Shown: positions 1 through 64,000, counted from the stretch's first letter. The stretch is DNA of 64,000 nucleotides from Candidatus Sysuimicrobium calidum (GCA_031459935.1 JAVKHN010000001.1:23388-87387); one strand, 5' to 3'. Notes: generated by a model from the letters alone, not told the origin. Program-made: numbers and translations.

Positions 1-1
1 C

Positions 2-826
2 GTGATCGACGTCCTGGTGGAGAAGGTGGGGATCACGGAACCCTCGCCGGAGCGGTTCCTGGAGGAGGCGGTGGAGCGGGAACGGCCGCTTGTGGTGGTC
101 ACGGTGGTTGGACCGGAGGAATCCCCGCAGCTCGGGCGGCGCCTCGTGGTCTACCCGGATGGTACCCGGGAAGGGAGTCTCGGACGGGCAGAGGTCGATG
201 CGCAAGCTGCTTCGCGGGCGCAGGAAACGCTGCGAGTTGGAAAGCCGGCCCGCGCGATCCTCGGGGAGTTGGAGCTCTTCTTCGAGCCCCTCCAGCCGCC
301 CCTGCGGTTGGTGGTGTGCGGGGCTGGGCACGACGCCATCCCTGTGGTGCGCCTGGCACAGGAGCTGGGCTTCCGACCCGTGGTGGTGGACCGGAGGGAG
401 AAGTTCCTCACCCGGGAGCGGTTCCCGGAGGCGCACGGATTCCTACACACGGAGTTCCCGGAGGCCGCACAAGCGATCCAGCCGGATCCCAGAACCTGCG
501 TGGTGGTGATGACCCACAACTACCTGCACGACAAGAACCTCATCCGCTCGCTGCTCACCTACCCCACTCCGCCCGCCTACCTGGGGCTTCTGGGTCCCCG
601 GCAGCGCACCCAGAAGATCCTGCGGGAGCTGGAGGCGGAAGGCATAAAGCCAAGCCCGGAACTGAAGGAACGGATCTACGCGCCGGTGGGCCTTGACATC
701 GGGGCGGAGGGGCCAGAGCAGATCGCCCTCGCCATCCTGGCGGAGATCCTGGCGGCCCTGAACGGCCGGAAGGCGGGATTCCTGCGGGATCGCCCCGCCC
801 CCATCCACGAGCCACTCCCCGTGTGA
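2..826 (+). CDS. XdhC/CoxI family molybdo-enzyme maturation (Mo-cofactor insertion) protein; possibly 5'-truncated by window edge
   Basis: 274-aa ORF. Rossmann-like GxGxxA motif (VVCGAGHDAIPVVRLAQELGF) and C-terminal XdhC-like region (YAPVGLDIGAEGPEQIALAILAEIL). ORF opens at window position 2 with GTG. Confidence 0.72.
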   Translation: MIDVLVEKVGITEPSPERFLEEAVERERPLVVVTVVGPEESPQLGRRLVVYPDGTREGSLGRAEVDAQAASRAQETLRVGKPARAILGELELFFEPLQPPLRLVVCGAGHDAIPVVRLAQELGFRPVVVDRREKFLTRERFPEAHGFLHTEFPEAAQAIQPDPRTCVVVMTHNYLHDKNLIRSLLTYPTPPAYLGLLGPRQRTQKILRELEAEGIKPSPELKERIYAPVGLDIGAEGPEQIALAILAEILAALNGRKAGFLRDRPAPIHEPLPV

Positions 827-1410
827 GCGGGCTCGCCTGTGTCGTGCTGGCGGCGGGCAGCAGCCGCCGCATGGGGCAGCCGAAGCTCCTGCTGCGCCTG
901 GGGGGAAAGACCCTCCTGCGTCGGGCGGTGGAAACGGCCCTCGGGGTCTGCGGCCGCGTGGCGGTGGTCGTGGGACCAGAGGCGGACCGCATGCGGGCGG
1001 AGCTGCAGGATCTTCCCGTGGAGGTGGTGGAGAACCCGGAACACGAGCTGGGGCTCAGCACCTCCCTCCGACGGGGGATCGAGGCCGTGGCGGAGGCGGA
1101 GGCGGTGCTCCTGCTGCTCGCGGACCAGCCCGCCCTGACCCCCCAACACCTGCAGCGCCTCGTGGAGACCTGGCGGCGAAGCGGAGCACGGATCGTCGCC
1201 TGCACGTACCGCGGAACCGTAGGCCCGCCGACCCTCTTCCATCGCACGCTGCTCCCGGAATTGAAAGCTCTGCGGGGGGATGTGGGAGCTAAGCCGATCC
1301 TGGAAGCCCACCGGGACGAAGCGATCTTCGTACCCCTGGAGGAGGCGGCCCTGGACGTGGATACCCCGGAGGACTGGGTCAGGGTGCAGGAAAGCATTCG
1401 GCCCTCCTGA
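823..1410 (+). CDS. MobA-like NTP transferase, molybdenum cofactor cytidylyl/guanylyltransferase (MocA/MobA family)
   Basis: N-terminal VVLAAGSSRRMGQPKLL nucleotidyltransferase motif. GTG start overlaps the XdhC stop (GTGA). Confidence 0.75.
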   Translation: MSGLACVVLAAGSSRRMGQPKLLLRLGGKTLLRRAVETALGVCGRVAVVVGPEADRMRAELQDLPVEVVENPEHELGLSTSLRRGIEAVAEAEAVLLLLADQPALTPQHLQRLVETWRRSGARIVACTYRGTVGPPTLFHRTLLPELKALRGDVGAKPILEAHRDEAIFVPLEEAALDVDTPEDWVRVQESIRPS

Positions 1411-1424
1411 TCTGCGGATCCATG

Positions 1425-1513
1425 CTGAACACACGTTTGGCAGGAGCAGGTATCCCCCTGCTTGAACAATATGTCTGACCGTCTGACCAAATTGACCCAA
1501 GGGGGTGACCGTG
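1425..1513 (+). promoter_or_regulatory. Conserved ~85-nt leader element (copy A) upstream of Liv-type solute-binding protein gene
   Basis: GAACACACGTTTGGCAGGAG ... TGTCTGACCGTCTG ... GGTGACCGTG. Near-identical blocks recur at 6136-6220. Confidence 0.4.
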
Positions 1514-2725
1514 GTGCGGTTGCCGAAGCGGGGCGGGTGGCTGCTCTGGATCTTGCTGGTCCTCTTCGCCGTCGGGCCGGTTCAGATGGGCTCGAGCGCT
1601 CCGGCGAGGAGTCCCATCCTGGTGGGCGGTACCCTGGGGCTCACCGGGCCCTTCTCCGGTCCCTCTGCCGTGTACAAGGCCGTCTACGAGTACTGGGTCA
1701 GCCGGGTAAACCGGGAGGGCGGGCTTTTGGGCCGTCCGGTGCGGCTCATCCTCTACGACGACGAGGGCAAGCCCGCAGTGGCCCAGGCCCTCTACCAGCG
1801 GCTGCTGAAGGAGGACAACGTGGACCTAGTCCTAGCGCCCTACACCACCCTCGTGGGTGGAGCCGTGATCCCCATCGTGGAGTCCGCGGGCAAGGTCCTG
1901 TGGAACGGGGGGTTCGTGGGCATCGAGCTCTTCAAGAAGTCCCGGTGGTTGGTGGGCGCGTACGCCTACCAGGAGCCCGATTACCCGCGCGGGATCTTCG
2001 AGCTCATTGACAGCCTCCCGCCCCAGCAGAGGCCCCGGCGCATCGGCGTGGTCACGGAGCAGAACCCCTTCACCCTCGTGGTGAAGAACGGGTACCAGGG
2101 GTATGGCGGCGTGCTCGGGTTCGCCCGGCAGCGCAACATCCCCGTGGTGCTGAACGAAGAGTTCGCCCCCACGGTGACGGACGTGAGCGGGCTCATCCAG
2201 CGCGCGAAGGCGGCCAACGTGGACCTCTTCTTCGCTCTGGCCCTCCCGAATCCCGCGGCCCTGCTGGCCCGCACCGCGCACGAGCTGGGATTCAAACCCG
2301 CCATCTACTGCCAGTGTGGATCTCAGGTGACCATGCTTCCGTACTGGCGCAACCTCGGGCCGGCTGCGGAGGGCGTCATGGGCACCACCATCTCCTGGCA
2401 TACGGATCGCTACAAGGAAGTCAGTACCCTCCATGCGCTGCTCCAGCGGATGGGGTATCCGGAACTCCCCTCCTACGCCACCGTGGCCCTCACCATCCTC
2501 CAGGTGATGGAACAGGCGGTGAAAGCCACTGGTACCCTCGACCAAGCAAAGCTGCGTGCATACGTGGTAGGGCGAACGTTCGCCACCGCTAACGGTCTCC
2601 TTAAGTACGACAAGGACGGGATCCCCAGTTACAATCAGGTGGTTCTGCAGTTCCTCCGGGGTCGGAACGAGGTGGTGTGGCCTCCCAACCGGGCCACCGG
2701 GAAGCCTATTATCCCCATGCCGTGA
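1505..2725 (+). CDS. ABC transporter substrate-binding protein, branched-chain amino acid (LivK/LivJ-like, PBP type I) family
   Basis: 406 aa with N-terminal signal peptide and hydrophobic stretch. Followed by two ABC ATPases and two Liv-type permeases. Confidence 0.82.
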   Translation: MTVVRLPKRGGWLLWILLVLFAVGPVQMGSSAPARSPILVGGTLGLTGPFSGPSAVYKAVYEYWVSRVNREGGLLGRPVRLILYDDEGKPAVAQALYQRLLKEDNVDLVLAPYTTLVGGAVIPIVESAGKVLWNGGFVGIELFKKSRWLVGAYAYQEPDYPRGIFELIDSLPPQQRPRRIGVVTEQNPFTLVVKNGYQGYGGVLGFARQRNIPVVLNEEFAPTVTDVSGLIQRAKAANVDLFFALALPNPAALLARTAHELGFKPAIYCQCGSQVTMLPYWRNLGPAAEGVMGTTISWHTDRYKEVSTLHALLQRMGYPELPSYATVALTILQVMEQAVKATGTLDQAKLRAYVVGRTFATANGLLKYDKDGIPSYNQVVLQFLRGRNEVVWPPNRATGKPIIPMP

Positions 2726-3459
2726 GCCGTCCGTTGCTCAGCGCGCGGAACCTCGTGAGGCGCTTCGGCGGAGTCGTGGCCGTGGACCGGGTGTCCTTCG
2801 ACCTGGAGGCGGGGGTTGTACTGGGCATCATCGGCCCCAACGGCTCGGGCAAAACGACCCTGCTGAACCTCCTCAACGGGGTGTATCCGCCGGATGCGGG
2901 GGAGGTATGGCTTGCGGGCCGTCGGGTGGAGGGGGGGCCGCCGCAGCGACTGGCCGACCTGGGAGTCATGCGGACCTTCCAGACCACCCGGGTGTTTCGG
3001 AGCCTCACCGTGCTGCAGAACATGCTGGTTCCCCTCCTGCACCGGCCTACGCGGATGCACGAGGCCCGCAACAGAGCTATAGAGCTCCTCGCCTCCGTGG
3101 GGCTGGCGGAGTACGCCCACGTCCCGGCCAGCCAGCTCTCCGGAGGACAGCAGCGGCTATTGGAATTCGTGCGTGCCCTCATGACCGAACCGCGCGTGGT
3201 GCTCATGGACGAGCCCTTTGCGGGCGTGCATCCGGACGCCATCGAGGTCCTCACACGGCGGGTGGAGGCCCTTCGGAAGGAGGGCGCATCCTTCGTGGTG
3301 GTGAGCCATGAGATCCCGGTGCTGATGTCCCTGAGCCAGCGCGTTCTGTGCCTCAACCAGGGACGTGTGATCGCGGACGGCACTCCGGAGGAGGTGGCCC
3401 GCAACGAGGCCGTGGTGGAGGCGTATCTGGGAGATGGACGTGTACGGGAGGTCTCCTGA
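2722..3459 (+). CDS. ABC transporter ATP-binding protein (LivG-like)
   Basis: Walker A GPNGSGKTTLLN, signature LSGGQQRLLE, Walker B VLMDEP. Proposed GTG start overlaps upstream stop; the longer ORF start at 2677 is unlikely. Confidence 0.85.
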   Translation: MSRPLLSARNLVRRFGGVVAVDRVSFDLEAGVVLGIIGPNGSGKTTLLNLLNGVYPPDAGEVWLAGRRVEGGPPQRLADLGVMRTFQTTRVFRSLTVLQNMLVPLLHRPTRMHEARNRAIELLASVGLAEYAHVPASQLSGGQQRLLEFVRALMTEPRVVLMDEPFAGVHPDAIEVLTRRVEALRKEGASFVVVSHEIPVLMSLSQRVLCLNQGRVIADGTPEEVARNEAVVEAYLGDGRVREVS

Positions 3460-4165
3460 GATCCGCGTGGTGGACGTGGAGGCCGGATACTACCCGGAGC
3501 AGACCGTCCTGCAGGGTGTGCACCTCGTGGCCCGCCCCGGACAGCTCACGGCTCTTCTGGGCCCCAACGGCTCCGGGAAGTCTACGGTGCTGCGGGTGGT
3601 GTACGGCCTCCTCCGACCCCGGCGAGGTGCCGTGTGGGTGGACGGGAAGGATGTAAGCCAGGTGCCTGCACACCAGCGGGTGGGTCTTGGCATGGGATAT
3701 CTTCCCCAGGGTCGGAGTGTGTTCCCCAGCCTCACCGTGGAGGAGAACCTGGAGGTGGGGACCTGGACCCTGCTGCGGGTCGCCCGGCGAGCCGCCCTGG
3801 ACCGGGTATACGAGCGGTATCCCGCCTTGAGGGCCTGGCGGGACCGGCCGGCCGGAATTCTCAGCGGGGGACAGCAGCGCATGGTGGAGATCGCCCGCAT
3901 GATGGTCACCGATCCCCGGGTGATCCTCCTGGACGAACCCACCGCGGGCCTGGCGCCGGTGGCCGCGCAGGAGGTCTACGAGGAGGTGGCCCGACTGCGT
4001 CGCGAGGGACGCACGGTGCTGCTGGTGGATCAGAACGTCCGGGCTGCGGTATCCCTTGCGGACTACGTCTATACCCTGGCCTTTGGCCGCAATCAGCTGG
4101 AGGGAACGAGGGAGGAGTTCCAGCAGCGGATGCACGCGGTGGTCCGGGAGTGGCTGCGGGTGTGA
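3434..4165 (+). CDS. ABC transporter ATP-binding protein (LivF-like)
   Basis: Walker A GPNGSGKSTVLR, signature LSGGQQRMVE, Walker B ILLDEP. Confidence 0.85.
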   Translation: MDVYGRSPEIRVVDVEAGYYPEQTVLQGVHLVARPGQLTALLGPNGSGKSTVLRVVYGLLRPRRGAVWVDGKDVSQVPAHQRVGLGMGYLPQGRSVFPSLTVEENLEVGTWTLLRVARRAALDRVYERYPALRAWRDRPAGILSGGQQRMVEIARMMVTDPRVILLDEPTAGLAPVAAQEVYEEVARLRREGRTVLLVDQNVRAAVSLADYVYTLAFGRNQLEGTREEFQQRMHAVVREWLRV

Positions 4166-4174
4166 GGTGAAGGG

Positions 4175-5053
4175 ATGCCCCTCACGCTGCTGACGGAGGC
4201 TGTGGTCAACGGCGTGCTCCTGGGCCTGGTGTATGCCCTGATCTCCGTGGGCCTCAGCCTCACCCTGGGCGTGCTGGGGGTGGTGAACATGGCCCATAGT
4301 GCGTTCGTCATGCTGGGTTCCTTTTTCGCCCTGGAGCTGCTCTTGCGGTTGGGAGCCCCGCCGATGCTCTCGGTGCTGGCCGCGGCCCCTCTGTTCTTCG
4401 GAGTTGGGATGGCGGTGGACCGGCTGCTGCTCCGGCGTACCGCGTCCACCTCGGAGGCCATGGGCCTGCTCGTGCTGTTCGGCCTCATGCTGGTGCTAGA
4501 GAACGGGGCCATCCTGGTGTGGACCACGGATACCCGGGTCCTGCCGTGGCAGATGGGCCAGATGGTGCTAGCAATGGGTGGGCTCCGGGTCTCCTTCGGG
4601 CGCCTGCTGGCTGCGGGCCTTGCTTTGACGATGATTCTTGTCCTGGACTTTTTGCTGCGCCGCACCCTACTGGGAAAGGTGGTGCGCGCAGTCGGGCAGA
4701 ATCCGGACGCGGCCGCGGTGCTCGGCGTGGACGTGACACGGATCTCCATGGTGGTGGTAGGGGCCGGCGTAGCCACGGCCGCCATGGGGGGTGTGGCTGT
4801 GGCCATGATGTTCCCGTTCGCGCCGCAGGAACACCTGCGGTGGCTCGCCTGGGCCTTCCTCCTGGTGATCGTAGGAGGTCTGGGGAGAGTGCGGAACACG
4901 CTGGTGGCGGGACTGCTGGTCGGCCAGCTGGAGGCGCTCAGCGGAATTCTCCTCCCCTTCCAGTACGTGTACGCGGTGGTGTACGCGTTCCTGGCCATCA
5001 CCCTGATCCTCCGCGGGCGCGGGCTGCAAGCTGCACAGGAGCGGACTCTCTAG
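4175..5053 (+). CDS. Branched-chain amino acid ABC transporter permease (LivH-like)
   Basis: 292-aa polytopic membrane protein, directly downstream of the ATPases. Confidence 0.8.
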   Translation: MPLTLLTEAVVNGVLLGLVYALISVGLSLTLGVLGVVNMAHSAFVMLGSFFALELLLRLGAPPMLSVLAAAPLFFGVGMAVDRLLLRRTASTSEAMGLLVLFGLMLVLENGAILVWTTDTRVLPWQMGQMVLAMGGLRVSFGRLLAAGLALTMILVLDFLLRRTLLGKVVRAVGQNPDAAAVLGVDVTRISMVVVGAGVATAAMGGVAVAMMFPFAPQEHLRWLAWAFLLVIVGGLGRVRNTLVAGLLVGQLEALSGILLPFQYVYAVVYAFLAITLILRGRGLQAAQERTL

Positions 5054-5057
5054 CGCG

Positions 5058-6074
5058 ATGCGATCCTCTACCTGGACGGAATCCTGGACGACAGAACCCA
5101 CCCGGGCCAATCGCTGGCCCGTTGTAGGGGGCATGGCGGTTCTGGGCCTGACCGTGGGGATCGGGCTGTGGGCGGAGGGCCTGGGCCTTCTCAGTACGCT
5201 GACCAACGTGTTCCTGTTCCTCCTCCTCACCCAGGCCTGGAACCTTCTGGGGGGCTATGCAGGCTACCTGAACCTCGCCATGGCCGTGTTCTTCGGGGTC
5301 GGCGCCTACACCACGGGCATCCTGGCTCACAGGGGGAATTGGCCGCCCCTGCTGACGGCCCCGCTGGGGGGCCTGGTGGCGGTGCTCTGGGCGGCGGCCG
5401 TGGGCGTACCGAGCCTGCGGGTGCGGGGTCCCTACTTCGCCGTCCTCACCATGATCCTGGGATTCCTGGCCCAGGTGCTCGCCTACAACGTTCCCTGGAC
5501 CCGCGGCGCCATGGGGATCTACGTGTCCCCGCTGCCCTGGGATCGGCGGGTGGTGGAGCAATTCTTCTATTTCACGTACCTGGGGCTTGCCCTGCTGGTC
5601 ACGGGGATGGCGGCGCGGATCCAGTCCTCCCGCTTCGGGGCCGCCCTGGTGGCCGTGCGGGAGGACGAGGTGGCGGCGGGAGTCCTCGGAGTGCGAACCA
5701 CGTGGGTGAAGGTGGCGGCCCTGCTGCTGGGCGCTTTCTGGGCGGGCGTGGCCGGGGGTCTGTACACCCAGCGGATCGGGTACATCGAGCCCACGGGGGT
5801 CTTCAGCCTGGACATCTCCGTGGACGTGGTCCTCATGGCCATGGTGGGCGGTGCGGGAACCTGGCAGGGGCCGCTCCTGGGTGTCCCTCTCGTCATGCTG
5901 GTGGCGGAACTGCTGCGGGTGGGTGTGGTGCATCTGGGCCTGTTTGGAGCACGGATTCCGGTGGAGTTCAACCGGGTGGTGTTCGGTGCGGCCCTGATCT
6001 TTATCGCCCTGTACGCACCTCAGGGCCTGATGGGGCTTATACGTCCCTTCCGCGGGCGTCGGTTGGGGGTGTAG
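5058..6074 (+). CDS. Branched-chain amino acid ABC transporter permease (LivM-like)
   Basis: 338-aa polytopic membrane protein; operon context. Confidence 0.8.
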   Translation: MRSSTWTESWTTEPTRANRWPVVGGMAVLGLTVGIGLWAEGLGLLSTLTNVFLFLLLTQAWNLLGGYAGYLNLAMAVFFGVGAYTTGILAHRGNWPPLLTAPLGGLVAVLWAAAVGVPSLRVRGPYFAVLTMILGFLAQVLAYNVPWTRGAMGIYVSPLPWDRRVVEQFFYFTYLGLALLVTGMAARIQSSRFGAALVAVREDEVAAGVLGVRTTWVKVAALLLGAFWAGVAGGLYTQRIGYIEPTGVFSLDISVDVVLMAMVGGAGTWQGPLLGVPLVMLVAELLRVGVVHLGLFGARIPVEFNRVVFGAALIFIALYAPQGLMGLIRPFRGRRLGV

Positions 6075-6135
6075 TGCGGACGGGATACCCCGGTCCCGGA
6101 TCCGGCGAGCCCGCCTATCCCCGCCCTCCGCTTGC

Positions 6136-6220
6136 GAACACAGGTTTGGCAGGAGGAGAGTCCCTTCATGGCGTAGGGTTTTGTCTGATGATCTGCTGAA
6201 CAGGCGGGAAGGTGAGCGTG
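6136..6220 (+). promoter_or_regulatory. Conserved ~85-nt leader element (copy B) upstream of TAXI TRAP solute-binding protein gene
   Basis: GAACACAGGTTTGGCAGGAG ... TGTCTGATGATCTG ... GGTGAGCGTG. Matches the 1427-1513 copy at 19 of 20 positions in the first block; both end in a GTG start followed by GTG CGG codons. Confidence 0.4.
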
Positions 6221-7207
6221 GTGCGGCGGAGATGGCAGGTGGGGATGATCGTCGTGCTGCTCATGGCCCTGGGCCCCGCTGGGGCTTTCGCGGGTCCCGT
6301 GGAACGCCTGACCATCCTGGGAGGGCCGGCCGCGGGGGTATTTAATGTGTTCGCCACGGGCCTCGCCACGTTCCTGTCACGGAGCGTACCCGGCATGGAG
6401 GTAACGGTGGCGGCCACCGGGGGGTCTGTGGAGAATGTGCGGCGGGTGAACGGAAAGGAGGCCGAGCTCGCGGTAGCCTTCGCGAGCGACGTCCATGAAG
6501 GGTACTACGGACTCGAGGCTTTCCAGGGCAACCCGCAGCGTAACATCCGGGCCATCGGGCTTCTTTTCATCGGCGTGGGGCACTTCGTCGCCTACAAGGA
6601 CAGCGGGATCCGGACCGTCGGGGACCTTGCGGGAAAGCGTGTGGCGGTGGGGTCTCCGGGCTCCGGCACCTTCGCGAACGCCCAGCGCGTTCTCACGGAG
6701 CTGGGCCTGTGGGATCGCATCCAGCGGGTGCCGCTCCTGGGATCTGCCGCGGCCGCAGCGCTGCGGGACGGGCGGGTGGATGCTTTCTTCTTCACGGCTC
6801 CCTATCCGGATCGGGCCACCATCGAGGCCGCCATCGCCAGGGAAGTACACCTCCTGGATCTGTACGGTCCCCTTTCCCGCACGGAGTTCTTCCGGAAGTA
6901 CCCGTACTTCATCCGGTACGTGATCCCGAGCCGGGGCTACCACGGGCTCACGGACTCTGTGAGCACCATCGGCATCCCGGGCCTGTGGTTTACGCACCGG
7001 GACGTCTCCCCTGCCCTCGTGCGCCGGCTGGTGGCCGCAGCTTACAGCCGTGAGGGCCACGCACATATGCTGCAGGTGCACGCTGCCTCCGCAGACATGA
7101 CCACGCGCCGGGCCCTGCTGGGGGTAAGCATCCCCCTGCACCCTGGTGCGGAGGCCCACTACCGCTCCGTAGGGCTGGAGATCCCGGACGCCATCCGGGC
7201 GCGGTAG
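6212..7207 (+). CDS. TRAP transporter solute-binding protein, TAXI family
   Basis: 331 aa with signal peptide and TAXI-like periplasmic domain. Immediately followed by a fused TRAP permease. Confidence 0.72.
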   Translation: MSVVRRRWQVGMIVVLLMALGPAGAFAGPVERLTILGGPAAGVFNVFATGLATFLSRSVPGMEVTVAATGGSVENVRRVNGKEAELAVAFASDVHEGYYGLEAFQGNPQRNIRAIGLLFIGVGHFVAYKDSGIRTVGDLAGKRVAVGSPGSGTFANAQRVLTELGLWDRIQRVPLLGSAAAAALRDGRVDAFFFTAPYPDRATIEAAIAREVHLLDLYGPLSRTEFFRKYPYFIRYVIPSRGYHGLTDSVSTIGIPGLWFTHRDVSPALVRRLVAAAYSREGHAHMLQVHAASADMTTRRALLGVSIPLHPGAEAHYRSVGLEIPDAIRAR

Positions 7208-7220
7208 TCAGCAGGGAAGC

Positions 7221-9116
7221 ATGCGGAGGCTGGTGGGTCCGTGGGATTGCCTGGTAAGGACAGGCCTCGCGGCCACCGTGGGGTTTTACCTGTGGGCGGC
7301 AGCGGTGGGGGGGACGAGCCTCCAGTACCACCGCGGCATCGCGGTGCTGTTTAGCCTCGCCTCGGCTTTCCTCCTCTATCCGGCCACCCGACGTTCTCCC
7401 CAGGACCGACCCTCGTGGGCAGATGTTCTGCTCGCGGTAGCCTCCTGTGCGGTGGCCGGGTACTGGATCGCACAGTACGAGGCTTTGGCCTACCGGGCGG
7501 GTGCGTTCACTCCCATGGACGTGGCCATGGGGATTCTGGCGCTTGCCCTGAGCGTGGAGGTTACCCGCCGGGTCCTGGGTCCTTCCATGACCGTGGTGGC
7601 TCTGTTGCTGGTGGCCTACGCCCTGTGGGGGAACTACCTGCCCTCCGTGGTGGGCCACCGAGGATTCACCCTCCGCCGGGTGGTGGAGTACTTCTACCTC
7701 ACCCCGGAGGGGCTGTTCGGAGTCATGCCGGACATTCTCGCCAGCTACATCCTGCCCTTTGTAGCCTTCGGGGCGTTCTTGCTGCGGGCAGGAGTGGCGA
7801 AGTTCTTCATGGATCTCTCCATCGCCCTGGTGGGTCGCATGCGGGGCGGTCCCGCTCAGGTAGCGGTGGTGAGCAGTGCCCTGTTCGGGTCTATCAATGG
7901 AAGCCCCGTGGCCAACACCGCCACTACAGGTGCCTTTACCATCCCTCTCATGAAACGGTGCGGCTTTCCCCCACACATCGCGGCCGCGGTGGAAGCGGCC
8001 GCCTCCACGGGCGGGATGATTCTGCCGCCCGTGATGGGCGCAGGCGCCTTCATCATGGCGGAGCTCACCCAGATCCCTTACGCCCGCATCGCGGCGCTTT
8101 CCGCACTCCCCGGCCTGCTGTACTTCCTGGGTGTGGGCGTGATGGTGTACTGCGAGGCCCGCAAGCTGGGCTTGGAAGGGCTTCCGCCGGACCAGATCCC
8201 CCGGCTGCGGGATGTCCTCCGAGCGGGGTGGTACCTCCTGATGCCGTTGGCGGTACTGGTGGTGGTACTGGTCCGCACCACCTCCGCCTCCATGGCGGTG
8301 ATGGCTAGCATCGCCAGCACCGTGCTTGTGAGCTGGCTGCGACCGGAGACCCGGATGGGCCCCCGGGAGATCTGGGGGGCCCTGGTGGATGCAGGCCGCA
8401 GCAGCACCTACGTGGCCGCGGCCACGGGTGCCATTGGAATCGTGGTGGCGATCGTAACCCTCACGGGGATAGGGGTACGCTTTAGCCAGCTGGTCCTGGA
8501 CGTCTCGGGCGGCAACTTGCCGATCGCGCTTTTGCTCGTGGCCGCGGCTAGCTTCGTGCTGGGGATGGGCATGCCCATCACCGCCGCCTACCTGATCCTG
8601 GCCGTGGTGGCGGCCCCCGCTCTCGTGAAGCTCGGTGTGCCGCTTCTGGCGGCCCACATGATCATCTTCTGGCTGAGTCTGGACTCCAACATCACTCCAC
8701 CCGTGGCCTTGGGTGCGGTCACCGCGGCCGCCATCGCTCAGGCGGATCCGTGGCGTACGGGCTGGAACAGCTTCCGGTTCGCCAAGATGATCTACGTCAT
8801 GCCCGTGCTGTTCGCGTACACCCATATCCTCATGACGGGCACCTGGGCGGAGAACCTGTGGGCGGCCGTTTCCTCTGTGGTGGGAACCGTGGCCTTCTCC
8901 ATCATGAGCACAGGCTATTTCCTGGTGCGCACCACCGTGCCGGAGTGGGGGGTGCTGGCGGCAGCCACGGTGCTTTGCTTCATTCCCACCCTGGCCACCG
9001 ATCTGGTGGGAATCGGGCTCTTTGCCCTCGTGTACCTGTGGCAGCGGCGCAGGCGGGTGCACCAAGAGATGGCGGTGCGGGCGGGACTTCCGGCCCGCGC
9101 CGCGGCGGTGAAGTGA
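7221..9116 (+). CDS. TRAP transporter fused permease (DctQ-DctM-like 4TM/12TM fusion)
   Basis: 631-aa highly hydrophobic polytopic protein adjacent to the TAXI solute-binding protein. Confidence 0.8.
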   Translation: MRRLVGPWDCLVRTGLAATVGFYLWAAAVGGTSLQYHRGIAVLFSLASAFLLYPATRRSPQDRPSWADVLLAVASCAVAGYWIAQYEALAYRAGAFTPMDVAMGILALALSVEVTRRVLGPSMTVVALLLVAYALWGNYLPSVVGHRGFTLRRVVEYFYLTPEGLFGVMPDILASYILPFVAFGAFLLRAGVAKFFMDLSIALVGRMRGGPAQVAVVSSALFGSINGSPVANTATTGAFTIPLMKRCGFPPHIAAAVEAAASTGGMILPPVMGAGAFIMAELTQIPYARIAALSALPGLLYFLGVGVMVYCEARKLGLEGLPPDQIPRLRDVLRAGWYLLMPLAVLVVVLVRTTSASMAVMASIASTVLVSWLRPETRMGPREIWGALVDAGRSSTYVAAATGAIGIVVAIVTLTGIGVRFSQLVLDVSGGNLPIALLLVAAASFVLGMGMPITAAYLILAVVAAPALVKLGVPLLAAHMIIFWLSLDSNITPPVALGAVTAAAIAQADPWRTGWNSFRFAKMIYVMPVLFAYTHILMTGTWAENLWAAVSSVVGTVAFSIMSTGYFLVRTTVPEWGVLAAATVLCFIPTLATDLVGIGLFALVYLWQRRRRVHQEMAVRAGLPARAAAVK

Positions 9117-9118
9117 CC

Positions 9119-9832
9119 ATGTACGAGCCCCTGGAGCGCCCCAAAGTCTACCAGCTGCTGGCGGACCGACTCCTGCACCAGATCCGGACCCGCCAGCTCA
9201 AGCCGGGGGATGCGCTGCCCACAGAACAGGAGCTCATGCGACGCTTCGGGGTGGGCCGTTCCTCCGTGCGGGAAGCCCTGCGCTTGCTGGAATCCAAGGG
9301 GATGATCCGGTCCGCGGGACGCGGTTCCTTCGTGGTGGCCGCATACGAGCACGCCCTCGTGGACTCCCTGCGGTTTCTGCTCACCGTGGAGGCCTTCGAT
9401 CTCCTGGAGCTGTACGAGCTGCGCCGGATCCTGGAGGCGGAGCTGGCGGCCCTCGCGGCCAGGCGCCGGAACGCCGAGCACCTCCAGACCATGGCGGAAG
9501 CCATCGAGCAGATGCGATCAGGCCTGGCGGCAGAGGAGCCCGCACGGTACATCGAGGCGGATCTCCACTTCCACCTCACCGTGGCCCAGGCCACCTGCAA
9601 CCGGATGGCGGTGTACGTGATGCGGGCCATCCGGGACCCCCTGCACCGGGCTCTGCAGTCCGTCTACCACATCCCGGGAAGCCCAGAGGCGTCCATCGCC
9701 CAGCACCGGGAGATCCTGGCGGCCATCCACGCGCAGGACCCGGCGGCGGCCCGGGAGCGGATGCGGGAGCACCTGGGCCGGGTTTATACGGACATCCAGC
9801 GGGTGCTGAGGGGCGGGGAACATGAGGATTGA
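9119..9832 (+). CDS. GntR family transcriptional regulator (FadR/FCD subfamily)
   Basis: N-terminal winged HTH (LPTEQELMRRFGVGRSSVREALRLLESKGMI) plus C-terminal FCD-like helical domain. ATG at 9119 lies two nt after the permease stop; the ORF-track start at 8750 is a read-through artefact. Confidence 0.8.
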   Translation: MYEPLERPKVYQLLADRLLHQIRTRQLKPGDALPTEQELMRRFGVGRSSVREALRLLESKGMIRSAGRGSFVVAAYEHALVDSLRFLLTVEAFDLLELYELRRILEAELAALAARRRNAEHLQTMAEAIEQMRSGLAAEEPARYIEADLHFHLTVAQATCNRMAVYVMRAIRDPLHRALQSVYHIPGSPEASIAQHREILAAIHAQDPAAARERMREHLGRVYTDIQRVLRGGEHED

Positions 9833-9865
9833 AGGGAAGGCCAGTTCCGTTCGCAGGGGGTGGGA

Positions 9866-9912
9866 CTTGACCGGTGGCGATTGGGCGGGACTATGTATTG
9901 ATGTCATCACAC
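9866..9912 (+). promoter_or_regulatory. Putative sigma70-like promoter (TTGACC-N18-CTATGT) with overlapping perfect palindrome TGATGTCATCA (9899-9909), candidate operator
   Basis: Seen directly in the 108-bp gap between the GntR regulator gene and the amidohydrolase gene. Confidence 0.3.
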
Positions 9913-9940
9913 GACGCCACGGATAGGAGGGGGGAGGGCG

Positions 9941-11284
9941 ATGGCCAGGCGGATGCTCATCAAAAACGGGTGCGTGCTCACCCTGGACCGGCAGATCGGC
10001 AACTTCTCGCAGGCGGACGTCCTCATCGAGGATACCCGCATCGCCGCGGTGGGTCCCAACCTGACCGCGGCGGACGCGGAGGTCCTCGATGCGTCCGGGA
10101 TGATCGTCATGCCGGGGTTCATCGACACCCACCGGCACTGCTGGGAGGGCATCCTGCGGAACATCGGGACGGACGTGCCGTTGGAGGGGGAGCGGAGCTA
10201 CCTTGCCTTCGTCCTCAACCAGCTGGCGCCCGCCTACCGGCCCGAGGACGTGTACATCGCGAACCTGGTGAGCGCCCTGGGGTGCATCGACGCGGGCATC
10301 ACCACGGTTCTGGACTGGTCCCACATCCAGACCACTCCGGAGCACACGGACGCGGCCATCCGCGCCCTGCAGGAGGCGGGCATCCGCGCGGTGTTCGCGT
10401 ACGGCCGGCCGTGGTTCGAGCCCCCTAAGCCTGAACACCCGGCCTGGATCCGACGGGCTGCCCAGCAGTACTTCTCCTCGAAGGACCAGCTCCTTACCTT
10501 CGGCCTGGCGATCTTCGGGCCGGAGTTCGACTCCCTGGAAGGATGTCGGGCGGACTGGCAGCTCGCCCGGGAGCTGGACGCGCGCATCACGACCCACGTG
10601 GGCGTGGGCACCTTCGGGAGACACGGCAAGGTGGGGGAGGTGGGCCGGACGGGGCTGTACGGCCCGGACACCACCTTTATCCACTGCTGCACGCTGAGCG
10701 ACGAGGAGATCCGCCTGATCGTGGACTCGGGGGCCACCGTCTCCCTGGCCTGCCCGGTGGAGATGATGATGGGGCACGGGATGCCTCCCATCCAGCGCTT
10801 CCTGGATCTGGGCCTGCGTCCCAGTCTGAGCGTGGACGTGGAGACCAACGTTCCCAACGACATGTTCACGCAGATGCGGAGTGCGATCTCGCTGCAGCAC
10901 ATGCTGGTGTTCGAGCAACGACTGGCAGGCCGGGAGGACGCACCGCCGCCCGTGACCACCCGGGACGTGCTGGAGTGGGCCACCATCGAGGGGGCCCGTG
11001 CCAACGGGCTGGATCACAAGGTGGGGACCCTCACGCCGGGCAAGGAGGCGGACATCATCCTGTTGCGCACGGATCGCCCGAACATCTTCCCCGTCAACGA
11101 TCCCATCGGTGCAGTGGTGTGGGGGATGGATACGAGCAATGTGGACACGGTGATGGTAGCGGGCAGAATCCTCAAGCGCGGTGGCGAGCTGGTGGGAGTG
11201 GACCTGAACCGGGTGCGGCAGCTCGCCTACCAGTCCCGGGACTACGTGGTGTCCAAGTCCGGGTTCCGGCTGCCCGAGATCTAA
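9941..11284 (+). CDS. Amidohydrolase family protein (TRZ/ATZ-type chlorohydrolase/aminohydrolase/deaminase superfamily)
   Basis: 447 aa with metal-binding HxH motif (GFIDTHRHCWEG) and a later HxxG...D pattern typical of PF01979. RBS GGAGGGG upstream. Confidence 0.8.
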   Translation: MARRMLIKNGCVLTLDRQIGNFSQADVLIEDTRIAAVGPNLTAADAEVLDASGMIVMPGFIDTHRHCWEGILRNIGTDVPLEGERSYLAFVLNQLAPAYRPEDVYIANLVSALGCIDAGITTVLDWSHIQTTPEHTDAAIRALQEAGIRAVFAYGRPWFEPPKPEHPAWIRRAAQQYFSSKDQLLTFGLAIFGPEFDSLEGCRADWQLARELDARITTHVGVGTFGRHGKVGEVGRTGLYGPDTTFIHCCTLSDEEIRLIVDSGATVSLACPVEMMMGHGMPPIQRFLDLGLRPSLSVDVETNVPNDMFTQMRSAISLQHMLVFEQRLAGREDAPPPVTTRDVLEWATIEGARANGLDHKVGTLTPGKEADIILLRTDRPNIFPVNDPIGAVVWGMDTSNVDTVMVAGRILKRGGELVGVDLNRVRQLAYQSRDYVVSKSGFRLPEI

Positions 11285-11355
11285 GCCGGGAGGGGCAGAG
11301 AAGGGCTGCGGGGAGAGTCGGCCGAATCCAGCAAACACCGCAAGGAGGAGCTGAG

Positions 11356-12057
11356 ATGCGAGGGGATGGCGCGGTGGTGATCATCGGCGGGACGTCCGGC
11401 ATCGGCCTGGAGATCGCCCGCCACTATGCGGGCCAGGGACGTTCGGTGGTGATCTCCGGGCGGAATGCGGCCCGGGCCGCGGAGATCGCTCGACAGATCG
11501 GCCCCACGGTCCGGGGCATCGGGCTCGACCTGACCCGGCCGGAAGAGGTTTCCGGGAGACTGGCCGAGATCGGCACGGTGGACGGACTGGTGCTGGGCGC
11601 CATCACGCGGGACCAGAACCGTGTGCGGGAGTACAGCATCCCGAGCGCCCTCAGCCTCGTCACCCTCAAGCTGGTGGGCTACACCGCGGTGGTTCATGCC
11701 CTCCACACACGGATGCACCCGGAGAGCGCCATCGTCATCTTCGGGGGCCTGGCGAAGGAGCGGCCCTACCCGGGCTCCACCACGGTCACCACCGTGAACG
11801 CCGGGGTCTCGGGGTTGGTGCGGACCCTGGCCGTGGAGCTGGCCCCGATCCGGGTGAACGCCATCCATCCCGGAATCGTGGGCGATAGCCCCTACTGGGC
11901 CAACAACAGGGAGATGCTGGAGCGGGTGCAGGCGCGAACTCCCACGGGGCGGCTGGTGCGGATGGCAGATGTGGTACACGCGGTGGCCTTCCTGCTGGAG
12001 AACCCCGCGGTGAACGGGGTCGAGCTCTACGTGGACGGTGGCTGGGTGTTCGGGTAG
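11356..12057 (+). CDS. SDR family oxidoreductase
   Basis: N-terminal GGTSGIGLEIA (TGxxxGxG) Rossmann motif; RBS AGGAGGAG. The ORF-track start at 10543 is a read-through artefact. Confidence 0.8.
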   Translation: MRGDGAVVIIGGTSGIGLEIARHYAGQGRSVVISGRNAARAAEIARQIGPTVRGIGLDLTRPEEVSGRLAEIGTVDGLVLGAITRDQNRVREYSIPSALSLVTLKLVGYTAVVHALHTRMHPESAIVIFGGLAKERPYPGSTTVTTVNAGVSGLVRTLAVELAPIRVNAIHPGIVGDSPYWANNREMLERVQARTPTGRLVRMADVVHAVAFLLENPAVNGVELYVDGGWVFG

Positions 12058-12082
12058 CCAGACCGAGATTGAGGAGGACAGG

Positions 12083-13024
12083 ATGCATCGGGTGGCACGG
12101 ATAGACCGGGAAGCGATGCAGGTACCGGAGCTGTTCGCCGGGCACAGCCAGGGCTTTCGGCGGCAGTCCCTGGTGGACGGCACCACCGGATCGGTGCACA
12201 TGGGCTTTGCCGTCTGCATGTTAGAGGGAGGGGGGCACATCGCGCCTCACGTGCAGTCCTACGAGGAGGCGGTGTTCGTCCTCGAGGGCGAGGTGGAACT
12301 CACCATGCAGGGAGAGACGGTCCTCTTGGGGACCGACGAGGGAGGGCTCATCCCCGTGGGCGTGCCGCACAGCTGGCGCAACCCCGGTGACCGCCCCTGC
12401 CTGTGGGCGGAGATGCGCTCTCCTCGGCCGCGGGAGAGCCAGAGCGATCCCCCCGACGTGTTCTTCCTCCGGGAACCTCTCCTGGCCGGGCCGCCGCGGC
12501 GGGTGGACGTTCGGGATCCGCGTCACTTCCGCTTCTTCCACTTCGAGAAGGCTCAGATGGACCTCAATAGCGCGCGGCGGGGGAGCTCCGTGGATGCCCC
12601 CACGGTCTCCCCCAGCATGGTGACGGCGCTGCTGGTCTACAGCGGCATCGGCATCAAGATGCTCGTGGACCCGCAGCAGGGGGCGAACCTGCTCACCATG
12701 TTCATGGTGGAGTACGAGCCGGGCGGGGTTGCCCACCCGCACGACCATCCCCTGGAGGAGGCGTACCTGATCCTGGAAGGGGAGGTGGACGCGGTGGCGG
12801 ATGGCCAGACGTACCAGTTGCGGGCGGGCGACTTCTTCTGGACCGGAGTGGGGACCGTCCACGCGTTCTACAATCGGTCCTCCGGGAAGGTCCGGTGGCT
12901 GGAGACGCAGGCACCGCAGCCCCCGCGCCAGCACTCCTACCGGTTCAACCGTGATTGGGAATACCTGGCCCGGCTGCTGGGAGCGGAGCCCGCTCGGGGC
13001 TCTGCCGCGACGCGAATGCCGTAA
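12083..13024 (+). CDS. Bicupin (two cupin domains) protein, possibly ureidoglycine aminohydrolase-like
   Basis: Two repeated cupin-like segments, each with G-x-H...E...G motifs. Specific function is inference from neighbourhood only. Confidence 0.5.
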   Translation: MHRVARIDREAMQVPELFAGHSQGFRRQSLVDGTTGSVHMGFAVCMLEGGGHIAPHVQSYEEAVFVLEGEVELTMQGETVLLGTDEGGLIPVGVPHSWRNPGDRPCLWAEMRSPRPRESQSDPPDVFFLREPLLAGPPRRVDVRDPRHFRFFHFEKAQMDLNSARRGSSVDAPTVSPSMVTALLVYSGIGIKMLVDPQQGANLLTMFMVEYEPGGVAHPHDHPLEEAYLILEGEVDAVADGQTYQLRAGDFFWTGVGTVHAFYNRSSGKVRWLETQAPQPPRQHSYRFNRDWEYLARLLGAEPARGSAATRMP

Positions 13025-13047
13025 CCAAAAAAGGGGGGTGTACCACG

Positions 13048-14286
13048 ATGAAGGCAGGACGCGTGAACACGGGGATCGGCCGTGTGGTACTTCTGGTGGC
13101 TCTTCTCGCCCTGCTCCTCGTTCAGGCCCAGCTTCCTGCGCAACCGCGTCCCATCCGGGTGGGCGGGACCCTGCCCCTCACAGGGGTGTTCGCCGCGCAG
13201 GGGAAGGTTCACGAGGCAGCGGGACGGGCGTTCGTGCAGATGATGAATGAGAAGGGAGGGCTGCTGGGACGGCCTCTTGAGTGGGTGCTTCTGGACGATG
13301 AGTCCCAGCCCGACAAGGCAGCTGCCCTGTACGAGCGCCTCATCACGGAGGATAAGGTGGACCTGATCATCGGGCCCTACGGGACCGCGGCCATCACGGC
13401 GGCCATGCGGGTGGCGGAGAAGTACGGGTACGTGTTCCCGCACCACACGGCCAGCCTGACCTACGCGTACACGTATCGGCGCCACTTCCCCACCTGGTAC
13501 GTGGGGCTGAACACCCACATCACCACGCCGTCCAAGGTGTTCGACGCCTACCTCTCCCTGCCGCCGGGGCAGCGGCCGCGGACCGTGGGGTTCGTGGTCA
13601 ACAAGTTCCCCGGTACGCAGTTCCTGGCCTACGGGCGGGCCAACGCAGGCGGCGCGGTGCGGGTGGCGCGACAGAAGGGGCTGCAGGTGGTCTTGGACGT
13701 CCAGTTCGATCTCGGGACCACGGATTGGATCCCCGTGGCCCAGCAGGTGCGCCGCGCGAACCCCGATCTGCTCTACGTGGCGGGCCTCGCCCTGGACGGG
13801 GTCAATCTGCTGCAGGCCCTGGCCCAGCTGGGTTGGCGACCCCGGTATCACTTCTACCAATGGCCGTCCCCCGGGGCCATGCTGGCCGCCCTGCCCCTGA
13901 CGGACCGGGCCACGAGCGTGACCATCTTCGTGCCCCACGAGCCGTACCTCTCGAATCCAGGCGCCCGGGATTTCGTGAACCGCTACCGGGCATGGGCGAA
14001 GGCCACGGGCCTGGCTTACTCGGAGCCGGATGTGCAGTCCGCCGCGAGCTGGTCTGCCTGGCAGGTCCTGACCTTCGGCGTCCAGGAGTGCCGCTGCCTG
14101 GACCACGCGCGGATCGCGGAGGTGCTGCTCTCCAAGCCGGTGCCCACGGTGCAGGGATACCTGAAGTTCGATCCGCAGCAGCAGAACTACGGGGACGACA
14201 TCCAGGCGGTGATGCAGATCCAGGACGGCCGGTGGTGGGCGGTTTGGCCGAGACAGCTGGCGGCGGAGGGCCGCCGGTTGCGGTGA
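13048..14286 (+). CDS. ABC transporter substrate-binding protein (Liv/amide-type PBP type I)
   Basis: Signal peptide (MKAGRVNTGIGRVVLLVALLALLLVQA), about 410 aa, followed by LivH/LivM/LivG/LivF-like genes. Confidence 0.8.
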   Translation: MKAGRVNTGIGRVVLLVALLALLLVQAQLPAQPRPIRVGGTLPLTGVFAAQGKVHEAAGRAFVQMMNEKGGLLGRPLEWVLLDDESQPDKAAALYERLITEDKVDLIIGPYGTAAITAAMRVAEKYGYVFPHHTASLTYAYTYRRHFPTWYVGLNTHITTPSKVFDAYLSLPPGQRPRTVGFVVNKFPGTQFLAYGRANAGGAVRVARQKGLQVVLDVQFDLGTTDWIPVAQQVRRANPDLLYVAGLALDGVNLLQALAQLGWRPRYHFYQWPSPGAMLAALPLTDRATSVTIFVPHEPYLSNPGARDFVNRYRAWAKATGLAYSEPDVQSAASWSAWQVLTFGVQECRCLDHARIAEVLLSKPVPTVQGYLKFDPQQQNYGDDIQAVMQIQDGRWWAVWPRQLAAEGRRLR

Positions 14287-14311
14287 GGTCTCCGGAGCCC
14301 GGGTCCTCCCC

Positions 14312-15190
14312 ATGGTAGAGCTCGCGCAAGCCACGGTATCCGGGGTCCTCATGGGGACCTTCTATGCGCTCCTGGCCCTCGGTCTGACTCTGGCCTGGGG
14401 ATTCTTCGAGACCATCGATTTCACGCACTTCGCCATCATCTTCGGGTTCGGATACGTGGCGTACGAGCTGGCGACCCGGGGCGTGGACCTGCGGCTCGTG
14501 CTGCTCTTGGTGGCCCCCGCGGGAGCCCTGGCGGGAGTGCTCTGGCGGCTCGTTCTGCGTCGGCTGCGGCTGGACGCAGCGCGTTCCCTGGTGTTCACCT
14601 TCGGCGCCCTGGTGGTGTTCGAGGGACTCTCGAAGCTCGTGTGGACCGCGGATTACCGACGGATTCCCACCGCGCAGAACCCGTACGCGATGGGGGCGGT
14701 GGCCCTGGGCCCCCTCGCCCTCCCGTTCACGCAGGTGGTCTCCTTCGCCCTCTCGCTGGTGGTGGCCGGTGCGGTGGGCCTGTGGCTGAGGCAGAGCTAT
14801 GCCGGAAAGGCGCTGCGGGCCGCGGTATCCGACGAGGAGATGGCACGCTCCTGCGGGGCCGACGTGGAGCGGCTCCGGCTCCTGATCGCCGCCCTGGGAG
14901 GCGCTACGGGCGGGATCGGCGGCGTGCTGGTGGCCATGAACTACGCGCTCTTTCCGAACGCGGCGGAGCAGTGGATCGGCCTTCTGTTCGCGGCCGTGAT
15001 CCTGGGCGGTATCGGGAACCCGGCGGGTCTGGTGTTGGGCGGGACGGTGATCGGGATTGCAGAGGCCCTGGCACAGGGACTGGGCGCCACCGCGGTGGCG
15101 CGTCTGGTGGGCGCTGCGGCCCTGGTGATCGGGCTCCTTGTGCGTCCGGAAGGCCTCTTCCCCAGCGTGCTGGGGCGGCGGGAAGGATGA
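14312..15190 (+). CDS. Branched-chain amino acid ABC transporter permease (LivH-like)
   Basis: 292-aa hydrophobic protein, paralogous to the 4175-5053 gene. Confidence 0.8.
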   Translation: MVELAQATVSGVLMGTFYALLALGLTLAWGFFETIDFTHFAIIFGFGYVAYELATRGVDLRLVLLLVAPAGALAGVLWRLVLRRLRLDAARSLVFTFGALVVFEGLSKLVWTADYRRIPTAQNPYAMGAVALGPLALPFTQVVSFALSLVVAGAVGLWLRQSYAGKALRAAVSDEEMARSCGADVERLRLLIAALGGATGGIGGVLVAMNYALFPNAAEQWIGLLFAAVILGGIGNPAGLVLGGTVIGIAEALAQGLGATAVARLVGAAALVIGLLVRPEGLFPSVLGRREG

Positions 15191-16317
15191 GCAAATTGCG
15201 GATCTGGTGGGCTGCTGCGGGCGTCCTGATGGCCCTGCTCCTGGTGCCGACCGCGGTGCGGGCCCTGGAGCTGCCCGCCTACTACCTGGTGTTCCTGTAC
15301 TTCTACTTCTTCTGGGTCACGCAGGCCACCAGCTGGAACCTGATCTCAGGCTATGCGGGATACTTCAGCTTCGGTCAGGGCGCCTTTTACGGCGCGGGCG
15401 TGTACGGTGCCGCCGTGCTCATCGATCGGCACGGGGTGCCCTACGGGATCGCGATCCTGGCCGGGGCCGTGGCGAGTGCTCTCATCGCCTCCGCCATCGG
15501 GGTGGTGACCTTCCGCCTGCGCCAGATCCGCGGGCCGGTATTCGCCCTGGTCACCCTGGCCGTGGCGCTGGCGATGCACAGCCTTGCGAACAACGTCAGC
15601 TACCTGGATGGCGGCCGGGGGATCCCGCTGCCCAAGCTCACCTACCCCTTCGGCCTCTCGGACGTGGAGTTCCTGTACTACGCGGGGCTCGGGGTGGGCC
15701 TGGTGGCCGTGGTGATGGGGTGGTGGACCTACCGGAACCGGCACGGGTGGGGCCTGCGGGCGATCCACGACGACGAACGTGTGGCCGAGGGCCTGGGAGT
15801 CCCCACCTTCGCGTACAAACTGGGCGCGCTCGCGCTGAGCGGGGCTCTGGCGGGCCTGAGCGGGGGGCTTCATGCCCTGCAGGTCCGGTACGTCACCGCG
15901 GACGCGGTGTTCTCCCTGCGGGTGCCGCTCCTGGTGATCATGATGTGCGTGCTGGGAGGGCGTCGCCACTGGCTGGGGCCGGTGGTGGGGGCCGGCGTAG
16001 TGCACGCCATCAACGACCGGCTCAGCGGGCCCGGACTGGGCAGCCTCAGTGAGGTCCTCATGGGCCTGCTCCTCATGGTGGTGGTGGCCACCCTCCCGGA
16101 GGGCATTTACAGTCAGCTGCGCCAGCGGGGGACCGCCGCGGGACTCGTGGGCCTGGGAGGCCTGGCAGCCGCGCTGGCTGCCCGCCTGGCCCTCCTCGAT
16201 GCCCTCGCGGTGGGGATCGCCGTAGCTGTGGTCTTCCTGGTGCTCCGGACGCGCCGCTTCGCCATCGGGCCCTGGCACAGAGGTAAGGCCCGAGAGGTGG
16301 AGGCCGCCCGTGGCTGA
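15187..16317 (+). CDS. Branched-chain amino acid ABC transporter permease (LivM-like)
   Basis: ATG at 15187 overlaps the upstream stop (ATGA). Hydrophobic; paralogous to the 5058-6074 gene. Confidence 0.8.
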   Translation: MSKLRIWWAAAGVLMALLLVPTAVRALELPAYYLVFLYFYFFWVTQATSWNLISGYAGYFSFGQGAFYGAGVYGAAVLIDRHGVPYGIAILAGAVASALIASAIGVVTFRLRQIRGPVFALVTLAVALAMHSLANNVSYLDGGRGIPLPKLTYPFGLSDVEFLYYAGLGVGLVAVVMGWWTYRNRHGWGLRAIHDDERVAEGLGVPTFAYKLGALALSGALAGLSGGLHALQVRYVTADAVFSLRVPLLVIMMCVLGGRRHWLGPVVGAGVVHAINDRLSGPGLGSLSEVLMGLLLMVVVATLPEGIYSQLRQRGTAAGLVGLGGLAAALAARLALLDALAVGIAVAVVFLVLRTRRFAIGPWHRGKAREVEAARG

Positions 16318-17053
16318 GGTGCTGCTGGACCTGCAGGGGGTGCGGAAGAGCTTCGGAGGGGTCCGGGCGCTTCAGGACGTATCCCTGCAGGTCCGGGAGG
16401 GCGAGATCGTGGGCCTGATCGGTCCCAACGGCTCCGGCAAGTCCACCCTGATCAACGTCGCCACCGGGTACTACCCTCTGGACGGAGGGCGGATCTGGTT
16501 TTGCGGATTCGACATCACGGGGTTGCCGCCCCACCGCCGTGCCCGGCTGGGCTTGGCGAGGACCTACCAGCACCCGCGGCCCTTCTGGCAGTTCACCGCC
16601 CGGGACAACGTGGCCCTGGGGGACCTGTTCGGGCGGAACGCGCGGGGACGCACGCCGCAGGCCGCGCGGGAGGCGGCCCAGCAGTGGCTGATGATGCTGG
16701 GCCTGGAGGCTGCAGCGTCGGAGCCGGTGAGCGCTCTGACGCTGCAGGAGCGGCGCCTGTTGGAACTGGCCAGGGTCCTCGCAAGCCGTCCTCGGGCCAT
16801 CCTGGCGGACGAGGTGCTGGCCGGACTCACGGTGGGGGAGGCGGAACGGGTGATGGAGGCGCTGCGGAGAATCCGGGACATGGGCGTGGGGCTCCTCGTG
16901 GTGGAGCACAACGTCAAGGCCATTCGGGCGCTGGCGGACCGGATCGTGGTCCTCCACGAGGGACGGGTCCTGACCGAGGGGTTGCCCGAACAGGTGCTTC
17001 AGGATGAGCGCGTGCGTCAGGCTTACCTGGGAGGGTCTAGCGCGCATGCTTGA
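16310..17053 (+). CDS. ABC transporter ATP-binding protein (LivG-like)
   Basis: Walker A GPNGSGKSTLIN, Walker B ILADE. Confidence 0.85.
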   Translation: MAEVLLDLQGVRKSFGGVRALQDVSLQVREGEIVGLIGPNGSGKSTLINVATGYYPLDGGRIWFCGFDITGLPPHRRARLGLARTYQHPRPFWQFTARDNVALGDLFGRNARGRTPQAAREAAQQWLMMLGLEAAASEPVSALTLQERRLLELARVLASRPRAILADEVLAGLTVGEAERVMEALRRIRDMGVGLLVVEHNVKAIRALADRIVVLHEGRVLTEGLPEQVLQDERVRQAYLGGSSAHA

Positions 17054-17753
17054 GGTTCAGGATCTGGAGGTCCGCTACGGGGAGGCGCGGGCCCTGGAAG
17101 GGGTCACCTTCACCGTCCACGAGGGCGAGGTGGTGGCGGTCCTGGGTCCGAACGGCGCGGGCAAGAGCACGCTGGTGAAGAGCATTGCGGGCTGGGTAGG
17201 CATCCGGCGGGGGAATGTGCGGTTTTTGGGGGAATCCCTCCTGGGCCTTCCGCCGGAGCGGATCTGTGCACGGGGCATCGGGCTGGTTCCGGAGGGGCGG
17301 CGGGTCTTCGCGGACCTGACGGTGAGGGAGAACCTGGAGCTGGGCGCGTTCCATCCCCGGGCCCGGCAGCGCGCCCGGGAGACCCTCGAGCAGGTCCTCC
17401 ATCTCTTCCCCAGACTGCGGGAGCGTCTGGGACAGCGCGCCGGAAGCCTGAGCGGCGGCGAGCAACAGATGCTGGCCATCGGACGTGCGCTGATGGGAAC
17501 ACCGAAGCTGCTGCTGATGGACGAGCCATCGTTGGGTTTGGCGCCCGTCATGGTGGAGGCGGTCTTCCGGTTCGTGCAGGAGGCCCGCACCCTGGGCCTG
17601 TCCATCCTCCTGGTGGAGCAGAACGCGGTATGGGCCCTGGCGGTGGCCAGCCGAGGTGTGGTGATGGACCGGGGTCGCGTCGTGACGGAGGGAACCCGGG
17701 AGGCGCTGCTGCGGGATCCGCGAGTCCAGGACGCCTACCTGGGGGTGGGGTGA
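17046..17753 (+). CDS. ABC transporter ATP-binding protein (LivF-like)
   Basis: Walker A GPNGAGKSTLVK, signature LSGGEQQMLAI, Walker B LLMDEP. Confidence 0.85.
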   Translation: MLEVQDLEVRYGEARALEGVTFTVHEGEVVAVLGPNGAGKSTLVKSIAGWVGIRRGNVRFLGESLLGLPPERICARGIGLVPEGRRVFADLTVRENLELGAFHPRARQRARETLEQVLHLFPRLRERLGQRAGSLSGGEQQMLAIGRALMGTPKLLLMDEPSLGLAPVMVEAVFRFVQEARTLGLSILLVEQNAVWALAVASRGVVMDRGRVVTEGTREALLRDPRVQDAYLGVG

Positions 17754-17789
17754 GGGAGAGGGGGATTGCGGAGCTCGGGGAGGACAGCG

Positions 17790-18680
17790 GTGGAGAGGAT
17801 CGGGTTTGTCGGGCTCGGCGTGATGGGGGGCCGGATGGTGAAGCGGCTCCTGCAGGCGGGCCGTGCCGTGGTGGGCTACAACCGGACCAAGGCCAAGGCG
17901 AGGTGGCTTGTGGACCTGGGGATGGAGTGGGCGGACTCCCCCCGGGAGGTGGCGGAGGCCGCAGACGTGGTCTTCACCATGGTCACGGACACCCAGGCAC
18001 TCCTTGCGGTCACGGAGGGACCGGAGGGCATCCTGGCGGGATTGGGGCCCGGCAAGATCTACGTGGACATGAGCACGGTGAGCCCCGCCGCGAGCCGGGC
18101 CCTGGCGGAGAAGGTGCGAGCGCGGGGAGCGCGAATGCTGGACGCTCCGGTGTCCGGGAGCGTGACGACCCTGGAGGAGGGCCGGCTGTCGATCATGGTG
18201 GGCGGGGATCGGGAAGCCTTCGAGCGGGTGCTCCCCATCCTCCGGGACATCGGGCCCGTGGTGACCCACGTGGGCGGGAACGGGCAGGCGGTGCTCATGA
18301 AGATCGCGACAAACCTCAGCCTGGCGGTCCAGATGCTGGCCTACAGTGAGGGGGTGTTGCTGGCGGAGAAGGCGGGGATCCCCCGGGAGGTGGCGGTACA
18401 GGTGCTGCTCAACAGCGTAGCAGCCTCTCCCATGCTCAAATACCGGGGTCCCTTCGTGCTCCAGATGCCCGAGGAGGCGTGGTTCGACGTGAACATGATG
18501 CAGAAGGACCTGCTGCTCGCCCTGGAGGCGGGCCGGGAGCTCAACGTGCCCCTGCCCACCACGGCGGTGACCAACGAATACCTCACCGCCGCGCGGGGCA
18601 TGGGCCTGGATCGGTACGACTTCGCGGTCCTGTTCGAGGTCCTGTCCCGCCTGAGCGGGCGGTCACCCCAGCTGCCGTAG
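17790..18680 (+). CDS. NAD(P)-dependent oxidoreductase, 3-hydroxyisobutyrate dehydrogenase / 2-hydroxy-3-oxopropionate reductase family
   Basis: N-terminal GFVGLGVMGGRM Rossmann motif and HIBADH-like catalytic region. GTG at 17790 preceded by GGGAGG; the ORF-track TTG at 17766 is less likely. Confidence 0.75.
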   Translation: MERIGFVGLGVMGGRMVKRLLQAGRAVVGYNRTKAKARWLVDLGMEWADSPREVAEAADVVFTMVTDTQALLAVTEGPEGILAGLGPGKIYVDMSTVSPAASRALAEKVRARGARMLDAPVSGSVTTLEEGRLSIMVGGDREAFERVLPILRDIGPVVTHVGGNGQAVLMKIATNLSLAVQMLAYSEGVLLAEKAGIPREVAVQVLLNSVAASPMLKYRGPFVLQMPEEAWFDVNMMQKDLLLALEAGRELNVPLPTTAVTNEYLTAARGMGLDRYDFAVLFEVLSRLSGRSPQLP

Positions 18681-18693
18681 GGAGGGAGGAGCG

Positions 18694-19707
18694 ATGCAGC
18701 GACCCGTAACCCCTGTGGAACTTGGAATTCCGCCGGAGGTCCGGGACGTATCGCGGGAGCAGTGGCTCCACATGTACGAGCTCATGGCGAAGATCCGGGC
18801 CTTTGAGGAGCAGGTGAACGAGCTGTACGTGACCCGGCGCATGCCCGGGCTCGCGCACCTCTACGTCGGGGAGGAGGCGGTGGCGGTGGGCGTGTGTCAG
18901 GCCCTGCGCCGGGAAGACTACATCACCAGCACCCACCGGGGCCACGGTCACTGCCTGGCGAAGGGGGCCAGGGTGGACCGGATGTTCTGCGAGCTTCTGG
19001 GTAAGGCGGAGGGCTACTGCCGGGGCAAGGGTGGATCCATGCACATCGCGGATCCGGATTCCGGAAACCTCGGGGCCAACGCCATCGTGGGAGGCAGCGC
19101 AGGCATCGCGGCGGGCGCGGCCCTCTCCGCGAAGATGCGGGGCACGGACCAGGTGGCGGTGTGCTTCTTCGGGGAGGGGGCCCTGGGACAGGGGATCCTA
19201 TACGAGGCCATGAACATGGCCGCCCTGTGGAGGCTCCCGGTGATCTACGTATGCGAGAACAACCTGTACAACGAGTACACCCACTACCGGGAGACCACCG
19301 CCGGGGAGATCTTGGCGCGTCCCGGAGCCTTCGGCATCCCCGGGGAGGAGGTCGACGGGCAGGACGTGCGGCAGGTGCTGGCCGCGGCCCGCCGGGCCGT
19401 GGCCAGGGCCCGGCGCGGGGAAGGGCCTTCGTTCCTCCTGTGCAACACCTACCGCTTCTACGGCCACCACGTGGGCGACGTGGACCGCTCCTACTACCGG
19501 AGCAAGGAGGAGGAGGAGTGGTGGAAGCGGGAACGGGATCCCCTGCGCATCCTGCGGAGTTGGATGGTGCAGGCAGGACTGGCGGAGGAAGCGGAGTTCG
19601 AGCGTATCGATCGGGCGGTGCACGAGGAGGTCCTGGCGGGGGTGGCCTACGCCCTCCAGGCTCCCTATCCGGATCCCAGCGAGGTGAGCCAGCATGTCTA
19701 CGCCTAG
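18694..19707 (+). CDS. 2-oxoacid dehydrogenase E1 component alpha subunit (ThDP-dependent; PdhA/BkdA/AcoA-like)
   Basis: 337 aa with ThDP-binding motif region GDGA...N and overall E1alpha architecture. Confidence 0.85.
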   Translation: MQRPVTPVELGIPPEVRDVSREQWLHMYELMAKIRAFEEQVNELYVTRRMPGLAHLYVGEEAVAVGVCQALRREDYITSTHRGHGHCLAKGARVDRMFCELLGKAEGYCRGKGGSMHIADPDSGNLGANAIVGGSAGIAAGAALSAKMRGTDQVAVCFFGEGALGQGILYEAMNMAALWRLPVIYVCENNLYNEYTHYRETTAGEILARPGAFGIPGEEVDGQDVRQVLAAARRAVARARRGEGPSFLLCNTYRFYGHHVGDVDRSYYRSKEEEEWWKRERDPLRILRSWMVQAGLAEEAEFERIDRAVHEEVLAGVAYALQAPYPDPSEVSQHVYA

Positions 19708-20719
19708 CCTCTCCGTAGGAACGGACGCACGCGCGGGCGTGCGGGAGATCACCATGGCCCAGGCCATCCGGGAGGCCCTGGCGGAGGAGATGCGCCGGGA
19801 TCCCCGGGTGTTCCTCCTGGGCGAGGACGTGGCAGAGGCCGGCCACCCCTTCAAGGTGCTCTCGGGCCTCGTGCAGGAGTTCGGACCTCAACGGGTCATC
19901 GACACCCCCATCTCCGAGGCGGGGTTCGTGGGCATCGCGGTGGGCGCCGCCATGACGGGGATGCGGCCCGTGGTGGACATCATGTTCGGGGACTTCCTCA
20001 CCCTGGCCATGGACCAGATCGCAAACCAGGCGGCCAAGGTGCACTACATGTCGGGCGGCAAGATCAAAGTTCCGCTCGTGGTGCGCACGACCCTGGGTGC
20101 CACCCGCCGGTCTGCGGCCCAGCACAGCCAGAGCCTGCACGCCTGGTTCAGCCACATCCCCGGGCTCAAGGTGGCCCTACCCAGCACCCCCTATGACGCC
20201 AAGGGGCTGTTGAAGACCGCCATCCGGGACGACAACCCCGTGCTCTTCTTCGAGGACAAGATGATGTACCAGGTGAAGGGGCCTGTGCCGGAGGAGGAGT
20301 ACACCATCCCCTTCGGGGTGGCGGATGTCAAGCGCCAGGGGCGGGACGTGACCCTGGTGGCCACCAGCAGCATGGTGTACGTGGCCCTGGATGCGGCCCG
20401 GATCCTGGCGCAGGAGGGGATCGAGGCGGAGGTGGTGGATCCCCGCACCACGGTGCCCCTCGACGTGGAGACCCTGGTGCAAAGCGCCCGGAAGACCGGC
20501 CGCGTGATCGTGATCGACGAGGGATACCGGGGGTACGGAGTGACCGCGGAGATCGCTGCGGTGATCGCGGAGGAGGCCTTCTACGACCTCGAAGCTCCTG
20601 TGCGGCGCCTGGGAGCCATGGACGTGCCGGTCCCCTTCTCCCCGGTGCTGGAAGACGAGACCGTACCCACCCCCGAGCGGGTGGCGGCGGTGGCGCGGGA
20701 GCTGTGTTGGCGGGCATGA
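19694..20719 (+). CDS. 2-oxoacid dehydrogenase E1 component beta subunit (transketolase-like)
   Basis: E1beta pattern (ITMAQAIREALAEEMRRDPRVFLLGEDV...). Alternative start ATG at 19754. Confidence 0.85.
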   Translation: MSTPSLSVGTDARAGVREITMAQAIREALAEEMRRDPRVFLLGEDVAEAGHPFKVLSGLVQEFGPQRVIDTPISEAGFVGIAVGAAMTGMRPVVDIMFGDFLTLAMDQIANQAAKVHYMSGGKIKVPLVVRTTLGATRRSAAQHSQSLHAWFSHIPGLKVALPSTPYDAKGLLKTAIRDDNPVLFFEDKMMYQVKGPVPEEEYTIPFGVADVKRQGRDVTLVATSSMVYVALDAARILAQEGIEAEVVDPRTTVPLDVETLVQSARKTGRVIVIDEGYRGYGVTAEIAAVIAEEAFYDLEAPVRRLGAMDVPVPFSPVLEDETVPTPERVAAVARELCWRA

Positions 20720-20737
20720 GCGGAAAGGCCAGAGGAG

Positions 20738-22084
20738 GTGAGGGAAATGGGGATCAAGACGTACGGCCTGATGGGGGTAGACTGGGAGGTCCGCGTGGAC
20801 TACGAGCGGCTGCGGCGGGAACGCCTGCAGCGCGCCAAGGCCTTCCTGAAGCGCTCGGAGCTGGGAGCCCTGCTGTGCTTCGACATGAACAACATCCGCT
20901 ACATCACCGCGACCCACATCGGGACCTGGGCCATGGACAAGCTCGTGCGGTTCTGTCTGCTGCCGCAGGACGACGAACCCATCCTGTGGGACTTCGGCTC
21001 CGCGGCCCGGCACCACCAGCTGTACTGTCCTTGGTTGGGGGAGCGGTCCCGGGCGGGGATCTCCACCCTGCGGGGGTCGTACCCCGAGCGGGCCAGGGAC
21101 GTGGCCCGCAAGATCCGCATCGAGCTGGAGGCCCGGGGCCTGCACAAGGAGCCCCTGGGCGTGGACATCGTGGAGCCCACGGTGCTCTTCGCCCTCCAGG
21201 AGGAGGGGCTGCGGGTGGTGGACGGGCAGTGGGTGATGACGGAGGCCCGCAAGATCAAGACGCAGGACGAGATCACCCTGCTGACGACCGCCTGCATGAT
21301 GGTGGATGCCGCCTACGAGGAGCTCTACAGGTTCCTGCGGCCCGGGGTACGGGAGAACGAGTGCGTGGGGCTCGTGGCCAAGGTCCTGTATGATCTCGGG
21401 TCCGAGCACGTAGAGGGCGTGAACGCCATCAGTGGGGAGCGGTGCAGCCCGCACCCCCACGTGTACACGGATCGGGTCCTGCGGCCCGGGGACCCCGTGT
21501 ACTTCGACATCCTGCACAGCTTCAACGGCTACCGTACCTGCTACTACCGTACCTTCGTGGTCGGCAGCGCCTCCCCCGCCATGGTGGACGCCTACAAGCG
21601 GTGTCGGGACTACCTGGATGCGGCCATCAGCCTCATCAAGCCCGGGGTGACCACCGCAGACGTGGTGAAGGTATGGCCCAGGGCGGAGGAGTTCGGGTTT
21701 GCCAACGAAGAGGCCGCCTTCGCACTGCAGTACGGGCACGGGGTGGGGCTCTCGATCTGGGAGAAGCCCATTTTCAGCCGCCTCGTGTCCTTCGACAAGC
21801 CGGAGGTCATCGAGGAAGGGATGGTGCTGGCTCTGGAGACCTTCTGGCCCGCCTCGGACGGCTGGTCCGCCGCCCGCATCGAGGAACAGCTGGTGGTCAC
21901 CAGGGACGGCTGTGAGGTCATCACGCGCTTTCCCGCGGAGCAGCTCCTGGTGGTGGGAGCGCGGTACTGGACCGTGGACGGGCCGCTTCCGCTGCGGCGT
22001 GAGGTGCAGTCGCACCTGAACCGGGAAACCAGCCCCCTGGAGGCAGTGGTGGCCTCCGCGGCGGTGGAAGGCGTCCGGTCCTAG
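20738..22084 (+). CDS. M24 family metallohydrolase (creatinase/prolidase N-domain + pita-bread domain; Xaa-Pro peptidase / ectoine-hydrolase-like)
   Basis: 448 aa. Pita-bread-fold metal ligands (H...D...D...H...E...E pattern). Sits between the E1beta and E2 genes. Confidence 0.72.
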   Translation: MREMGIKTYGLMGVDWEVRVDYERLRRERLQRAKAFLKRSELGALLCFDMNNIRYITATHIGTWAMDKLVRFCLLPQDDEPILWDFGSAARHHQLYCPWLGERSRAGISTLRGSYPERARDVARKIRIELEARGLHKEPLGVDIVEPTVLFALQEEGLRVVDGQWVMTEARKIKTQDEITLLTTACMMVDAAYEELYRFLRPGVRENECVGLVAKVLYDLGSEHVEGVNAISGERCSPHPHVYTDRVLRPGDPVYFDILHSFNGYRTCYYRTFVVGSASPAMVDAYKRCRDYLDAAISLIKPGVTTADVVKVWPRAEEFGFANEEAAFALQYGHGVGLSIWEKPIFSRLVSFDKPEVIEEGMVLALETFWPASDGWSAARIEEQLVVTRDGCEVITRFPAEQLLVVGARYWTVDGPLPLRREVQSHLNRETSPLEAVVASAAVEGVRS

Positions 22085-22098
22085 GGTCGGAGGGAGAC

Positions 22099-23253
22099 GT
22101 GCCGAAAGAGGTGATCATGCCCGCCCTGGGCCTCGCCCAGGAGACGGGGAAGATCCTGAAGTGGCTTCGGAGGGAGGGGCAGGAGGTCCGTCAGGGCGAG
22201 CCCCTCCTCGAGGTGGAGACCGACAAGGCCAACGTGGAGATCGAGGCCCCGGCCAGCGGAGTGCTGGGCCGGATCCTGGTATCGGAGGGCGGGGAGGTGC
22301 CGGTGGGGCAGGTGATCGGGTGGATCCTCCTCGCTGGCGAGTCGCCCTCCGACGTTCCGGGGGAGCCGGTGGGCACGCTGGAGAAGGCGGAGTCCGCGGC
22401 TGCGGTGGTGGAGGGGACCCAGCCGCCGCGGGCCGAGGCGGCGACGCCTGCCCGGCCCCGGGCTTCCCCCAAGGCCCGCAGACTGGCCCGTGAGATGGGG
22501 CTGGATCTGAGCTCCGTGCGGGGATCCGGGCCCGGCGGGGCGGTGTTGGCCGCCGATCTCCAGCAGCTCGCGGCGGCCGCGGTGCCCGCCGAGCTCCCGC
22601 ACGTGTGGAAGCTCATGGCGGAGCGCACCGCGCGGGCGTGGAGCACGGTTCCGCACTTCTTCCTGCAGCGGGACGTGCGGGCGGATCGCCTGCTGGCGTG
22701 GCGGGAGGCCCTTCGGGCGCGGGTACAGCAGGATCTCACGTACACGGATCTGCTGGTGAAGCTGGTGGCCGCGGCCCTGCGGCTCCACCCGGAGCTCAAC
22801 GCCCGGTGGGAGGAGGGGCGCATCCAGCGGCTTCCGGAGGTGAACATCGGCCTCGCGGTGGCCACAGATCAGGGGCTTGTGGTGCCCGTGATCCGCGGGG
22901 CGGACCAGCTCCCCGTGGAGGAGATCGCGCGCCGCCGAGGGGAGCTCGTGGAGCGGGCGAGGGCCGGAAAACTGCGCCTGGAGGACGTGGAGGGAGGAAC
23001 CTTTACCCTCACGAACCTCGGCATGTACGGGGTGGACCGGTTCTTCGCCATCGTCAACGCTCCCCAAGCGGCCATTCTGAGCGTGGGGCGCATCGTGGAA
23101 CGGGTGATGGGGGAGGAAGGGAAAGCCGTGGTGCGCCCCGGCCTCACCCTGGGGCTCTCATGCGACCACCGGGTGGTGGACGGTGCCCGGGCCGCCCGGT
23201 TCCTGGAGACGCTTGCGGGGTTTGTGGAGGAACCGCTGGCGCTGCTGCGGTAA
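22099..23253 (+). CDS. 2-oxoacid dehydrogenase E2 component (dihydrolipoamide acyltransferase)
   Basis: N-terminal lipoyl domain (EVETDKANVEIEAPASG), Ala/Pro linker, catalytic domain with DHRVVDGA. Confidence 0.85.
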   Translation: MPKEVIMPALGLAQETGKILKWLRREGQEVRQGEPLLEVETDKANVEIEAPASGVLGRILVSEGGEVPVGQVIGWILLAGESPSDVPGEPVGTLEKAESAAAVVEGTQPPRAEAATPARPRASPKARRLAREMGLDLSSVRGSGPGGAVLAADLQQLAAAAVPAELPHVWKLMAERTARAWSTVPHFFLQRDVRADRLLAWREALRARVQQDLTYTDLLVKLVAAALRLHPELNARWEEGRIQRLPEVNIGLAVATDQGLVVPVIRGADQLPVEEIARRRGELVERARAGKLRLEDVEGGTFTLTNLGMYGVDRFFAIVNAPQAAILSVGRIVERVMGEEGKAVVRPGLTLGLSCDHRVVDGARAARFLETLAGFVEEPLALLR

Positions 23254-23261
23254 AAAGCCGC

Positions 23262-24038
23262 ATGGACCTCGGGATTCGGGGAAGGATCGCCATCGTCACC
23301 GGAGGCAGCCGGGGCCTGGGCCGCAGCGCGGCCATCTCCCTGGCCCAGGAGGGGGTCCGGGTGGCCATCTGCGCGCGGACCCCGGACGCTCTTCACCGGA
23401 CCGTGGAGGAGCTCCGCAACCTCGGCGCGGAGGCCATGGGCATCGTGGCGGACGTGACGCACCCGGAGGGGCCGGAGAAGGTCTACCGGGAGACGGTGGA
23501 ACGCTTCGGGCAGGTGGACATCCTGGTGAACAACGTGGGGGGACGGCGCGGGGGGCAGTCCCTGGAGGACACCGCGGAACAGGACTTCCTGGACGCCCTC
23601 CTGCTCAACCTGTTCAGCGCCATCCGGCTCACCCGGCTTGTCCTCCCGGAGATGCGCAGGCGGCGGTGGGGCCGCATCATCAACATCGCCTCCATCTGGG
23701 GGCGGGAGTACGGAGGAACCATCGCGTACATGACCGCGAAGGCCGCCCTCATCGCGTTTACGAAAGGCCTGGCTCGACAGGTGGCGAAGGACAACGTGCT
23801 GGTGAACTCCGTGGCTCCGGGTTCCATCCTGTTCCCGGGCGGAGGCTGGGATCGGTTCGTCCAGAGCAATCCGCCGGAGGTGGTGGAGGCGTTCATCGAG
23901 CGCCACCTGCCCATGGGCCGGTTCGGCTGGCCGGAGCCCGTGGGAGACCTGGTGGCCTTTCTCGCCTCGGAACGGGCGTCCCTCATCACCGGAGCCTGCA
24001 TCAACATCGACGGGGGGCAGAGCTACTCCCTGATCTAG
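23262..24038 (+). CDS. SDR family oxidoreductase
   Basis: TGGSRGLG Rossmann motif and YxxxK (YMTAK) catalytic motif. Confidence 0.8.
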   Translation: MDLGIRGRIAIVTGGSRGLGRSAAISLAQEGVRVAICARTPDALHRTVEELRNLGAEAMGIVADVTHPEGPEKVYRETVERFGQVDILVNNVGGRRGGQSLEDTAEQDFLDALLLNLFSAIRLTRLVLPEMRRRRWGRIINIASIWGREYGGTIAYMTAKAALIAFTKGLARQVAKDNVLVNSVAPGSILFPGGGWDRFVQSNPPEVVEAFIERHLPMGRFGWPEPVGDLVAFLASERASLITGACINIDGGQSYSLI

Positions 24039-24056
24039 CGGAAGGGAGGTGCGGGG

Positions 24057-25487
24057 ATGAGCACCAGGACGGTTCCGCGGTGGGGTCTATGGATTGACGG
24101 TCGGTGGCGGGACGCAGACCGGTACGTACCGGTGCTGCACAAGTACCGGCAGGAGGTCCTCGCGGAGGTGGCGGAGGCGGACGAGGTTCTCGTGGACGAG
24201 GCGGTGCGGGCCGCACAGCGGGCCGCGGAGCGGCCGCTACCGCCGTACCGGCGGTTCGAGATCCTGCGCCGGGCCGCGGATCTGCTGGGCGAGCGGAAGG
24301 AGGAGTTCGCCCGCACCATCGCCCGGGAGGCCGGCAAGCCCCTCAAGTACGCCCGCATCGAGGTGGATCGGGCCATCCAGACCATCTCCCTGAGCGGAGA
24401 GGAGGCCAAGCGCATCCACGGGGAGCAGGTTCCCGTGGATGCGGCCCCGGGGTCCGAAGGCCGTCTGGCGTTCACCCTTCGGGTCCCCGTGGGCGTGGTG
24501 TGCGCCATCGCGCCCTTCAACTTCCCCCTCAACCTCGTGGCCCACAAGGTGGCCCCGGCCCTGGCCGCGGGGAACGCGGTGGTGCTCAAGCCCGCCACCT
24601 ACACTCCCCTCACGAGCCTGATGCTGGCCCAGCTGCTGGAGGAGGCGGGGCTTCCCCCGGGATACCTCAACGTGGTGGTGGGAGGCGGGCACACGGTGGG
24701 TGAGGCCCTGCTGCGGCATCCCGGGATCGCCCTGTACACCTTCACCGGAAGTCCGGAGGTGGGCGAGCGCATCAAGGCCGCCACGGGCCTGCGCCGCGTG
24801 ATCCTGGAGCTCGGCAACAACTCCCCCAACATCGTATCTCGGGACGCGGACCTGGACCGGGCGGCGCAGCTGCTGGCCCGGTTCGCGTACCTCTATGCGG
24901 GCCAGTTCTGCATCTCCGTCCAGCGCATCTACGTGGAGGAGCCCGTCTACGAGGCCTTCCTGGAGAAGTTCGTGGCATCGGCCCGGGCCATGAGGTTGGG
25001 GGATCCGGAGGATCCCGAGACCGACATCGGCCCCATGATCTCCGAGGAGGACGCCAAGCGCGTGGAGGCCTGGGTGGAGGAGGCCATCCAGGGCGGCGCG
25101 AGGCGGGTGCTGGGAGGACCGCGCCAGGGAGTGCTCTATCCCGCCACGGCCCTGGTGGATGTGCGGCCGGAGATGAAGGTGGTCTGTCAGGAGGTCTTCG
25201 GCCCCGTGGCCTCCGTGGTGGCGTGCTCCAGTTTCGAGGAAGCCCTAGAACGGGCCAACGAGACCGTCTACGGTCTGCAGGCGGGGGTGTTCACCAACGA
25301 CCTTCGCAAGGCCATGCTGGCGGCGAAGACCCTGCGCATGGGCGGGGTGATCGTCAACGACACCTCCGGCTACCGGGTGGATCTCATGCCCTACGGCGGG
25401 GTGCGGCGCAGCGGCATCGGCCGGGAGGGTCCGCGGTACGCCATCGAGGAAATGACGGACCTGCGCATCGTGGTCCTGAACCCTTAG
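24057..25487 (+). CDS. NAD(P)+-dependent aldehyde dehydrogenase family protein
   Basis: 476 aa; ELGNNSP (ELGG-type) and catalytic Cys region GQFCISVQR. Confidence 0.85.
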   Translation: MSTRTVPRWGLWIDGRWRDADRYVPVLHKYRQEVLAEVAEADEVLVDEAVRAAQRAAERPLPPYRRFEILRRAADLLGERKEEFARTIAREAGKPLKYARIEVDRAIQTISLSGEEAKRIHGEQVPVDAAPGSEGRLAFTLRVPVGVVCAIAPFNFPLNLVAHKVAPALAAGNAVVLKPATYTPLTSLMLAQLLEEAGLPPGYLNVVVGGGHTVGEALLRHPGIALYTFTGSPEVGERIKAATGLRRVILELGNNSPNIVSRDADLDRAAQLLARFAYLYAGQFCISVQRIYVEEPVYEAFLEKFVASARAMRLGDPEDPETDIGPMISEEDAKRVEAWVEEAIQGGARRVLGGPRQGVLYPATALVDVRPEMKVVCQEVFGPVASVVACSSFEEALERANETVYGLQAGVFTNDLRKAMLAAKTLRMGGVIVNDTSGYRVDLMPYGGVRRSGIGREGPRYAIEEMTDLRIVVLNP

Positions 25488-25546
25488 CTGCCGAGCACCT
25501 CCCTGCCCCGGCCTGCCGCCTTCTGAGCTCTTTGCGGAGGTGTCGT

Positions 25547-27856
25547 GTGGAAACACGGTGGATCGGGAGACCCCTCCGGCGTCGGGAGGATCCGCGGTTC
25601 CTCCGCGGCGAGGCCCGTTACCTCGACGACCTGGTCCTCCCGGGGATGCTCCACATGGTCGTGGTCCGCAGCCCCTATGCCCATGGGGTGCTTCGGGCGG
25701 TGCAGACGGAGCGGGCCCGGGGAGTGCCTGGAGTGGTGGCGGTGGTCACCGCGGAGGATCTTCCCCCGGGACTGCAGGGAGTTCCCCCGGCTCCGGTGGA
25801 GGGAGCGGAGGTGGCCTTCGTCCCGCACCCGCTGCTCGCCCGGGACCGGGTGCGCTATGTGGGAGAGCCCGTGGCCGCGGTGGTGGCGGAGACCCGGGCT
25901 GCGGCCTCCGATGCCGCGGCGGAGGTGGAGCTGGAGGTGGAGCCGCTCCCCGCGGTGGTGCACCTACAGGAGGCCCTGAGGGGGGAGGTACGGCTCCACG
26001 AAGCCGTCCCGGACAACGTGCTGTTCCGGTGGCGCCGCGCCGGAGGGGATCCGGAAGCGGCCTTCCGGCGGGCAGCTCGGGTGGTGCGCGGTCGCTTCCG
26101 GATCCCCCGCCTAGCCGCGGTTCCCCTGGAACCCCGCGGGGCGCTTGCCGCCTACGATCCGGGAACCGGCACCCTCACCCTGTGGTGCTCGGCCCAGGGA
26201 CCGCACCAGCCTCGCATGCAGCTGAGCCGGATCCTGCGGCATCCGGAGGATCGCATCCGGGTGGTGGTGCCGGATGTGGGAGGCGCGTTCGGGAGCAAGG
26301 GGAGCCTGCCGCCGGAAGCGGCCCTCGCCGCCTGGGCCGCGATGCGGTTGCGGCGTCCCGTGAAGTGGGTGGAGACCCGGCGCGAGAACCTGCAGGCCTC
26401 CTACCAGGGGCGGGGGCTTGAGGCGGAGGTGGAGATGGCGGTGGAGGAGACGGGGCGCATCACCGGGGTGCGGGCCACCCTGTGGGCGGACGCGGGCGCC
26501 TACCTCTACCCTTCCACCGTCATCCCGCCCGTTACCGCCGCCATGCTGCTCACGGGCGCCTATGCCATCCCCGCCGCGGAGGTCACGGTGCTGGGGGTGG
26601 CCACGAACAAGGTGCCCACGGGACCCTATCGGGGCGCAGGACGCCCCGAGGCCGCGTATCTCGTGGAGCGCATGGTGGACCTCGTGGCCCGGGAGCTGGA
26701 CCTGGATCCCATGGAGCTGCGCCTGCGCAACTGCATCCCTCCGGATGCCTTCCCGTACCGCACGCCGCTCGGGTTTACCTACGACTCCGGGAACTACCCC
26801 CAGGTCCTGCAGCGCCTGCAGGCCCTCCTGGAGGCGGACGGGTGGCGGACCTTCCGGGAGCGCGCGCGGGCGGAGGGTAGGCTCGTGGGGATCGGCGCGG
26901 CCCTGTACGTGGAGCGGGTGGGAGCCCGGGAGTGGGAGAGTGCTTCGGTCTCGGTGCTCCCCTCCGGCCGGGTGGTGGTGCGCACGGGCTCCACCCCCCA
27001 CGGCCAGGGACACGAGACCACCTTCGCGCAGATCGCGGCGGAGCTGCTGCACCTGGATGTGGCGGACGTCGCGGTGCAGTATGGGGACTCCGCGGTGGTA
27101 CCTCCGGGGGTAGGGACCTTCGGGAGCCGGTCCACCACCATCGGGGGATCCGCCTTGGTGGTGGCGCTCCGGAAGATCCGGGAGAAGGCGACCCGGATCG
27201 CCGCGCACCTCCTCGAGGCCGCGGAGGCGGACATCGAGTGGGAGGGTGCACAGCTGCGGGTTCGGGGCGCACCGGGGCGGGCGGTGTCCTGGCAGGAGCT
27301 CGCGGCCGCCGCGTACCAGCCCGGTCGCCTCCCGCCGGGGATGGAGCTGGGACTGGACGCGTACGGGTATTTCACTCTCCCGGGGCTGGTCTTCCCCTAC
27401 GGTGCGTACGGGGCCCTGGTGGAGGTGGACCGGGAGACGGGCGAGGTGAAGTTGTTGAAGCTCCTAGCGGTGGACGACGCGGGGCGGGTGATCAACCCGC
27501 TGCTGGCGGAGGGGCAGGTGCGGGGCGGGATCGCGCAGGGGATCGGGCAGGCCTTGCTGGAAGAGGTGGTATACAGGGAGGACGGACAGCTGTTGACGGC
27601 GAGTCTCGCGGAGTACGCGGTGCCGCGGGCGGGGGACATCCCGGAGGTGGAGACGGAGCTCGTGGAGACGCCGAGCCCCTTGAATCCACTGGGGGCAAAG
27701 GGGATCGGGGAGGCGGGGACCATCGGGATGCCGGTGGCGGTGGCGAACGCGGTGATGGATGCCCTTCGGCCAGTCGGGATCCGGCACCTGGACTTCCCCT
27801 TCCGGTCGGAACGGGTATGGTGGGCCATTCGGGAGCGGGCGTCGGAGGGACGCTGA
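25547..27856 (+). CDS. Xanthine dehydrogenase / aerobic CO-dehydrogenase (CoxL) family molybdopterin-binding large subunit
   Basis: About 770 aa. N-terminal RREDPRFLRGEARYLDD; active-site-loop-like PYRGAGRPE. GTG at 25547 after GGAGG; the ORF-track start at 25223 is a read-through artefact. Confidence 0.8.
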   Translation: METRWIGRPLRRREDPRFLRGEARYLDDLVLPGMLHMVVVRSPYAHGVLRAVQTERARGVPGVVAVVTAEDLPPGLQGVPPAPVEGAEVAFVPHPLLARDRVRYVGEPVAAVVAETRAAASDAAAEVELEVEPLPAVVHLQEALRGEVRLHEAVPDNVLFRWRRAGGDPEAAFRRAARVVRGRFRIPRLAAVPLEPRGALAAYDPGTGTLTLWCSAQGPHQPRMQLSRILRHPEDRIRVVVPDVGGAFGSKGSLPPEAALAAWAAMRLRRPVKWVETRRENLQASYQGRGLEAEVEMAVEETGRITGVRATLWADAGAYLYPSTVIPPVTAAMLLTGAYAIPAAEVTVLGVATNKVPTGPYRGAGRPEAAYLVERMVDLVARELDLDPMELRLRNCIPPDAFPYRTPLGFTYDSGNYPQVLQRLQALLEADGWRTFRERARAEGRLVGIGAALYVERVGAREWESASVSVLPSGRVVVRTGSTPHGQGHETTFAQIAAELLHLDVADVAVQYGDSAVVPPGVGTFGSRSTTIGGSALVVALRKIREKATRIAAHLLEAAEADIEWEGAQLRVRGAPGRAVSWQELAAAAYQPGRLPPGMELGLDAYGYFTLPGLVFPYGAYGALVEVDRETGEVKLLKLLAVDDAGRVINPLLAEGQVRGGIAQGIGQALLEEVVYREDGQLLTASLAEYAVPRAGDIPEVETELVETPSPLNPLGAKGIGEAGTIGMPVAVANAVMDALRPVGIRHLDFPFRSERVWWAIRERASEGR

Positions 27857-27935
27857 GTCGTCCCCCTTCCTACCGGCTCCGTACGATCCGGTGAACGTAG
27901 CCGAGAAAGGCATCTGCGGGAAAGGAGGGAGGGCG

Positions 27936-28775
27936 ATGGAGATCCGGCGGGTGGGGTACATCGGCCTCTACACCCGGAACCTGGACGCGGGGATCCGCTG
28001 GTACCAGGAGATCCTGGGGCTGGAGGTCACTGAGCGGACCGGGGGGACCGCCTGCCTCAGCTGCGACGCCACCCACCACGGGCTGATCCTGTACGAGGGA
28101 GATCCTCCCGGCGCGCACCACTTCGGGTTCGAAGTCCCCGACGAGCGGGCGGTGGAGCAGGCGGATCGGGAGCTCCGGAGCGCCGGCATCGAGACCCGGG
28201 AGGTGATGGTCCCGGGCCAGCAGCGGACCCTCCAGTTCCAGGACCCGGAGGGGTACCGGGTCTGCCTCTACTGCGGCATGCGGCGACGGTACGACCGGAC
28301 ACGGTTCCCCGTGTGGGCGCCCCGGAAGTTCGGGCACATCACCGCGAAGGTGACGGACATCCACCGGCAGGTGGAGTTCTACGAGAAGGTCCTGGGGTTC
28401 CGGGTCTCCGACTGGATGGCCTCGGCGATGGTGTGGATGCGCTGCAGCCCGGACCACCACGGCGTGGCGTGGATCCAGGCCGACCGGGCAAGCCTGCACC
28501 ACCTGGCCTGGGAGGTGCAGGACTGGAGCGCGCTGAGGGCCCTGGCGGACCACCTGCTGAATCAGGGCATCCGGCTCCTGTACGGACCCGGCCGGCACGG
28601 TCCGGGGTTCAACCTGTTCATGTACGTGCGCAACCTGGACGGGGTCCTCAACGAGCTCTTCACGGACATGCTCCAGATCTGGAACGACGACGAATACACG
28701 CCGCGCATCTGGGAGGATTGCCCCGAGACCATCAACCAGTGGGGACCGGCTCCGCCTCCGGAGTTCCTGGAGTAG
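27936..28775 (+). CDS. VOC superfamily protein (two glyoxalase/extradiol-dioxygenase-like domains; catechol 2,3-dioxygenase-like)
   Basis: Two tandem VOC-like halves (YIGLYTRNLDAGIRWYQEILGL... and FGHITAKVTDIHRQVEFYEKVLGF...). RBS AGGAGGGAGGG. Confidence 0.62.
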   Translation: MEIRRVGYIGLYTRNLDAGIRWYQEILGLEVTERTGGTACLSCDATHHGLILYEGDPPGAHHFGFEVPDERAVEQADRELRSAGIETREVMVPGQQRTLQFQDPEGYRVCLYCGMRRRYDRTRFPVWAPRKFGHITAKVTDIHRQVEFYEKVLGFRVSDWMASAMVWMRCSPDHHGVAWIQADRASLHHLAWEVQDWSALRALADHLLNQGIRLLYGPGRHGPGFNLFMYVRNLDGVLNELFTDMLQIWNDDEYTPRIWEDCPETINQWGPAPPPEFLE

Positions 28776-28890
28776 CCGCTCTCGGCGGGAGGAAAGGCCA
28801 AGGGGAGCCGGACACGGGGGGAGGATCGGCGAGCTCCGTGGCGTACAGCTCGAATGCGGAATCCCATCTCTCGGTTGGAGGAGGTTTCGC

Positions 28891-29847
28891 ATGTGGCTTG
28901 TGACCTTTGACAGCCCCCTGGGGCCGCGCCTGGGGATCGTGGAGGGATCAGAGGTGGTTGACGCGAACGCCGCGTACGCGGCCTACCTGCGCGCACAGGG
29001 GGTTTCGGACGCGGTGGAGCGGGCAGGGTGGGAAGTCCCTCCGCGGGCCAGGGACTTCCTCGCCCGGTGGCCGGAAGTTGCGGAGCGGGTGAAACCCGCG
29101 GTGGAGTATGCCCTCGCCCACCGGGATCCCTGGACCGTGATTCCCCTGGAGCGGGTGCGGCTGCTTCCGCCCGTTCCGGATCCGGGCAAGGTGATCTGCC
29201 TTGGCCTCAACTACCGGGACCACGCGGAGGAGGCGCGGCAGCCCCTCCCGAAGGCCCCGGTGCTGTTCTGCAAGTTCCCCACCACCTTGATCGGGCATGA
29301 GGAGCCCATCCGGATCACCCGGCTGAGCGACCAGGTGGACTACGAGGCGGAGCTGGCGGTGGTGGTGGGCCGGGCGGGCCGGTATGTCCCTGAGGAGGAG
29401 GCCATGCGGTGCGTGGCCGGCTACAGTCTGCTCAACGACGTCAGCGTGCGGGATTACCAGCGGGCGGTGAGCCAGTGGACCGCGGGCAAGAACTTCTACC
29501 GGTCCACCCCCTTCGGCCCGTGGATCGTCACCGCGGACGAGATCCCGGACCCGCACGACCTGGAGCTGGAGCTCCGGTTGAACGGGGAGGTGATGCAGCG
29601 GGCCCGGACCTCAGAGATGATCTTCTCGATCCCCCGGATCGTCTCCTTCGTATCCCAGACCTGCGGGATCGAACCCGGGGACGTCATCGCCACGGGAACG
29701 CCTGCGGGGGTGGGGTTCGTCCGCAACCCACCGGTGTTCCTGCGACCGGGGGACCGGGTGGTGGTTCGGGCCTCGCGGATCGGAGAGCTGGCGAATCCGG
29801 TCGTCCGGGAGGAGGAACGGACCGATGGCGCCTGGCGCGGGAGCTAG
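28891..29847 (+). CDS. Fumarylacetoacetate hydrolase (FAH) family protein (2-keto-4-pentenoate hydratase / HpaG-MhpD-like)
   Basis: 318 aa with FAH-fold motifs (VICLGLNYRDHAEE..., DYEAELAVVVG, LLNDVSVRD). Confidence 0.8.
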   Translation: MWLVTFDSPLGPRLGIVEGSEVVDANAAYAAYLRAQGVSDAVERAGWEVPPRARDFLARWPEVAERVKPAVEYALAHRDPWTVIPLERVRLLPPVPDPGKVICLGLNYRDHAEEARQPLPKAPVLFCKFPTTLIGHEEPIRITRLSDQVDYEAELAVVVGRAGRYVPEEEAMRCVAGYSLLNDVSVRDYQRAVSQWTAGKNFYRSTPFGPWIVTADEIPDPHDLELELRLNGEVMQRARTSEMIFSIPRIVSFVSQTCGIEPGDVIATGTPAGVGFVRNPPVFLRPGDRVVVRASRIGELANPVVREEERTDGAWRGS

Positions 29848-30215
29848 GGATTCGGATCAGCGTGCACGTGGGCGTGAGAATCTGTGGCATGTTCTCCCAG
29901 ATGAGGTCTGTGATGAGCCTGCAGCGGGCCCTGATCCATGACGCCGTCTGGCGGGAGAACAGGCGCTGCGGAGGCTTCTCACGGCGCGGGGCGTGGTAGA
30001 GCTGGTCACCATCGAAGGGACACTGGCGGTGGGACTGGACCATAAGATTGGCACCTTAATGCCGGACAAAGAAGCGAGCCTCATCGTGCTGCAGGCGGAT
30101 CCCATCAACGTGATCCCTGTGAATAGCGTGTACGGCGCCGTGGTGCCCACCATGGACACCAGCAACGTGGAGTAGGTGTTCGTGGCCAAATCCGGGTTCC
30201 GGCTTCCGGAGGGGG
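29833..30215 (+). pseudogene. Degraded fragment of a paralog of the 9941-11284 amidohydrolase (internal deletion, frameshift, stops)
   Basis: Fragments LARELGIRISVHVGV, MFSQMRSVMSLQ and VTIEGTLAVGLDHKIGTLMPDKEASLIVLQADPINVIPVNSVYGAVVPTMDTSNVE-stop-VFVAKSGFRLPE align with LARELDARITTHVGVG, DMFTQMRSAISLQ and ATIEGARANGLDHKVGTLTPGKEADIILLRTDRPNIFPVNDPIGAVVWGMDTSNVD...VVSKSGFRLPE of the intact gene. Confidence 0.6.
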
Positions 30216-30225
30216 GTGAAGGCGG

Positions 30226-31239
30226 ATGCGGGTTCAAAGGCAATTGCCGCGGGGAATCGGAAACTACCTAGGCGGCGCGGCGGTCAGGGCCATTGTCCTG
30301 CTCATCGTCCTGCTCCTGCTGGCCGCGGAGGACCGGGGGGGCGTTGCCGGGCCTGCCCGGCGGCTTTCGATCGCCACCGGCGCGAGCGGGAGCGTGTACT
30401 TCGTCCTGGGGGCGGGGCTCGCCCGGCTCCTCTCCCACTCCCTCCCGGGCGTGCACGCCACCGCGGAAGTCACGCCCGGCGGCGTGGCCAACATGCACCT
30501 CCTCGCGGGTGGCCGGGCGGACCTCGCGTTTGCCCCGTACGATACGGCCTACGAGGCTTGGCGGGGGGTGGGAGAGTTTACCGGGAAGGCTGTGCCCCTC
30601 CGCATCCTGGCTCCGCTGTACGATAACTACCACCAATTGGTGACTCTGGAGGAAACCGGAATCCGTCGCCTGCAGGACCTCCGCGGCCGGCGGGTCTCCG
30701 TCGGAGGCCCCGCGAGCGCCACGGAGTTCACCACCCTTCGCATCCTGCAGGCCGCCGGGCTCCACCCCGACCGGGACATCCACAAGGAACGGCTCACCGT
30801 GGTGCCCGCATCGGATGCTCTGCGGGACCGAAAGATCGATGCCTTCTTCTTCCAGAGCGGTGTTCCCACACCCGCCATCCTGGAGCTCGCAAGCCTCGCG
30901 CGGATCCGACTGGTGCCACTGGAGGACGTCCTGAGCCCCCTGCGGGCGCGATACGGGGAACTCTATTTCCGCATCGTCATCTCGAAGGTGGTGTACCCCG
31001 GGATGACGGAAGACGTGCCGGTGGTGGGGGTTCGAAACTTGCTAGTGGTGCACCGGACCTTCCTCGAGGATCTGGCCTACGCGATCGTCCGGCTGATCTT
31101 CGAGCGAAGGTCGGAGTTGGAAGCGGTGCACCGGGAGGCGCGCGGAATCTCGCTGCTACGGGTGCGGGCCGGGGAGGCGATTCCGTTCCATCCCGGCGCG
31201 GTCCGGTACTTCCGGGAGCGGGGCGTTCCGGGGTTCTAG
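30226..31239 (+). CDS. TRAP transporter solute-binding protein, TAXI family (orphan; no adjacent permease)
   Basis: 337-aa paralog of the 6212-7207 protein, sharing motifs such as G..VSVG.P.S and IDAFFF. Confidence 0.7.
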   Translation: MRVQRQLPRGIGNYLGGAAVRAIVLLIVLLLLAAEDRGGVAGPARRLSIATGASGSVYFVLGAGLARLLSHSLPGVHATAEVTPGGVANMHLLAGGRADLAFAPYDTAYEAWRGVGEFTGKAVPLRILAPLYDNYHQLVTLEETGIRRLQDLRGRRVSVGGPASATEFTTLRILQAAGLHPDRDIHKERLTVVPASDALRDRKIDAFFFQSGVPTPAILELASLARIRLVPLEDVLSPLRARYGELYFRIVISKVVYPGMTEDVPVVGVRNLLVVHRTFLEDLAYAIVRLIFERRSELEAVHREARGISLLRVRAGEAIPFHPGAVRYFRERGVPGF

Positions 31240-31264
31240 GCGAAGAGGCGAAGGGAGGAGCGAG

Positions 31265-32290
31265 ATGCGGGAGGTTCAGGGAAACCGGAGCTGGGTGATG
31301 CTCACCGTTGTCTTCTTGTGCATGCTGGCGACTCTCCTGGGGTCTTCCGGGGCCAGCTCTCAGCCCAGACCCCGGGTTCGAGTGATTACCTTTGCGGGTG
31401 GGTTTAACCTGCCCATCTGGGTGGCGCTGGAGAAGGGCTTCTTCGCACGCCAGGGGGTGGACGTGGAGCTCACGTACACCCCTGGGTCGGTCTTCCAGAT
31501 GACCCGACTCATCGCGGGGGAGTTCGACATCGCGCACACTGCGATCGACAACGTCATCGCGTACGACGAGGGGCAGGGAGAGGTCCGGGTGGAGGGACAG
31601 CCGGACCTCATCGCGTTCATGGGCGGCGACAACGGATTCCTGCGGCTGGTGGTCGTTCCCTCCGTGCGCAGCTATGCAGACCTCCGGGGCAAAGAGCTCT
31701 CCGTGGACGCGCTCACCACGGGATACGCGTTCGTGCTGCGGAGGATGCTAGAGCTCCGGGGACTGCGAGAGGGGGAGTACCAGCTGGTCTCCGTGGGGGG
31801 TGTTCTCCAGCGGTGGGAGGCCCTGCGGCAGGGGAAGCACGCGGGAACGCTCTTGATCACGCCCTTCGACCTGATCGCTCGGCGCGCGGGATTCCGGGTC
31901 CTCGACCACGCAGTGGATGTGTTGGAGCGGTACCAGGGGTTGGTGGGTGCTACGCGCAGGAGCTGGGCACGGGACCACGCAGAGGAGCTCGTCGCCTACA
32001 TCCGTGGCTACCTGGCGGGACTCGCTTGGCTCTACGACCCTGTGAACCGGGAGGAGGGAAGCTCTCTCCTCGCGCGGCGGGCGGGCATGGATCCGGACCT
32101 CGCTCGAGAGGCCTTTGACGTGCTCGTGGATCCGATCGGCGGGTTCTCGCCGGGTGCCGCGGTGGACCTCAAAGGTGTGCGCACCGTGCTTGAGCTGCGG
32201 AGCCGGTACGGACAGCCCCAGAAGTTCCTTTCGCAGCCGCTCCGGTACATCAACCTCTTTTACTACCGGCGGGCGGCCGGAGCGGAGTGA
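31265..32290 (+). CDS. ABC-type substrate-binding protein, NMT1/THI5/SsuA-like (nitrate/sulfonate/bicarbonate family), orphan
   Basis: 341 aa with signal peptide and type-II periplasmic binding fold features. No cognate permease or ATPase adjacent. Confidence 0.55.
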   Translation: MREVQGNRSWVMLTVVFLCMLATLLGSSGASSQPRPRVRVITFAGGFNLPIWVALEKGFFARQGVDVELTYTPGSVFQMTRLIAGEFDIAHTAIDNVIAYDEGQGEVRVEGQPDLIAFMGGDNGFLRLVVVPSVRSYADLRGKELSVDALTTGYAFVLRRMLELRGLREGEYQLVSVGGVLQRWEALRQGKHAGTLLITPFDLIARRAGFRVLDHAVDVLERYQGLVGATRRSWARDHAEELVAYIRGYLAGLAWLYDPVNREEGSSLLARRAGMDPDLAREAFDVLVDPIGGFSPGAAVDLKGVRTVLELRSRYGQPQKFLSQPLRYINLFYYRRAAGAE

Positions 32291-32300
32291 GGAGGGCGAG

Positions 32301-32774
32301 ATGGAGAACCGGGGAATCCCTGTCTTTCCGGACCACCCTCTCCGCGGGAAGGTCCGGATGCCGTACGCGCCCGCGGTGGTGCTCCCGCCGGGAGCGGCCC
32401 TCGTGGTGATCTCGGGGTGCCACGCCTCTCCCGTCTACCACCACCATCCCCACATCCCGGAGGAGCATGTGCTGCCGGCTTCCATGCGGGAGCAGGCCCG
32501 GCGGGCCTTCGAGAACGTCCAGCTCTCGCTTTCAGCCCTGGGACTCGGCTGGCGGCACGTGGTCAAGATCACGCGGTACCTCACGGACATCCGGGAGCAG
32601 GACGAGCTCAACGAGGTGCAACGGGAGTTCCTGGGGGACCACGCTGTGGCCAGCACCACGGTCCAGGTCTCCGCCCTCGTGATCCCTGAAGCCCGGGTGG
32701 AGATCGAGGTGCTGGCCGCAGGGCCCCCGGAGCTCGTGGAGCGGGCCCGGGCCCTTTCCTCTCCCTTCGGCTAG
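32301..32774 (+). CDS. RidA/YjgF/TdcF (Rid) family protein
   Basis: 157 aa with Rid-family C-terminal pattern (VKITRYLTDI...EVQREF...PASTTVQVSAL). RBS GAGGAGGG. Confidence 0.68.
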   Translation: MENRGIPVFPDHPLRGKVRMPYAPAVVLPPGAALVVISGCHASPVYHHHPHIPEEHVLPASMREQARRAFENVQLSLSALGLGWRHVVKITRYLTDIREQDELNEVQREFLGDHAVASTTVQVSALVIPEARVEIEVLAAGPPELVERARALSSPFG

Positions 32775-32897
32775 GAGGTGGGACCTGTGTGCTGGGGCTT
32801 GGAGTTCTGCGTTCCGCTCCTCCGGGTCCATGCGGCTCCGCCGTCCGTGCAATCCGAGCCCGAGCTCTGGGAGCGCGTGCGGGAAGAGGCCACGGAG

Positions 32898-33758
32898 GGG
32901 ATGATCGACTTCCACGTGCACACCCTTCCGGACACCTTCGATCGCACCGTGGATGCGGTGGAGGCAGCCCGGACCGCCCGCGCACTCGGCATGCGGGCCA
33001 TCGTGCTGAAGGGCGGGGCCTTCGAGACGGTGACCCGCGCGGCGCAGGCCAACGCGGAGGTGGGCGGAGGGATCCGGGTGTTCGGGGGCGTGGTGCTCAA
33101 CTGGCCCATGGGCGGGCTGAACCCCGCGGCCGTGGAGGCCATGGTGGCCTTCCGGGGAGGAGGGGCAGAGGGCGTGGGGAAGGTGGTGTGGATGCCCAGC
33201 ATCCACGCCCGCAACCACCACGAGCGGTTCGGGATTCCCAGGCCGGGGGTGGAGGTCTTCGATGGAACCCGGCTGCTGCCCGCAGCTCAGGAGATCCTCC
33301 GGTTGTGTGCGGAGTGGGATCTCGTGCTCCAGACCGGGCACCTCTCCGCGCAGGAGGCCCTGGCCCTGATCCGGGAGGCCCGGGCGATGGGCGTGCAGCG
33401 GATCGTGTGCACCCACGCGGACTACGACCCCATCAACATGACCATCGAGGAGCAGCGGGAGGCGGCCCGCCTCGGCGCCTACATCGAGCACGCGTACTGC
33501 GGGGTCTTCCTCGGACCGGACTCCCCCGCGGAGCGCTTCCGGTCTTGGCGGGGCGTCTCTGTGGAGCAGATGGCTGCGGCCATCAAGGCGGTGGGTGCCG
33601 AGCGGTGCATCCTCTCCAGTGACCTCGGGGCCTCCCCCCTCCCGCAGCCGGCGGAGGGGTACTGGGCGTTCGTGCGCCAGCTCCGGGCCCTGGGGATCAC
33701 CGACCGCCAGCTGGACTGGATGGGCCGCCGGAACCCCGCGGCGCTTCTGGGGCTGTGA
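32898..33758 (+). CDS. TIM-barrel metal-dependent hydrolase, Amidohydro_2-like (ACMSD/LigI-type)
   Basis: MIDFHVHT N-terminal HxH and later VCTHADY / ILSSDLG metal-ligand-like motifs. Start uncertain; the ORF track begins at 32778. Confidence 0.5.
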   Translation, partial: GMIDFHVHTLPDTFDRTVDAVEAARTARALGMRAIVLKGGAFETVTRAAQANAEVGGGIRVFGGVVLNWPMGGLNPAAVEAMVAFRGGGAEGVGKVVWMPSIHARNHHERFGIPRPGVEVFDGTRLLPAAQEILRLCAEWDLVLQTGHLSAQEALALIREARAMGVQRIVCTHADYDPINMTIEEQREAARLGAYIEHAYCGVFLGPDSPAERFRSWRGVSVEQMAAAIKAVGAERCILSSDLGASPLPQPAEGYWAFVRQLRALGITDRQLDWMGRRNPAALLGL

Positions 33759-33789
33759 GGAGAGACGGAGAACTTCTTGGGGGGAGAAC

Positions 33790-35508
33790 ATGGATACGCG
33801 GCACGGGTTTGGGCGGACCTTTTCCCGCAGGGAGTTCCTGAGGTTCGGGTTCCTCGCGGGCATGGCGTCTGTCGGGCGGTGGGACGCGGCCCGGACGGCG
33901 GACTCCCGTGGGGAGGCCCGGGGGCAGAGGGTCCCCGCTCCTCGGGATCTCCTCCTATTCAACGGGAGGATCTACACCATGGATCCCCGCAACCCGCGGG
34001 CCTCCGTGGTGCTGATCCAGGGCGGCCGCATCGCGTACGTGGGAAACGCCCTCCCGGCCCGGGGTCTGGGAGCCCGGCAGGTTGACCTCGGGGGGCGGGC
34101 CGTCATCCCCGGGATCATCGACAACCACAACCACATCGCCCTCCTGGCAAACCGCCCCGGATACCACACGCCGCTGGAGAACTGCACCTCGATCCGGGAG
34201 GTCCAGGAAACCCTCGCGGCCCGGGCTGTCTCGGCCCCTCCCGGGGCGTTCCTCACCACCATCGGCGGATTCCACTTCAACCAGTTTACGGAACGCCGCC
34301 TGCCCACACGGCGGGAGCTGGACGAGGCGGTGCCGCGCCACCCGGTGTACCTCTCCATCGGGTTCAGCGGACCCTCGGTGACGAACTCCCTGGGGCAGCG
34401 CTTCTTCTCGGAGCGGGGGATCCCCGTGCGCGAGGACGGGGCCATCGCCGCAGGGGAGGCCTCAAACCGGGCCCTGCTCGTTCTGCGCCGGGAGCTGCTG
34501 AACCCGGAGGAGCGCAGGCGGGGTGCCCTGGACGCCCTCCGGTACGGCCTCAGCCTCGGGGTGACCACCCACCTGGACCAGGGAGCCTTTCAGGCCACGA
34601 ACACCCCCCAGGATGGAGCCGCGCACGAGGACAACTTCACCATGCACCGGCCCTTCCTCGAGCTGCACGCGGAGGGAAAGCTCCCGGCCCGGATCCGGAT
34701 CAACTTCCTCCACACCGACCTCTCCCCGGAGGTCCCCACCCTGCGGGGACGGCTGCGCAACAGCTTTCCCCACTTCGGGGACGAGTGGGTGCGCACCGTG
34801 GGGATCGGGGAGTTCACCGCGGGGGATCCCTTCGAGCTGTTTGCCCACGCGGAGCCCAGTGAAGCCTGGCGGGTGGGGACCCGCTTGGTGGCCGCGGCGG
34901 GCTGGCGCAACGAGAACCACTCCCTCACCCGGACAGACTACCAGGCCATCATCCGGGGCTGGGAGGAGGTGGATCGGGAGTTCCCCATCGGAGGGCTGCG
35001 CTGGGTCCTCGCGCACGTCCCCTTCATCACCCGGGAGTGGGTGGAGCGGTTGAAGGCCCTGGGCGGCGGTCTCTCCCTCACCGGGTGGCGGTATCTCGCG
35101 GGCACCCGGGAGGCGAACGGACCCCCGTTTCGCATGATCGTGGAAAGCGGAATCCCCGTGGGGCTGAGCTCGGACGGCATGCAGATCGCGCCCATGAACC
35201 CGTGGCTGCACATCTACTACGCCACCACCGGCGTCAACGCCCGCGGAGAGCCCATCAACGAGGAGCAGCGGATCTCCCGCGAGGAGGCCCTACGCCTGTA
35301 TACCCGAGCCAACGGGTGGTTCCTGCGGGAGGAGGAGCACCTCGGGAGCCTCGAGGTGGGGAAGTGGGCGGACCTGGTGGTGCTCAACCTGGATCCGTTC
35401 CAGGTCCCGGACGAAGGGCTCAAGCGCATCCGGAGCCTGCTCACCCTGGTGGGGGGGAGGGTCGTCCACGACGAGGGCCTGCTTCGAATCCCCCACCCGG
35501 AACGGTAG
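33790..35508 (+). CDS. Amidohydrolase 3 family metal-dependent hydrolase with twin-arginine (Tat) signal peptide
   Basis: SRREFLRFGFLAGMASVG Tat motif; PGIIDNHNHIAL HxH motif; about 570 aa. The ORF-track start at 33595 is a read-through artefact. Confidence 0.72.
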   Translation: MDTRHGFGRTFSRREFLRFGFLAGMASVGRWDAARTADSRGEARGQRVPAPRDLLLFNGRIYTMDPRNPRASVVLIQGGRIAYVGNALPARGLGARQVDLGGRAVIPGIIDNHNHIALLANRPGYHTPLENCTSIREVQETLAARAVSAPPGAFLTTIGGFHFNQFTERRLPTRRELDEAVPRHPVYLSIGFSGPSVTNSLGQRFFSERGIPVREDGAIAAGEASNRALLVLRRELLNPEERRRGALDALRYGLSLGVTTHLDQGAFQATNTPQDGAAHEDNFTMHRPFLELHAEGKLPARIRINFLHTDLSPEVPTLRGRLRNSFPHFGDEWVRTVGIGEFTAGDPFELFAHAEPSEAWRVGTRLVAAAGWRNENHSLTRTDYQAIIRGWEEVDREFPIGGLRWVLAHVPFITREWVERLKALGGGLSLTGWRYLAGTREANGPPFRMIVESGIPVGLSSDGMQIAPMNPWLHIYYATTGVNARGEPINEEQRISREEALRLYTRANGWFLREEEHLGSLEVGKWADLVVLNLDPFQVPDEGLKRIRSLLTLVGGRVVHDEGLLRIPHPER

Positions 35509-35545
35509 CCCCCACCTGTCCTCCCACTCCGGCCCAGGGTGTCCG

Positions 35546-35640
35546 AAAGCCGAACTTTCCCTGCGAGGTCTCCTTTACCCAGCGAGCATTCGTGGCTATG
35601 ATGGGGCCGGATCGCGGAAGATCTCCACAAATCCCGAACG
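35546..35640 (+). promoter_or_regulatory. purD upstream region: two PurBox-like CCGAAC motifs flanking a candidate sigma70 promoter (TTACCC-N16-TATGAT at 35575-35602)
   Basis: AAAGCCGAACTTT at 35546-35558 and AAATCCCGAACGG at 35628-35640, matching the B. subtilis PurR PurBox core (AWWWCCGAACWWT) apart from one G at a W position in box 1 and a less complete fit in box 2. Confidence 0.3.
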
Positions 35641-35657
35641 GTTGAGGGTTACCCGGC

Positions 35658-36935
35658 GTGCGTGTTCTCCTCGTGGGCTCCGGAGCGCGTGAGCATGCCC
35701 TCGCCTGGTCCCTCCGGCGAAGCCGGCTCGTCTCGGAGGTTCTGGGGGCGCCGGGAAATCCCGGGATGGCGCGTCTGGGGCGGTGTTTCCCCGTGCGGGC
35801 CACGGACATCCCGGGTCTCGTGCACCTAGTAGAGGAGCAAAGGCCGGACCTCGTGGTGGTGGGTCCCGAAGAACCCCTCGCCCTGGGCCTCGTGGATGTT
35901 CTCAGGGCCCGGGGTTTTGCGGTCTTCGGCCCCACCCAGCGGGCGGCCCGCATCGAATCGTCGAAGAGCTTTGCCAAGGAGCTCCTCGGGCGTTACGGGA
36001 TCCCGCAGCCCGCCTACCAGGTCTTTGAGGATCCGGAGGAGGCGATGCGGTGGGTGCGGTCGCAGGATGGACCCTGCGTGGTGAAGGCAGATGGACTCGC
36101 GGCCGGCAAGGGATCCCTGGTGTGTCGGGATTCCAGCGAGGCGGAGGCAGCAATCCACGCCCTCATGGTGGAGGGGCGGGTGGGGGAGGCCGGAAGGCGG
36201 GTGGTGATCGAGGAGTACCTCGAGGGCGAGGAGGCCTCCGCGCTCGCGTTCGTGAGCGGTGAACGTGTGGTCCCGATGCCCCTCGCGCAGGACCACAAGC
36301 GGTTGCTGGATGGGGATCGGGGGCCCAACACGGGCGGGATGGGAGCGGTGGCCCCGCTCCGGCTCTCTTCGGACCTCCCGGCGCGGGTGGTACGGGAGAT
36401 CCTGGAGCCCACGGCCCGGGCCCTGTGCACGGAGGGCACGCCTTTCTGCGGGGTGCTCTACGCGGGTCTCATGCTCACCCGGCAGGGCCCGAAGGTTCTG
36501 GAGTTCAACGCCCGGTTCGGGGATCCGGAGGCCCAGGCCCTGCTCCCGCTTCTCGCCACGGACCTCGGGGAGGTCCTTCTTGCCGTGTGCGAGGGGAGGC
36601 TTGGAGACGTGCCGGTCCGGTGGGTGGAGGGATCCAGCTGCTGCGTGGTGCTCGCGAGTGAGGGGTACCCCGCGCAGCCCGTGCGGGGGCGGAGGATCTA
36701 CGGCCTTGAGCGGCTGGAGGGACGGCCGGAAGTCTTGGTGTTCCATGCGGGCACGGAGGAGCGCGAGGGCGCCGTGTACACCGCGGGCGGAAGGGTGCTC
36801 AGCGTCGTGGGACTCGGGGATACCCTGCGGGCCGCCTGCGAGGCCGCGTACCGGGCCGTGGAGGAGGTGCGCTTCGAGGGGATGCACTTTCGCCGGGACA
36901 TCGGCCGCCGGGCCCGGGCTCATACCGGAGCATGA
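35658..36935 (+). CDS. purD: Phosphoribosylamine--glycine ligase
   Basis: 425 aa; MRVLLVGSGAREHALAWSL N-terminus and ATP-grasp domain. GTG start. Confidence 0.9.
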   Translation: MRVLLVGSGAREHALAWSLRRSRLVSEVLGAPGNPGMARLGRCFPVRATDIPGLVHLVEEQRPDLVVVGPEEPLALGLVDVLRARGFAVFGPTQRAARIESSKSFAKELLGRYGIPQPAYQVFEDPEEAMRWVRSQDGPCVVKADGLAAGKGSLVCRDSSEAEAAIHALMVEGRVGEAGRRVVIEEYLEGEEASALAFVSGERVVPMPLAQDHKRLLDGDRGPNTGGMGAVAPLRLSSDLPARVVREILEPTARALCTEGTPFCGVLYAGLMLTRQGPKVLEFNARFGDPEAQALLPLLATDLGEVLLAVCEGRLGDVPVRWVEGSSCCVVLASEGYPAQPVRGRRIYGLERLEGRPEVLVFHAGTEEREGAVYTAGGRVLSVVGLGDTLRAACEAAYRAVEEVRFEGMHFRRDIGRRARAHTGA

Positions 36936-36945
36936 GGAGCGAGCC

Positions 36946-38220
36946 ATGCCCGTGACCGCGGTGGTAGGGCTGCACTGGGGGGATGAGGGCAAGGGCAAGG
37001 TGATCGATCTGTTGGCCCAGCAGGCGCAGCTCGTGATCCGGTTCAACGGCGGTGCGAACGCGGGGCACACCATCGTGAACGAGTGGGGGGTCTTCCGGTT
37101 GCATCTCATCCCCTCCGGAATCTTCAACCCCGGGTGCCGCAACCTCATTGGCCCGGGCTGTGTGGTGAACCCGGAGGTGCTGCTCCGGGAGATGGAGGAC
37201 CTGCGGGGGCGAAGCCTCCTGCGCGGGGAGCTGCTCCTCTCCGATCGGGCCCACCTCACCTTACCCTTCCACGTGCAGATGGACGTGGCGGAGGACGAGG
37301 CCCGGGCCCACGGCACCACCCGCCAGGGCATCTGGCCCACGTACGCGGACAAAGTCGCCCGCATCGGACTGCGGGCAGGAGACCTCCTCTACCCCGAGTT
37401 CTGCGAGCGGCAGCTGGGTGTCCTCCTGGCGCGGCGGAATGCCCTGCTGCAGGCCCTCTACGGGCAGGCACCGGTGGACGCCGAGGTCCTGCGCGGGCGG
37501 CTGCGGGGGTGGGCGGAACGCCTCCGGCCTCACATCGTGGACGGATTCGAGGTGGTGCAGGAGGCCCTGGAGCGCGACGCGTCCATCCTCCTGGAAGGGC
37601 ACCTGGGCGCCATGCGGGACCTGGACTGGGGGGAGTATCCGTACGTGACCTCCTCCACCACCCTGGCGGGAGGGGCATGCGCGGGAGCGGGAATCCCGCC
37701 GCACCGCATCACCCGCGTCGTGGGCGTGGTGAAGGCATACACCACCGCGGTGGGGTCCGGCCCCCTGCCCACGGAGGAGCGGGGAGAGGTGGGGGAACGG
37801 CTGCGGGAGTTGGGCGGGGAGTACGGGGCCACCACGGGCCGGCCCCGGCGGTGCGGGTGGTTCGACGGCGTGGCGGCTCGGTTCGCGACCCGACTCAATG
37901 GCTGCACGGAGCTGAGCCTCATGAAGCTGGATGTGCTCGATGCCTTCGACCGGATCCGGATCTGTGTGGCCTATGAGTTCGACGGGAAGTTGCTGGAGAC
38001 GGTTCCGCCCACCCCTGTGCTGGAGCGGGTGCGACCCGTGTACGAGGAGCTGGCAGGATGGCGCACTTCCACCTCCGGGGTCGCCCGCTTCTCGGATCTC
38101 CCCCCGCAGGCCCGGGCCTTCGTGCGTCGCATCCAGGAGGTGTGCGGGGTGCCGGTCACCCTGATCGGCACCGGGGCCCGGCGGGAGCACACCATCCACA
38201 CCCCGGGAGGCGTGCTGTGA
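36946..38220 (+). CDS. purA: Adenylosuccinate synthetase
   Basis: MPVTAVVGLHWGDEGKGKVIDLLA...GGANAGHT P-loop and GDEGKGK motifs. The ORF-track start at 36259 is a read-through artefact. Confidence 0.9.
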   Translation: MPVTAVVGLHWGDEGKGKVIDLLAQQAQLVIRFNGGANAGHTIVNEWGVFRLHLIPSGIFNPGCRNLIGPGCVVNPEVLLREMEDLRGRSLLRGELLLSDRAHLTLPFHVQMDVAEDEARAHGTTRQGIWPTYADKVARIGLRAGDLLYPEFCERQLGVLLARRNALLQALYGQAPVDAEVLRGRLRGWAERLRPHIVDGFEVVQEALERDASILLEGHLGAMRDLDWGEYPYVTSSTTLAGGACAGAGIPPHRITRVVGVVKAYTTAVGSGPLPTEERGEVGERLRELGGEYGATTGRPRRCGWFDGVAARFATRLNGCTELSLMKLDVLDAFDRIRICVAYEFDGKLLETVPPTPVLERVRPVYEELAGWRTSTSGVARFSDLPPQARAFVRRIQEVCGVPVTLIGTGARREHTIHTPGGVL

Positions 38221-39548
38221 TCCCTCGGTACACTACCCCGGAGATGGCGGAGCTGTGGAGCGAGCGCACCAAGCTCGCCACCTGGCTCGAGGTGGAGCTC
38301 CTCACCGTGGAGGCCCAGGCCGCCTGGGGGCTCATCCCGCAGGAGGTCGCCTCGCGTCTGCGGGCCCGGGCCCGGGTCCCCGATCCCGAGCGGGTGCGGG
38401 AGGTGGAGCGGCGCACCCGCCACGACGTGGTGGCCTTCCTGGAGGTGCTTTCCCAGGACCTCGGGGACGATGCCCGCTACCTGCACCGGGGCCTGGGATC
38501 CAGCGATGTGGTGGACACCGCCACCGCGGTGCTGCTCGTGCGAGCCACGGACCTGCTCCTGCAGGAACTGGACCGGGTCCTGGAAGGGCTGGCATCCCTT
38601 GCGGACCGGTACCGCAACGCCCTCATGCCGGGCCGCACCCACGGAATGGTGGCGGAACCCACCACCTTCGGACTCAAGGTGGGAAGCTGGCTCGCGGAGA
38701 TGCGGCGCAACCGGGAACGCCTGGAGCGGGCCCGGGAGACGGTGCGGGTGGGGAAGCTGTCGGGGGAGGTGGGCAACTACGCGCACCTCGGACCGTGGGC
38801 CGAGGCGTACGTGTGTGAACGGCTGGGCCTGGTACCGGAGACGGTCTCCACCCAGATCGTCTCCCGGGACCGGCACGCGGAGCTCCTGTGCGCCATTGCC
38901 ATCACTGCAGGAACCCTCGAGCGCATCGCCACGGAGATCCGCAACCTCCAGCGCACGGAGATCCACGAGGTGGAGGAGCCCTTTGAGGCGGGCCAGACGG
39001 GAAGCAGCGCCATGCCCCACAAGCGCAACCCCATCCTGTGCGAGCGGATCACGGGGCTTGCGCGGATGCTGCGGGGCATGAGCCTCGTGGCCCTGGAGAA
39101 CGAGGCCCTGTGGGGCGAGCGGGACATCAGCCACTCCAGCAACGAGCGCCTCACCCTGCCCGGCGCCACCACCCTCCTCCACTACGCCCTGCGGCAGCTG
39201 CGCTACGTCCTCGAGAACCTCCGGGTCTACCCGGAGAACATGCGCCGCAACCTGGGCCGCACGGGCGGCCTCGTGTACTCCCACCGGGTCCTGCTCCGTC
39301 TGGTGGAGCGCGGCATGCCCCGGGAGGAGGCGTACCGAGCCCTGCAGCGGGCCGCCTTCCGGGTCGAGGAGGAGGCCCACCGGACACCGGACGCCTTTCT
39401 GCGGGCGCTACTGGAGGATCCGGCCATCCGACCGCACGCGGACGAGGAGACCCTGCGGTCGTGCTTCGATCCTGTACCCTATCTGGCGCACGTGGACGAG
39501 ATCCTGCGCCGGGTGGGAATTCCACCCACGGGGGAGGGAGCCCCTTGA
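38217..39548 (+). CDS. purB: Adenylosuccinate lyase
   Basis: (V)IPRYTTPEMAELW resembles the B. subtilis PurB N-terminus MIERYSRPEM; fumarate-lyase signature region SSAMPHKRNP. GTG overlaps the purA stop (GTGA). Confidence 0.9.
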   Translation: MIPRYTTPEMAELWSERTKLATWLEVELLTVEAQAAWGLIPQEVASRLRARARVPDPERVREVERRTRHDVVAFLEVLSQDLGDDARYLHRGLGSSDVVDTATAVLLVRATDLLLQELDRVLEGLASLADRYRNALMPGRTHGMVAEPTTFGLKVGSWLAEMRRNRERLERARETVRVGKLSGEVGNYAHLGPWAEAYVCERLGLVPETVSTQIVSRDRHAELLCAIAITAGTLERIATEIRNLQRTEIHEVEEPFEAGQTGSSAMPHKRNPILCERITGLARMLRGMSLVALENEALWGERDISHSSNERLTLPGATTLLHYALRQLRYVLENLRVYPENMRRNLGRTGGLVYSHRVLLRLVERGMPREEAYRALQRAAFRVEEEAHRTPDAFLRALLEDPAIRPHADEETLRSCFDPVPYLAHVDEILRRVGIPPTGEGAP

Positions 39549-40441
39549 ACACCGCTGCCCTGCGGATCCCCCTGCTCTTCCGGGGCAAGGTGCGGGACGT
39601 CTACGACCTGGGGGAGCGGCTGCTCGTGGTGGCCACGGACCGTCTGAGCGCCTTCGATTGCGTGCTCCCCACCCCCATCCCGGATCGGGGCAAGGTCCTC
39701 ACGCAGCTTTCGGCCTTCTGGTTTTCCCACACCGCCTCCATCGTCCCCAACCACCTCATCACCACGGACCTGGGGATCATCGCACAAACCCTGGGTCAGC
39801 CCGCGGAGGCCCTCGCGGAGCTGGTGGATCGCACCATGCTCGTGTGGCGGGCAGAACGCATTCCCTTCGAGTGCGTGGTGCGGGGGTATCTCGCGGGGTC
39901 CGGGTGGCGGGATTACCGGCGTACGGGAGCGGTGTGCGGGATTCGGCTTCCGCGGGGGCTGCGGAAAGGCGAGAGACTTCCGGAGCCCATCTTCACCCCC
40001 GCCACCAAGAACGAGGCCGGGAGTGACGAGAACGTGCCCTTCGAAGTGGTGGCGGAGACGGTGGGGGAGGTGCTGGCCGCACGTCTGCGGGAGGTGAGCC
40101 TTTCCCTGTATCGGTTCCTGCACGGCTACGCGTACGAGCGGGGGTTGGTCTTAGCGGACACCAAGTTCGAGTTCGGGCTGTGGAACGGCCAGCTCCTCCT
40201 CATCGACGAGCTGGGAACTCCAGATTCCTCCCGGTACTGGGACCGGGAGGCGTACGAGACGCAGGGGGCGATGGCCTCCTTCGACAAGCAGTTCGTGCGG
40301 GACTACCTGGAGGGGATCGGGTGGGACAAGCGACCGCCTGCCCCGTCGCTCCCCCCGGAGGTGGTGGAGGCCACCCGGGCCCGGTATCTGGAGGCCTACC
40401 GCCGCCTCACGGGGCAGGTCCCGCCGTGGGGAGCGCGATGA
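39545..40441 (+). CDS. purC: Phosphoribosylaminoimidazole-succinocarboxamide synthase (SAICAR synthetase)
   Basis: LLFRGKVRDVYDLGERLLVVATDRLSAFD pattern. TTG start overlaps the purB stop. Confidence 0.85.
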   Translation: MNTAALRIPLLFRGKVRDVYDLGERLLVVATDRLSAFDCVLPTPIPDRGKVLTQLSAFWFSHTASIVPNHLITTDLGIIAQTLGQPAEALAELVDRTMLVWRAERIPFECVVRGYLAGSGWRDYRRTGAVCGIRLPRGLRKGERLPEPIFTPATKNEAGSDENVPFEVVAETVGEVLAARLREVSLSLYRFLHGYAYERGLVLADTKFEFGLWNGQLLLIDELGTPDSSRYWDREAYETQGAMASFDKQFVRDYLEGIGWDKRPPAPSLPPEVVEATRARYLEAYRRLTGQVPPWGAR

Positions 40442-40659
40442 GGCGGGTGCGGGTGGTGATCTTCCTCAAGCCTGGGGTCCTGGACGCCCAGGGCCAGGCG
40501 GTGGCCACGGGATTGCGGGCCCTGGGGTACGAGGTGGAGGATGTGCGGGTGGGCCGCGCCGTTGAACTGGCGCTTCCGGACGGTGCGGATGTGGAGGAGC
40601 TGTGCGCACGGTTTTTAGCGAATCCCCTCATCGAGGAGTGGCGGGTGGAGGAGGGTTGA
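40438..40659 (+). CDS. purS: Phosphoribosylformylglycinamidine synthase subunit PurS
   Basis: 73-aa small protein ([22 protein letters not shown]...) between purC and purQ. ATGA overlap with purC. Confidence 0.8.
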
Positions 40660-40660
40660 G

Positions 40661-41359
40661 GTGCGGTTCGGGGTGGTGACCTTTCCGGGATCCAACTGCG
40701 ACGCGGACTGCCGGTGGGTCCTGCGGGAGGTGATGGGATTCGAGACGGAGTCCGTCTGGCATGAGGAGACGGATCTGGCGGGCCTGGACGCCGTGGTGCT
40801 TCCCGGCGGGTTCTCCTACGGGGACTACCTCCGGGCGGGGGCCATCGCGGCCACGAGCCCCGTGATGCTGGCCGTGCGGGCGTTTGCCGCCCGCGGTGGG
40901 CTCGTGCTCGGGGTCTGCAACGGGTTTCAGATCCTCCTGGAGACGGGGCTCCTGCCCGGAGCCATGCTCCCCAACCTCGGGGCTCGGTTCCGGTGCGAGT
41001 GGGTGCGCGTCCGGGTGGAGCGCACCGACACCCCGTTTACCTCCCGGTACCGGCCGGGAGAGGTGCTGCGCATGCCCATCGCGCACCGGGAGGGCCGCTA
41101 CTACGCGGATCCCGCCACCCTCGAGCGGCTGGAGGCAGCGGGTTGCGTGGTGTTTCGGTACGAGGGGGAAAACCCCAACGGCTCCCTGCACGGGATCGCG
41201 GGGATCCGGGACGAGACCGGGAACGTGCTGGGCCTCATGCCGCACCCCGAGCGGTGCGCGGAGGGGATCCTGGGCGGGGAGGACGGCCGGAGGCTGTTTG
41301 AGAGCATGGCGGACTGGATCCGCACCAAGCGCAGGGAGGCGGTATGGCAGAGGTCGTGA
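40661..41359 (+). CDS. purQ: Phosphoribosylformylglycinamidine synthase subunit PurQ (glutaminase)
   Basis: [14 protein letters not shown] and class-I glutamine amidotransferase GVCNGFQIL Cys motif. Confidence 0.85.
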
Positions 41360-43506
41360 CGGGGCCCAAGCTGCGCCTGTTTCCTGAGGAGGTGGCGGAG
41401 ATCCGGCGGCGGCTTGGGCGGGAGCCGAACCCCGTGGAGTGGCGGGTGTTCGAGGCGATGTGGTCCGAGCACTGCTCCTACAAGCACTCCCGCCCCTACC
41501 TCCGGGTCCTTCCCGGAGAAGGGCCGGGTGTGTTGCGGGGACCGGGGGGGAATGCGGGCGTGGTGGAGATCGCGCCCGGAGTGGCGGTGGCCATGAAGAT
41601 CGAGAGCCACAACCACCCAAGCGCCGTGGATCCCTTCCATGGCGCCGCCACGGGCGTGGGCGGGATCCTCCGGGACGTGCTGAGCATGGGCGCTCGTCCC
41701 ACAGCCCTGCTCGATTCCCTGCGGTTCGGGGAAGGCCCCAGGTCCCGGCGGCTCCTGGAGGGCGTGGTGGCCGGAATCGCCCACTACGGGAACGCGGTGG
41801 GGGTCCCCGTGGTGGGCGGGGAGGTACACATCGAACCCTGCTACACCCAGCATCCCCTCGTGAACGTGTGCTGCGTGGGAATCCTGAGGTCTCGTGACGT
41901 GCGGGGGGCCGCTGCCGGAGGGCCCGGGAACGTGGTCCTGTACGCGGGGGCCCGCACGGGCCGGGACGGGATCGGAGGAGCTGCTTTCGCCTCCGAGGAG
42001 CTGGACGCGGAAAGCGCGCTACGGGACCGAAGCGCGGTGCAGATCGGGGATCCGCTTGCCGGAAAGCTACTCATCGAGGCCACCCTGGAGGCCTACCGGA
42101 CCGGAGCCGTGGTGGCGGTGCAGGACATGGGGGCCGCGGGGCTTGCGTGTGCGGCCGCGGAGATGAGCGCCCGCGGCGGGGTGGGTATGCGGATCGATCT
42201 GGCCCAGATACCCCGACGGGAGGCGGGGATGCGGCCGGAGGAGGTACTCCTCAGCGAGTCCCAGGAGCGCATGCTGCTCGTGGTGGAGCGGGGCCGGGAG
42301 GAGGAGGTGGCCGGCATCTACCGGCGGTGGGGGCTACTGGCCCAGCCCATCGGGGTGGTGACGGAGGAGAAGGTGCTGCGGGTTTACGACGGAGACCGCC
42401 TAGTGGTGGAGCTCCCGCCGGAGCTCATGACCGGTGCCCCCGAGCGTCGGGTCCCCGAGCGGCCGTATGCGCCCCCGCCGCTCCACCTGGAGACCCTCCC
42501 GGAACCGGAGGATCCGGCGGAAGTGCTCCTCCGGCTTCTGCGCGCGCCCGGGGTCCACAGCAAACGCTGGATCTACACCCAGTACGACCACCTGGTGCAG
42601 ATCAACACCGTGGTGGGACCGGGCTCGGACGCCGCGGTGCTCCGCATCAAGGAGGCATCTCCTTTGGGCATCGCCCTCAGCGTGGACGGCCCGGGCCGCA
42701 TCGCGTCCCTGGATCCGTGGTGCGGGGGAGCCTGGGCCGTGTGCGAGGCCGCGCTCAACGTGGCCTGTAGCGGCGCCCGGCCCGTGGCCGTGACGGACGG
42801 GCTCAACCTGGCAAGCCCCGAGCAGCCGGAGGTGGCCTGGAGCCTGCGGAGGGTGCTCGAGGGGATCGCGGACGCGTGCCGGGCGCTCGGGCTTCCCGTG
42901 ATCGGCGGGAACGTGAGCCTCTACAACGAGTCCACGGACCGCATCTACCCCACGCCCATCGTGGCGGTCCTCGGGGTGCTGCGGGACGTGGCCCGGGCGG
43001 TTCCCTCAGGCTTCCGGCATCCCGGAGACCGGGTGGTGCTCGTGGGCGCCCTCGGGGCCTCCCTCGCGGGAAGCACCTACCTGAAGGAGGTTCACGGCCT
43101 CGTGGCCGGAGCTCCGCCGGCCCCCGACCTCGGCCTGCATGCGCGCCTGGTGGGCCTCCTGGTGCGGGCGGCGGAGGAGGGTCTTGTGCGCTCCGCTCAC
43201 GATCTCAGCGACGGAGGGCTCGGGGTGGCTCTGGCGGAGGCCTGCATCCTGGGGGAGATCGGGGCAGGGTGCGATCTCTCCCTGCAGCGGACCCGGGTGG
43301 ACGAGCTCCTCTTCGGGGAAGGGCCGTCCCGGGTAGTGGTGACGGTCCCCGGGGACCGGTACGAGACCTTCTGCGCGCTGTGCCGGGAGCACCGGGTGCC
43401 CGTGCAGCCGTTGGGCCGGGTGGGAGGGGACACCCTCCGGATCCGGCTTCCTCGTGGCGGCTTGGAGATCGGCGTGTCGGACCTGAGGGAGGCGTGGGAG
43501 GGATGA
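41344..43506 (+). CDS. purL: Phosphoribosylformylglycinamidine synthase subunit PurL (FGAM synthase II)
   Basis: 720 aa with AIRS-like repeated domains; CSYKHS N-terminal motif. Confidence 0.9.
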
Positions 43507-44903
43507 CGGACCGGTGGCGAGAGGAATGCGGGGTGTTCGGCATCGCGCTGCGCAGCGGCGCCGCAGCGCCCTTCGTGTACACGGGGCTGTTGGCCCTCCA
43601 GCACCGGGGACAGGAGAGCGCGGGCATTGCCACCCATGACGGCGCAACCCTCCACGTGCACAAGGGAATGGGGCTCGTCCCGGAGGTCTTCCGCGGGGAT
43701 CATGCAGGGCTTGCGGGCTCCGTGGGGATCGGACACGTCCGGTACTCCACCATGGGCTCCGCGGTTCTGGATAACGCCCAGCCCGTGGTGGTGCCCTCCC
43801 GGTGGGGACCCGTGGCCGTGGCCCACAACGGCAACCTCACGAACGCTCCCCAGCTCCGGGCGGAACTGGAGGCGCGTGGGGCGGTTTTCCGGACCACCAG
43901 CGACACCGAGGTGATCGCCCTCTCCATCGCCACCGCCCGGGTGGACTCCGTGGAGGAGGCCATCCGCACAGCCATGGCGCGCCTGGTGGGCGCGTTCACC
44001 GTGACCGCGCTCGCGGGTGGAGGTCTCTTCGCCTTCCGGGATCGGTACGGAATCCGGCCCCTGGTGCTGGGCCGGTTGGAGGAGGGATGGGTGGTGGCCT
44101 CCGAGACCTGCGCGCTGGACTCCGTGGGGGCGGTCTACGTGCGGGACGTGCATCCCGGAGAGCTGGTGAAGGTGGAGGGGGACCAGGTACGCGCGGAGCA
44201 GGTACTCCCCGGAGTACGACCGGCGAGCTGCGTGTTCGAGTTCATTTACTTCGCCCGGCCCGACAGCGTACTGCTGGGGCGCACCGTGCACGAGGTGCGG
44301 CGCCGCCTGGGCCGTTTCCTGGCCCGGGAACACCCCGTGGAGGCGGATGTGGTGGTTCCCGTGCCGGACTCCGGCACCTCCGCGGCCCTGGGATACGCGG
44401 AGCAGAGCGGCCTGCCCTTCGAGCTGGGGCTGGTGAAGAACCGGTATGTGGGTCGGACCTTCATCGAGCCGGATCCTGCCCGGAGAGCCTTCGGAGTCCG
44501 GGCCAAGCTCAGCGCCGTTCGGGCCGTGGTCGCGGGCCGGCGGGTGGTGCTGGTGGATGACAGCATCGTGCGGGGAACGACGAGTGCACGACTCGTGCAC
44601 GCGCTGCGCGAGGCGGGCGCCCGCGAGGTGCACCTCCGCATCTCCTCCCCTCCCATCCGATGGCCGTGCTTTTACGGCGTGGACACCAGCAGCCGCGGGC
44701 AACTCGTGGCCGCCCGGCTGGACGTGGATGGCATCCGGCGGGAGATCGGTGCGGACAGCCTCGGATACCTGAGCCAGGAGGGGCTTGTCGCCGCCATCGC
44801 CCTGCCGGGCCACCTCCTGTGCATGGCATGCCTGGACGGCCGCTACCCGACCCCCACCCCCACGGAGTTCGAAGCCGGAAAGTACGCCCTTGAGCGGCGA
44901 TGA
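43503..44903 (+). CDS. purF: Amidophosphoribosyltransferase
   Basis: [14 protein letters not shown] (Ntn Cys) N-terminus and PRTase domain VVLVDDSIVRGTT. ATGA overlap with purL. The ORF-track start at 42876 is a read-through artefact. Confidence 0.9.
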   Translation: MTDRWREECGVFGIALRSGAAAPFVYTGLLALQHRGQESAGIATHDGATLHVHKGMGLVPEVFRGDHAGLAGSVGIGHVRYSTMGSAVLDNAQPVVVPSRWGPVAVAHNGNLTNAPQLRAELEARGAVFRTTSDTEVIALSIATARVDSVEEAIRTAMARLVGAFTVTALAGGGLFAFRDRYGIRPLVLGRLEEGWVVASETCALDSVGAVYVRDVHPGELVKVEGDQVRAEQVLPGVRPASCVFEFIYFARPDSVLLGRTVHEVRRRLGRFLAREHPVEADVVVPVPDSGTSAALGYAEQSGLPFELGLVKNRYVGRTFIEPDPARRAFGVRAKLSAVRAVVAGRRVVLVDDSIVRGTTSARLVHALREAGAREVHLRISSPPIRWPCFYGVDTSSRGQLVAARLDVDGIRREIGADSLGYLSQEGLVAAIALPGHLLCMACLDGRYPTPTPTEFEAGKYALERR

Positions 44904-45940
44904 AGCCCCTCACCTACCGCGATGCCGGAGTGGACCCGGAGGCGAAGGAAGCGCTCCTCCTGCGCCTGAGCGAACGCATCCGGTCCACCTTCACCCCCGC
45001 GGTACTGGATCGGGTAGGGCTGTTCGGCGGGTTCGTGCGCCTTCCGGCCGGGGAGGACCTGATCCTGGTGGCCACCGTGGACGGGGTGGGCACCAAGACG
45101 GAGGTGGCGAACCTGGTAGGCGACTACCGGGTGGTCGGCCACGACGTGGTGGCGCACAACCTCAACGACCTCGCCTGTCACGGCGCCCGGCCCCTCCTGT
45201 TCCTCGATTACTTCGCCTCGGGCCGTTGGAGGCCGGAGGTGCTGGAGGAGGTGCTGACCGGGGTCGTGGAAGCGTGCTCCACCTACGGGGTGGCGCTCCT
45301 GGGTGGGGAGACCGCCCAGATGCCGGATGTGTACCGGGAGGAGGCCTTTGAGGTGGTGGGGTGCGCGGTGGGCGTGGTGGCGCGGACGGGGATCGTGGAC
45401 GGTTCTCGCATCCGACCCGGGGACGTCCTGGTGGGACTTGCGAGCACGGGCCTGCACACCAACGGCTACTCCCTGGCCCGGCGGGTCCTGCTGCGCCGTC
45501 CGCGGGACGTGCACCGGTACGAGCCGGAGCTGGGGGGCACCCGTGGGGAAGCCCTGCTGCGACCGCACCGGTGCTACGCGCCGAACTTGCTCCGCCTGCT
45601 GGAGGCCTTCCCCGGCCAGGTGACGGGCATTGCGCACATCACGGGTGGGGGGATTGCAGGGAACCTCGTCCGCCTCCTCCCCCAGGGATGTACGGCTCGC
45701 GTACGGTTCTGTTGGCCCGTCCCTCCCATCTTCCGGCTCATCGCCCGGGAAGGGCTGGTGGAGGAGGAGGAGATGTTCCGGGTTTTCAACATGGGGATCG
45801 GCATGGTGGTGTGCGTGCGGCCGCACCATGCGGCCGAAATTTCGGCCTTCCTCAGGGCATGCGGGGAGGAGGTCTGGGGGATCGGCGAGGTGGTGGCGGG
45901 AGAACGGCAGGTGGAGATCGTGCCGGAACCGGAGGGGTGA
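44900..45940 (+). CDS. purM: Phosphoribosylformylglycinamidine cyclo-ligase (AIR synthetase)
   Basis: 346-aa AIRS family (GVDPEAKEALL..., DGVGTK). ATGA overlap with purF. Confidence 0.9.
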   Translation: MKPLTYRDAGVDPEAKEALLLRLSERIRSTFTPAVLDRVGLFGGFVRLPAGEDLILVATVDGVGTKTEVANLVGDYRVVGHDVVAHNLNDLACHGARPLLFLDYFASGRWRPEVLEEVLTGVVEACSTYGVALLGGETAQMPDVYREEAFEVVGCAVGVVARTGIVDGSRIRPGDVLVGLASTGLHTNGYSLARRVLLRRPRDVHRYEPELGGTRGEALLRPHRCYAPNLLRLLEAFPGQVTGIAHITGGGIAGNLVRLLPQGCTARVRFCWPVPPIFRLIAREGLVEEEEMFRVFNMGIGMVVCVRPHHAAEISAFLRACGEEVWGIGEVVAGERQVEIVPEPEG

Positions 45941-45942
45941 GG

Positions 45943-46569
45943 ATGTCAGGGCGGGTACGGCTTGCGGTCTTGGTCTCCGGAAGCGGCACGAACCTGCAGG
46001 CCATCCTCGACGCCTGCGCGAGGCCCGACTACCCCGCGGAGGTGGTGGTGGTGGTCTCGGATCGGCCGGAGGCCTTTGCTCTAGAGCGGGCGCGGCGGGC
46101 GGGCGTGCCGGCCCATGTGGTGGACTGGTCCGCCTTCCGGGACCGGGAGGCATTCTGCCGCCGGCTGGAGGCGGTGCTGGCGCCGTATCGGGTGGACCTG
46201 GTGTGCCTGGCGGGGTTTCTGCGCATCCTGGATGCGCGCTTTGTGGCCGCCTACCGGGGTCGCATCCTGAACATCCACCCCTCCCTGCTCCCCGCCTTTG
46301 GCGGAAAGGGCATGTACGGGGAGCGGGTCCACCGGGCGGTGCTGGCAAGTGGCGCCAGGGTGTCGGGCTGTACGGTGCACTTCGTCACGGAGGCGGTGGA
46401 TGCAGGCCCCATCGTCCTCCAGGCGGAGGTTCCTGTGCTCCCCGGAGATACCCCGCAGACCCTGGCGGCCCGGGTGGCGCAGCAGGAGCACCGGATTTAC
46501 CCGGAGGCCATCCGCCGCGTGGCCCTGGGGGAGGTGCGGGGGGAGGATGTGGTGGCGCGGAGGGGTTGA
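45943..46569 (+). CDS. purN: Phosphoribosylglycinamide formyltransferase
   Basis: RLAVLVSGSGTNLQAIL and NIHPSLLP motifs. The ORF-track start at 45361 is a read-through artefact. Confidence 0.85.
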   Translation: MSGRVRLAVLVSGSGTNLQAILDACARPDYPAEVVVVVSDRPEAFALERARRAGVPAHVVDWSAFRDREAFCRRLEAVLAPYRVDLVCLAGFLRILDARFVAAYRGRILNIHPSLLPAFGGKGMYGERVHRAVLASGARVSGCTVHFVTEAVDAGPIVLQAEVPVLPGDTPQTLAARVAQQEHRIYPEAIRRVALGEVRGEDVVARRG

Positions 46570-48090
<1,521 letters not shown>

Positions 48091-48131
48091 TGGTAAGATG
48101 CGGTCGGGGTCCTGCCGTGGGGGAACCGGAG

Positions 48132-48716
48132 ATGACGCACGTGCTGCCGTTTCAGGGTCAGGTGAATTACGAGCTGGAGATCGCGGGGGCCCGGCGACGC
48201 CTCCCCCTCATCCAGGTGACGCCGGATACCTGGATTGCGTATTACTACAGCCTTGGGGACACGGAGGTGATCGACCGAGCGGCCCGGATGCTTGCGCCCC
48301 AGATGGAGAGCTGCGAGGTCCTTGTGACCACGGAGACGAAGGGGATTCCGCTCGCCCACGCCATCGCCACCTACCTCGGCCTGCGGCCATACGTGGTGTG
48401 TCGCAAGGAGATCCGTCCTTTCATGCTGTCGCCGCTGGTGGTCCGCTACAAGCCCATCACCGCGAAAACCGAGCAGGAGCTCTACCTGGACGGCCGGGAT
48501 GCCCTGAAGCTGCAGGGCCGGCGGGTGGGGCTCGTGGACGACATCGTGAGCACCGGGGAGACGCTGCGGGCCATGGAGGAGCTGGTGGAGCAGGCAGGAG
48601 GAGAGGTGGTGAAGCGGGCCGCGCTGCTGCTGGAGGGCTACTCCCGGGACGACATCTTCCACATGGGCATCCTCCCCGTCTTCAAACTGCAGGGGGAGGG
48701 ATCGGGACTCCGGTAG
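48132..48716 (+). CDS. Type I phosphoribosyltransferase (purine salvage Xpt/Apt-like)
   Basis: PRPP-binding motif VGLVDDIVSTGETL; layout resembles xanthine PRTase. About 194 aa; 3' end overlaps the convergent DUF92 gene. Confidence 0.6.
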   Translation: MTHVLPFQGQVNYELEIAGARRRLPLIQVTPDTWIAYYYSLGDTEVIDRAARMLAPQMESCEVLVTTETKGIPLAHAIATYLGLRPYVVCRKEIRPFMLSPLVVRYKPITAKTEQELYLDGRDALKLQGRRVGLVDDIVSTGETLRAMEELVEQAGGEVVKRAALLLEGYSRDDIFHMGILPVFKLQGEGSGLR

Positions 48717-49474
48717 GCCACCAGGGCCCCCAAGACGGTGGCGAGAAAGTTCACCCCGTCGTTGTCGAGGCCACCTAGCCCCGAGATCCGCTGCCCCCAC
48801 GCCCCACAGCCGCAGCGGCGTCCTTCCCCGATCTCGCCGCACCGCGGGCAGCGGTAACGAGCCTGCAGGGTGGCACCGAGGAGACTATCCAGGAGCATCC
48901 CGATGACACCCGCGCGGGCTGTGAGGCGGAGAGGTGCTGTCCCCGTTGCCCGGGCCACAAGCCCGCACACCGCCGCTCCGGCGGCTCCTGCCACGGTTCC
49001 GAGCAGGGTCACGCCCCCGGAGCTCCCGGGCGGGACCCGGGCGCCCGTGGTGAGGTGGCGGGGGGTGCCGCCGTACCGCACCCCGAGCTCCGTGGCCCAG
49101 GTGTCCGCGCACGCAGCGGCCACGGCTCCCGCGAAAGCCCGGGAGGCCATGGGCCATCGGCGGGACAGCCACGCGGCAAGCGCGGCCACGGCTCCGTTGG
49201 CGAGCACCTGCCGGCCCGTGCGGCCCGCCCGGTCCCGCCGGGAGCCCGGGAGGCGGGTCAGGAGGGTGGCGGAGGCGAAGAAGGTCAGGAGGACCGCCGA
49301 CCACCGCAGGCCGCCTGCCCGGAAGACTGCGGTCCCGATGCCCGCGGCCACCAGGGGTCCTGTTCCGCGCAGGGCCCTGGCCCCGCGGGCCAGAGCGGCC
49401 ACGGATCCGGAGAGGAGGAGTCCTGCAGGCCAGGATCCGCCTGGATCCCCGGGAGTCTTGACAGGCCGGGTCAC
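48638..49474 (-). CDS. Integral membrane protein, DUF92/TMEM19-like; start uncertain
   Basis: Multiple hydrophobic helices. The N-terminal 137 aa of the ORF-track ORF (to 49885) run antisense through the rrn promoter and 16S 5' end and are discarded. Candidate GTG start at 49474. Confidence 0.4.
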   Translation of the reverse strand: MTRPVKTPGDPGGSWPAGLLLSGSVAALARGARALRGTGPLVAAGIGTAVFRAGGLRWSAVLLTFFASATLLTRLPGSRRDRAGRTGRQVLANGAVAALAAWLSRRWPMASRAFAGAVAAACADTWATELGVRYGGTPRHLTTGARVPPGSSGGVTLLGTVAGAAGAAVCGLVARATGTAPLRLTARAGVIGMLLDSLLGATLQARYRCPRCGEIGEGRRCGCGAWGQRISGLGGLDNDGVNFLATVLGALVAYRSPDPSPCSLKTGRMPMWKMSSRE

Positions 49475-49485
49475 GTAGGTATGAT
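49458..49485 (+). promoter_or_regulatory. rRNA operon promoter P1 (TTGACA-N16-TATGAT)
   Basis: Near-consensus sigma70 hexamers about 280 nt upstream of the 16S 5' end. Confidence 0.45.
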
Positions 49486-49589
49486 AGGAGATGGCTGCCG
49501 GGGGTGCCGTGAGGGAGCCCGGGCAGAGCACCTTGACACTTCCTCCCTGAGTGATCCTCCCGCGATGCCTTTTGCGGGGGTGAAGTCGG

Positions 49590-49618
49590 TTGACAGGATG
49601 GGGGGAAGGTGTTAGGGT
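49590..49618 (+). promoter_or_regulatory. rRNA operon promoter P2 (TTGACA-N17-TAGGGT)
   Basis: Second consensus -35 with TAnnnT -10, about 150 nt upstream of the 16S gene. Confidence 0.4.
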
Positions 49619-49765
49619 TATAGATTGCCGGCCTCCAGGAGGGGGCCGGCCGTGAGAACCTTGAAAACCGAATAGTGGCAGGAACGACGCGGCCACCGAG
49701 AAAGGAATCCCCCGGGCAGTGCAGAGCTGCCCGAGGTGAGTCAGGGATCGAAACTTTCTGTACGG

Positions 49766-51323
<1,558 letters not shown>

Positions 51324-51725
51324 TTAAGGAGCATCATCCCGCCCGGTCCGGCATGATCGCCGGCCCCCGCGTGAGCGGGGTTCCAGCTCGGCCGCGGGCG
51401 GGTGCAGGCTGCGGCGGTTCCTGCCACTATCGGTTTCCAGGGTTCCGGAGGAGGTGGCCGACTACCACCTCCTCCGGTCTGTTGGTGAACCTTGACAACT
51501 GCATAGCGAGATCCGAGCGCTCCGAGAGACTGCTCCCGAGGTAGGGGGCCGTCAAGCTAGAACGGGCGCACGGTGGATGCCTTGGCGTCAGGAGCCGACG
51601 AAGGACGCTGCAGGCGGCGAAAGGTCCGGGGAGCTGCCAAGCAAGCTGTGATCCGGACGTCTCCGAATGGGGAAACCCGGCGGGGGTCATGCCCCGTCAC
51701 CCACCGCGGAATCCATGGGCGGTGG

Positions 51726-51766
<41 letters not shown>

Positions 51767-52090
51767 AAGGAAATCAACCGAGATTCCCCGAGTAGTGGCG
51801 AGCGAAAGGGGAAGAGCCCAAACCCCGCGGGTGCCAAGCCCGCAGGCGTTGCCCGCGGGGAGTTGTGGGACGCGGCCGGACCGGGCTGCGGACCGGTCGG
51901 GAAGTCAGAAATCCCCGCTCTAGTCGAACCGTCCTGGAACGGCGGGCCAGAGAGGGTGACAGCCCCGTAGGCGAAAGGGTGGGGACTTCCTGGGTCGCGG
52001 TCCCGAGTACCACGGGACACGTGGAATCCTGTGGGAAGCTGGGGGGACCACCCTCCAAGGCTAAATACTCCTGACGACCGATAGCGCACG

Positions 52091-52121
<31 letters not shown>

Positions 52122-53597
52122 GGGAGGGGAGTGAAATAGAACCTGAAACCGTGTGCCCACAAGCAGTCGGAGGGCTATGCCGATCCCGCAAGGGATCGGA
52201 AGGGCCTGACGGCGTGCCTATTGAAGAATGAGCCTGTGAGTTGCCGCGTGTGGCGAGCTTAAGTCCGGAAGGACGGAGGCGTAGGGAAACCGAGTCTGAA
52301 CAGGGCGCCGCTCCCGGAAGGGAGGGCGAGAGTGACCTCGCCAGTCGCACGCGGCAGACCCGAAACCGGGTGAGCTACCCATGGCCAGGGTGAAGCGCGG
52401 CTAACCCCGCGCGGAGGCCCGCACCCGTCGGTGTTGCAAAACCGTGGGATGAGCTGTGGGTAGGGGTGATATGCCAATCGAACCCGGAGATAGCTGGTTC
52501 TCCCCGAAATGCATTGAGGTGCAGCCTCGGCGCGAGCGTCACGGAGGTAGAGCACTGGATGGGCTAGGGCGGAAGAATCCGTACCGAACCCAACCAAACT
52601 CCGAATGCCGTGACGTGGTCGCCGGGAGTGAGACGGTGGGGGATAAGCTCCATCGTCGAGAGGGGAACAGCCCAGATCGCCGGCTAAGGTCCCTAAGTCC
52701 CAGCTAAGTGGGAAAGGAAGTGGCACCGCCCAGACAGCCGGGAGGTTGGCTTAGAAGCAGCCATCCTTTAAAGAGTGCGTAACAGCTCACCGGTCGAGTG
52801 GTGCTGCGCCGAAAACGTAACGGGGCTCAAGCTGGGCACCGAAGCCGCGGGTCCTGCCGGAGTGTCGCCTCCGGCAGGGCGGTAGGGGAGCGTTCCGCTG
52901 TAGGGTGAAGCCGGACCGTGAGGACCGGTGGACGAGGCGGAAGTGAGAATGCAGGCATGAGTAGCGAAAAGGCGGGTGAGAATCCCGCCCCCCGTAAGCC
53001 TAAGGGTTCTTACGGAAGGTTCGTCCGCGTAAGGTTAGGCGGGAGCTAAGGTGAGGCCGAAAGGCGTAGCCGATGCACAGCCGGTCGACATTCCGGCCCC
53101 ACTCAGGGATCGCTACGAGCCACGGAGGGACGCAGGAGGGTAGCCCTACCGGCGGCCGGAAGTGCCGGGCCAACCGGGTAGGCTGGGGTCCTAGGCAAAT
53201 CCGGGACCCCGTCAAGGCCGAGACGGGAGTGCGAGCGGGATTGAGACGCCCGCGAAGTGGGTGAGCCCACACTGCCAAGAAAAGCTTCGTGGCCAGATCC
53301 CTGGGTGCCCGTACCGCAAACCGACACAGGTAGGCAGGCACACAACGTGCCCAGGGGCGCGAGGGAACCCTCCTCAAGGAACTCGGCAAATTGGCCCCGT
53401 AACTTCGGGAGAAGGGGTGCCCCGGTAGGGTGAGGTGCCTCGCGCACCGAGCCCGAAGGGGTCGCAGGGAATCGGCCCAGGCGACTGTTTAACAAAAACA
53501 CAGGTCTCTGCTAAGCCGCAAGGCGATGTATAGGGGCCGACGCCTGCCCAGTGCCGGAAGGTAAAGGGGAGGGGTGAGGCCGCAAGGCGTAGCTCCA

Positions 53598-54432
<835 letters not shown>

Positions 54433-54693
54433 AGGCGTAACGACCTGGGCGCTGTCTCGAGGAGGGGCTCGGCGAAGGTGTACCACCCGTGAAGATACGG
54501 GTTACCCGCAGCTGGACGGAAAGACCCCGTGGAGCTTTACTGCAGCCTGATATTGGATGTGGTTTTGCCGTGTATAGGATAGGTGGGAGGCTGAGAAGCG
54601 GGGGCGCCAGCCTCCGTGGAGCCGCCCTTGGAATACCACCCTCGGTAAGGCTACGTCCTAACCGGGGCCCTACATCGGGTTCCGGGACAGTGT

Positions 54694-54731
<38 letters not shown>

Positions 54732-54886
54732 GGTAACGGAGGCGCCCAAAGGTCCCCTCAGCACGGTTGGAAACCGTGCGTTGAGTGCAAGGGCATAAGG
54801 GGGCTTGACTGCGAGACCCACAAGTCGAGCAGGGGCGAAAGCCGGGCCTAGTGATCCTCTGGCGGCAAGTGGAAGCGCCAGGGCTT

Positions 54887-54919
<33 letters not shown>

Positions 54920-54936
54920 GATCTCCCCCAAGAGTC

Positions 54937-54975
<39 letters not shown>

Positions 54976-54998
54976 CCCCATCCTGGGGGGGCAGTACC

Positions 54999-55029
<31 letters not shown>

Positions 55030-55037
55030 GGGTACGT

Positions 55038-55072
<35 letters not shown>

Positions 55073-55199
55073 CCTATCCACTGCGGGCGCAGGTGGCTTG
55101 AGGGGGGCTGCTCCTAGTACGAGAGGACCGGAGTGGACGCACCTCTGGTGTACCGGTTGTCGCGCCAGCGGCACGCGCCGGGTAGCCATGTGCGGTTGT

Positions 55200-55230
<31 letters not shown>

Positions 55231-55414
55231 ACGCCCCAAGATGAGGCCACCCACCGGGTCAACCGGGTAAGGCCCCAGGAAGACCACCTGGTAGATAGGC
55301 CGGAGGTGGAAGCGCGGCAACGCGTGAAGCCGACCGGTACTAATCGGCCGAGGGCTTGGCGGCCTCCTACCGCTGGAGCAGAGCCGGAGTGCCGGATCTC
55401 GCATGCAGTTGTCG

Positions 55415-55534
<120 letters not shown>

Positions 55535-55540
55535 CTGCCG

Positions 55541-55574
55541 GGAAGAAGATACGGAGCGGGAGCTTGCTCCCGCT
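55541..55574. terminator. Rho-independent terminator of the rrn operon; likely bidirectional for the convergent hxlR-like gene
   Basis: Perfect 13-bp stem ACGGAGCGGGAGC/GCTCCCGCTCCGT with a 2-nt loop, followed by TTTTTT. Confidence 0.75.
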
Positions 55575-55581
55575 CCGTTTT

Positions 55582-55899
55582 TTATCGCGTCTCCACCAGG
55601 TACCGGCGGGCCCAGCGATCGATGGCCTGGATGACGCCCCGCAGGGCCCGGCCCGCCCGCGTGAGCCGGTAACTGGTGCGGGGTGGTATGGTGGAGTGTA
55701 CCGTCTTGTGCACCAGTCCCAGGGCCACCAGGCGCTCCAGCCGGTGGGAGAGGGTGGCCGCATTGCACCCGCCGGCAGCGCGGCTGAGCTCATTGAAGCC
55801 CTTGGGACCCTCCAGGAGCGCCCGGACGATGTGCAGCACCCACTTCTCCTGCAGGAGTTCCATCGCCCGATGGACCGGACAGGGTCCTTCCTCTGGCAT
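55582..55899 (-). CDS. HxlR family (winged-helix) transcriptional regulator
   Basis: CPVHRAMELLQEKWVLHIVRAL...FNEL...LSHRLERLVALGLV. ATG at 55899 preferred over the ORF-track start at 55941. Confidence 0.75.
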   Translation of the reverse strand: MPEEGPCPVHRAMELLQEKWVLHIVRALLEGPKGFNELSRAAGGCNAATLSHRLERLVALGLVHKTVHSTIPPRTSYRLTRAGRALRGVIQAIDRWARRYLVETR

Positions 55900-55977
55900 G
55901 GCCCCTCGACCTCCCGGTTGTGTACCCCAAGCGCTTGACAATCCTAGGGTACTAAGTTTATTCTAGCGGTTGAATTC

Positions 55978-56367
55978 TTGGAGTACAACGGGAGGGGGTC
56001 CATGGAGGCGCTGTTCTGGCTGGGAAGGCTCCTGTATGGGGGTTTCTTCATCCTCAACGGTCTAAATCACTTCGTGCGTCTGGAGATGCTCTCCGGCTAT
56101 GCGCAGACCAAGAGGGTTCCGGCCTCCCGGGTGGCGGTGGTGGTCACCGGCCTCATGATCCTATTGGGCGGGCTTGCGGTGCTCACGGGCCTGTACGTGC
56201 AGGCGGGTCTCTGGTTGCTGGTGATCTTTCTCGTGTTCGTCTCCTTCTGGATGCACAACTTCTGGACCATCGAGGACCCCATGCAGAAGATGGTGGAGCA
56301 GGTGAACTTCCTGAAGAACATGGGACTGCTGGGCGCGGCCTTCCTTCTGCTCTACCTCTGGACGTAG
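55978..56367 (+). CDS. DoxX family membrane protein
   Basis: 129-aa protein with four hydrophobic helices and a DoxX-like LLGGLAVLTGL region. Divergent from the HxlR regulator; alternative start at 56002. Confidence 0.7.
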   Translation: MEYNGRGSMEALFWLGRLLYGGFFILNGLNHFVRLEMLSGYAQTKRVPASRVAVVVTGLMILLGGLAVLTGLYVQAGLWLLVIFLVFVSFWMHNFWTIEDPMQKMVEQVNFLKNMGLLGAAFLLLYLWT

Positions 56368-56623
56368 AAGCGGCAACGCGGCTAGCGGAACAGCTGCAGC
56401 AGGGGGATCCCCAGCATGGCGAAGGCCGCGCCCAGGGAGAGGCTGGCGGCAATCCGGTCCTCCTCGGGGACCTCCAGGGCACGCAGGGAAAAGGAGGTCA
56501 GACTCACGGTCCAGCTGAGCAGTACCAGGGCACCGACGAGGAAATCCTTCCCCATAATGTAGACCCTCCGCGAACTCCATGGCTCTGTTTGTACCACAGA
56601 GTCCGCGGAGGGTCCAGGGTGAA

Positions 56624-56977
56624 TTACCGCCGCGTGGCCAGCTCCCGCGGCAGAACCGAGAAGGCAAGCCAGGCGCACAGCACCACGGTGATCAGGCCGC
56701 CGAGCAGGGAGGTCCACATCTCCCCGGGCCGATCGGCGAACCCGAGCACCCACGGTGCGATCACGAACCAGACGCCCACCAGTCCGTTCACGTACTGGAT
56801 CCACAGCTTGCGCCGCGCCTCTTCGTTCAGGGCCGCCCAGCCGCCAAGGATCAGAAGGATCAGTCCGCCGATGATGCTAGTAACCATCTGCGCCTGCGCG
56901 GCCTGGAACCCGAGGACGAACGGCGCAATGATGAACCAGATCCCGATGAGCGCCACCACCCAGTTCGCCCAGGTCAT
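56624..56977 (-). CDS. SPW-repeat membrane protein
   Basis: 117 aa with two repeats IAPFVLGF / IAPWVLGF and W-rich helices. Confidence 0.6.
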   Translation of the reverse strand: MTWANWVVALIGIWFIIAPFVLGFQAAQAQMVTSIIGGLILLILGGWAALNEEARRKLWIQYVNGLVGVWFVIAPWVLGFADRPGEMWTSLLGGLITVVLCAWLAFSVLPRELATRR

Positions 56978-57056
56978 CGCTCCTCACCCCCTTTCTCTGC
57001 GGTTTCGGAGGGGTGTTCCCCTCCACCGTCAGCCTACAGGAGACCCGGGTCTCCTG

Positions 57057-58343
57057 TCAAGTGGAATTCCTTGACGGATGCGGGCTGCGGACCCCGAACC
57101 GCGCGGCCACGTACTGCTCCAGGAGAGCGAGGAACTCCTCGGCGATGCGGTCCCCACGGAGAGTGGCCAGCAGTTGCCCGTCCGCATACACGGGGGCCCG
57201 GGGCTCCTCGAAGGTACCGGGGAGGCTGATGCCGATGTGCGCGTGCCGGCTCTCCCCGGGGCCGTTCACCACGCATCCCATCACCGCCACTCGGAGCTCC
57301 TCCACCCCGGGGTACCGCTCCCTCCACTCGGGCATGCGATCCCGGATGTAGCTCTCGACCTGCTCCGCCAGCTCCCGGAAGAAGGAGCTGGCGGTGCGAC
57401 CGCAGCCCGGGCAGGCGGTCACCTGAGGCGCGAACGACCGGAGGCCCACGGACTGGAGGATCTGCTGGGCCACCCGCACCTCCTCCGTGCGGTCCCCCCC
57501 GGGAGGTGGGGTGAGGGACACCCGGATGGTGTCCCCGATCCCCTCGTACAGAAGCACGGCCAGGGCGGCTGCGGAGGCCACGACGCCTTTCGTCCCCATT
57601 CCCGCCTCCGTGAGGCCCACGTGCAGAGGGTGGTCGCATGCGGACGCTAGGCGCCGGTAGATCTCGATGAGGTCCGGTACGCTGCTGGTCTTCGCACTGA
57701 GCACGATGCGGTCGTGCGGCAGGCCGCACGCTTCCGCGAAGGCCGCGCTCCGCAGCGCGCTCTGCACCATGGCCTCCCGTACCACCTCCCGGGCATCTTT
57801 GGGGTGCGGGGAGCGGGCGTTCTGGTCCATGAGCTCCGTGAGGAGACGCTGGTCCAGCGACCCCCAGTTCACCCCGATGCGCACGGGTTTCCCGTGGTCC
57901 AGGGCCACCCGGAGGATGGTGCGGAAGTTCTCGTCGTGTCCCCCGGGACCCACATTGCCCGGGTTGACCCGGTACTTGTCCAGGGCCTGGGCACACTCCG
58001 GGAAGCGGGTGAGGAGAAGATGCCCGTTGTAGTGGAAGTCGCCCACGATGGGCACGGTAACCCCCTCGTCCCGCAGGCGCCGCACGATCTCGGGCACCGC
58101 CCGGGCCGCGGCCTCGTGGTTCACCGTGATCCGTACCAGTTCGCTGCCCGCCTCCACAAGCGCCCGCACCTGCGAGACCGTGGCTTCCACGTCCGCGGTG
58201 TCCGTGTCCGTCATGGACTGCACCGCGATAGGGGCCTCGCCTCCGATCCAGAGGGTGCCGATGCGCACCGGTACAGAGCGTCTCCGGAGGCGGGGAGGGG
58301 TCTTGAGGTGCGACAGCGAAGACATCCCGTACCAGGATACCAT
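57057..58343 (-). CDS. ispG: 4-hydroxy-3-methylbut-2-en-1-yl diphosphate synthase (flavodoxin)
   Basis: [15 protein letters not shown]-terminal motif, TIM-barrel region, C-terminal CPGCGR [4Fe-4S] cysteine motif. The ORF-track extension to 58631 is discarded; start taken as Met at 58343. Confidence 0.85.
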
Positions 58344-58509
58344 GCGGGGAAATCTTATAAAGACGCCGGCGGCTGCCCTCTCCAAGTTAGGCCGGGCCAC
58401 TCCTTTCGGAGCGCCTCCTCCCATCTCAGAGCCGGACAACCGCCGGCACTCAAACGCTAGCATGACCGGGAGGGGTCTGCAATCGGGAACATCTGAGCGG
58501 AGGTGACAG

Positions 58510-59646
58510 ATGGCAGACATCGTGATCCTGGGAGCCGGATTCGGGGGGCTGAGCGCGATCCGGGAGCTGGTGCCCGCGGTCCGGGCGGGCCATCGGGTGG
58601 TGCTGGTGGATCGCAAGGATCGGTTCTTCATGGGGTTGCGGAAACTATGGGTGCTGTCTGGGCGGGGGGGCTATGAGGAGGGCTCCCGGCCTCTTGAGAA
58701 TGTCCGCAGGCACGGGGCCACCTGGGTTCAGGCGGACCTGGTGGAAATCGAGGTGGACCGGCGCAGGGTCCGTACCACCGGGGGGGAGCTCCCGTACGAT
58801 TTCCTGATCGTGGCCCTGGGCGCGGAGCTCCGGCCGGATCTGGTGCCCGGGTTCGAGCACGCCATCAACCTGTACGATGCGGCGGAGGTGGAGCGGCACG
58901 CTCCGGAGGTGATCCGCTTTTCGGGAGGCCGGCTCGTGGTGGGAATCTTCGGAGCTCCCTACAAGTGTCCCCCCGCTCCCTACGAAGCCGCCATGCTGCT
59001 GGAGGATCGGTTCCGACGGCTGGGCGTTCGCGACCGGGTGGAGCTGGTGGCCTTCACGCCGCAACCCGCCTCTCTCCCGGTTGTGGGGCCCGCGGGATGT
59101 GCGACGCTGGAGGGGTGGCTCGCAGAGCGGGGAATCCGGTTTTTGCCCGGTCGGAGGGCGCAGCGCGTCGAGCCCGGGCAGGTGGCCTTCGACGGGGAAG
59201 CGCTTCCATTTGATCTTCTCCTCGCGGTTCCGCCCCACCGTCCGCCCCGGGTGGTGGCGGAGAGCGGGCTTGCGCCAGACGGGGCATGGATCCGGCCGGA
59301 CCCGAAGACCCTCCGTACCTCCTTCGAGGGCGTGTACGCGGTAGGGGACGTGACGGAGATCCTCCTTCCCAACGGCATGCCCCTCCCCAAGGCCGGGGTG
59401 TTCGCGGAGGCCCAGGGACGGGTGGCGGCCCGGTGGATCCTCCACCACCTGGGTCTGGGACCGGAACCGGAGGGCTTCGATGGGTTCGGGTACTGCTTCA
59501 TCGAGGTGGGCGGTGGGAGGGCCGCGAAGGTGGTGGGACGGTTCCTGGAACAGCCGGCCCCCGTGGTGGAGATCGCCCCGCCGGAGGAGCGGACCCTCGC
59601 GGAGAAGGAGGCCTTTGAACGGGAGCGGCTGGAAGCCTGGCTGTAG
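58510..59646 (+). CDS. FAD-dependent pyridine nucleotide-disulfide oxidoreductase, sulfide:quinone oxidoreductase (SQR)-like
   Basis: [15 protein letters not shown]-binding motif; KCPPAPYE motif region reminiscent of SQR/NDH-2-related flavoproteins; 378 aa. Confidence 0.55.
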
Positions 59647-59723
59647 CACCCGGCCGGAAGGAGGTCTCTTATCCCCTGCCGAATGCATGCTCCCGGACAC
59701 TGTGCCACCAGGAGGGAGAAAGA

Positions 59724-61544
59724 ATGAAGCGTGCATTCCCCAGCCCGTTCGAGATCCCCACCCCCCCGGGTGCGGAGGGATGGGAGGAGATGTACCCGCC
59801 CTATCTCCGATTCACCGAGCACCGGAGGGCGGCGGAGGAGAGTCGGCTGTGGGTGTGGAACAGCATGCACTTCCCAGAGCCCATCTATCCCTTCGACATC
59901 ATCACCGCGGACGACGGGTACATCGCCATCGGGCAGATCAACACCCGGGTGTTCCTGCTCCCCACGGCCCTGGGCATCGAGCACCGGGTGCTCAATGGCT
60001 ATGTCTACATCAGCGGGATCCCGGTCACGGATCCAAAGGAGGTGGAGCATCGAGCCCGGATCTTCACCGAGCGGGCGGGCTACTACTACCGGAACTGGAA
60101 CGATCTGTATGAGAAATGGCTGGGGAAAGTACAGGAGACCATCCGCGAGCTGGAGGCCCTGCAGGTTCCGGACCTGCCGGGGGTGGAGCCGGCTTCCCTG
60201 GTGACGGAAGGGAGGGGACTGGCCTCCGCCTACGACCTCCTGGTGGCCTACCATCGCCTCCTGGAGAGCTTCTGCAAGATCTACCAGTATCACTTCGAGC
60301 TGCTGGTGCTGGGGTACGCGGCGTACCTGAGCTTCACCCAGTTCTGCAAGCAGCACTTCCCGGAGATCTCCGATCAGACCATCGCGAAGATGGTGGCAGG
60401 TCTGGAACAGGACATCCCCATCTTCCGACCGGACGAGGAGCTGAAGCGCCTCGCGCGCCTCGCGGTGGCCCTGGGGGTGGCTGCGACGGTGAAGCGGACG
60501 AAGACCCTCCAGGAGCTCGAGGAGGCCCTCTCCGCGGCGGAGGCGGGAAGACGCTGGTTGCAGGAGTTCCACGGTGTCCAACATCCCTGGTTTTACTACT
60601 CCTGCGGCAACGGCTTCTACCACTACCACGGCAGCTGGGTGGAGAACCTGGACGTCCCGCTGAGCGCCATCCGACGGTACGTGGAGCTCCTGGAGGCAGG
60701 CGAGCGGATTGACCGGGATGTCCCCGGCCTCATCGCGGAGCGGGATCGTATCACCGCGGCCTACCGCGCCCTGCTCCCGGACGAGGCCACCCGCCGGGCT
60801 TTCGACGAGACCCTGGGGCTCGCGCGTACGGTGTTCCCCTATGTGGAGGGCCACGGGTTCTACGTGGAGCACTGGCACTGGACCGTGTTCTGGCAGAAGG
60901 CCCGGCAGTTCGGAAAGCTGCTGGCGAAGTACGGGTTTCTGCGTCAGCCCCAGGACGTCTTCTGCCTGCACCGCCACGAGGTGTCCCAGGCCCTGGAGGA
61001 GCTGCGACTCACGTGGGCCACGGGGGGAGAACCCCTGGGCCCCAAGTACTGGCCACCCATCGTGGCCCGCCGTCGGGCCATCCTGGAGCGGCTGCGGGAG
61101 TGGACACCGCCGCCGGCCCTGGGTCCTGCGCCCGATGAGGTGACGGATCCCATGCTCATCATGTTGTGGGGCGTGACCACGGAGCGTATCCAGGAGTGGC
61201 TCGGACAGGCGGAGGGAGGGGAGAAAACCCTCACTGGGTACGCCGCCTCCCCCGGGGTGGTGGAGGGGACGGCCCGGGTGATCCGGGCGGTGGAACAGCT
61301 GGATGAGGTACAGCCCGGGGAGATCCTGGTGGCACCCCTTACCATGGCCAACTGGACACCGGTGTTCGCCCGCATTCGCGCGGTGGTGTGCGACATCGGT
61401 GGAATCATGAGCCACGCGGCCATCGTGGCTCGGGAGTACGGGCTGCCAGCTGTGGTAGGCACGCGGTTCGGAACCTCCCGGATCCGCACCGGGCAACGGA
61501 TCCGGGTGGATGGGGATCGGGGAGTGGTGACCGTTCTGGAGTGA
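59724..61544 (+). CDS. PEP-utilizing enzyme mobile-domain protein (PEP synthase / pyruvate phosphate dikinase family, phosphohistidine swivel domain at C-terminus)
   Basis: C-terminal GYAASPGVVEGTARVI...GEILVAPLTMANWTPVF...GGIMSHAAIVAREYGLPAVVG swivel-domain motif with catalytic His. The N-terminal 450 aa have no recognisable PEP-binding or ATP-grasp motifs. Confidence 0.65.
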   Translation: MKRAFPSPFEIPTPPGAEGWEEMYPPYLRFTEHRRAAEESRLWVWNSMHFPEPIYPFDIITADDGYIAIGQINTRVFLLPTALGIEHRVLNGYVYISGIPVTDPKEVEHRARIFTERAGYYYRNWNDLYEKWLGKVQETIRELEALQVPDLPGVEPASLVTEGRGLASAYDLLVAYHRLLESFCKIYQYHFELLVLGYAAYLSFTQFCKQHFPEISDQTIAKMVAGLEQDIPIFRPDEELKRLARLAVALGVAATVKRTKTLQELEEALSAAEAGRRWLQEFHGVQHPWFYYSCGNGFYHYHGSWVENLDVPLSAIRRYVELLEAGERIDRDVPGLIAERDRITAAYRALLPDEATRRAFDETLGLARTVFPYVEGHGFYVEHWHWTVFWQKARQFGKLLAKYGFLRQPQDVFCLHRHEVSQALEELRLTWATGGEPLGPKYWPPIVARRRAILERLREWTPPPALGPAPDEVTDPMLIMLWGVTTERIQEWLGQAEGGEKTLTGYAASPGVVEGTARVIRAVEQLDEVQPGEILVAPLTMANWTPVFARIRAVVCDIGGIMSHAAIVAREYGLPAVVGTRFGTSRIRTGQRIRVDGDRGVVTVLE

Positions 61545-61582
61545 ACTCGGGGGCCGGGGGAGAGGCCGGGCCCCCGGTCCGG

Positions 61583-64000
61583 CTATAGCTCCGCCACTGC
61601 CTTCATCTGCCGGTACCGCGGCATGCCGGTCCCGGCCGGGATGAGCTTCCCGATGATCACGTTCTCCTTGAGACCCAGCAGAGGGTCCACCTTGCCCTTG
61701 GTGGCCGCATCCGTGAGCACCCGGGTGGTCTCCTGGAAGCTCGCCGCGGACAGCCACGAATCCGTGGCAAGAGCCGCCTTGGTAATGCCCATGAGCACGG
61801 GATCCGCCTCCGCGGGCCGCCCACCCCGGGCCTGAACCCTCCGGTTCTCCTCCTGGAAGGCGAACACGTCCACGAGCTCTCCGGGGAGGAACTCCGTATC
61901 GCCCTCGTCCCGGATCTTCACCCGCCGCAGCATCTGGCGCACGATGATCTCGATGTGCTTGTCGTTGATCTCCACGCCCTGGGAGCGGTACACGCTCTGG
62001 ATCTCCTCCACCAGGTACCTCTGCAACGCCTCCACGCCCTGGATGCGGAGGATGTCGTGGGGGTTGAGGGGCCCCTCCGTGAGCCGCTGGCCCGCCTCCA
62101 CGAACTCCCCCTCGGAGACCAGGAGACGCTGGCCGAAGGGCACCACGTACTCCCGGGCCTCCTCCTTCCCCTGAACCACCACCTTCCGGGTTCGCTTCTC
62201 TTCCACGATGGAAACCCGGCCCGAGGTCTCCGCCATGATGGCCTGTCCCTTGGGCTTGCGGGCCTCAAAGAGCTCCTCCACCCGGGGTAGGCCCTGGGTG
62301 ATATCAAACCCTGCGATTCCGCCCGTGTGGAAAGTGCGCATGGTGAGCTGCGTTCCGGGCTCTCCAATGGACTGAGCTGCGATCACTCCCACGGCCTCTC
62401 CTACGTCCACGAGCTTCCCGGTGGCCAGGTTGCGGCCGTAGCACCTGCTGCACACCCCGTAGCGGGTCTCGCAGGTGAGTACGCTCCGCACGGGCACCCG
62501 CTCGATCCCCGCCTCCTCGATGGCCTCCGCGATCTCCTCCGTGATCTCCTCCCCGGCCCGGACGAGGGGGGTTGTGCCCTCGGGCGGGTAGACGTGGCGG
62601 GCAGCGATACGGCCCACAATGCGATCCCGCAGGGGGACTGCGATCTCGTTGCCCTGCCGGGCGGGCTCCATCCAGATGAACCGATCCGTCCCGCAGTCCT
62701 CCTCCCGCACCATCACATCCTGGGCCACGTCCACGAGCCTCCGGGTGAGATATCCGGACTCGGAGGTCCGGATGGCGGTGTCCGCCAGTCCCTTGCGCTG
62801 GCCATGCATGCCGATGAAGTACTCCAGGACCGTGAGGCCCTCCCGGAAGTTGCTCTTGATGGGGATCTCGATGATCCGGCCGGAGGGGTCCGCGAACAGC
62901 CCCCGCATGCCCGCCAGCTGCCGGATCTGCTGCATGTTCCCCCGGGCACCCGACTGGGCCATCATGTAGAGCGGGTTGAAGGGATCGAAGCGCTTGAGCA
63001 TGGCGTTGGTGATGGCCTCCGTGGCCTCGTTCCACACATCGATGGTGCGCAGGTACCGCTCCTCGTCCGTGATGAGGCCCCGGTGGTACTGCTGGTTGAT
63101 GACCTCCACCTTCCGCTCCGCGTCCGCCAAGATCTGTTCCTTCTCGGGCGGGATCACCAGGTCCGTCATGGCAATGCCCATCCCAGACTGGGTGGCGTAT
63201 CGGAACCCCAGGTCCTTGAGGGCATCCAGCAGCTGCGCGGTCTTCGTGGGCCCGAGCCGGTAGTAGGCGTCCGTGACGATCTGGCTCAGGACCTTCCGGT
63301 CACACACCTGGTCCACGAACCGCAGCTCCTCCGGCAGGGCTTCGTTGAAGATCACCCGGCCCACCGTGGTCTCGATGGGCTCCGTTCCGGGCGCAAGCCG
63401 CACCTTGATCTTTGCATGCAGATCCACCACCCCGTGCTCGTAAGCCAGGAGCACCTCCGAGGGGGTGCTGAAGACCTTGCCCTCCCCCTTGGCCCCCGGG
63501 CGCTCCAGGGTGAGGTAGTAGCACCCGAAGACGATGTCCCGCTGCGGGCTCGCCACCGCCTTTCCGGAGGCGGGCAGGAGGATGTTGTAGGAGGAGAGCA
63601 TCAACAGCCGTGCCTCCGCCTGGGCCGCCGCGCTGAGGGGCACGTGTACCGCCATCTGATCGCCGTCGAAGTCCGCGTTGTACGCGGTGCACACGAGGGG
63701 ATGGATCTGGATGGCCTTGCCCTCGATGAGCACGGGCTCGAACGCTTGGATGCCCAGCCGGTGGAGGGTGGGAGCCCGGTTGAGAAGCACGGGGTGTTCC
63801 TTCACCACATCCTCCAGCACGTCCCATACCTCGGGACGCTGGCGTTCCACCATGCGCTTGGCGTTCTTGATGTTCTGCGCCAGGTTGCGCTCCACCAACT
63901 TCTTCATCACGAAGGGCTTGAAGAGCTCCAGAGCCATCTCCTTGGGGAGTCCACACTGGTGGAGCTTCAACTTGGGGCCCACCACGATGACGGAGCGGCC
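61583..64000 (-). CDS. rpoC: DNA-directed RNA polymerase subunit beta' (3' portion; gene continues beyond window end)
   Basis: [14 protein letters not shown] catalytic motif, [21 protein letters not shown] region, C-terminal ...[18 protein letters not shown]. Confidence 0.9.

Follow-up and report, generated by a model that had tools for sequence, protein, structure and literature searches.

In the present study, two transporter operons and the short leaders in front of them were analysed within a stretch of 64,000 nt (64 kb), hereafter called the window. A Liv-type ABC operon is followed by a TAXI-TRAP operon that also carries a regulator gene, and each of the two is preceded by a leader of about 85 nt (Table 1). 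The first-pass annotation had described this shared leader, with three blocks at nearly equal spacing, in front of genes for different solute-binding-protein families. All of the sequence features that it described were confirmed, the spacing included, and the families are indeed different, namely Peripla_BP_6 (LivK-type) and NMT1_3/TAXI, the TAXI assignment having TIGR02122 at 213 bits versus a cutoff of 84. The Liv binding protein is 90% identical to its counterpart in L007, one of the loci of a sister species (L007-L010). The cluster also holds Mo-hydroxylase and amidohydrolase genes.

Table 1. Features of the two leaders and of the operons behind them (positions in the window)
Feature	Position	Strand	Remarks
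Block 1, copy 1	1427..1446	+	GAACACACGTTTGGCAGGAG; GAAC-N4-GTTT dyad and -35-like TTGGCAGGAG; candidate -35 region or activator site
-10-like hexamer, copy 1	1465..1470	+	AACAAT, exactly 19 nt past GGCAGGA; read from sequence
Block 2, copy 1	1472..1487	+	Predicted operator TGTCTGAC-C-GTCTGAC; two GT-N3-AC units
Block 3, copy 1	1501..1516	+	Shine-Dalgarno GGGGGTGA, 5-nt spacer, probable GTG start 1514
Liv-type ABC operon	1514..6074	+	Binding protein 1514-2725, two ATPases, two permeases
Remnant of mobA 3' end	6078..6093	+	GGACGGGATACCCCGG; compare 1353-1369; scar of rearrangement or duplication
Block 1, copy 2	6136..6155	+	GAACACAGGTTTGGCAGGAG; window match and sister-species conservation
-10-like hexamer, copy 2	6174..6179	+	TAGGGT, same hexamer as rRNA promoter P2 -10 at 49613-49618
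Block 2, copy 2	6182..6197	+	Predicted operator TGTCTGAT-G-ATCTGCT; right unit degenerate
Block 3, copy 2	6206..6223	+	Shine-Dalgarno GGGAAGGTGA, 5-nt spacer, probable GTG start 6221
TAXI-TRAP transporter	6221..9116	+	Binding protein 6221-7207; fused membrane subunit 7221-9116
GntR/FCD (FadR-subfamily) regulator	9119..9832	+	Proposed block 2 binder; last gene of TAXI-TRAP operon; GntR and FCD domains

Block 1, GAACACA[C/G]GTTTGGCAGGAG, lies on the plus strand at only two places in the window. The 20-mer GAACACASGTTTGGCAGGAG gave exactly these 2 sites even with 3 mismatches tolerated, no third block 1-like site with 4 mismatches or fewer was found in the 64 kb, and 100 shuffles gave a mean of 0.01 matches, with two matches in none of them (0/100). 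In both leaders block 1 is trailed at matching distances by TGTCTGAYNRTCTG and GGTGAsCGTGGTGCGG. The pattern TGTCTGAYNRTCWGMY has 2 matches in the window, the copies of block 2 alone (TGTCTGACCGTCTGAC and TGTCTGATGATCTGCT), a count reached by 1 of 100 shuffles, and the block 3 copies GGTGACCGTGGTGCGG and GGTGAGCGTGGTGCGG were both found. From block 1 to the GTG-CGG codon there are 87 nt in one leader and 85 nt in the other. The start codons are probably the third GTGs: the TAXI gene product at NCBI (P0001) has 328 aa, which fits a start at 6221, and in the alignment with the sister species the Liv ATG falls on the GTG at 1514. With the starts placed there, the N-termini MTVVR and MSVVR, which had been read from block 3, would not be translated, because the DNA in question is a Shine-Dalgarno sequence with its spacer upstream of the third GTG. 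This Shine-Dalgarno (GGAGGTGA-like) is complementary to the 3' end of the window's own 16S rRNA (...GGATCACCTCCTTTCT).

Block 2 consists of two adjacent GTCWGAY units, each with a GT-N3-AC core. The operator consensus of the FadR subfamily is TNGTNNNACNA, and the operator of Corynebacterium glutamicum LldR is TGGTCTGACCA (PMC2602784, PMC11472048). We found that the regulator encoded behind the TAXI-TRAP genes belongs to this subfamily, with structural matches to PDB 6az6, NanR, LldR (2di3) and PdhR. Among 7 orthologues its recognition helix (VGRSSVREALR-LES-G) and the metal ligands of its FCD domain (D148, H152, H196, H218) are invariant. No NCBIfam equivalog cutoff was reached, the best model being the NanR subfamily at 149 bits versus a cutoff of 260, and the regulator therefore represents an uncharacterised orthologous group from Armatimonadota. 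For comparison of the operators, orthologous TAXI-TRAP-GntR operons from related Armatimonadota were collected (7 related genomes). GTCTGAC/GTCAGAC units with the FadR-subfamily core occur in all 11 distinct leaders, the window's included, the sequence GTCTGAY-N-RTCWGAC precedes the first gene of every operon with the orthologous GntR (60-85% identity), and this GntR is encoded in or beside every operon that bears the predicted operator. Hence, judged from sequence and gene neighbourhood, block 2 is most likely a FadR-type GntR operator, that of the regulator encoded at 9119-9832.

The form of the predicted operator varies among these loci. Two copies are present in the window and two in L007/L008/L009. 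In L011 it is a perfect 15-bp palindrome (GTCTGACAGTCAGAC), in L014-16 it reads TGTCTGACAATCAGACA, with the palindrome perfect in L014, and L017 and L018 have it as well. Three tandem units are found in L020/21, and in L035, where the GntR gene heads the operon, TGTCAGACGATCAGCTGGTCCGACA lies immediately 5' of the Shine-Dalgarno of that gene. The right half is degenerate in the TAXI copy of the window (ATCTGCT) and in the Liv copy of L008, and only 8 bp separate the centres of the two units. In position, the operator begins 1-3 nt past the -10-like hexamer and about 15-20 nt before the Shine-Dalgarno; the L020 site overlaps a TAGGGT promoter at its -35/spacer. No predicted operator was found beyond the leader sites in the 64-kb window or in the related loci, the regulon scans covering contig-sized pieces of genomes.

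Block 1 is restricted to this species and one sister species, where it stands in both leaders of each. Its GAAC-N4-GTTY dyad is followed by a -35-like TTGGCAGGAG, which is similar to local -35 regions; compared with the promoter at 57060(-), whose -35 region is TTGACAGGAG, it matches at 9/10 positions. In all four leaders 19 nt separate block 1 from the -10-like hexamer (TAGGGT or AACAAT), and TAGGGT is the -10 of the window's rRNA promoter P2 (TTGACA-N17-TAGGGT). The first-pass annotation had recognised no sigma-factor consensus here, and this judgement was upheld, the spacing rules of sigma-54 and sigma-70 both failing. A consensus scan gave no canonical sigma-70 promoter in the leaders (TTGACA-like -35, TATAAT-like -10, 16-18 bp), the distance from TTGGCA to the -10-like hexamer (TAGGGT) being 22 bp, outside 16-18. 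The best promoter PWM scores of the leaders are 7 or less versus 14-18 for the rRNA promoters. A sigma-54 promoter (TGGCAC-N5-TTGCW; GG/GC 10 bp apart) was rejected because, next to the TGGCAGG, there is no GC/TTGC at -12 in 4/4 leaders. Since a canonical sigma-70 promoter fits nowhere in the leaders, we can only infer the promoter and the transcription start. Block 1 may serve as a -35 region or as an activator site.

Taken together, these findings point to leaders that are each a promoter-operator-RBS region, duplicated so that one local GntR/FadR-type regulator governs both operons, and we give this reading a probability of roughly 0.72. The layout from 5' to 3' would be block 1 as upstream element, a non-conserved 19-nt spacer, the -10-like hexamer, the operator, a strong Shine-Dalgarno and the GTG. 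Without inducer, one or more GntR dimers would occupy the operator, at the transcription start or slightly beyond it, and block initiation of the Liv-type ABC operon and of the TAXI-TRAP-gntR operon, so that the regulator would also be autoregulated. A small-molecule inducer, probably the transported substrate or a catabolite, would bind the metal-containing FCD domain and release the repressor. The leaders thus support common control of two unrelated uptake systems by a duplicated module.

What block 1 does within such a leader may be answered in more than one way. As GAAC-N4-GTTY-GGCAGGAG, it might tentatively be taken for the site of an activator still to be named, or for an unusual promoter architecture specific to this clade of Armatimonadota. 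If so, the two transporter operons would gain a second regulatory input on top of GntR repression. An unlikely but more specific form of this idea is that the local GntR binds block 2 and that block 1 serves an independent transcription factor (an activator of class II type or a LexA-like repressor recognising GAAC-N4-GTTC), which would add a second, clade-specific input. The GAAC-N4-GTTY dyad is present in 4/4 leaders and perfect (GAACCCGTGTTC) in the Liv leader of L007, the centre of the 20-bp block lies about 40 bp upstream of the presumed transcription start, as for a class II activator, and the distance to the -10-like hexamer does not vary, with no usable -35 hexamer at 17 bp. The GAAC-N4-GTTC dyad is the core of the Gram-positive LexA (Cheo) box, which lies upstream of SOS genes (lexA, recA, uvr). 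The leaders match this dyad at 7/8 or 8/8 positions, but the genes downstream are transporter operons, which are not typical SOS genes. Furthermore, the cluster showed no gene for a candidate activator, the dyad occurs at only these two sites within the window, genome and metagenome scans gave no further copies, and what block 1 has in common with distant TAXI leaders is not the dyad but GCAGGAGG.

The first-pass annotation had also left it to a search of relatives whether the similarity extends beyond this genome, and it does: the blocks are kept in the sister species and the operator in more distant orthologous loci. A sequence profile built from the leaders recovered the four leaders and, as partial hits, the TAXI leaders of L011, L014 and L020, and nothing more. 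Between the two species, third codon positions are 61-67% identical. Block 1 is identical at 18/20 positions between the TAXI orthologues and at 15/20 between the Liv orthologues, the predicted operator at 13-14/16, and the middle segment at 17/26 (TAXI) and 10/25 (Liv). Strain differences among L007/L008/L009 avoid block 1 and nearly all of the operator, and around copy 1 of block 1 the flanks are variable.

In L035 and L040 the Liv genes are internal to the operon, with a gap of 32-49 nt after the preceding gene, identified as the E2 gene by synteny with L011/L014, and there is no motif. In these other relatives no separate leader precedes the Liv operon, and the Liv leader therefore arose by duplication during a rearrangement. 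Gene order is swapped between the window and L007, and the mobA remnant upstream of copy 2 has a local alignment score of 27 (shuffles: mean 15.6, sd 2.3, maximum 24). In the window, the Liv leader carries a block 1 of TAXI type, with 18/20 positions shared with the L007 TAXI leader and 15/20 with the L007 Liv leader, which suggests recombination or gene conversion. These traces would also be expected of a non-functional scar of local duplication or rearrangement, with the blocks as the parts yet to diverge. Such a scar is very improbable, since both copies keep the blocks in the sister species although identity has dropped to 40-65% in the segments between them, strain polymorphisms spare block 1 and nearly all of the operator, and the operator is kept at far more distant loci. 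We favour instead a history in which the Liv genes would have lain within the same long operon without a leader, as in most relatives, and would have moved beside the TAXI genes in the ancestor of this and the sister species, gaining a copy of the TAXI leader. Selection may then have retained only the functional blocks.

It is equally hard to credit that the leader is a cis-acting RNA (riboswitch, translational or attenuation element) made from an upstream promoter. Such an RNA would have one helix between blocks 1 and 2 (GUU-GGCAGG with UUGUCU-GAY) and would mask the Shine-Dalgarno (GGUGA) with UCUGACC, the right half of block 2. RNAalifold proposes exactly these two helices, UCUGACC is complementary to GGUGAGA at 6/7 positions, and blocks 1 and 2 are invariant, like riboswitch cores. 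However, no leader matched an Rfam covariance model at the gathering threshold (at E<=10 only a chance lncRNA match, E=7.5), the MFE z-scores of the four leaders (-0.67, +1.24, +0.77, -0.26) lie within the shuffle background, and the leaders do not share one MFE fold. The RNAalifold consensus reaches only -5.4 kcal/mol with an unfavourable covariation term (+0.53) and no covariation in the conserved blocks. The only 2 pairs changed on both sides lie within a 2-bp mini-helix, the proposed helices are G-U rich, and neither the block 1/block 2 helix nor the Shine-Dalgarno helix shows compensatory changes. In addition, the element in L011, L014 and L018 is a perfect palindrome of DNA type without a block 1 partner or Shine-Dalgarno complementarity, and the motif tracks a gene for a DNA-binding regulator. 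The short GC hairpins noted earlier in the central segments differ between orthologues, and this region is most probably promoter spacer DNA. A leader peptide fares no better: the leaders contain no conserved upstream ORF preceded by a Shine-Dalgarno, the TTG/ATG-TCT-GAY frame across the operator has no Shine-Dalgarno and no conserved length, and a peptide attenuator was rejected because only a two-codon ATG-GCG-TAG was seen, in one copy. Thus, of the duplicated cis-regulatory module proposed by the first-pass annotation, the promoter/operator form is favoured, block 2 tracking the GntR/FCD gene in 7 genomes, and the leader RNA and leader peptide forms find no support. The two leaders are most likely paralogous, compact promoter-operator-RBS regions made of ordinary elements, and not a new RNA element.

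Among known systems, the setting recalls the NMT1 motif, a xanthine riboswitch upstream of NMT1-domain genes, in that a conserved non-coding block precedes an NMT1_3/TAXI gene, with Mo-hydroxylase and amidohydrolase genes in the same cluster. It differs in having no Rfam covariance match and no stable or conserved fold, and its core is a DNA palindrome. There is also a likeness to the FadR-subfamily GntR repressors (C. glutamicum LldR, PDB 2DI3; E. coli PdhR/LldR; NanR). The winged-helix GntR and FCD domains with Asp/His metal ligands are shared, the regulator is encoded with the transporter and catabolic genes that it would control, and the predicted operator lies between the -10-like region and the RBS. 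The GT-N3-AC core of the window operator has seven central bases (GTCTGAC) identical to the LldR site, and its adjacent or tandem units recall the two-site operator of LldR and the repeat operators of NanR. On the other hand, the flanking TGG/CCA of the LldR and FadR sites is missing, the units, 8 bp apart, are in the window direct rather than inverted repeats, and the regulator falls below the NanR equivalog cutoff. DipR has six operators in the dip cluster (PMC11472048), and its regulon likewise has a cluster-encoded GntR/FadR repressor with a short palindrome before several units, including a transporter and its own gene. In contrast to DipR, the whole leader of about 85 nt is paralogous here, not the operator alone, and the second copy goes back to a recent rearrangement of gene order.

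In the present study, the 20-nt block 1, GAACACA[C/G]GTTTGGCAGGAG, was located in the leader of the Liv-type ABC operon (leader 1) and in that of the TAXI-TRAP genes (leader 2), with no third site in the window even when three mismatches were allowed. Shuffled sequences gave a mean of 0.01 matches, and the next-best sites (5-6 mismatches) all lie within genes. Pairwise alignment placed TGTCTGA-N3-TCTG (block 2) and GGTGAsCGTGGTGCGG (block 3) at corresponding distances in both leaders, and according to Pfam and NCBIfam the solute-binding proteins behind them are unrelated, Peripla_BP_6 (LivK-type) versus TAXI-TRAP. Hence, the motif scan, the alignment and the domain assignments confirm the two leaders with shared blocks before unrelated transporter operons that the first-pass annotation had described. 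Its general idea of a duplicated cis-regulatory module co-regulating two uptake systems also appears to be right, with the operator recurring beside orthologous TAXI-TRAP-GntR operons. The module is most probably a conventional promoter-operator-RBS under the FadR-type GntR repressor that the operon itself encodes; it is no new class of regulatory element. Neither regex nor profile search gave further copies before other transporters or genes, the places checked being the second TAXI gene (30226), the second Liv system (~13048), the amidohydrolase (9941) and an extra TAXI-TRAP in the sister-species locus L007.

Features of the window (68% GC) in the order of their positions
Feature	Position	Setting
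xdhC, then mobA-like gene		upstream of leader 1
mobA-like 3' end compared	1353-1369
Block 1, leader 1	1427-1446
Block 2, leader 1	1472-1487
Liv-type ABC operon	1514-6074	behind leader 1
LivK-type gene, intact, 403 aa	1514-2725	in Liv operon
mobA-like remnant	6078-6093	just past Liv permease stop, upstream of TAXI leader
Block 1, leader 2	6136-6155
Block 2, leader 2	6182-6197
TAXI binding protein	6221-7207	behind leader 2
Fused TRAP membrane protein	7221-9116	after TAXI binding protein
GntR/FCD regulator	9119-9832	after TRAP membrane protein
Amidohydrolase	9941-11284	after regulator
SDR, bicupin, second Liv system		in that order after amidohydrolase
3-hydroxyacid-dehydrogenase-like gene, E1 alpha/beta, M24 hydrolase, E2		after second Liv system
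Mo-hydroxylase large subunit, FAA hydrolase, more binding proteins		after E2
Canonical sigma-70-type promoters (four)	49458-49618, 55935-55975, 57060-57031 (-)
23S rRNA gene	51550-55363
LAGLIDADG ORF, 173 aa	53768-54289	inside 23S gene
Group I intron match, sub-threshold	54063-54330	adjoining LAGLIDADG ORF

Only two species, that of the window and its sister, carry block 1, each of them in both leaders (e.g. GAACCCATGTTTGGCAGGAG, GAACCCGTGTTCGGCAGGAA). Exact block 1 had just two chance matches, in unrelated taxa, among GTDB species genomes, whose representatives evidently do not include the window species, and in JGI metagenomes the genuine matches to block 1 plus operator were only the two leaders of the sister species (L028, L031, L033), the others being a conserved coding stretch of a low-GC organism and chance matches. 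Because block 1 is identical between the two species at 18/20 positions in the TAXI leaders and 15/20 in the Liv leaders, where third codon positions agree at just 61-67% and the middle segment at 40-65%, it is a putative promoter-upstream element under selection. The leader sequence profile aligns with distant TAXI leaders (L011, L014, L020) from GCAGGAGG onward only; therefore, the GAAC-N4-GTTY dyad was added, in this clade alone, to an older GCAGGAGG-N~26-operator arrangement. The housekeeping promoters of the window are canonical (rRNA P1 TTGACA-N16-TATGAT, P2 TTGACA-N17-TAGGGT, and TTGACAGGAG-N14-TAGGCT at 57060(-)), and TTGGCAGGAG of block 1 has a 9/10 likeness to their -35 regions. A -10-like TAGGGT (AACAAT in the window's Liv copy) follows exactly 19 nt past GGCAGGA in 4/4 leaders, the Liv and TAXI leaders of both species, and the distance from TTGGCA to this hexamer is 22 bp, a gap too wide for sigma-70. 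Scanning both leaders with consensus patterns gave neither a promoter nor a terminator. The 20-bp block has its centre ~40 bp 5' of the inferred start, a position typical of class II activator sites.

The match is too weak for block 1 to be read as a degenerate additional GntR site, as GTTTGGC agrees with GTCTGAC at 5/7 positions and is not kept in the L007 Liv leader, and a LacI/PurR-type palindrome (CAAACGTTTG) is out because its central bases are not conserved. On inspection of the four aligned leaders, the sigma-54, ECF (GGAAC-N16-17-CGT), sigma-B-type (GTTT-N12-16-GGGTAT) and MerR-type (19-20 bp spacer) readings each failed on spacing or missing elements. An RNA element, which the first-pass annotation had offered as an option, has no support: Rfam gave nothing relevant, neither at the gathering threshold across the full window nor at E<=10 in the two leaders, and the MFE z-scores of six leaders (-0.67 to +1.24) are ordinary, with folds that vary among them. 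The RNAalifold consensus (-5.4 kcal/mol) has G-U rich helices between the invariant blocks, without compensatory changes there, and the GC hairpins noted earlier in the central segments are not kept between strains (L007 ATCC...GGAT vs L008 ACTC...GGAT). A leader peptide was rejected. Block 3 is the predicted ribosome-binding site, with the third GTG as start codon; GGGGGTGAcc and GAAGGTGAgc each match 8/10 of GGAGGTGATC, the complement of the window's own 16S rRNA 3' end (...GGATCACCTCCTTTCT). The TAXI product in NCBI has 328 residues and the ATG of the sister species' Liv gene aligns with the window GTG at 1514; therefore, the similarity once read as shared MTVV/MSVV N-termini is that of SD-plus-spacer DNA.

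The second leader copy can be traced in relatives. In L035 and L040 (L040 and L018 belong to one MAG), the Liv genes start 32-49 nt after the preceding gene, which would be E2 by the gene order of L011/L014, without the leader motif, and an ADH gene lies 3' of Liv; therefore, the ancestral state was probably a single long operon headed by the TAXI leader. L007 has the order mobA / TAXI-TRAP / Liv-ADH-GntR and the window mobA / Liv / TAXI-TRAP-GntR, with Liv binding proteins 90% identical. The 16-nt remnant of the mobA-like 3' end, GGACGGGATACCCCGG, has an alignment score of 27 (shuffle mean 15.6 +/- 2.3) and resembles a scar left when rearrangement brought the Liv genes in between mobA and TAXI. 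The window's Liv leader carries a TAXI-type block 1. From the leaderless Liv genes, the swapped order, the remnant and this block 1 it follows that the Liv leader is a paralogue copied from the TAXI promoter-operator. The copy was made during the rearrangement, possibly via recombination within block 1, and the functional blocks alone have been retained since. This illustrates an operon split off by rearrangement that keeps its regulation via a carried promoter-operator copy.

Several further observations were made in these loci. In the more distant relatives L011, L014/L015 and L018, the TAXI-TRAP-GntR operon lies immediately 3' of smpB and the tmRNA gene (~9830-9900 in L011/L014), whose tRNA-like 3' end ...GGTTCGATTCCCGCCGCCTCCACCA is 22-55 nt ahead of a conserved (C)AGGAGG. 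L014 and L015 (1-575, - strand) encode a CoxM-like FAD-binding subunit (FAD_binding_5 + CO_deh_flav_C) with an N-terminal HTH_17, an unusual fusion. The leaders of L001 (GCA_031432595.1) are identical to the window's; this MAG, as deposited, has its LivK-type gene annotated in two pieces (215 + 188 aa; L001 5204-6514), and a run of N lies upstream of a coxD-like gene. The region upstream of the amidohydrolase differs (9867-9909, TTGACC-N19-TATGTA, then the palindrome TGATGTCATCA; ATGTCTAATGTCAAC at this place in the sister species, L007 19405-19520) and has no match to the leader profile; this site may be another kind of operator or else a highly degenerate one. Three of the four sigma-70-type promoters contain TTGACAGG, with -10 hexamers TATGAT, TAGGGT and TAGGCT, and the four are usable as the organism's promoter reference. 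The 23S rRNA gene has 3814 nt vs 2925 in the Rfam model (~890 nt longer), and the LAGLIDADG endonuclease (Pfam E=1.4e-18) and the intron match (29 bits, E=4.7e-5) fall inside it; this bacterial 23S gene probably carries a group I intron with a homing endonuclease.

The regulator has GntR and FCD domains; its closest solved structures are 6az6, NanR and LldR (2di3), and it reached no NCBIfam equivalog cutoff. All seven orthologues compared have an invariant recognition helix, VGRSSVREALR-LES-G, and invariant metal ligands in FCD (D148, H152, H196 and H218), in accord with the conserved operator core. The analysis offers a concrete and testable regulon assignment in the uncultivated phylum Armatimonadota (the NCBI label of P0001, the window's TAXI product), with one FadR-type GntR, one proposed operator and two target uptake systems, placed in a large catabolic cluster of 2-oxoacid dehydrogenase, M24 hydrolase, amidohydrolase and Mo-hydroxylase genes. 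It may be useful for annotation, and ligand screening against the FCD domain would give a handle on the transported substrate.

Orthologous loci were collected via protein homologues, and in the fetched relatives block 2 is present wherever the orthologous TAXI-TRAP-GntR operon occurs. With TAXI identity to the window in brackets, it reads GTCTGACGATCTGAC in the TAXI and GTCTGATGGTCTGAC in the Liv leader of the sister-species strains L007/8/9 (88%), GTCTGACAGTCAGAC, a perfect 15-bp palindrome, in L011 (82%), TGTCTGACAATCAGACA in L014-16 (75%), GTGTGACAATCAGAC in L017 (82%) and GTCTGACAATCAGAA in L018 (79%). L020/21 (65%) carry three tandem units, GTCTGTTG-GTCTGATT-GTCTGACC, which in L020 (9901-9927) are direct GTCTG units of 8-bp period; since a TAGGGT -10-like hexamer comes after them, the operator there overlaps the -35/spacer and not the start site. 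In L035, the GntR gene is first in the operon and TGTCAGACGATCAGCTGGTCCGACA lies directly 5' of its SD. The search of relatives proposed by the first-pass annotation, made here on the fetched loci, found the motif (consensus GTCTGAY-N-RTCWGAC) confined to leader positions; it is absent elsewhere in the 64-kb window, where two matches were reached by 1/100 shuffles. Block 2 is most probably the operator of a FadR-subfamily GntR. The subfamily consensus is TNGTNNNACNA with a GT-N3-AC core, and the LldR operator of C. glutamicum is TGGTCTGACCA (PMC2602784, PMC11472048). This core is present in each block 2 unit, and GTCTGAC of block 2 is the centre of the LldR operator.
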